Virus record (IMG/VR): IMGVR_UViG_3300033067_000104
Location: 1-30,270 of that record
Length of the DNA: 30,270 nt
Direction: 5' to 3' (one strand)
From: a virus
Lineage: Duplodnaviria; Caudoviricetes
Both the position numbers and the translations under genes were made by a program. The notes below the pieces were generated by a model. That model was not told the DNA's origin. It ran no database searches and was given only the letters and a program-made list of their open reading frames with translations. The stretch's first letter is position 1; each line of letters opens with the position of its first letter. Shown one piece after another: positions 1 to 30,270 of this stretch.

Positions 1-486
1 TGGAGTCCTCAAAATCTCATCTTGCGGTAATTTTAGACTTTCCCCAACGCTTGAGAGCGTGAACTCCAGATGCTTCAAATGGAAACGGTCTTCCCAACCG
101 AGATACCAGTGCCAATCTGTGTAGTACAGCCATGACTTCTCGTTGAAGGCTCGTACATGGGTGGGGTCTTGCCAAGCTCCATAAGACAGGTCGTAAGGCA
201 CGTTGATGCGCATCTCGCCCCCTTCCTTCAACAAGTCCTTGCAGTTGGTCATAGTCTTGACCAGATCAGGTACGTGTTCCAGCACATCGTTGGCCAAGAT
301 AACGTCAAACATCTCATGCTTCACACGGAAGTCGCCTTTGCGCGTAACCAGCAAAGAACCCCAGTGGACATCTTGAATGTCTAAACACCAATCAGATTTA
401 ATTCGGCGCTGAATGTCTGCGTTGATGCAGTCCTCACGCCAATCCTTGCCAGAGCCTAAATTAAGAACCAAAGAATTGTTCGACAT
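1..486 (-). CDS. Class I SAM-dependent methyltransferase (Methyltransf_11-like); 3' end lies outside the window
   Basis: Not in the ORF track. Manual translation from ATG at 486 gives MSNNSLVLNLGSGKDWREDCINADIQ...FDVILANDVLEHVPDL...GGEMRINVP...AWQDPTHVRAF, open to the window edge. It has the LNLGSG SAM motif I and the LEHV and DPTH motifs, and overlaps the stop of the upstream GT gene. Confidence 0.85.
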   Translation of the reverse strand, partial: MSNNSLVLNLGSGKDWREDCINADIQRRIKSDWCLDIQDVHWGSLLVTRKGDFRVKHEMFDVILANDVLEHVPDLVKTMTNCKDLLKEGGEMRINVPYDLSYGAWQDPTHVRAFNEKSWLYYTDWHWYLGWEDRFHLKHLEFTLSSVGESLKLPQDEILRTP

Positions 487-1159
487 ACTGTGGACGGTTT
501 TCCTGTATCCAAGGCAGAGCCTCAAGGACTAATTCTTTAGCGTCAAGGCCAACTGTTTGGCTCCCAACGTGGTGGACGTACGAAGTTGAAACGTAATGCG
601 AGTAACCCTTGGCCGACATATCCAAGCAGGACACATCGTCTGAGTACCAGTTCAAAGGCCCAAAGCGTCCGTGGTTCCATGCCTCACGCGAGACATACGC
701 AAAGATCGGGCTGACGACATCGGTGGGGAAGATGTAGTTCTCGGCGTGGAACTTCATCATGTCTATTTTCTCGTTTTCCCGATTGAACCTGATGTTCTGC
801 ACAGCACGAGAAGCATCGCAACGAGCAGCAACCCAACCAACCGAAGGCTCCAACTCACGAATCGTAGCAACGTCTTCAAGTAGTCTGGCATAGCTGGTGG
901 GGGTCAAAACAACGTCATCATTGCAGACGATGCAAGCTGTGTGGTACTTCAAAGCGTCATCAATGATGTCGTTGTAGTCCTCACCGAAGTTTCGAGGCTC
1001 ACCCACCATGATTCGAGCATTAGCTAAATACTCAGCCTTGCGAATCACTGACTCGGGGCCACGAAGATAAACATACGCCTCTGGCGCGTATTGCTTAATG
1101 GATTCAAGCAGTACAGGCAACCCTTTGCCGTGTACTGTGGAGATGCAGATTGGAATCAC
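461..1159 (-). CDS. GT-A fold glycosyltransferase (family 2-like)
   Basis: N-terminal beta strand followed by LLESI, FGEDYN, a DxD-like CNDDVVL, WYSDD and a C-terminal YVHHVGSQT, all typical of GT2 enzymes. Confidence 0.75.
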   Translation of the reverse strand: MIPICISTVHGKGLPVLLESIKQYAPEAYVYLRGPESVIRKAEYLANARIMVGEPRNFGEDYNDIIDDALKYHTACIVCNDDVVLTPTSYARLLEDVATIRELEPSVGWVAARCDASRAVQNIRFNRENEKIDMMKFHAENYIFPTDVVSPIFAYVSREAWNHGRFGPLNWYSDDVSCLDMSAKGYSHYVSTSYVHHVGSQTVGLDAKELVLEALPWIQENRPQYVEQFFGS

Positions 1160-1449
1160 TTTTTTGCCTTGTTACGCGCTGAGATCGCCTTGGCCTTGGC
1201 TTTGGCATCAGCCTTGGAGCTTGCGCCCCAAGCGTTAAGACTGAGCAAGAGACGAGTCTTCTCACCATCCTTGTACTCAGGTCCAGCCGCATTACCCATA
1301 CGAGCCAAGAAGCTGGCTCGGCGTGGGTTATCGCCTGACTTGACGGGGGGCTTCAAGTTCATGCCTTCAGCTTTGGCTGATGCACGACCCTTGGCATTTA
1401 AGCCACCAGAGGCAGACTTGCCTTCTTTACGTTGCCAAGCCGCAGTCAT
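1156..1449 (-). CDS. Small basic phage protein (DUF6321-like)
   Basis: AWQRKEGK..GGLNAKGRAS..NLKPP..RRASFLARM pattern; Lys/Ala rich; ATGA overlaps on both sides. Confidence 0.75.
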   Translation of the reverse strand: MTAAWQRKEGKSASGGLNAKGRASAKAEGMNLKPPVKSGDNPRRASFLARMGNAAGPEYKDGEKTRLLLSLNAWGASSKADAKAKAKAISARNKAKK

Positions 1450-1604
1450 TTTTTAGCCTTCGGCTTCTTGGCAGTCTTAGCCGCCAACTTAAAGTCAGCA
1501 GCGGACGGTGCAGCCTTGGAGCCGACCTTGTTCATTTTCTCGCCAGAGCCAGCAGCGATGCGTTTTTGCTTGGCGTTAATGTTGCTGTAAAGACCTTGCT
1601 TCAT
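1446..1604 (-). CDS. Small basic protein, 52 aa (MKQGLYSNINAKQKRIAAGSGEKMNKVGSKAAPSAADFKLAAKTAKKPKAKK)
   Basis: Below the ORF-track cutoff. Fills the gap exactly, with ATGA overlaps at 1601-1604 and 1446-1449. Confidence 0.8.
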   Translation of the reverse strand: MKQGLYSNINAKQKRIAAGSGEKMNKVGSKAAPSAADFKLAAKTAKKPKAKK

Positions 1605-1789
1605 TTCTTTGCCTTGTTCTTTGCTGTACGTTGGCCACGCATTGGCATCTTGGCTTCAGACATTGCAATCGCAATGGCTTGCTTAGGGTTCTTTACAACC
1701 TTGCCACCAGCGCCTGAGTGCAAAGTGCCTGACTTAAATTCCTTCATAACAGAACCGATTTTCTTTTGAGCTTTTGTCATCTTCATCAT
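1601..1789 (-). CDS. Small basic phage protein (DUF6496-like)
   Basis: KIGSVMKEFKSGTLHSG...KQAIAIAMSEA pattern; AGGGG RBS upstream. Confidence 0.75.
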   Translation of the reverse strand: MMKMTKAQKKIGSVMKEFKSGTLHSGAGGKVVKNPKQAIAIAMSEAKMPMRGQRTAKNKAKK

Positions 1790-1952
1790 TTACCCCTTTA
1801 AAAATATGGTCGGATTTACCAAAGTATTCTGCTTGTCATTCGTTGCTTGCGGCAATAAGTCAAGCGAGTCATCAGGTCTATTGGTTCAACTCGTTTTTTC
1901 CGATGCTGTTTCAGCTTCCGAGATTAGGCGGGAGCTACCCGCCACCATTAGA

Positions 1953-3455
1953 TTATGCAACCCGCGACACATTACGGCGCAAGGGTTTAGACCATTGCTG
2001 CGCAGTGTTAGCCCCGAACATACCAATCGCGGCATCGGTAGCAAACGTCAGGACAAGTGAGTCAGCTTTATCAGGTGAGCGCAACCCGCGCTTACGAATG
2101 TCATCCTTGGATTCGATTTGAATCTTGCCGTTGGACGTGAAGAAGTAGCGCACAGTAGCCAACTCAGCCACAAGCTCCTCGTCTGACTGGATACGGCAAT
2201 CACGAGCCTCAAACCACGCCTTGGTCTTGTACCAAAGCTCGGCGCGTAGGTTCTTGTAAGTCTGTCCCATTGCGGGACTCTCGCTCACGTTAATCCCACG
2301 AACAGGCAAGCCCAACTCACGCAGACGGTCAACCACACCAGCACCAAGACCAATCGAGTCCACCAAGATTTCATGTGGGCGTTGGCTAGATGGCAGGGCT
2401 TCCCACTCAGCAACCACTGCACCCGTCAGTTGCATCAAATCCAAGTTCTTCCAAGTCTTGATTGGCTCCACCAGTGCGTTACCTTGGCGTTTGGCAAGTG
2501 CGGACCTATCGCCACCAAAGCGAGCAACGTCCAAGCCCCATATCAGCTTTGCGTGTTGGCTGGCCTCTACGTCTCGGTGCTTGGCAAGTTCCAGCAGCTC
2601 CATTGGAATTACGGTGTCGTCATCACTTCGTGGGAATTCACCAAGTACGCGAATCCGATATGCGTTGGATTCCTCACCGTAGCGAGCCTTCATCTCCTCA
2701 ACGTAGGCTTCTGAGACTCGTGGTGAGTCCACGCAGGACACCTTCATCGTCACCCAATCGCCTGACAGACGGTTATGGGTGTCGTAGAAGAAGCCTGAAC
2801 TTCGCACAGGGTTGCCCAAAAGCAATGTCACAGCGTTGTGGCCAGACATTGAGCCAGCAGCAGCCTCGAAAACCTGTTCGGGAATACCCGAAGCCTCATC
2901 GCCAATCAGCATCACGTTCTCGCTGTGGACACCTTGCAGGGCTTCTGGTTGCTCGGCGCGAGATGTTCTTGCGGACACGAAGGCTTCGGTCTGGGCTTCT
3001 TTGACCTCAATACGGTCTTGCTTGACTTCAAGCATATCTCTAAGAGTCGGTGGTAACTCCTTGACCCAACGCTTCAATTCCGCGAAAAGAGCGTCATACA
3101 ACTGGCTGGATGTGGGGGCTGTGACCACGACCTTGACGGGATACCGTAAAAGTAAATACCAGATGATTGCCCACGAAGCGCCAGTTGACTTACCAACACC
3201 GTGGCCACTACGCACTGAGATTCTTCGTTCACCCTTGGCGATGTGGTTGAGCATTGTCTCTTGCCAAGCATCAGGTGTGGTGTTCAACACTTCCTTTACA
3301 AACAACACAGGGTTGTTGCGGTAGCGAGCCGTGAAAGCCACGAAAGGGTTTGCTGCGATCTTCTCCTCTTGCTTCTTGATCGCGTTGTCCACCAGCTCTT
3401 GCGTGTCTGGGTGCAGCTTCTTCTTTGGTTCTTTTGGTGTTGATTCTTTAGTCAT
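1953..3455 (-). CDS. terL: Terminase large subunit
   Basis: 500 aa. Walker A SGHGVGKS, Walker B LIGDEASG, coupling motif GNP, and nuclease acidic motifs GLDVARFGGD and SPDKADS. Confidence 0.96.
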   Translation of the reverse strand: MTKESTPKEPKKKLHPDTQELVDNAIKKQEEKIAANPFVAFTARYRNNPVLFVKEVLNTTPDAWQETMLNHIAKGERRISVRSGHGVGKSTGASWAIIWYLLLRYPVKVVVTAPTSSQLYDALFAELKRWVKELPPTLRDMLEVKQDRIEVKEAQTEAFVSARTSRAEQPEALQGVHSENVMLIGDEASGIPEQVFEAAAGSMSGHNAVTLLLGNPVRSSGFFYDTHNRLSGDWVTMKVSCVDSPRVSEAYVEEMKARYGEESNAYRIRVLGEFPRSDDDTVIPMELLELAKHRDVEASQHAKLIWGLDVARFGGDRSALAKRQGNALVEPIKTWKNLDLMQLTGAVVAEWEALPSSQRPHEILVDSIGLGAGVVDRLRELGLPVRGINVSESPAMGQTYKNLRAELWYKTKAWFEARDCRIQSDEELVAELATVRYFFTSNGKIQIESKDDIRKRGLRSPDKADSLVLTFATDAAIGMFGANTAQQWSKPLRRNVSRVA

Positions 3456-3483
3456 GTGGGGATTGTGCCACTAAAGAAAGAAG

Positions 3484-3713
3484 GTGTTGGTGTCAGGTCG
3501 TGAACCCTGTATTCTTGATAGGCACATTCCTACCCATATCCGCCGCGAACCCGCAACGTCTTCTCCACCAACACGACTGAGGACTGTTTAGGGTAGCTAC
3601 TCCCATGCTCTCATCGGGTTTAAGGACTTGTAGCTGGCTGGCTTGCAAGACACCAAACTCTCAGAGGCCCAATGACCGATTTTATGAACCAGTCCTCATG
3701 CGTCTTGATGTTG
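3484..3713 (-). ncRNA. Candidate structured non-coding RNA with two large stem-closed domains
   Basis: Inverted repeats at 3566-3586/3690-3710 (17 of 21 match) and 3484-3492/3566-3574 (9 of 9). Extended -10 TGcTACACT at 3728-3720 on the minus strand. No credible ORF. Confidence 0.55.
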
Positions 3714-3929
3714 TAGTCAAGTGTAGCAGAGTTTTATTTTTTAAATTTTTTAGGGCATTACTTTAATAAGGGAGTGGTAGGGGGTGCGTTATTAAATTTT
3801 TTTTGGGTAGGTGTGGGCTTGCGTCTGTACAGCCACCCCCGCCACACGCCCCTACGGGGGGGGGGTCAGAGGCGGGACGGCTGGCACAGTCCTTGCCTAG
3901 ATGCAGAGTGAATACTAAAGAGTGTACGT

Positions 3930-3957
3930 ACTTTATACAATGTCCATTATGTAAAGT
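3930..3957 (+). other. dif-like XerC/XerD recombination site
   Basis: ACTTTATACAA-TGTCCA-TTATGTAAAGT has 11-6-11 geometry. The right arm resembles the XerD arm TTATGTTAAAT, and the arms are 9/11 inverted repeats. Confidence 0.7.
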
Positions 3958-3967
3958 TATTCCAGCG

Positions 3968-4065
3968 TTACCCACAGCATATACATGGATTGTGTAGCGT
4001 ATGCGCAACAAACCAAGACGACTGTGGATAACTTGAACAACTTAGCTGCTTTGGTCTGTGGATAT
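3968..4065. promoter_or_regulatory. Cluster of DnaA-box-like 9-mers
   Basis: TTACCCACA at 3968-3976 (1 mismatch), TGTGGATAA at 4023-4031 (perfect TTATCCACA on the minus strand) and TGTGGATAT at 4057-4065 (1 mismatch). Confidence 0.55.
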
Positions 4066-4476
4066 GTCAGCCTCGATCACTTCACCATGACGAAGTGCAT
4101 CAAGCCGCAAGTTAGCCAGATTGACCGTAACGCTTGGCATCTTGTTCTGTGCGTACGCAGCAGGATTCCAGCGTTCAGCAACCCACTGGCGCGTTTGCAC
4201 CCTTAAACGAGCCTTATTTACTTCACTTATATCGGTTTCGTCAGCAATTTCTATCGTTTCCGACACCAAATGGTCAGCCGCTCGTGCGCGCGCGTGCGTG
4301 AGGAAGGATTCCTGTTCGGGACGGTCAAGCCATTCGTGCAAGGCTCGCTTACTCACGCCAAGCTGCATACATATCCGAGCCTCGGACATCCCAGCCTCAA
4401 ACATCGTCCGAAGCTGATCTTTCGGCAACGTGTCCAACATTGCCATGTCGTGATGCTTCTTTTTGTTACCAGCCAT
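4042..4476 (-). CDS. terS: Terminase small subunit (Sf6 gp1-like)
   Basis: N-terminal HTH (GMSEARICMQLGVSKRALHEW), then ARARAAD...IEIAD and KARLRVQTRQW motifs. Upstream of terL, with a GGAG RBS. Confidence 0.85.
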   Translation of the reverse strand: MAGNKKKHHDMAMLDTLPKDQLRTMFEAGMSEARICMQLGVSKRALHEWLDRPEQESFLTHARARAADHLVSETIEIADETDISEVNKARLRVQTRQWVAERWNPAAYAQNKMPSVTVNLANLRLDALRHGEVIEADISTDQSS

Positions 4477-4544
4477 TTAAACGCTCTCCAATCAATTATT
4501 TAGTTAAACATATGGCTAGGTATCAACCAGCCATTTAAATCGCT

Positions 4545-5222
4545 TTAAAGCACCTTCTGACGCTTCGTAGACCCATACGCAGCAGTGTCGAACACCTTAG
4601 CCATGCGTGAACCCTCTAAAACGCCATCATCACCTTGAAAGTCATCCAATCCAGACTTGCCACCTTCAGGGAACTTTGTCGGTGGTTTGTCCAGCCTAAC
4701 CATCTGAGCTTGTGGATACTGACGCTTCAAAGCCATAGTTTCCTTGACCACCTCAGCGTTCATCACGAGTTCCAGTTCTTCCATGCACCAGATGTGTCTA
4801 CGGTCATCATGCCCCATCATCTGGTCAAAGAGCATCGCATCCTCATAAGTCTCCACGACCACCATGATTGAGCCGTCAGCCATCAGATGCTGGCAATGCT
4901 TAATACGCGGAGACTGGCTAACGCCATGCTCCACAGCCCACGCATCCAGCGCCGCATAAGCCTTCTTCATCCCGTCCACTGCCTTTGCCAACCTGACTTC
5001 ATCACGCTGCTTCTGCGCCAAGAAGATTCTTTCGTTCTGTTGCCAGACCTTGGTACGGAACTCACTATCCACCAAACCAATAATCCTTTCAACTCCCCAC
5101 TTCTGCTCATGCTGTTGTTTGACGTTAATCAGCTCAATCAACTTGCTTCGCATAAACAACTCAAAAGGGTCCGAAGGAATACTCGGTTGCTCCACCTTCT
5201 TTTTTATGTTCCTAGTCGCCAC
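4545..5222 (-). CDS. Hypothetical protein (225 aa) between the primase-helicase and terS
   Basis: Long ORF in operon orientation with TAAGGAG upstream of a GTG start; no motif recognised. Confidence 0.8.
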   Translation of the reverse strand: MATRNIKKKVEQPSIPSDPFELFMRSKLIELINVKQQHEQKWGVERIIGLVDSEFRTKVWQQNERIFLAQKQRDEVRLAKAVDGMKKAYAALDAWAVEHGVSQSPRIKHCQHLMADGSIMVVVETYEDAMLFDQMMGHDDRRHIWCMEELELVMNAEVVKETMALKRQYPQAQMVRLDKPPTKFPEGGKSGLDDFQGDDGVLEGSRMAKVFDTAAYGSTKRQKVL

Positions 5223-5274
5223 TTTTCTCTCCTTACATTTTTCTTACAAATAATCCACGTTTGGGTCGCCGTCT

Positions 5275-5381
5275 CGTCCACATATGGGTGTGTCTTATAG
5301 ACCCACACCCCATATGTAGACGCTTAGACGGTCTACAAATGGCGTCTACATATGTAGACATATGTAGACCATATGTAGACG
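5275..5381. repeat. Direct/inverted repeat cluster (CATATGTAGAC), putative replication origin
   Basis: Direct copies at 5311, 5349, 5359 and 5370; inverted copies at 5344, 5331 (1 mismatch) and 5276 (1 mismatch); perfect 16-bp palindrome at 5344-5359. Lies directly after the helicase stop codon. Confidence 0.75.
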
Positions 5382-5382
5382 C

Positions 5383-7443
5383 TCACTTGAACGGAATCAC
5401 CTTTCTATCCACCTCACCTGAGCCGTCATGGTCTTCAAAGATCGCCCAACACCAATCACCGTGAACAAATACTTTCTCTGCGTTTTGGAGTTGCGTCTTC
5501 ACACGCCACCACAGCTTTCGGAATTCCTCTGCATCCAGATCGCTGCCACACGATGCTTTGTACTCATCACGCCATTGGTCAACCTTGATGCACTTGTTTC
5601 TCATGCCGTTGATGTTCTCCATCATTCCGAACTTCTTGATGGCTGCATGAAGCGATCTCAAGGCGTTTGAGTTGTTAGTCCCAAGCCCTGACCTTGTTGG
5701 TGGTGGAACTGCGTCCTTACGGCTTCTATTCACATCCATCTCTGCATCCACTTCCACAGCCAATGAGCTTACTGAATCAAACCCCAAATGTGTTGTGGAT
5801 AACTCCACCGTAATCATCTGGAAACCGTACCGCTGACCGTCCTCACCGTCCTTCTGTTTGCTGATGTGCAGGATTCCTTTTGGCGCGTCCTCAATGCGGA
5901 TGATCTCAAGTTCCGTGTCCACGGCTCCAAGTAAGCTGCTGTGACCCCTCAATCCTTTGGTGGCATCCTTACCAGCATGGTGAACCACCAGCAATGCGCA
6001 GTTGTATCTGCCTTGGATTGCGCCAGCCGCTGTGATGAAGGCTCCCATGTCCTCTGATGCGTTCTCATTGCCACCGCCAAACGCTCTGGCCAAGGTGTCG
6101 ATGACTACGAGTTCAAAGTTGATGTCGTGGGTTGCTTGGATGTCATCCACGGCTTGAATCAGGTCTTGGATGTCCGTTGCTGAACTGCGTAAATTGATCT
6201 GCTTGCGCAAAAAGAACACAGGCGCACCTGCTGGCGTGTTGTGATGCTTCTTCATGGCCTTGATACGCGCACCGATACCACCGTGACCCTCACCCGCAAT
6301 GTAAAGTACTGCACCTTGATGCTTGACTTCTTTAGTCAGGAATTCCCTGCCAGTTGCAATGCACTCCGCAATGTCCAGCGCGACAAATGACTTGAAACTT
6401 GCTGGTGGCGCGTACAGCGCGACAAACGCTTTCTTGGGGATGACACCTTCGATAAGCCACTCCACAGGCTCATCATCAATGTCATCCAACTGCTCAATCT
6501 TGAATGGTTGACGTTGGATACTTAAATTCGCGGGTTGTAACCTTAAACCAATCCTCAAAGATTCCTCAAGAGTTTTCTCTTTTTCCTCTGCTTGCGTGAA
6601 GCGTTCAGGAATCGTTACGTCATCTTCACTGCTGATCTTCTCAGCCTTCTTGGTGATGGCTGCAAGGTCAGTCTTGTCGTAGCCGTACCTGTTCACGTAC
6701 TCATAAGCATCTTCCTTGATGTCGTCCAGCGGTAGGTCAACCACTCGGATGCTGTTTGCTACGTTCTTGATGGCCTTGACCGCTTTCTTCGCAAACTCCC
6801 ATCCCACCTTATCGTTGTCCGGCAAGATGACCACGTTAAGGCCAGCGAAGTACTGGATGGCATCTTCAGGGAAGCTGGATGCTCCCTGATGCGTACAAGT
6901 TGCGCAGACACCGATGGATTTCAAAGCGTCCGCAGCCTTCTCGCCTTCCGTCAAGAAGACAGTGCGATTGTTGACTCTGGCTTGCTCTACTTCAGGCAAG
7001 TTGTACGGGACGATCTTTGCACCAGTGATGGTTGCGTGTCTCTTGCCCTGCTCATCCACCCTGAGCTGCTTGTACGTCTTACCCTTCGCGTCATAGGTCT
7101 TGTATCGCTGCTTGATGAACAGCGTAACCCCGTCCTCATCCGTGTAGTGCCACTCCTGCTCCAGCGTTGGCTGCTGTATTGGCTTGATTGACGCTAAGAG
7201 TTCAGCGCGTGGCTCCAAGTCTGGCAGGAGTCCGTAATCACGGATGGCTTGGAACACATCGTGCTGGTCGCATCCACCGTGGCACTTGAACAGCGGTTTG
7301 CTGTCAGGACCATCAGTGATTGATAGGCTCGGATTCTTGTCACCGTTGCCTTGGCCATGCGTAGGCAGTGGGCAACTAGCCAGCCAGCTCCCATTGACCT
7401 TCTTCGCGTTGCCAAGCGCCTTTGCTATTTGTTCGGCTTGCAT
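5383..7443 (-). CDS. Primase-helicase (Zn finger + TOPRIM + RepA/AAA_25-type helicase)
   Basis: CPLPTH...CHGGC zinc finger, TOPRIM motifs EGEKAAD and PDND, Walker A APPASFKS, YIAGEG, Walker B VVIDTLAR, and VHHAGK...LRGHSSL. Confidence 0.92.
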   Translation of the reverse strand: MQAEQIAKALGNAKKVNGSWLASCPLPTHGQGNGDKNPSLSITDGPDSKPLFKCHGGCDQHDVFQAIRDYGLLPDLEPRAELLASIKPIQQPTLEQEWHYTDEDGVTLFIKQRYKTYDAKGKTYKQLRVDEQGKRHATITGAKIVPYNLPEVEQARVNNRTVFLTEGEKAADALKSIGVCATCTHQGASSFPEDAIQYFAGLNVVILPDNDKVGWEFAKKAVKAIKNVANSIRVVDLPLDDIKEDAYEYVNRYGYDKTDLAAITKKAEKISSEDDVTIPERFTQAEEKEKTLEESLRIGLRLQPANLSIQRQPFKIEQLDDIDDEPVEWLIEGVIPKKAFVALYAPPASFKSFVALDIAECIATGREFLTKEVKHQGAVLYIAGEGHGGIGARIKAMKKHHNTPAGAPVFFLRKQINLRSSATDIQDLIQAVDDIQATHDINFELVVIDTLARAFGGGNENASEDMGAFITAAGAIQGRYNCALLVVHHAGKDATKGLRGHSSLLGAVDTELEIIRIEDAPKGILHISKQKDGEDGQRYGFQMITVELSTTHLGFDSVSSLAVEVDAEMDVNRSRKDAVPPPTRSGLGTNNSNALRSLHAAIKKFGMMENINGMRNKCIKVDQWRDEYKASCGSDLDAEEFRKLWWRVKTQLQNAEKVFVHGDWCWAIFEDHDGSGEVDRKVIPFK

Positions 7444-7557
7444 TTATTCGGCATCCAATTCTTCTTCTATTGTTTCTAAACGCTGCTCCAATTCATAGAC
7501 CCTTTGAGCCAATGCAATTACGAGCAACTCCATAAATTCTTCGTTGAGTATTTTCAT
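7444..7557 (-). CDS. Small acidic coiled-coil protein, 37 aa (MKILNEEFMELLVIALAQRVYELEQRLETIEEELDAE)
   Basis: Manual translation; its stop codon abuts the primase ATG. Confidence 0.6.
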   Translation of the reverse strand: MKILNEEFMELLVIALAQRVYELEQRLETIEEELDAE

Positions 7558-7563
7558 AGTGAC

Positions 7564-7600
7564 AAAAAAACGGGACCAGCCTAAGCCAGCCCCGTCTTTT
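7564..7600 (-). terminator. Rho-independent terminator after the SSB-like gene
   Basis: Minus-strand ACGGGGCUGGC-UUAG-GCUGGUCCCGU stem (with G-U pairs) followed by a U run. Confidence 0.8.
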
Positions 7601-7609
7601 CATTGATGT

Positions 7610-8194
7610 TTAGAACATCTCGTCATCTTCGACAGCTTGCGCCATCGCTGACTTCGGCGCTGGTGTAGCGGATGCCATTACACCTGAAGCCGTAAACGAT
7701 TGCTCACCATCATCAGCAGGAGCATCCATACCTTCAGGCTTTGCAACCCAAGACACCACGTTGAAGTTAGGGATGCGAGTCGTACCCTTACCAATCTTCT
7801 CCAACTTGCTGCCTGTGTACTCAATCACTGGCAACTTGCCAGCATTGGCAGCGCGATCTGCTGATGCTGCTTTGTAGAGAGCTTCCAAGCCCATGTTTGG
7901 ACCTGTACCGTTTGCACTCCACTCCACAGTTCCAAGTTCTTTGTTGTAGAACTTGACGGAGAAACCGCGCTTATGCTCAGGAGATGGCTGCTTGCCCTTC
8001 TGACCAAGAGCTGCATCAGGTTGCCAATCACGCGCACCTTCAGCCAACAACATCCAACCTGTTTGCACATTGTCGATGTCGAAGACCACCTTCTTCAATT
8101 GGATTTCTTCTTTAGCGTTGTTCAGCCAAGCGTTTGCAGATGGCATGAAACGGATGTAGTTACCTGAACCACCAGAGGATGAGAGATTAAGCAT
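7610..8194 (-). CDS. Putative single-stranded DNA-binding protein
   Basis: Sits between the exonuclease and primase. Beta-rich core, Ala/Pro linker and an acidic tail ending in Phe (EDDEMF). Confidence 0.6.
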   Translation of the reverse strand: MLNLSSSGGSGNYIRFMPSANAWLNNAKEEIQLKKVVFDIDNVQTGWMLLAEGARDWQPDAALGQKGKQPSPEHKRGFSVKFYNKELGTVEWSANGTGPNMGLEALYKAASADRAANAGKLPVIEYTGSKLEKIGKGTTRIPNFNVVSWVAKPEGMDAPADDGEQSFTASGVMASATPAPKSAMAQAVEDDEMF

Positions 8195-8241
8195 TTGAGC
8201 CTTTCGAGTTTAAAAATGCCACGATGTGTGGCGGGAGTGGA

Positions 8242-9306
8242 TTATTCACCAAGACCGACTGCTCTTGCAAGCGTCAATCCAGAACTTTCTTTTTTGGTGA
8301 TGTCATCCAGCAACACTCTGTCGTCTTTAGACAACAGTTTGCTTGCTTCTGCGGGACTAATGATTGATGTTGTATAAATCAATTCCCGACTAATTCCGTG
8401 GGAGATGAGCGCGTCTGCTGCTGCTTGCTCATCCTTCCATTTGCGTTGGGCGCGTTTGGGTTGCAACTGCCAGCCACGAACCACAGCACCACCTTCCAAA
8501 CGCTCTGTGGCGTACTTGCGTAAGGCTTTGATGTAGTCCTCAACCATGTCCACCTTGGCCAGCATTGCGCCAATGGTTTCTTCACTCATCTCGTGCATTG
8601 GTGGCTGCGCTGCAACCTCGTTGAACTGCTCAACGTGCGCAGGACAAGTTGCCTTGGCTGGACACCACTGGCAAGCCTTCTCTGATGGCGTTGGTGTTGT
8701 TGTGCCTTCACCAATTGCTTTGATGGCTGGTGTGAGATTCTTTGCAGTCCAATCGTTCAATTCCTTGAACGTCATCTTGTGAGTGCGTGGCTCACCATGA
8801 TGCGGCTGAATGATGGCCAGCTCGATGTTCTTGAATTCTTCTTTGAGTGAACGCATCGCACCAATGGCGTAAATCTTCATTTGGTCTGAGTCAGCGTCAA
8901 CGTAACCACGACCTGTCTTCAAGTCAGCAATGACCAGCGTGTCTTGCTCTACGCTGTACGCCATCACATCAGCAGTGCCACCGAGATCAATCTTGTCTGA
9001 CTTGTATGCTGTGACGTATTGCTCTACCTTCAGTGTGCCTAAGCGAATCTCTAAGTCACGGATATGGTCAACGTGATTCTGCGCGAAATCTGCGTTGTTG
9101 TCAGTGATGGTGATACCTTCAACTTCCTTACCAACGAAGTCGTATGGAGATACACCCGTCAAGATGCAAGTCTCAGCCACTGCGTGAATGGCTGTGCCGA
9201 TCTGCGCGGCTTCTCCTGCTGGCTGGTACGGGATGTTCTCGCACAGCTTGACTGATGCAGGGCAGTTAATCCAGCGCGATGCTGCTGATGGTCTTAGCTT
9301 AATCAT
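8242..9306 (-). CDS. PD-(D/E)XK Cas4-like exonuclease (DUF2800-like)
   Basis: PSAASRWINCP, GTAIH, GGTAD, IADLKTG, QMKIYA and a C-terminal CQWCPAKATC cluster. Confidence 0.88.
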   Translation of the reverse strand: MIKLRPSAASRWINCPASVKLCENIPYQPAGEAAQIGTAIHAVAETCILTGVSPYDFVGKEVEGITITDNNADFAQNHVDHIRDLEIRLGTLKVEQYVTAYKSDKIDLGGTADVMAYSVEQDTLVIADLKTGRGYVDADSDQMKIYAIGAMRSLKEEFKNIELAIIQPHHGEPRTHKMTFKELNDWTAKNLTPAIKAIGEGTTTPTPSEKACQWCPAKATCPAHVEQFNEVAAQPPMHEMSEETIGAMLAKVDMVEDYIKALRKYATERLEGGAVVRGWQLQPKRAQRKWKDEQAAADALISHGISRELIYTTSIISPAEASKLLSKDDRVLLDDITKKESSGLTLARAVGLGE

Positions 9307-9309
9307 GTT

Positions 9310-9537
9310 TCACTTTCTGTTGTATTGATTCTGTTCTTCTTCACGCTCTTGGCTGAACAAGTTGTAAATGGTTGATCGCACCTCATGCGGGATAGACCAA
9401 CCCATGACATCTGGGTTGAGCATATCTTGCAAGATGTTGTTGCGAGCTGTGAGCTGCGCTTGCGTCTTCATCAGCTCGGAGCCAAGCCACACAATATGCT
9501 CGCGCATCACTTCGGTTTCTGATTTGTTGTCTGTCAT
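9310..9537 (-). CDS. Hypothetical protein (75 aa)
   Basis: In-operon ORF with an ATGA overlap to the resolvase gene. Confidence 0.7.
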   Translation of the reverse strand: MTDNKSETEVMREHIVWLGSELMKTQAQLTARNNILQDMLNPDVMGWSIPHEVRSTIYNLFSQEREEEQNQYNRK

Positions 9538-10001
9538 AGTTTGCTTCCGTAATAAGCGATCATCGTACTATCCGCTCTGCCACTGTCTTTCACTCGTGCA
9601 AACAGTTGCTGATGCTCTGGGTGGAGTTCCATGCAGCGATGACGAATTGCGTCCTTGCCTTTGCCGCATTGCGTTGCCTTCATCCATGCTTGTGGTGTGA
9701 CGTATGTCACTGGCACATTCAACGCAGCCAATGCACCTTCAATGATTCCAGCAGCACGACCAAACGCGAACATCGAAGTCACGCCTTGGTTGGGCATTGC
9801 GCCGACCTTCTCCACCACTGCGTGTGTTGGATTCAATTCCTTGATGGCAGCAGCCACACCTTGTGCAGAGATGTGGTTCTTTTTCTTGCCACCACGAATG
9901 ACCTCAACGCAAGGCATATCAATTACACGCTCGAACTTGCCATTGACGTACAAGGAGAAAGCGCCAGCAGCACCAATGTCCACGCCCATGACGCGAATCA
10001 T
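9534..10001 (-). CDS. RuvC-like Holliday junction resolvase
   Basis: Start reassigned to ATG at 10001 (ATGA overlap). Motifs MGVDIG, VVEKV, GVTSMFAFG, VTPQAW and GRADS. Confidence 0.85.
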   Translation of the reverse strand: MIRVMGVDIGAAGAFSLYVNGKFERVIDMPCVEVIRGGKKKNHISAQGVAAAIKELNPTHAVVEKVGAMPNQGVTSMFAFGRAAGIIEGALAALNVPVTYVTPQAWMKATQCGKGKDAIRHRCMELHPEHQQLFARVKDSGRADSTMIAYYGSKL

Positions 10002-10219
10002 GCTGAGTCCTTGGTGAGCTGTGCAATACGCTGTGCGATTAGCTCGTCCAGCGCAGCCTTGAGCTTGTCCACGGATGACACCAATGGAACTGTCTTGCCT
10101 GAAATCCACCGAGAGACTTGCGCTTGGTCAATCTCGGCTTTACGGCTGACCTCTGCCATATTGAAGCCAGCAGCTTCGGCTTTGGCCTTGATGTCTGTGA
10201 TGTATGTTGAAGTGTTCAT
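9998..10219 (-). CDS. Cro-like XRE helix-turn-helix regulator
   Basis: 73 aa with HTH MAEVSRKAEIDQAQVSRWISGKTVP; first gene of the leftward operon. Confidence 0.85.
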   Translation of the reverse strand: MNTSTYITDIKAKAEAAGFNMAEVSRKAEIDQAQVSRWISGKTVPLVSSVDKLKAALDELIAQRIAQLTKDSA

Positions 10220-10263
10220 GCGTAGTATGTTAACATGAACTTGACGACATAATCACGAAGGTT

Positions 10264-10357
10264 AAAAAGATGGGTGACAGCGCGAACTGCCACCCATTCA
10301 AAGGCAACTGCGCAGGGGAGAACTGCACAGCATAGGTGGGAGAAACCGACCCACCGT
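10264..10357 (-). ncRNA. Candidate small RNA (~95 nt): two hairpins plus an intrinsic terminator
   Basis: Promoter GTGCTT-17-TAAAAT (10391-10363). Hairpins at 10335-10355 and 10310-10328. Terminator stem at 10270-10297 followed by U5. Stem mismatches are G-U pairs only on the minus strand. Confidence 0.6.
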
Positions 10358-10408
10358 GTAGGATTTTAGGGATTTGTTGCAAAAAAAGCACATTCAATAA
10401 AATAATCC

Positions 10409-10436
10409 TTGCCTACCTAATCAAGTGTGATATGAT
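10409..10436 (+). promoter_or_regulatory. Sigma70-type promoter for the rightward accessory operon
   Basis: TTGCCT-16-TATGAT with an extended -10 TG and an A-rich UP-like tract upstream. Confidence 0.6.
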
Positions 10437-10467
10437 TCACTCATCAACAACCAATAGGATTGAAACC

Positions 10468-10668
10468 ATGAAACTCAACGACACCACCCGCACATACCCA
10501 CGCACGATGCAGGAAGCCTACCCCAACACCATTGACGCAATCGAGTCGCGTCAGCGTTGGGAGTGGATGGAAGGCCATCGCTCTGATGCGTCAGCTCAAG
10601 CTGAGTATTGGGTTCACATGGCGCTGGCCTTTGCTGCTGGTTTCTTGGTTTGCCATCTGTTTGCCTAA
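10468..10668 (+). CDS. Hypothetical protein with a C-terminal hydrophobic helix (66 aa)
   Basis: Start reassigned to ATG at 10468, after AGGA. MKLNDTTRTYPRTMQEAY...VHMALAFAAGFLVCHLFA. Confidence 0.7.
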   Translation: MKLNDTTRTYPRTMQEAYPNTIDAIESRQRWEWMEGHRSDASAQAEYWVHMALAFAAGFLVCHLFA

Positions 10669-10691
10669 TGCTATTCGAGGAAGAACAATTT

Positions 10692-10901
10692 ATGTCTGAG
10701 CAACTACAAAACGATATTGATGACATCGTGACTGACTTCATTCGCCGCTCTGGTGGCAAGGTTGGAGTGATTCGTCCTGATGAACTGGCCACCATGATTC
10801 GTGAAGCAGCCAGCCGTGGCGCAATGGCTGGATGGCTTGGTGGTGTTAAGCAGGAGCGTGAACACACGCGAAGCGTGAAGATGAAGGAGCAGAAGCTGTG
10901 A
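10692..10901 (+). CDS. Hypothetical protein
   Basis: MSEQLQNDIDDIV... follows a GAGG RBS; an alternative start exists at 10668. Confidence 0.65.
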   Translation: MSEQLQNDIDDIVTDFIRRSGGKVGVIRPDELATMIREAASRGAMAGWLGGVKQEREHTRSVKMKEQKL

Positions 10902-11002
10902 GCTGGCCTTTCCCAACACATCCACCAACACCGTGGACGCACAAGCAAATCAAAGAATACGCGCAACAACAACGCGCACAACTGCCAGAAAGTCCTATGT
11001 GA
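10898..11002 (+). CDS. Small protein, 34 aa (MSWPFPTHPPTPWTHKQIKEYAQQQRAQLPESPM)
   Basis: AAGGAG RBS, GTGA overlap upstream and TGATG overlap downstream. Confidence 0.65.
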   Translation: MSWPFPTHPPTPWTHKQIKEYAQQQRAQLPESPM

Positions 11003-11181
11003 TGAAAAAACCAACTCAAAAACATGACCACAGGCAAAGTCTTTGGCTAATTGCTGGTGGACATATTGCATGGTGTTATCAATGTGGCGCTTGGAAATTA
11101 AACCAAAAAGATGCGCCAAGATCATGGAACAAACCAACTGGTATTGGCGGCATCAATCCAGCAATGAAAGAAACAAAATGA
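11002..11181 (+). CDS. Hypothetical protein with CxxC (59 aa)
   Basis: MKKPTQKHDH...WCYQCGAW; translationally coupled at both ends. Confidence 0.6.
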   Translation: MKKPTQKHDHRQSLWLIAGGHIAWCYQCGAWKLNQKDAPRSWNKPTGIGGINPAMKETK

Positions 11182-11510
11182 CAACCCAAACAGAAGCATT
11201 GAAGCTGGCGTTTGAGGCGGCCGATGAATTGGAATGGTTTTTGGAAAGTGGCTATGAACATGGACGCGAAGGGCCACCAAGAGTTCATCGGTTAATCGCC
11301 AAGATTAGGGCTTTATCGGCACAGCCAGAGCAGAAGCCTGTGGTAGTGATGGAGCTTTACACAGTTGGTTGGGATTTGGTTGAAAACATTGATATTGATT
11401 GGCTTGAGAGTCTGCCATTCGGGACAAAGCTCTACGCACATCCACACGTCCAGAAACTTGGCATGACAGAAGAAAAGTTTAAAAATGACAACACAAACAG
11501 TAACTATTGA
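11178..11510 (+). CDS. Modular accessory protein, paralog 1
   Basis: Start reassigned to ATG at 11178. Segments EALKLA, AQPEQKPV and LYAHP are shared with the next gene. Confidence 0.7.
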   Translation: MTTQTEALKLAFEAADELEWFLESGYEHGREGPPRVHRLIAKIRALSAQPEQKPVVVMELYTVGWDLVENIDIDWLESLPFGTKLYAHPHVQKLGMTEEKFKNDNTNSNY

Positions 11511-12129
11511 ACGTAGCAAGCTGAAGCTGGCGCTTGATGCGTTTATTGAACTGCTTCAGCGGTCAGAGAACTTTCATACGGCAGATGTGCATTTCAAAGA
11601 TTTCGTTGTGGCTAAAGACGCTATGGAATCTTCTCGCGCCGCCATCACCGCCATCAAAGAAGCCTTAGCAGTTGACAAGGAATCCTTGACTACTGAGGCG
11701 CAGCAAAGTAATGAACAGGGGTGCGAACACTGCAACCACTCACTTTATTGCGGAACCAAATGTAAAAATTGTGGGAAGCAAAGCAATGAACAGGTAGAGC
11801 CTGTGGCGTGGGTTCAAGATGTTGAACTTGAGCAATCGCCTGAGTTTGCATTTAGTTGGGTAGAAACACGTTTGCATAATGTTCCTCTCTACACACATCC
11901 ACCCGTACCTACGGCACAACCAGAGCAGGATAAAGAACGTTGCGTTGGTTGCGATGCTTGTATTGATACTGCTTGCGGTCGTGATGAATGTCCAAAGGGT
12001 TGGCCTAAAGCACCACAGCGCACATGGGTTGGGCTGACGGAACAAGAAGCCGCTGAGTGCTGGTCAACATCTACCGTTCGTACATGGCAAGCCATCGAAG
12101 CAAAACTCAAGGAGAAGAACACAAAATGA
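11485..12129 (+). CDS. Modular accessory protein, paralog 2, with two Cys-rich inserts
   Basis: Segments LKLAL, AITAIKEALA, EPVAW, LYTHP, AQPEQ, RTWVGLT and AIEAKLKEKN. Confidence 0.75.
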   Translation: MTTQTVTIERSKLKLALDAFIELLQRSENFHTADVHFKDFVVAKDAMESSRAAITAIKEALAVDKESLTTEAQQSNEQGCEHCNHSLYCGTKCKNCGKQSNEQVEPVAWVQDVELEQSPEFAFSWVETRLHNVPLYTHPPVPTAQPEQDKERCVGCDACIDTACGRDECPKGWPKAPQRTWVGLTEQEAAECWSTSTVRTWQAIEAKLKEKNTK

Positions 12130-12314
12130 AAAACAGAATCCAAGCCCTGCTGATGGCGCGTGAACTGGAAGCCTACCAAGCTGTTGGTACATCAAAGATT
12201 GCTGCATTGCTGTGCGATCTGGTCAAGCAGTTGGAGATATACGAACAAGAAGTTGACTCGCTGAATGAGCGCGTGAAGCAACTTGAGCTTGATGTGATGG
12301 AGCAAAGCCAGTGA
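12126..12314 (+). CDS. Hypothetical coiled-coil protein (62 aa)
   Basis: AGGAG RBS and ATGA overlap; start reassigned to 12126. Confidence 0.7.
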   Translation: MKNRIQALLMARELEAYQAVGTSKIAALLCDLVKQLEIYEQEVDSLNERVKQLELDVMEQSQ

Positions 12315-12790
12315 GCAAACCTCGTAAGAAGTACAAACCCAAAGGTGTCCGTCTGGATGCAATCACATGGGTAATCAATGGCTTTAGAAACATCAGCGAA
12401 ACAGGTGATGCTGTTTTGCACTTGAAGATTAAGAACCATGAATCATTGGAGTGTCTGCGCAAGGGTGAAGCTGGACGCATTGACATTGACACAATCATCG
12501 GCGCGTTCAACATTGCAGAAGCACTTGCACGAATGAAGATTGGCGATGACTACGCCAAAGAGATCAAGGCTGGCCAAGATGCTTTGCTTGAAGTTGCCAA
12601 ACGCGGTGTGAGTCGTGATGACAAGTTCATCTTGAAGGCAGCAGAGCTTACTGCGATTGTTGAAGCAATGTTCGTGCATGATGCCCAACTAGAGATCACC
12701 ACCATTGGTGAGCTTGAGAAGGCGATGGACATCGTGGCAAAGGAAATCCGCGCACGCAGAGCGCGTTCAGTATTGGAGAAGACGCAATGA
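12311..12790 (+). CDS. Hypothetical protein (159 aa)
   Basis: Coupled in-operon ORF with a basic N-terminus and helical character. Confidence 0.8.
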   Translation: MSKPRKKYKPKGVRLDAITWVINGFRNISETGDAVLHLKIKNHESLECLRKGEAGRIDIDTIIGAFNIAEALARMKIGDDYAKEIKAGQDALLEVAKRGVSRDDKFILKAAELTAIVEAMFVHDAQLEITTIGELEKAMDIVAKEIRARRARSVLEKTQ

Positions 12791-13035
12791 ATCTGTTATT
12801 TGATTTTATGGTTGCATTGACAAGCAATCTCCCATTCTTAGAGGCGTGGAAGCGTGTTCGATGTTTGCGCAATAAGCATTTCAGCAATACGCAGCCAGAG
12901 TTTATTCAAAAGGCTCATTTTGAAAACCATCCACACTCTGATTCATCATGGGTTTACACCGTCAATTTAATGCAGTGTAAACATTGCACATTGCATTTTC
13001 TTGATGATGGCATTGAAATGAGAAAGACAAAATGA
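12787..13035 (+). CDS. Hypothetical protein (82 aa), possibly zinc-binding
   Basis: GGAG RBS, ATGA overlaps, and C..H / CKHC residues. Confidence 0.6.
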   Translation: MNLLFDFMVALTSNLPFLEAWKRVRCLRNKHFSNTQPEFIQKAHFENHPHSDSSWVYTVNLMQCKHCTLHFLDDGIEMRKTK

Positions 13036-13190
13036 ACAACTACGAAGAACCAGAAGACATTGAACAAGATGACGAAGACGAAATCTGTTCATGGTGCAGT
13101 GGCTCTGGTGAAGGTATGTATGACGGCTCAACCTGTGGCAAGTGCAAAGGCACTGGCGTAGAACCAAGGGAAAAAGAAGATGACTATTAA
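13032..13190 (+). CDS. Stand-alone DnaJ-type zinc-finger mini-protein (52 aa)
   Basis: Manual translation MNNYEEPEDIEQDDEDEICSWCSGSGEGMYDGSTCGKCKGTGVEPREKEDDY shows two CxxCxGxG motifs. Confidence 0.75.
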   Translation: MNNYEEPEDIEQDDEDEICSWCSGSGEGMYDGSTCGKCKGTGVEPREKEDDY

Positions 13191-13368
13191 AACAACACTT
13201 GCACCTGATGCCTCATGGCCATCAGAGCCACCAAAGACAAAGCGTGTGTATGCACCAAGGCAAAGACCAAAAACATACTCCAAGACTCAACCAATCAAGG
13301 AAGTTGACTATCTGCGCGAAGCGCGTGAGCAGTTAGCTGAGATGATGAACAAAAGGAAAGCAGCATGA
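13180..13368 (+). CDS. Hypothetical protein (62 aa)
   Basis: In-operon overlapping ORF. Confidence 0.6.
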   Translation: MTIKTTLAPDASWPSEPPKTKRVYAPRQRPKTYSKTQPIKEVDYLREAREQLAEMMNKRKAA

Positions 13369-13550
13369 AATACATTGACCTGATCGCATACCCAATCATG
13401 CTGGCAGTTGTCTATGTTCTAACTGGCTTCGCCAACTGGAACAGCAACCCAGAGTTTTGGACATACGCCGACCGTTGCTTCTGGCTCATCTCTGGACTTG
13501 TATGGGGCTTTGCCTTGCAATTACGAATCAACAAGAAACCAACACCATGA
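13365..13550 (+). CDS. Small membrane protein with two hydrophobic segments
   Basis: Segments LIAYPIMLAVVYVLTGF and FWLISGLVWGFAL; ATGA overlaps. Confidence 0.65.
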   Translation: MKYIDLIAYPIMLAVVYVLTGFANWNSNPEFWTYADRCFWLISGLVWGFALQLRINKKPTP

Positions 13551-13690
13551 ATGACTTTGCAATGGAAGACATCTCAAACATTGCCTTGCTTTGCTTCTTG
13601 CTTGGCATTGGCTTCATCACATTCATTGGCGTTGCAGCCATTTACATCACATCTCTTTTTTTAATGGAATCATTCAATGACGGTAATTGA
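13547..13690 (+). CDS. Small membrane protein (47 aa)
   Basis: Start reassigned to ATG at 13547; one long hydrophobic stretch. Confidence 0.6.
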   Translation: MNDFAMEDISNIALLCFLLGIGFITFIGVAAIYITSLFLMESFNDGN

Positions 13691-13692
13691 AG

Positions 13693-14280
13693 ATGAAACA
13701 TTACACATACATCCATAGATGCAAAGATGACATAAGCAGAGTCTTTTACGTTGGCAAAGGTTCTGGAGGTCGTATGAACTCTTTGTCGCATAGAAGCAAC
13801 CACTGGAAAAGCATTGCTAATAAGCATGGTGTCATTACAGAGAAAGTTGCTTCTTGGAAGACGCATCAAGAAGCCCTTGAGCATGAAAAGTTTTTAATCT
13901 TTTGCTTTAGAAGCATGGGATTTAAGCTATGCAATATGACTGATGGTGGAGAAGGTGTAACTGGATATGTGCCAACTGAAGAACACAGGAAAAGAACATC
14001 TGAAAGGATGAAAGGATATGTTCCAACTAAAGAAGCAAGAAAAAAGATTTCTCAATCTAAGATTGGAAATAAGGCAAGGTTGGGAACAAAAAACTCAGAA
14101 AAACACAAAGCTATTACAGCCTTAATCTGGAAAGGTAAAAAACTTTCAGAAGAACACAAAATGAAATTATCTTTGGCAAAACTTGGTAAAAAACTAAGTG
14201 ATGCAACAAAGAAGAAAATGTCAAATGCACAACACAACAGGAGAAAAAATGAAGACCGAAATTATCAATTGTTTCCATAA
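13693..14280 (+). CDS. Free-standing GIY-YIG-type homing endonuclease with NUMOD3 repeats
   Basis: YTYIH...FYVGKG, conserved R and E residues, NMTDGGEG, then repeated (T/S)EEHR/KxK(I/L)S motifs. Visibly more AT-rich than its flanks. Confidence 0.85.
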   Translation: MKHYTYIHRCKDDISRVFYVGKGSGGRMNSLSHRSNHWKSIANKHGVITEKVASWKTHQEALEHEKFLIFCFRSMGFKLCNMTDGGEGVTGYVPTEEHRKRTSERMKGYVPTKEARKKISQSKIGNKARLGTKNSEKHKAITALIWKGKKLSEEHKMKLSLAKLGKKLSDATKKKMSNAQHNRRKNEDRNYQLFP

Positions 14281-14572
14281 AGATTACGTCAAGACTTACA
14301 TGAAAGACTTTACAGCCAGCATCATGGTGCAGAATAAGCACAAGAAGTCTTCGCAGATGATGGCTGAGTACACTGAGGAGCTTCGCAAGACGAATCCTTC
14401 TCTTGGCACAATTCATCACATGGTCAAACCACTTCATGTGAATCGAGCGCCAGACATGATGCGTCCCAAGAAGAAAACCGCAAAAGAGAGAGTTGACTTG
14501 GCTCCCCGTGAGTTCAAGGTTTTTAGCAGAGCTGGCACAGCAAACGTCACATCGAAAGGAAAGAAGAAATGA
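14249..14572 (+). CDS. Hypothetical basic protein (107 aa)
   Basis: AGGAG RBS before ATG at 14249; ATGA overlap downstream. Confidence 0.65.
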   Translation: MKTEIINCFHKDYVKTYMKDFTASIMVQNKHKKSSQMMAEYTEELRKTNPSLGTIHHMVKPLHVNRAPDMMRPKKKTAKERVDLAPREFKVFSRAGTANVTSKGKKK

Positions 14573-14877
14573 GTTACGCAGAATATGAAATGAAAGTGGT
14601 GCAGTGGTCAGAATCTCGCAAGATCATTCCAAACAGCACACCAATGGCACAACTGTGCAAACTTGAAGAAGAAGTAAATGAGCTTCGTGATGCTTTGTTT
14701 GAAAACAACAGAGAAGAATCAATTGACGCAATTGGAGACTGTACCGTTGTGCTTATAAACATTTGCGCATTGCTTGACGTTAATCTGACTGATTGCTTGG
14801 CTCATGCTTACGAGCAGATAAAAAATCGCAAAGGTTATATGAATGAACAAGGATTGTTTATTAAGGAGACTGTGTAA
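14569..14877 (+). CDS. MazG-like NTP pyrophosphohydrolase
   Basis: QLCKLEEEVNEL...IDAIGD (ExxE...DxxD) and AYEQIKNRKG...GLFIKE. Confidence 0.88.
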   Translation: MSYAEYEMKVVQWSESRKIIPNSTPMAQLCKLEEEVNELRDALFENNREESIDAIGDCTVVLINICALLDVNLTDCLAHAYEQIKNRKGYMNEQGLFIKETV

Positions 14878-15011
14878 TGGGTAAAGGCAGCCAAGCGCGT
14901 CCGATTCCTGACCGCAAAACATTTGAATCAAACTTTGACGCAATCTTTGGCAAGAAAAAGAAGCCAGATGAAAAGCCAGAAGAAAAGAAAGAGGAGAAGA
15001 AACCAAAATGA
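14877..15011 (+). CDS. Small protein, 44 aa (MGKGSQARPIPDRKTFESNFDAIFGKKKKPDEKPEEKKEEKKPK)
   Basis: TAAGGAG RBS, with TAATG and ATGA overlaps. Confidence 0.7.
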   Translation: MGKGSQARPIPDRKTFESNFDAIFGKKKKPDEKPEEKKEEKKPK

Positions 15012-15265
15012 CAGACATCAATGAAACATTGGCGCAGCGCCAAGAGACTCATGGTGATTTTGCAACTCACGCTGAGATATGCCAATCTCTTAAAAACTCA
15101 ATTCAAATTCCAAATGGGTGGGGAAGGCTTCAATACGATCAACGCGAAGCATTAGACATGATTGCTCACAAGATTGCTCGTATCTTGAACGGCAATCCAA
15201 ACACGCATGACCACTGGCATGACATTGCTGGTTACGCAACTTTGGTGGCGAACAGATTGAAATGA
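15008..15265 (+). CDS. DUF6378-like protein
   Basis: L..R...HGDF, KIARI..G and DHWHDIAGYA motifs. Confidence 0.8.
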   Translation: MTDINETLAQRQETHGDFATHAEICQSLKNSIQIPNGWGRLQYDQREALDMIAHKIARILNGNPNTHDHWHDIAGYATLVANRLK

Positions 15266-15636
15266 AGTCAGTCCAGCGACCAAGGCTCATCAAAGCCATC
15301 ATGGATAAACCTTTGACGGCCACCGAAGTGTCGAAGGTTATTCATTGTCATGTACGCCACGCGAGAGCAATCTTGCGTGAGCTGTACCAGCGCAATCAGG
15401 TTTACATCCAAGAGTGGCATCCTGCTGAGTATCAAGGCATCCCAACTGCTGCTTACCGTTATGGCATTGGTGTTGACGCTGTGAAGCCAAGACCAATGAC
15501 CAGCACAGAGCGAGTGCAGAAGATGCGCGAGAAGGAAGATGTAGAGAAGAAAGCGTTTAGGCTGGCGCGTGAACGTCAGCTTAAACGTAAGATCAAACGC
15601 GACCCGTTGACGGCTGCGTTTTTTGGGTCAATCTAG
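15262..15636 (+). CDS. Putative winged-HTH DNA-binding protein
   Basis: PLTATEVSKVIHCHVRHARAILRELY is HTH-like; last gene of the plus-strand operon. Confidence 0.6.
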   Translation: MKSVQRPRLIKAIMDKPLTATEVSKVIHCHVRHARAILRELYQRNQVYIQEWHPAEYQGIPTAAYRYGIGVDAVKPRPMTSTERVQKMREKEDVEKKAFRLARERQLKRKIKRDPLTAAFFGSI

Positions 15637-16422
15637 AAGACCTTGAGACGCTTGATCTTTTTGTCTCTTGATTTCTTTTGCTTGTTCAATGTATGAATCA
15701 ACACTCATTGATCTTGGTGGTTTATTTTGCATCAATCCCTCTTTGATTGCTGTTTCTGATGCACCAATGTCAAACATCTTAGACGCCTGAAGTCTGTCAA
15801 TGATTTGACCGTCTTTAGTCATAAATAGATCACTATTGACTTCGGCGTCTTTTGGATAAATAAATCGACTTCCTTCTTTCCTTATAGCGCCTTCATATAT
15901 TGCTCTATTAAAAGCATCTGTATGAGTGTTACCAGTAAAGATACGATCTCCAATCAAAACAACAGCACTTTGAATTGGATTTCCTTCTCTAACAATGCTT
16001 GGTTGAACTGCATACATCGGCTGTGGCGTAATACCAGCCAGCAACCCACGGTCATAGACCATCGCTTCGTTCACGGCATTACCAGCCACACGACCAACAC
16101 CACGAGCCAAGTCAACAGGACCACGAGGATTCATCGCCGCACCCAACTGCTCCATACCAGCAGACTCACGGCGTGGTGCAGACACGCGAGGAATGTTGGA
16201 CAGGATTTGCTCAGTTGTTGGCGCTGCTGGCGCTGCTTGCAGCAAGCCTTGCACAGACTGTGGCAAGCGTGGTGTGATGTACTGACGCGCCAAGGCATTG
16301 ACATCACCAAGCAACCCAACTGGTGCAACAGCAAACCCACGACCTAAAGACTCTGCGTTGCTCAATGAGCCTCGCAAAGCGTCCATCAAAAGAGAATCTG
16401 AGTATGGGTTTTGTGTTGCCAT
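15628..16422 (-). CDS. Hypothetical protein at the end of the ejection-protein cluster
   Basis: Low-complexity Ala/Gly/Pro N-terminal half with GLL motifs, then a globular-looking C-terminal half. Confidence 0.7.
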   Translation of the reverse strand: MATQNPYSDSLLMDALRGSLSNAESLGRGFAVAPVGLLGDVNALARQYITPRLPQSVQGLLQAAPAAPTTEQILSNIPRVSAPRRESAGMEQLGAAMNPRGPVDLARGVGRVAGNAVNEAMVYDRGLLAGITPQPMYAVQPSIVREGNPIQSAVVLIGDRIFTGNTHTDAFNRAIYEGAIRKEGSRFIYPKDAEVNSDLFMTKDGQIIDRLQASKMFDIGASETAIKEGLMQNKPPRSMSVDSYIEQAKEIKRQKDQASQGLLD

Positions 16423-16425
16423 GAT

Positions 16426-18513
16426 TTATTGTCCGTTTTGTGGCATTGCCAAGTTGCTACCGATTTGGCCGCCAGTGAAACCACCGTAGCCAGCAGCCGC
16501 AGCGCGTGATGCGTTGAGACGCTTCATTGTCTCATTCAAATCAAGCAGTTTTTGCTGTTCGCGTGAAAGCAAGATACGACCAATCTCGTTACGCACTGGC
16601 TCTGGTGTCTGTACTTTGCTCATCAAAGATGAACCAGCAGAGATCATTGCTGGAACATTACCAGCGCCAGCAGCAGTTACGCCTTGCATCAATGGAGCAA
16701 CGTCCAAATCAGCAGCACCAGCCAAACGAGCAGCAGTCTGCGAACCACGACCTGCTGACTCCATGCCTTTGAGACGAGCCTCACGAGCAACATCAGCAGC
16801 AAACTTGCGGTAGTCATTACCGAAGATTTCACGCACACGATCTTGAGTCGCTGGCTCTTTCCACATCTTTAGCAACGAAGTCTGACCAGCCTCAGTACCT
16901 GTCTTTTGACGCAAGGCTTGCAAAGCACCAATGCGGTAAGCATCAACCTCTGCTGGTGTGAAGCCTTTGGTCAATTGCTTGATGTCCATGATGTCGCCTG
17001 TCAAGGCTTTGCGACCAGCTTCTGCTGCATCCATCATCTGTGAAGGACCAGCCCAAGTTTTCATGGCTTGCGTGTAAGCAGATTGGCCACCAACCTTTGG
17101 TGACTTTTCTTCTAATAACTTTACAAGACTGCTACGCACATCGTCGTAAGCATTGGCTTGTTGGCCACTGCCAGCACGTTTCAGAGTTTGAGCTGAGTCG
17201 TACAGTGATTGCTTCAAGGTATCCAGCACATTCATTGGGACTTGCTCACCAACCTTGAGCTTAGACAAGTCAAGCGTTTGACCTGTCTTAGTCTCAAACA
17301 GCAACTCAGCAGCACCTTGCGCACGTTTAGAGCGATTCAGTACGTCCATCAAGTTGTTGTCAACAGTGACAACAGCCTTATCAATCACATTGTAGAAAGG
17401 ACGCGATGCTGCTTGACGCTGTGCCGCAAATGTCTCAAGGCTTCCAAGGAAGTCAGCGCCTTGTGTACCAAGTGCAGTATCAGCAGCACCCATCAAACGA
17501 CCAGCACGACCTGCTTGGCGTTCACGGATAGCACGTTCTAATGTCTGCTTAGTCTCACCAGACAGCGTTGCAACTGTGTCCAACAACTGGCGTGTGTTAG
17601 CACCACCAACGTCAGCAATACGGGCTTCAGTACCGAGCTTGCCCATACGAGCCTGAGACATACCCAACGCGCTTTCCAGCAAGTCTGGTGGCGTGTCGCG
17701 CAGCAAGGCTTCAGCAACTTTCTGTTCAGCGTAACGACCAGCAGCCTTATCAGAGACGCGAGATACAACCTGACGGCCACCAGCACCAAGCACAGCCATC
17801 ACTGGTTGAGAGATAGCGCCAGCACCAGCACCAACTGCGCCTGACTTCAATACGTCTTTAGTGATGTCGCCAATTGATTCAGCCTCGGTTGAACCGAGTC
17901 CACCAATCAAGCCATAGCCAAGACCTGATGCGCCAGCTTGTGCAGCTCGTTGGCCAAGACCCATGACTTGACCAGCAGCAGGAGCGCCAGCTAAGTACTG
18001 GCCAGCTTTAGCGATTGCAGGACCGACATAAGGCTCTGCCATCTTGCCAGCAGCTTGAACACCTTTGGTGACAGCGCCAGTGGCAAGCAATGGCAAAGAT
18101 GCAGCAGTTTGACCAGCAGCAGACAGCCAAGGGCTTTCTTTACCAAACGATTCACCAGCACCGCGAACAATGTCACGACCTTGACGGTAAGCCTCAGTCA
18201 GTGGGATTCCTTGCTGAACTGCTTTAAATGGAGCTGATACAGCACCAGCAAACTCATCAAAGAATCCAAATGATGGTCCTTGCAACGCATTGATGAAGGC
18301 TCGTTCACCTTCATGCTTTGCAGCACCAGCTTGATAAGCAGGAGACTTCTGTTCAGCCAAGAACTTCAAGATTTCATTTGGCTGATACTGGTTCTTCAAT
18401 GCTTCATTGACTTTAGCGCCAACGTCAGGCATCTGAGCCAAGAACTGGACGATCTCATCGTCACCGTATCCAGCTTTACGAGCCTCAGAGATTTTCGTTT
18501 GTAGACCGTCCAT
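16426..18513 (-). CDS. Putative internal virion (DNA ejection) protein, 695 aa
   Basis: Ala/Gly-rich helical protein with ARKAGYGDDEI at the N-terminus; in the position of P22-like ejection genes. Confidence 0.7.
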   Translation of the reverse strand: MDGLQTKISEARKAGYGDDEIVQFLAQMPDVGAKVNEALKNQYQPNEILKFLAEQKSPAYQAGAAKHEGERAFINALQGPSFGFFDEFAGAVSAPFKAVQQGIPLTEAYRQGRDIVRGAGESFGKESPWLSAAGQTAASLPLLATGAVTKGVQAAGKMAEPYVGPAIAKAGQYLAGAPAAGQVMGLGQRAAQAGASGLGYGLIGGLGSTEAESIGDITKDVLKSGAVGAGAGAISQPVMAVLGAGGRQVVSRVSDKAAGRYAEQKVAEALLRDTPPDLLESALGMSQARMGKLGTEARIADVGGANTRQLLDTVATLSGETKQTLERAIRERQAGRAGRLMGAADTALGTQGADFLGSLETFAAQRQAASRPFYNVIDKAVVTVDNNLMDVLNRSKRAQGAAELLFETKTGQTLDLSKLKVGEQVPMNVLDTLKQSLYDSAQTLKRAGSGQQANAYDDVRSSLVKLLEEKSPKVGGQSAYTQAMKTWAGPSQMMDAAEAGRKALTGDIMDIKQLTKGFTPAEVDAYRIGALQALRQKTGTEAGQTSLLKMWKEPATQDRVREIFGNDYRKFAADVAREARLKGMESAGRGSQTAARLAGAADLDVAPLMQGVTAAGAGNVPAMISAGSSLMSKVQTPEPVRNEIGRILLSREQQKLLDLNETMKRLNASRAAAAGYGGFTGGQIGSNLAMPQNGQ

Positions 18514-18523
18514 GATCTAGTCC

Positions 18524-19702
18524 TTAGTTTTGTGGTTGTGCGCCGAAGATGCTGCCCAATGGCTTGCGTTGTTGGCCACCAGAGCCTTGCATTACTGATG
18601 GCAGTTTTGCTGGTGCGCCAAGAGCTTTGTTTGCATCAAGATTGTATTTGCTGCCGAAGTCAGCGTACTCATTGCGCTTCGTGTTGTATGTCTGTCCAGC
18701 AGCCACATACAACTCGTTTGCAAGGTTTTCAAAGTCTTGACGTTGTGCTGGTGTGAGCTTTGTTCCTTGAGTCCAGTTTGTAACGTAGTTCTGCAAACGG
18801 TCCATCTTGCCAGTTGCAGCCATAGCGATGCCAAGTTCAGATTCACGCACCACCGAGCCAGGGTCCAGCAGCTTCATAATCTTAGTGGCAGCAGCAACAT
18901 CACCGATTGGGTTCTCTTGCTTCAGTGAAGATTTAACTTGCTTGTATGCTGTTTGCATATCGTTAAAGTCTTTGTAGATTGGCTCACCAGAGAACATTGA
19001 TTTGAGCTTTGACTCATTCTCAAAGCCCTTTTGCCCTGCGCCCATATCGACATTGATTGCACCAGCTCTGCGATAGCCTTGAAGTGCATTGATGCCTTCT
19101 TGACCAGTGCCTTGCAACTTACGGCCAGACACATACTCCAAAGCGCGAATGTCTGATGGCACTTCAGCGTTTGGTTTGATCTTGTACGCTTGCTCCAAAA
19201 ACTTGCTTGCGTCTTCAACTTGACCAGCATTGAAAGCGATCTGATAGTTACGCATTGCTCGCGCATACATCATGTCTTGCTCATTCATTGGAGCTGGTTG
19301 TGGAGTTGCAATTGCTTGCTGTTGTGGAGTCAGTTGAACACCAGCTTGTGGCATTGCTGTTGGCGCTGAACCTTCAGGTGGAACCATGCCACCAGCCAAG
19401 GCTTGACGGTATTGGCCAAGACGCTTTGCTTCTTCCAACTTCTGACGTGCCATCAATGTCTGAACTGCACCTTGTTGCGCCTGAGAATACCCTTGCTGTC
19501 CTGCTTGCAAAGCACCGCCAAGTGCTTGGCCAAGAGAGATAGGACGCGCACTAGGACCGCCAGCTTGCATTAAAGCTGCTGCTGCTTGCAGCATTGCTTG
19601 GTTTTGGATACCTTGAGTCTGTTGTGGTGTCAGATATTCTTCAAGGCCAGAGCCGCCCATGCCAAAGAGTAAACCACCGAAATCTTGAGCTGTTGCCATC
19701 AT
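18524..19702 (-). CDS. Putative internal virion (DNA ejection) protein, 392 aa
   Basis: Gln/Ala/Gly-rich N-terminus, DPGSVVRESE motif and synteny. Confidence 0.7.
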   Translation of the reverse strand: MMATAQDFGGLLFGMGGSGLEEYLTPQQTQGIQNQAMLQAAAALMQAGGPSARPISLGQALGGALQAGQQGYSQAQQGAVQTLMARQKLEEAKRLGQYRQALAGGMVPPEGSAPTAMPQAGVQLTPQQQAIATPQPAPMNEQDMMYARAMRNYQIAFNAGQVEDASKFLEQAYKIKPNAEVPSDIRALEYVSGRKLQGTGQEGINALQGYRRAGAINVDMGAGQKGFENESKLKSMFSGEPIYKDFNDMQTAYKQVKSSLKQENPIGDVAAATKIMKLLDPGSVVRESELGIAMAATGKMDRLQNYVTNWTQGTKLTPAQRQDFENLANELYVAAGQTYNTKRNEYADFGSKYNLDANKALGAPAKLPSVMQGSGGQQRKPLGSIFGAQPQN

Positions 19703-19709
19703 TTACCCC

Positions 19710-20663
19710 TTACATGAAACCGAGAAGACCACCAGCCAAAGCACCGTAGCCAGCTCCTGTTGAGCCGCCAATCATGTTGCCAAGCATACCGCCTGACAAT
19801 GCACCGCCAAGAGCTGATGCAGATGTGTTTTTGTAGATTGGTGTAGTCTGAGTACCACCAAGATTTGCTGGTTGCAATCCCAAAGCAGCCTGAGAAACGC
19901 CAAGACGCTCCAAGCCAAGGTTGCGAGCTGCATCCAGCTTTTGCTGTTCGTATTGGCGACGAGCTTCTTCTTGTTGCAATGCAAGCTGCTGAGCTTGAGT
20001 GAAGCCTTGTGAGCGCAACTGAGCGGCAGTGCTTGCTGCTGTACGGTCAAAAGCCTCATTGGTCAAAGCCTCTGCAACGCCTTGGCGTGAACCACCAAAG
20101 GCTTTAGCTTGCACAGCGGAAGCGCGATCACGCAATTGCTGCTGTTGACGTTGACGCTCGATGTCACCCATAGAAGCATCAATGACTTGTTGCTGGTATG
20201 GGTTCATGTACTGCTGAACCATGTTTGTGCTGTACTCAGGGAAAGCAGCGAATTGACGCTGACCTAAGTTGCCAGCAGTTGCGCGAGCTTCTTCTAAGTT
20301 TCGCAGATACGCAGCCTTCATTTGTGGGTCAATGCCAGTTGTTGATGTGGATGAAGTTGGGGTGTTGCTACCAAGACCACCGCCAAGGGCTAAAGCCCCT
20401 GCGCCTAGACCTAATGCTTGACCAGTTGACAACCCACCTAATGCGCCACTGAGCAAACCACCAGCAGCAGGGCTTGTTGCCCATGCTCCACTGGCTTCGC
20501 CAAGCAATTCAGGCGCAGCGCCACCAAACAAACTAGCTCCACCTTCACCCATTAAATATGGAGCGCCAAAGTAAGCACCAGCACCGAGCATTGCTGCTTT
20601 GCCTAAATCAGAACCAGCAACATCTTTTACGGTATCAACAACATCACTTACAACGCCACCCAT
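19710..20663 (-). CDS. Putative DNA pilot/ejection protein
   Basis: Start reassigned to ATG at 20663, after AGGGG. Gly-rich hydrophobic ends with YMNPYQQQV and AFGGSR motifs. Confidence 0.7.
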   Translation of the reverse strand: MGGVVSDVVDTVKDVAGSDLGKAAMLGAGAYFGAPYLMGEGGASLFGGAAPELLGEASGAWATSPAAGGLLSGALGGLSTGQALGLGAGALALGGGLGSNTPTSSTSTTGIDPQMKAAYLRNLEEARATAGNLGQRQFAAFPEYSTNMVQQYMNPYQQQVIDASMGDIERQRQQQQLRDRASAVQAKAFGGSRQGVAEALTNEAFDRTAASTAAQLRSQGFTQAQQLALQQEEARRQYEQQKLDAARNLGLERLGVSQAALGLQPANLGGTQTTPIYKNTSASALGGALSGGMLGNMIGGSTGAGYGALAGGLLGFM

Positions 20664-20664
20664 A

Positions 20665-20982
20665 TCATTCCCCTTTGTCACGTCTTGAGACGTAAATGTA
20701 AGCCCTAGAGCCATCCAGTAAATCTATTTGACATTGCTCTGTCCATCCGAATGTCTCGGCAAACTTCTTGAGCTTGATGTCGTCTTCACGAATCAACGCA
20801 ACAATCTGATGTCCCACCAGATCAAGCAATTGATTCACATCTTTTGCATATTCTCTTTTGGTGTCTGCTGACCACTTCAGAATGTCAGTGTGAAACCATA
20901 AATTGTTGTCAAAGAACTCCAGATACATCGTGTAATCCTTGCGGATACACACTGGCACTTTCCCTGCTTTCAACTCTTGCAT
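20665..20982 (-). CDS. Small protein, possibly GNAT-like, between the tail and ejection genes
   Basis: Size and position match such genes in P22-like phages; KKFAETFGW resembles a GNAT C-terminal motif. Confidence 0.5.
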   Translation of the reverse strand: MQELKAGKVPVCIRKDYTMYLEFFDNNLWFHTDILKWSADTKREYAKDVNQLLDLVGHQIVALIREDDIKLKKFAETFGWTEQCQIDLLDGSRAYIYVSRRDKGE

Positions 20983-21021
20983 CAATTTTAGTCTCTTGGC
21001 GGGTCAATAGCGCACACGCGC

Positions 21022-22503
21022 TTATCGACCACCAGAAGCAACAGCTTCCAAACGGGTTACGCCAACACGCCAATCAGACAAGACGTTGCCTGTATAACGA
21101 ACTTTGACCTGACGAGCTGAGAAACGTACATCAGTTGGCTGAGATGCTGTGTATGGGCCAAACGTAGATTCATCTGACGTTGGATACATTCGAGTCTTAA
21201 ATGACACCACGACCTCACCCAAAGTCTGTTCATCAGGGATGACCTGACGCACTGACATCACAGTGTCACCAGCTCCAACCTCAATCGGTCCAGTCTCAGC
21301 GTAAACAGAAGCGCCACCGTAGTCATATCCGACTTCGTGTTCATAAACGTATCCGTCAGTAGACACCATCAAAGGATTAGAGAAAACCCCACGATCAGTC
21401 CCAGCAGTGCGAGCCATAGAGCCAATTGCCCAATGACCTTCACGGTAGTTATATGTGACGTAAGAATCATTCTCATTTGATGAAGATGACGGGTAGAACC
21501 AAGTGATTTCACCGTACTTACTGTTGTGAACAGCGTAAATCTTGCTGGCTTGCGTGTAGTTGATGTTGTTGAATACATAGTCACCAACATCAGATGGCAA
21601 AGGCTTTACGTAACCGTCATATATCCAAAAGCCAGAACGAGACATCCACATCGCAGCCGTGTCGATTGCAGCCACAGCCTGTGACGAGATCACACCACAG
21701 CCTGAGCCTACCTTCTCAAACGAGTAGACGTATGGAGCGCCAATGTATGCAGATGCGTGAACATCAACGTCAGTAAAGAGTAAGTTCAAGCCACGAACAC
21801 GCTTACCGCACTTCAATGAGCCAACAGTAGCCAATTCAAAGTCACCAGCCTGATTGGTGGTGGAAGCTGTCCAAACTGTATTGTTTTCTTGATCGCACCA
21901 AGCCACTTTACGTGGGTTACCTGATGCGCCAAGAGCAAAGATGAATCGTTCAGCAGTTGACATCACAGCAGCGCAAGACGTTGGTGCATTGGTGATTGCT
22001 GCTGCAAGTGTAGGCGTTGAGAAGCCCAACTGCCACTCGTACAACTTGCCGTCAGCATCACAACAAGCAACTAAGTATTCACCCCAAGTGTCCATTGTCC
22101 ATGTGGCTGCTGGTGTCAACGAGCCTAAGTCTGGACGAGCAACACCAAAAGCAGATGAGCCGTAAGTGCCATAGCCATAACCCAACTTAGAGACGGCATC
22201 AGCAGAGCCTGTGGTAAACCCTGACGGCGTGATGTCCTTCAAAGTACCAGCCTCATTCATGGCGTACAGCTTTGAGTTTGTACCCGCAGCAATCCAACGA
22301 TCTGATGAGTTATCACGCCAAGCGATAAGGCCACGGCATGAACCCGTCATTTGGCTTGATGAGCGTTTACGCCATCCACCCAAAGGACGCAAAGTACCTT
22401 CAAACCAGCGAACTAGGTTTGAGTCAAAGTAACGCCCAGCAGATTGATACTCAGTGCCATTGCGGTACACGCCAGCAGGGATTTTGAGAGGAATTAGTGA
22501 CAT
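21022..22503 (-). CDS. Tail tubular / packaged-DNA stabilization protein (P22 gp10-like)
   Basis: 493 aa, Trp/Gly/beta-rich and propeller-like. Motifs AWCDQEN, GCGVIS, EITWFYPS and YNYREGHW; synteny agrees. Confidence 0.75.
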   Translation of the reverse strand: MSLIPLKIPAGVYRNGTEYQSAGRYFDSNLVRWFEGTLRPLGGWRKRSSSQMTGSCRGLIAWRDNSSDRWIAAGTNSKLYAMNEAGTLKDITPSGFTTGSADAVSKLGYGYGTYGSSAFGVARPDLGSLTPAATWTMDTWGEYLVACCDADGKLYEWQLGFSTPTLAAAITNAPTSCAAVMSTAERFIFALGASGNPRKVAWCDQENNTVWTASTTNQAGDFELATVGSLKCGKRVRGLNLLFTDVDVHASAYIGAPYVYSFEKVGSGCGVISSQAVAAIDTAAMWMSRSGFWIYDGYVKPLPSDVGDYVFNNINYTQASKIYAVHNSKYGEITWFYPSSSSNENDSYVTYNYREGHWAIGSMARTAGTDRGVFSNPLMVSTDGYVYEHEVGYDYGGASVYAETGPIEVGAGDTVMSVRQVIPDEQTLGEVVVSFKTRMYPTSDESTFGPYTASQPTDVRFSARQVKVRYTGNVLSDWRVGVTRLEAVASGGR

Positions 22504-22515
22504 TGTCTTTACTCT

Positions 22516-23166
22516 TTATGGGGGAGTTGGTAGTGTCGCAGGGAGTGGCGCTACGAAGTTGACAGCAAGCACTGCTGCTGGAATACCAGTATGAGGAGAA
22601 GTCGCAGCAGTGGCTTCAAGGGTAAGACCTGTCGAATCCCCTGCCCAACGCAACTTAACGTAAGAACCAGCCTGTACGTCAATGCTGAAGTTCCAGTTAA
22701 TCGACATATGCTGATCTGCACCAGACAAGGTGTTCTGCCTTGTGGTGTAACCGATGTCAGTGCCATCACGGTTAATTATCAGGTAAATCTGCTTGACTGA
22801 TGCGCTGTTTGACTTAGCTTGTCCAGAGAACTGGAAGTTATAAATACCACCAACAGCACAAGTGATCTTGCTTGAGTCAACAACGCTTATTCCGTTGTTT
22901 AGGTACGTCTCATTGAATGTGATGTCGTACTTGGTGTTAATTAAAGCCAGACTTTGGCTAGTAGTGCTGAAGAACAAGCCGTTTGGTGAATCAATATACT
23001 GAGCGCCAGCAGGACCAAACAAAGCAGCAAAAGAGTTGATGACCTTCAAAAAGAAGGTACGCAAAACAGCATTAGTCTGAGCAAAAGACATCCTGTCGTA
23101 CCGCTCTTGCGGGTTAGGCAAGTCAGGTAATGCTGGTGTACTTAGTTGCTGCTTTACGTTTGACAT
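22516..23166 (-). CDS. Putative virion structural protein with a C1q/BclA-like jelly-roll C-terminus
   Basis: ITFNET..NGI...ITC..GGIYNFQFSGQ...GSYVKLRW pattern. Confidence 0.6.
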   Translation of the reverse strand: MSNVKQQLSTPALPDLPNPQERYDRMSFAQTNAVLRTFFLKVINSFAALFGPAGAQYIDSPNGLFFSTTSQSLALINTKYDITFNETYLNNGISVVDSSKITCAVGGIYNFQFSGQAKSNSASVKQIYLIINRDGTDIGYTTRQNTLSGADQHMSINWNFSIDVQAGSYVKLRWAGDSTGLTLEATAATSPHTGIPAAVLAVNFVAPLPATLPTPP

Positions 23167-23227
23167 AGCCTATATTTTCGCTGAAATTATGTGTTTGTGG
23201 CGATGTCTTTAATGTATAGTCAATTCA

Positions 23228-23341
23228 TTGCTGGGGAGCAATAAATCTAGTAGGCCCACAAGGGCAGTCTGCATCGTACTAGCGATGTCTCCCCACGGCG
23301 CAAGCCGAGACTGTCCCTGTGGGCTTTTTGCTGGGGAGCAA
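23228..23341 (+). repeat. 14-bp direct repeat TTGCTGGGGAGCAA flanking the c4-like RNA (antisense target sites)
   Basis: Exact copies at 23228-23241 and 23328-23341; the second copy contains the RBS of the HNH gene. Confidence 0.85.
23254..23324 (+). ncRNA. c4-like antisense RNA (three-stem junction)
   Basis: Outer stem 23254-23270/23308-23324; hairpin GCAUCG-UACUAG-CGAUGU; linker CUCCCCA; hairpin CGGC-GCAA-GCCG with a GNRA loop. Loop and linker are complementary to flanking sites. Confidence 0.75.
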
Positions 23342-23343
23342 AA

Positions 23344-23886
23344 ATGTTGACGCAAGAAAGATTGAAAGAAGTTCTTAAATATGACGAAGACAATGGAACC
23401 TTCATTTGGTTAATAAGACCACGTAATAATGTTCATTATGGTGATGTGGCAGGTCAGTATGACCGTAATGGATACTTAAGGATTCTTTATCAGCGTAAGA
23501 CATATTTTGGTCATTGGTTGGCATGGCTTTATATTTATGGCAAATGGCCAGATAACGAAATAGACCATATAAATGGCAATGCTAGTGACAATAGGATTTG
23601 TAATCTACGTGATGTCACCCGTAAACAAAATATGGAAAATAAGAAAATCTATAAAAATAACAAAAGCGGATATTCTGGCGTTACATGGCATAGTAGAGAC
23701 AAAAAGTGGAACGTTCGTATTGGTCATTATGGAAAGCGCATTTCACTTGGTTATTTTGATGACTTAAATGAAGCCATATCTGCCAGAATAAAAGCAGAAA
23801 ATCAAACTTACACTCACAATCATAGAGTTAGGTCATTACAGCAAGAACATCGTTGTAACGCTGCTCTCGATCAGCAAGACCTATAA
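23344..23886 (+). CDS. HNH homing endonuclease with a C-terminal AP2-like DNA-binding domain
   Basis: LTQERLKEVLKYD...G.F.W, IDHINGNASDNRICNLR, NKSGYSGV.W and LGYFDDL.EA..AR. AT-rich and antisense to its neighbours. Confidence 0.92.
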   Translation: MLTQERLKEVLKYDEDNGTFIWLIRPRNNVHYGDVAGQYDRNGYLRILYQRKTYFGHWLAWLYIYGKWPDNEIDHINGNASDNRICNLRDVTRKQNMENKKIYKNNKSGYSGVTWHSRDKKWNVRIGHYGKRISLGYFDDLNEAISARIKAENQTYTHNHRVRSLQQEHRCNAALDQQDL

Positions 23887-24481
23887 AAGCCCCATTGATC
23901 TTTTTGGTCATGCCTTTGATGTCTCCAGCATCGGCAAACTCTGACAACTTGTTGACTTTCCAAAACCAACAAGCCGACTTGACCGCATACATAGGTTCAA
24001 GCAACAAGTCAGGATTGCTTACTAGATCAACACCAAGACTTGCACCACAGCGTGTGTAGTTGTCTTTCCCAGTCAATTGCTTCAAGCCGCGTCCTCGAAA
24101 CTTCCAGCCTTCGCCAGACTCGGCTGGTCCGTTACCCATACGTGACGAATAAACCAAGTTGGCAATCAGCTCAGGCTTGCCAGCAATGCTGTTTGCTACG
24201 GCAGTCGGAACCAGCTTCCCATTCTCCTTTACAGGCTTCTTGTCCGCGCCAAGTACAGCAAAACGATTAGGCCAGCAAGCAGCAAGAGTTGCACTGCGGT
24301 AGTTTAAATTTTCTGTCAGCATTGTGTAGCCTCCAGACTCATGCGATGTTTGCGCCAAAAACGATGCAATGCGCTGTGGAGTATTGATCTCAAACTCTTG
24401 GCAAGTGGCAATGATTGCATCAATCCACTTATCAGGATTTTTAATCTTCGCGGCTTGCAGATGCTCGATTGTTGGTGTCAT
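23828..24481 (-). CDS. Endolysin, glycoside hydrolase family 19
   Basis: FLAQTSHESGG, ENLNY, GWKFRGRGLKQLTGKDNY, SACWFW and TKKING. Confidence 0.92.
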   Translation of the reverse strand: MTPTIEHLQAAKIKNPDKWIDAIIATCQEFEINTPQRIASFLAQTSHESGGYTMLTENLNYRSATLAACWPNRFAVLGADKKPVKENGKLVPTAVANSIAGKPELIANLVYSSRMGNGPAESGEGWKFRGRGLKQLTGKDNYTRCGASLGVDLVSNPDLLLEPMYAVKSACWFWKVNKLSEFADAGDIKGMTKKINGAFIGLADREQRYNDVLAVMT

Positions 24482-24966
24482 TTGTCACCTGCCATCTCTT
24501 TTTGCTTTTTGTCCGTGTCTTCTTGAGACTTGTTGCTGCTACCGTAGAAGAATCGAATCAAGCTGTTAACAGCAGTACCAATCAAGAAACCCAAGATAAT
24601 GTTGATGAAATCGCGGTTACGGTTCTCGATGGGCATGAATGACACCATGAAGAAATACAAGAACGAAGCAGCCGTCAAAAACCATGCGTAGGCTTGGCTA
24701 AATTTACGAGTGCCTTCATCATTCATGTACATATCCGTTGCTCGTTGCGTTGACTTCTCATCAAGTTGCGCCATAAACTCGCTGTGTCGATTGGCTTCTT
24801 CTTGCAGCTTTGCGTTGTACTCAGGCGTGGCTTCGCCTTCAGGCTTTAGCTCAATACCTAGCTTTGCTTGCACAGCATCAACGCCTTTTTCCATAACTTG
24901 GTCAGCAACTTTGTGCATCCCGTTGTTAATCAGGTTCGCTACGATTCCCGCGACTATTGGCAACAT
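24478..24966 (-). CDS. Holin-like membrane protein (two C-terminal TM helices)
   Basis: Hydrophobic segments AYAWFLTAASFLYFFMVSFM and FINIILGFLIGTAVNSLIRFFYGSS; coupled to the endolysin gene. Confidence 0.6.
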   Translation of the reverse strand: MLPIVAGIVANLINNGMHKVADQVMEKGVDAVQAKLGIELKPEGEATPEYNAKLQEEANRHSEFMAQLDEKSTQRATDMYMNDEGTRKFSQAYAWFLTAASFLYFFMVSFMPIENRNRDFINIILGFLIGTAVNSLIRFFYGSSNKSQEDTDKKQKEMAGDK

Positions 24967-25252
24967 CTTTGATTTCCTTTCTTACTTCACTCTGTAACTT
25001 CTTCAACTGACGAATCTCGTACTGCATCTCTGACTTCAGCTTCAAATAGTCTATGACCACCAAGGCTGAAATTGGCAAAGCTAAGAACAAGACAATGGCC
25101 ATGACAACTACACCAGCGACAAACCACCTTGTGTCTTCACGAGCCATCCGAGCGACAGCATGAACGCCCACATCCACAGAACCAGAATTAGAACCGTTGC
25201 CGTTACCACTGCCCTGTCTACCCTGTGATTGCGGAGAAGTTCTCGTTGCCAC
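24926..25252 (-). CDS. Membrane-anchored coiled-coil protein; start uncertain (25252 or 25147)
   Basis: TM segment WFVAGVVVMAIVLFLALPISALVVI followed by a coiled coil; overlaps both neighbours. Confidence 0.55.
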   Translation of the reverse strand: MATRTSPQSQGRQGSGNGNGSNSGSVDVGVHAVARMAREDTRWFVAGVVVMAIVLFLALPISALVVIDYLKLKSEMQYEIRQLKKLQSEVRKEIKDVANSRGNRSEPD

Positions 25253-25875
25253 TTTGCATCTCTTTCACGTTTGCGCTTCAGTTGCCTGTCAAACTCCTGT
25301 TCCTCAAGAATCAGGTCATACATCTCAAGGAAACGACTGTATATGTCACGCAACTCCTTTGGCGCATAAACCATCGCTTCCCTGACTTGGACTGTCATGT
25401 TCTCCAACTGGAGTTCAATCTCAACCCTGTCAATCGCACTGTCTTCAATCCTTGTGGTCGTCTTGCTGACTTCCTCTAACTCAAGACAATGCGCTCTTAA
25501 ATTCCTTCTTATTTCAAAGAATACCTTGAGCTGCTCACACACTTGATGGATTGCTTGCGTCTGGTATTCCTCATAACTCAGCTCTGCTTGCTTTGCTGGC
25601 TTTGCCTTTGGAGCAACGCTAGGAACAATAACTTCTGTTGGCGCTGGTGTAGCAATTGGAACCGCCTTAGTTGGCTTTTTGGCTCCAAACAAACCAAGAA
25701 GCCACGACCATAAGCCAGTGACTTCCTTGTAAATCGCTTTAGCGTCACCAATGCCTTTTTCGACAGTTGACTTGAGCTTGTTGATTTCAGCCTTCCCCTC
25801 ACTGAGCATCTCACAGCCTTTTCGGACTGCTGCGACAGCAGCTTGCGCTGCCATGAGAAGGCTGATAGGGTCCAC
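25108..25875 (-). CDS. Coiled-coil protein with a C-terminal TM helix in the lysis cluster
   Basis: MDPISLL N-terminus, charged helices and a hydrophobic C-terminus. Confidence 0.75.
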   Translation of the reverse strand: MDPISLLMAAQAAVAAVRKGCEMLSEGKAEINKLKSTVEKGIGDAKAIYKEVTGLWSWLLGLFGAKKPTKAVPIATPAPTEVIVPSVAPKAKPAKQAELSYEEYQTQAIHQVCEQLKVFFEIRRNLRAHCLELEEVSKTTTRIEDSAIDRVEIELQLENMTVQVREAMVYAPKELRDIYSRFLEMYDLILEEQEFDRQLKRKRERDAKWQRELLRNHRVDRAVVTATVLILVLWMWAFMLSLGWLVKTQGGLSLV

Positions 25876-25876
25876 A

Positions 25877-26098
25877 TCACTTGTCGGCTTTACCGTCCAG
25901 CTTGTCGAAAATTTGCTTGAGCAGGTCTTTCACGTCACGCATGTCGGAACGGTAATCGTCCTTTTGCACATAGTCATGTGGCAGAGTTTTAAGCTCGTCC
26001 TCAAGCCGCTGAATCTTGCGCGTCAAGTTGTTGAGCGTGTAGACAGCCAAGAAGCCAGCAACGCTGACCACTAGATTGAATAGTTGCTGGTTGTCCAT
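25877..26098 (-). CDS. Small membrane-anchored coiled-coil protein (possible holin/antiholin)
   Basis: N-terminal TM segment followed by LPHDYVQKDDY...IFDKLDGKADK. Confidence 0.7.
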   Translation of the reverse strand: MDNQQLFNLVVSVAGFLAVYTLNNLTRKIQRLEDELKTLPHDYVQKDDYRSDMRDVKDLLKQIFDKLDGKADK

Positions 26099-26274
26099 TA
26101 CTCACCCGCTGGTTCATCTGCTGATAAAGGCGTGTTGCCTTCTTCCAGCCATTTCAAATAGGCTTGGTAGTCTGTGTTGGCTGGATCAAAGGGGATGAAG
26201 GCGTTGTCTGCAACACGCTTAATCATTGTTGTTGATACTTGTTGCGTAAAAGGTTCGATGATTTGTTTATACAT
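26098..26274 (-). CDS. Tail fibre assembly chaperone-like protein (58 aa)
   Basis: Manual translation MYKQ...IKRVADNAFIPFDPANTDYQAYLKWLEEGNTP; directly after the tail fibre gene. Confidence 0.8.
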   Translation of the reverse strand: MYKQIIEPFTQQVSTTMIKRVADNAFIPFDPANTDYQAYLKWLEEGNTPLSADEPAGE

Positions 26275-26276
26275 GA

Positions 26277-27491
26277 TTAAAGCTCCGCAGTAAGTGAATA
26301 ACCGTTTGTTGCCAAGTTTGAGTAAATCAAAGCATCACCAGCAGCAGAGGAACTCCCAGAAATGAAAGCGCTATTAAAATAAATAGATGATGAAAAAGCA
26401 GCAGCAGATGAGTTTACGGCTGACCAAGTTCCAATAATTGCCCCTGTTGGCGCAGCCCGCATAGGAACAGGAAAAATTAAAGTTTGCCCAAATGTAGAGC
26501 CTGAACCAGCCGCATACATCCTAGCCCACCCAACAAACACACCGACCTGTTTTTGATAATACCGCTGACACAAAGCCACCTCAGTACCGTACGGGCGGTA
26601 GTCAAAGCTCGTTGCTGTTGAGCCTTTTTCTAGTTGAACGCCTGTGATATAGAAAGTTGCGCTATTTGTTCCAATGACAGACGTTGTACCTGTTGCGCCA
26701 AACAACAAACCAGAAGCCCATGCGTTAGCTGTGCCTAAATAAGATGAGCCAGCGCCAAGACAAAAATGCACTCGGATTCCGATTCCGTTGTCTGTCAACC
26801 ATGTGCCAGAGGTATCGCCAGCAATAGTGACTGACTTTTGTTCCCAAGTGTTTGCCGATGAAATCGTGTAAGTGAATGGGTAACTTCTGTCGGCGGCTGA
26901 GTTCACTAAGCTACCGCTAAACGTACCAGTGAGTGAGCTGCGCACCCAAAAAGACATGGTAACGGTTTTTGCAACAGCAGTACCCCAGCCTAAATCTGAG
27001 ACATTGTTTCCTTCAATACGCTGCACACCAATACAGTATTGCGTTGACCCTAAAGAAGCATCTGCGGAAGTTGTCGTAAAGACAATAGACTTTGTAAAAC
27101 CTTCAGGAGCTTGGCTAGATTGTTGCCCAGTCATGCCGCCATCAGTATCTTCAACACCGCCAAAACGGTCAACGATATACGAAGTCGAAGCGGTCAAAGT
27201 AACACTAGACCCTGCATTACGCTGGTCAATCATCATCGCACCATTGATGATGCGGTTCTTGAAGCCTGTGTAAGGTGTCATGTTTTGACTTGCAAGAGTC
27301 ATTGCACCTTCAGCCACAGCCAGCTTCTTGCCAGACCCAACATTCAGACCAACAGATGTGCCTGTACCGTCAGCTTTGAAGATCGCATCAATGGTGTCAA
27401 GATCGGTATTGATCTTTGTTCCCCAAGAATCTGTTGACGCGCCGACCTCTGGCTTGGTCAGCGATATGTTACTTGTTGTGGTATCAGCCAT
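26277..27491 (-). CDS. Tail fibre / receptor-binding protein
   Basis: N-terminal anchor [15 protein letters not shown], then [31 protein letters not shown] and [10 protein letters not shown]. Confidence 0.8.
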
Positions 27492-27500
27492 TTTTCATCC

Positions 27501-28265
27501 TCATGCAGCAACTTGCCACGTTTCAGTGTTTACAGATATTGGAGTCCAATCATCTGCCGTTTCATCAATTCCAGACCAAGACTGTGATGTATCAGAATTG
27601 GCTTCCCAAACGCTTGATGTATCTTCTTGAAGAATCCATCCATTGTTTGTGTTGTCCTCATTTTCCCATCTTTTTCGCCCTGTGACTGACACCACAGATT
27701 CGCACGAAACTGTGAAACCTTCAAATTGGACGCGAGCGCCATCAATGACAACTGAGCTTGAACCCTCAAAGTTCATTGGTTGATTCACAATTACTTGCGA
27801 ACCAACAGTCATCACAGCATCATCAAAGACGCTCAACTCTGCCAATGCGACACGGACACCGTTTACAGATACTGCACTTACATCAGTTGATGTAAACGCT
27901 CCAATGGCAATGCGATTGCCAGCGACAGCAACAGAGCTGGTTGAGGCAGCAGTGGCAGCGCCAATGGCGTAACGCAGACCAAAGACAGAGACAGAGCTTG
28001 CAGAAACAACAGAAGCAGCGCCAATAGCAAGGCGCTGTCCAGCAACAGCAACCGAGCTGGTGGCTTCAATCGTGAATGAAGCGTCAGGCTTTACGACATT
28101 GGCTGCAACTGCAACTGAACTGGATGCAGAAACGGAAAACGCGCCTATGCAGACGCGCTTTGCCGATACAGACACTGCGGAAGTGTCTGCGATTGCTACG
28201 GCTCCAAGGCTTACCCCGTAAGAGTAATTGCCCCCGCCGTAATAGCCAGAGCCGTAAGCTGCCAT
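27501..28265 (-). CDS. Repetitive virion structural protein (20-aa repeats plus Trp decad repeats)
   Basis: YG-rich N-terminus, about 9 Ala/Val/Ser-rich 20-aa repeats, and six Trp residues spaced 10 aa apart. Confidence 0.75.
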   Translation of the reverse strand: MAAYGSGYYGGGNYSYGVSLGAVAIADTSAVSVSAKRVCIGAFSVSASSSVAVAANVVKPDASFTIEATSSVAVAGQRLAIGAASVVSASSVSVFGLRYAIGAATAASTSSVAVAGNRIAIGAFTSTDVSAVSVNGVRVALAELSVFDDAVMTVGSQVIVNQPMNFEGSSSVVIDGARVQFEGFTVSCESVVSVTGRKRWENEDNTNNGWILQEDTSSVWEANSDTSQSWSGIDETADDWTPISVNTETWQVAA

Positions 28266-28267
28266 GA

Positions 28268-28666
28268 TTAGGTCAGAGTGATCGTCAGGCTAGATGCAGG
28301 GATGCGGAACACATCGCCATCGTTGATGGTGCGTGATGTAGTCAACTCAGCCCAAGCCAACATATTGCCTGAAGTGGAAGCATCAAAGATTGCAGCATGG
28401 GTAACAGTACCCCAGTTACCACCAGAAGCGGCAGAAAACTCGATTGCGGCAGAGTTGGTTGCAGTTGTGGGTGATGTGCCAGAAACGCCAATCGTGCCAG
28501 TTGCAACGCGAGCGTATGCGTTTCCAGCCACTTCAGTACCGCCACCAGTGTCTGATGGTGCAGCAGTGAACAGACCAACGTACCAAGCTGTGGGGCGTGT
28601 TGCAGAGCCGCTAGTTAACAGCCAAGTGAGAACGAGGTTCTCGGTGTAATCGCTAAAAGATGACAT
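28268..28666 (-). CDS. Virion structural protein (tail-fibre-associated family)
   Basis: SDYTEN, YVGLFTAAP, EV.G..YARV, WGTVTH.AIFDA.TSGN.L and GDVFRI motifs. Confidence 0.75.
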   Translation of the reverse strand: MSSFSDYTENLVLTWLLTSGSATRPTAWYVGLFTAAPSDTGGGTEVAGNAYARVATGTIGVSGTSPTTATNSAAIEFSAASGGNWGTVTHAAIFDASTSGNMLAWAELTTSRTINDGDVFRIPASSLTITLT

Positions 28667-28675
28667 CTCTTTTCC

Positions 28676-29296
28676 TTATCCAAAAGTTTTTGCTCGTGCA
28701 ATCAAAGCGCCACCAGAAGTGGAACCACGATCATCAGCAACTTGTAAGTCTTCCATTGCTGACGTATACAGCGTTGCCCATACGCTAATTCTCGCATCAT
28801 CCTTCAGGTATGGAGCAGCCTGAAGCAAAGCACCATACAAATAGACATCAGGTGCAGAAGTCAGCAACCAATTGGTGGTCACTGAATCTGATAATTTAGT
28901 CAACTTTGCGTAATAGGTAAGTTCAGCCGTGTAGGATGAATCTGGTGTTGGAACTGTACGAATCTGAGAGCCAACGATTGAGAAGAATCGTGGCTTGCTT
29001 GCTGATGGGTATTGAGCTTGCAAACCATCAAGAGCATCAATAGTCTCAAATTGCAAAGGAGTGATTGGGTTCGTTTGCAGCTTGAGAGACTTAACTTCAA
29101 GGTAGTCTGAAGGCACAGTGCCATACTCAGTGTCAATAGTTGCGTTTGCGCGAACAATCATTTGACGGGTTCGCAGCTTGCGTTCAACTTGCGCTTCTGC
29201 CAGCGAAATGAAGTCTGGGATTGTTGTTGTCAAATCGGTTCGGTTGAGCCAATCTGCAACTGAGGACTTCAGCTCTGAGTATGTCGTAAGTGCCAT
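28676..29296 (-). CDS. Head-to-tail adaptor protein
   Basis: YSELKSSVADWLNR.DL...IPDFISLAE and NWLL...PD.YLYG.L..A.PYL; synteny agrees. Confidence 0.8.
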   Translation of the reverse strand: MALTTYSELKSSVADWLNRTDLTTTIPDFISLAEAQVERKLRTRQMIVRANATIDTEYGTVPSDYLEVKSLKLQTNPITPLQFETIDALDGLQAQYPSASKPRFFSIVGSQIRTVPTPDSSYTAELTYYAKLTKLSDSVTTNWLLTSAPDVYLYGALLQAAPYLKDDARISVWATLYTSAMEDLQVADDRGSTSGGALIARAKTFG

Positions 29297-29955
29297 TAGG
29301 ATGCCTTTTGTGCTTTCTCCAAGTCACGCATCACCCAAGTGTGTTCGTGCCTGAATTCAAATGTCCCAATGTGTCCGATTTCCTTCGACACATCGTGGTC
29401 AATGTAGATTTTAAAGCCAGCAGCCGTTGCTTTGCGACAGAAGAAAACGTCTTCGCCAATATAGCCACGTTTGTCTGTGCGCCAAGGAGTTTCAAACCAC
29501 GGCTCTGACAGCTTCTCAAATACCTTGCGGCTGATGAGCATTACACCCATACCGATGGATTCGACTTCTTCCAAGCCAGTGGAATCAGGCATTGAGTAAA
29601 CAAGTTGGCCTTCTAATCCACGAGCTGTTGGGCCTGTTGGCAAACGTCTACGAGCGCAGTTTGTCGCCACGATGTCTTTGTCATGCGCCAACAAACGACC
29701 AACCATGTCTTGTGGGAAGGTCATGTCTGAATCAATGAAAAGCACATGAGTGCAGTCTTCTCGCATAGCCTCAAGGCACAAGTCAGCACGTTGATTTTGA
29801 ATCAGTGTGCCTTGGTTGATCTTCAGACAGATTGCGTCTGGTGTGTTGAGTGTGTGGTACGCCACAAGGTTAACCAAACAAAACGTGAAGTTTGAATGAA
29901 CCATGTCTCGCGCTGGCGTACATACTGCAATATATTTAACGGTTTCTTTTGTCAT
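29296..29955 (-). CDS. GT-A fold glycosyltransferase-like protein within the head-tail genes
   Basis: THVLFIDSDM (DxD), GMGVMLISRKVF, GEDVFFC and IGHIG. Confidence 0.8.
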   Translation of the reverse strand: MTKETVKYIAVCTPARDMVHSNFTFCLVNLVAYHTLNTPDAICLKINQGTLIQNQRADLCLEAMREDCTHVLFIDSDMTFPQDMVGRLLAHDKDIVATNCARRRLPTGPTARGLEGQLVYSMPDSTGLEEVESIGMGVMLISRKVFEKLSEPWFETPWRTDKRGYIGEDVFFCRKATAAGFKIYIDHDVSKEIGHIGTFEFRHEHTWVMRDLEKAQKAS

Positions 29956-29958
29956 TTT

Positions 29959-30270
29959 TTATACTTGTCCTTCTTTCACGCGAAAGAATCTGTTGTCTGG
30001 GTCGTTTAACCAACGCTTCATATAAGCCTCATCATCCAGCTTACCTTCAGCCTTTAGCTGATAGTAGACAGACAATGGGATTCGAGCAACATGATGGAAT
30101 TCACCCTTCCAGCCGTTGTTGTCGGACTGTGTTAAGTCCATCTTATTCATCTCAATGATTGGCTTTACATCCTGCAAAGTCTCAATCGTTGCTTCATCCT
30201 TTTCCTCGTCGTAATGCCAGACCTTCTTTAAGCCTGTGTATTCGTCATAGTCAAAGAGTCGTGATTCGTT
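29959..30270 (-). CDS. Hypothetical virion-module protein; 5' end lies outside the window
   Basis: The frame is open to the window edge (NESRLFDYDEYTG...QDVKPII...HVARIP...WLNDPDN.FFR), longer than the ORF-track call. Confidence 0.75.
   Translation of the reverse strand, partial: NESRLFDYDEYTGLKKVWHYDEEKDEATIETLQDVKPIIEMNKMDLTQSDNNGWKGEFHHVARIPLSVYYQLKAEGKLDDEAYMKRWLNDPDNRFFRVKEGQV

Follow-up and report, generated by a model that had tools for sequence, protein, structure and literature searches.

The minus-strand element lying between the two terminase genes of this lake-type phage belongs to a widespread, accessory family of phage cassettes and makes up a single unit of the form left arm, cargo A, middle arm, cargo B and right arm. 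The window analyzed here, 30,270 nucleotides long, is a phage record comprising ~86% of its genome, and it contains one copy of the cassette. It is a real accessory small-RNA cassette, with a large library of exchangeable cargos and probably with processing by RNase III. The whole explanation that we favor, in which the cassette is processed to release two small RNAs that function as decoys, has in our estimate a probability of roughly 45%.

All parts of the unit and both of its neighbors lie on the minus strand. Together with its -10 element the cassette forms an accessory insert at 3470..3735, missing from the empty allele, with terS, the terminase small subunit gene, upstream (4042..4476; phrog_1482, E = 2.7e-16) and terL, the large subunit gene, downstream (1953..3455; phrog_2, E = 5.5e-45). 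An extended -10 promoter-like element recognized in the sequence (3720..3728), with a start site predicted near 3713-3712, precedes the left arm (3690..3710). Cargo A (3587..3689; family 7), a conserved and exchangeable multi-helix RNA recognized by covariation, fills the 103-nt gap between this arm and the middle arm (3566..3586), and cargo B (3493..3565; family 24), with three hairpins and a cloverleaf-like junction, fills the 73-nt gap between the middle arm and the right arm (3484..3492), which closes it. Behind the right arm stands a pyrimidine/U-rich tail (3472..3483) that may be the 3' end of the B RNA. The preliminary description had named the extended -10 and the three arms, and sequence and inverted repeats place every one of them at these minus-strand positions. 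A repeat search of the window returned I1 (3566-3589/3687-3710) and I13 (3484-3492/3566-3574, 9/9 complementary), the latter agreeing with the pairing profile in defining the right arm. As that description had also recognized, the middle arm can pair either with the left arm, giving a stem of 19-21 bp with a 2x2 loop, or perfectly with the right arm, and at -74.7 and -74.3 kcal/mol the two alternatives are equal in energy.

When the 245-nt region was shuffled 300 times at the mononucleotide level, the three-arm architecture did not arise once. As a whole this region folds no better than its dinucleotide shuffles (z = -0.24; 83 of 200 equally stable), so the evidence for the element rests on comparative data. 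The cassette -10 element was missed by a strict sigma-70 scan; across the family, a -10-like hexamer 16 nt upstream of the arm core is the top spacing peak, present in 24 of 411 arm-first contexts. The tail was not called as a terminator, and U-rich tails are not general, with at least five T in an 8-nt window for 44 of 206 terminal units. Rfam gave no match in the window at the gathering threshold, its single chance match (E = 5.7) lying outside the element, and ARAGORN called no tRNA in the window; the preliminary description had assigned the RNA to no family.

The middle-arm pattern occurs in an estimated ~1,100 IMG/VR stretches. A left arm lies within 250 nt in 113 of the 120 viral middle-arm matches listed; the same loose test was passed by 6 of the 120 bacterial-genome matches listed, two of which are real on inspection. 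Both real occurrences are short contigs in Burkholderiales MAGs, and it is from these two contigs only that the likely host family is taken. In 301 genomes of that family the middle motif was found in four, with true arms only in the seed genome. Nearly all motif matches in bacterial genomes are chance, and the cassette family is phage-specific. A search of isolated phages gave a single partial match, which lies without annotation in the record of an uncultured phage from spring water. At 80 loci fetched through terL, the site is empty, holds a gene, or holds one or two units.

We parsed 497 units, 373 of them distinct, and removal of seven (six antisense readings and L455) left 366 units from 252 loci. 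In this cleaned set the distinct A cargos number 338 and fall into 170 families; the distinct B cargos, taken from the 306 units with a right arm, number 289 and fall into 152. The total is ~314 cargo families, eight of which occur in both slots. Family counts vary with the BLAST thresholds, and 208 of 338 families are singletons in the uncleaned set, which also underlies the counts given here for stem pairing, folding energies, right arms, RNase III scores and partners. The interiors are 24-190 nt long. Loci L395, L415, L419, L424, L434, L436, L462, L363 and L406 carry divergent arms with a single mismatch after the predicted RNase III cut, and these arms are nearer to the 16S stem of the host family than the standard arms are. 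The exact-pattern estimate understates the size of the family.

The inner left:middle stem is 96-100% paired across 373 units. One stem pair that varies freely is G-C in 225 cases, A-U in 118, G-U in 23 and A-C in 2, and among distinct arm pairs G-U outnumbers A-C by 504 to 16, an excess that comes in part from one consensus wobble. A pattern-light scan recovered 380 stems against 1 in shuffled loci, about a dozen of them antisense readings, and arm-core variants were compensatory in 13 and 4 of the 380 stems. Covariation among homologues had been put forward as a check on this element; arms and cargos do covary and the wobbles favor the transcribed strand, which shows that selection acts on the RNA of the minus strand.

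Integron attC sites are characterized by an invariant AAC/GTT core, extrahelical bases and folding of the bottom strand. GTT/AAC triplets flank cargo B, the left-variable-middle layout is attC-like and the alleles described below break at the arms, all of which would suit a mobile or recombination element acting at the DNA level, be it an attC-like site or a MITE/REP-like repeat with captured interiors. Correia elements and attC arrays likewise combine constant inverted arms with variable interiors, and Correia elements are inverted-repeat elements that RNase III binds and cuts (PMC2649163). However, the triplet opposite GTT is AAC in 197 units, AAG in 86 and TAC in 52, the inner stem has no extrahelical base, the strand-asymmetric wobbles favor transcribed RNA, and the interiors are conserved as RNA folds. 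Neither an integrase nor a transposase was found among the 41 window proteins scanned or 18 neighbor-cluster representatives, and the cassette is not dispersed, with one copy per genome here and no target-site duplication when empty and filled alleles are compared. A DNA-level origin of the pattern is in our view highly improbable. As specific candidates, an integron attC array was rejected on its non-invariant core, wobbles favoring the top strand and the lack of a linked tyrosine recombinase among these proteins, and a MITE or Correia element on the single window copy and a middle motif found in 4/301 host-family genomes, with real arms in 1.

The left:middle stem scores as a predicted RNase III site, which supports the suggestion in the preliminary description of a processed non-coding RNA cut by this enzyme. 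For scoring we used an in vivo E. coli pair-count matrix of 85 duplexes (PMC6212723 Table S4), re-implemented without gap columns, with a threshold of -25.5 that corresponds to 5% false positives in the same source. The window scores -22.2, above the threshold, as do 73% of arm pairs; the matrix is that of E. coli, and the phage host is inferred. Of 206 distinct arm pairs, 202 score highest in one and the same cut register, a count that comes close to one observation because the arms share ancestry, and a threaded null for the register gave p = 0.0023. This register predicts cuts at 3701|3700 in the left arm (C1), the 5' strand of the stem, and at 3574|3573 in the middle arm (C2), its 3' strand. 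The expected pair preferences are present, namely G-C/C-G between the cuts and A-U/U-A at D and D', and as a control the E. coli 16S stem returned its known cut site under the same matrix. Substrates of RNase III are helices of about two turns (PMC1540722), and the left:middle stem conforms to this rule.

The register preferred by the matrix is that of the RNase III cuts in E. coli 16S pre-rRNA at -115/+33 (PMC8708148). In the rRNA operons of eight genomes of the likely host family the 16S stem has one mismatch, and in 8/8 genomes the left arm is identical to the 5' strand of this stem at 12 of 18 positions, with the mismatch in register. The likeness was seen post hoc, ranks 4-9 among about 11,000-14,000 positions and has a random-stem p of 2.7e-4; that of the 3' arm is weaker, with ranks of only 12-72. 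Two adjacent mismatches stand directly after C1, a feature rare in the E. coli duplex set, and with such mismatches the enzyme may cut just one of the two strands (PMC1540722), or may bind the stem and leave it intact. Real RNase III sites often fit the consensus poorly, according to PMC5371410.

The pairing of the right arm stops at the same place. It includes the first base after the C2 cut in 284 of 313 units, the base before the cut in 65 of 312 and the next base in 12 of 312. Because the right arm pairs only up to the predicted cut, the two folds are probably sequential, a cut followed by re-clamping. For 79% of 312 units, model folding assigns the lower energy to the form in which left and middle arms are paired, so that refolding would need the cut. 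Among 27 candidates for a B unit at the head of an array, nine are preceded by a -10-like hexamer at a distance of exactly 6 nt, and many of the remaining 18 are divergent middle arms.

We propose that transcription starts near 3713 from the cassette's own promoter and that the left and middle arms pair first, forming a stem that would resemble the 16S pre-rRNA processing stem. Host RNase III would then cut at C1 and C2 and thereby release RNA A, 127 nt long and held shut by a stem of 9 bp. In the remaining piece downstream the middle arm (3566..3586) would take on its second role, as the 5' strand of a clamp around cargo B: the newly exposed 5' end is predicted to re-pair with the right arm, giving an RNA B of ~90 nt with a buried 5' end. 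The first fold is probably best read as the substrate of the enzyme and the second as the protective clamp of the product, and the pairings originally called mutually exclusive would be the states before and after cutting. The earlier reading as a single two-domain RNA is probably wrong, as the predicted cut separates the two domains. RNase III double cuts leave 2-nt 3' overhangs and depend on rnc. The public runs compared with the window, X1, X5, X14 and X16 among them, consisted of contigs and showed no transcript or RNA end; the one true metatranscriptome had no coverage at the element, and the want of coverage in X14 weighs neither way. Taken jointly, we regard transcription start, arm pairing, RNase III cutting and re-clamping as having good odds of being correct.

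Substrates of RNase P consist of an acceptor-like stem with a single-stranded 5' leader and a stacked T-like arm. The element might mature in the manner of a tRNA, through RNase P cutting and 3' trimming at acceptor-like stems in both slots, with no RNase III step. Both slots indeed show a U, then a G, a 7-bp stem and a discriminator A; at L452 an Rfam tRNA uses the slot-B arms as its acceptor stem, and at L189 ARAGORN calls a tRNA in slot A. In 49 of 159 B families, compared with 10 in shuffles, a hairpin of 5 bp lies immediately beside the 3' strand, and the combination of acceptor-like stem and stacked T-like arm is present in the second fold and in these families but not in slot A, where there is no hairpin excess (13 of 176 against 11); moreover, 32 B families pass at the 5' side too. 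This maturation pathway leaves unexplained why leader and trailer pair almost invariantly beyond the acceptor-like stem and vary there in a compensatory manner, and no CCA is encoded after the discriminator. That it replaces RNase III altogether is very unlikely, although RNase P could still remove one base after the RNase III cut.

The cargos are folded RNAs in their own right. An alignment of 13 sequences for the window's cargo A, arms included (five from scans, seven of the eight true metagenome matches and the window), has 99.6% of its cells paired. Eight of its 36 pairs are compensatory, five of them within the cargo, and the covariation exceeds all 500 shuffles and all slid controls in a kind of test that relatedness inflates. 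For cargo B, six aligned sequences have 2 of 26 pairs compensatory. GNRA tetraloops occur 16 times in the sense and once in the antisense direction in A cargos, and 15 times against once in B cargos. Folding energies are modest, with median z of -1.03 and -0.66. Recurring scaffolds among 296 slot-B cargos comprise a kissing-loop type (25, one an antisense artefact), a loop-E-like type (21), a second loop-loop type (27) and a tRNA-like type (10). Loop-loop pairs covary in two scaffold classes, and the scaffolds carry further variable inserts, those at the center of the tRNA-shaped ones being hypervariable. Cargo family 4 (L336, L121) has a conserved purine-rich motif that may resemble the P4 strand of bacterial RNase P RNA.

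Transfer RNAs accompany the cassettes. All 34 tRNA calls at cassette loci are co-directional; they fall in 26 of 256 loci, and in 6 of 7 upstream cases the tRNA CCA runs straight into the left arm. In 40 loci picked from the 256 for cargo diversity, Rfam matched only tRNA, with 10 matches. The proposed tRNA mimicry applies to some slot-B cargos of relatives, a minority, and was not established for the window's cargo B. We rejected a tRNA identity for the latter, as neither Rfam nor ARAGORN matched it and its loops are 4, 6 and 8 nt, whereas a tRNA cloverleaf has a D arm, a 7-nt anticodon loop and a T loop. Cargo family 66 (L452:548-618 and relatives) consists of tRNA-like slot-B cargos with 6-nt anticodon loops, the central triplet of which occurs in three forms; these are candidate non-translating tRNA decoys.

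The idea of a scaffold with variable loops is supported, in that the two domains are independent exchangeable cargos swapped among relatives and in natural alleles. Across its 9 units the family of the window's cargo A is combined with 8 partner families, and that of its cargo B with 5 in 5 units; over 37 A families, 143 distinct partners were counted in 155 units, so that A and B cargo families combine almost freely. Loci L032 and L535 contain the window's cargo B alone, without left arm or cargo A, and in L524 the middle arm is followed by a tRNA-like sequence that has an acceptor stem of its own. The site is empty in L001, L007, L010 and L013; in L001, the closest relative with a terL that is 100% identical, the empty site is followed by a DNA methylase gene. 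Contigs of runs X20, X21 and X22 skip 266-267 nt, from 3469 to 3736/3737, which is the whole insert. B-only alleles in runs X20 and X21 have contig matches that begin or end exactly at 3573, and in run X22 the same arms enclose 70 different bases in place of cargo A. Natural samples therefore contain alleles that are full, B-only, empty or cargo-swapped, and near-identical phages carry unrelated cargos. Swapping would proceed by recombination at the constant arms. The methylase gene (L001:1886-3004) is inserted at the terL start, where it reuses the first codons and the promoter of terL, and this allele co-occurs with cassette alleles in runs X20 and X21.

A separate extended -10 element belongs to terL (3462..3470, minus strand), 6 nt before its ATG. 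Such an element stands six bases before the terL ATG in 47 of 48 relatives, with the cassette present or absent, and from this sequence context terL appears to have a leaderless start and its own promoter. A script counted the cassette as missing at the site in 32 of the 48 relatives (about 29, three being de-duplicated cassette loci), and the complete relative G307 has no left-arm match. Since terL has its own -10 beside the ATG and the cassette is optional, the original suggestion of a switch timing terL finds no support, and the terL riboswitch or cis-switch was rejected as a candidate on the same grounds. A terminase gene is present in the fetched 2.3-3 kb flank of 28 of 101 pattern-fetched loci and in none of the other 73. 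A cis-acting switch or a pRNA-like packaging RNA tied to the terminase would suit the position between terS and terL, the isoenergetic folds and the terminases of several Pfam families that adjoin cassettes, but it is hard to reconcile with absence from about 29-32 of 48 relatives, with cargo replacement between near-identical phages and with loci that have no terminase nearby, and we consider it scarcely tenable.

The arms might alternatively be mRNA punctuation, T7-like RNase III sites that cut and stabilize the late transcript, in which case the cargos would be mostly neutral filler. In E. coli, nohB is a prophage terminase gene. RNase III makes a double cut in the nohB 5' UTR (PMC6212723 Table S5), and those cassettes that lie beside terminase genes are likewise in accord with punctuation. 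Neutral filler, however, would not be expected to keep covarying secondary and tertiary structure across unrelated loci as the cargos do; in addition, the units start from promoters of their own, occur in tandem and are interspersed with tRNAs, and the terL start is separate. Punctuation as the sole role of the arms is thus quite unlikely.

A search for a dedicated partner protein found none: ORF clusters at 256 loci were mainly terminase and ordinary neighbors, the largest present in 38 loci. One protein family without a Pfam match occurs at 16 loci (among them L072:4841-5332, L002, L004, L008 and L032), and its genes often immediately follow a cassette in the downstream direction or precede a cargo B that stands alone. 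In the terS-cassette interval of the window (3930-4065, minus strand) there is a perfect DnaA-box-like 9-mer at 4031, and positions 3968 and 4065 have near-matches to it; an inverted repeat at 3930-3957 is conserved, its hairpin motif being found in 68 of 69 relatives. Over the 69 relatives, perfect boxes number 118 in 110 kb upstream of terL and 0 in 269 kb downstream. The interval may contain an element that is origin-like or binds DnaA, next to the packaging genes. A GC-rich hairpin followed by C- and A-runs (3833-3876), retained in most terL relatives down to 77% identity, is a candidate terminator or packaging site.

The cargos keep their folds and are rapidly exchanged, a methylase uses the same accessory site, and tRNAs lie close by; this makes shape-based decoys the most likely function of the cargos. 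The released RNAs would act through their shape as decoys or ligands for host proteins, for example anti-phage defense factors. Phage tRNAs counter host defense systems (PMC11555353), and RNA anti-CRISPRs are known from phages (PMC10651486). Given the processing steps, we would put a decoy or anti-defense function at about even odds.

The same RNase III processing could instead yield base-pairing regulators of host or phage mRNAs, either Hfq-type sRNAs or C4-like antisense RNAs. The lambda sRNAs LPR1/PreS and LPR2 have host targets (10.1101/2024.10.31.621285), C4 is a processed three-hairpin antisense RNA (PMC5320573), and the central inserts of the tRNA-shaped scaffolds are hypervariable. Against this, cargo matches to the own genome, flanks and rRNA operons, the targets compared, show no excess, in a test that is blind to short seeds. 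The best antisense matches of the two window cargos to their own genome are 12 nt (24.5% of nulls) and 11 nt (46%), no better than shuffles; a comparison of the loops with phage sequence had been proposed earlier. Matches of 337 cargos to their own flanks average 8.63 nt compared with 8.51 nt for foreign flanks, and complementarity to rRNA operons, whether as mimicry or antisense, is not in excess except for one tRNA-derived 21-mer. Rfam gave no C4 match in the 40 loci; for the window a C4 antisense RNA was rejected on the lack of an Rfam C4 match and of an own-genome target excess, very short or split targets being invisible to this comparison. Base-pairing regulation is accordingly an unlikely main function. 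Other functions also found no support in the sets searched: sense ORFs of at least 26 aa occur in 79 of 306 units compared with 88 when shuffled, GGA is not enriched in the cargos as it would be in a CsrA sponge, and hammerhead or other self-cleaving ribozymes were rejected because a check by eye for their cores gave no match and Rfam gave none.

Several known systems resemble the decoy-releasing cassette that we favor. In the RNase III stems of rRNA, complementary arms of about two helical turns enclose an RNA and tRNAs adjoin (PMC8708148). The best register is the same and identity to the cassette arms is 10-12/18. In contrast to rRNA stems, the cassette resides in phages, is accessory and polymorphic, has interiors of hundreds of families, and its 3' arm would serve a second time, as the 5' strand of the clamp on another RNA. 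The RNase III sites of T7 act in early mRNA. Those of the R1.1 type share with the cassette a phage stem with an internal loop for cutting of a polycistronic transcript by host RNase III (PMC1540722), but they are short hairpins between protein genes, whereas the cassette's 'loop' is a conserved structured RNA and its product of interest appears to be non-coding. C4 of P1/P7 is similarly a multi-hairpin phage RNA with variable loops released by a host nuclease; unlike the cassette, which gives no target signal, it is cut by RNase P and is one family with known antisense targets (PMC5320573). Anti-defense phage tRNAs (PMC11555353) and RNA anti-CRISPRs (PMC10651486) are small phage RNAs in variable regions, and tRNAs and their look-alikes occur in and beside cassettes; those are single RNA types with tested targets, whereas the cassette is a common chassis for many folds.

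We did not find the cassette family in Rfam or in the literature searched. Lambda LPR2 is a late-operon sRNA, and the text of the preprint makes no mention of RNase III (10.1101/2024.10.31.621285). The catalogue in PMC10690425 includes 14 candidates upstream of a terminase; neither the arm motifs nor five contig ids were found in its readable supplement files, alignment archives aside. Single cargos or arms may already stand as anonymous candidates in the supplements of PMC10690425 or PMC5737381.

The cutting chemistry would be familiar; what would be new, if our reading is true, is one constant frame able to make a stable small RNA of whatever it encloses. The ~314 cargo families come from no more than 252 of the loci, whose number is estimated at 1,100 or above, and the predicted cuts give exact RNA boundaries for hundreds of phage folds that, a few tRNA-like ones excepted, have no Rfam match. 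With such predicted boundaries, cargos could be cloned together with their own arms to ask directly what phage non-coding RNAs do against host defenses. Cut-then-re-clamp processing and tRNA-shaped scaffolds could also help to express several RNAs from one transcript. It is a tentative picture, which we hold at somewhat less than even odds, that freshwater phages share a host-processed RNA cassette that mimics a pre-rRNA cut site and exchange through it several hundred aptamer-like anti-defense decoys. If the decoy reading is true, the cassette would be an RNA counterpart of anti-defense gene islands.
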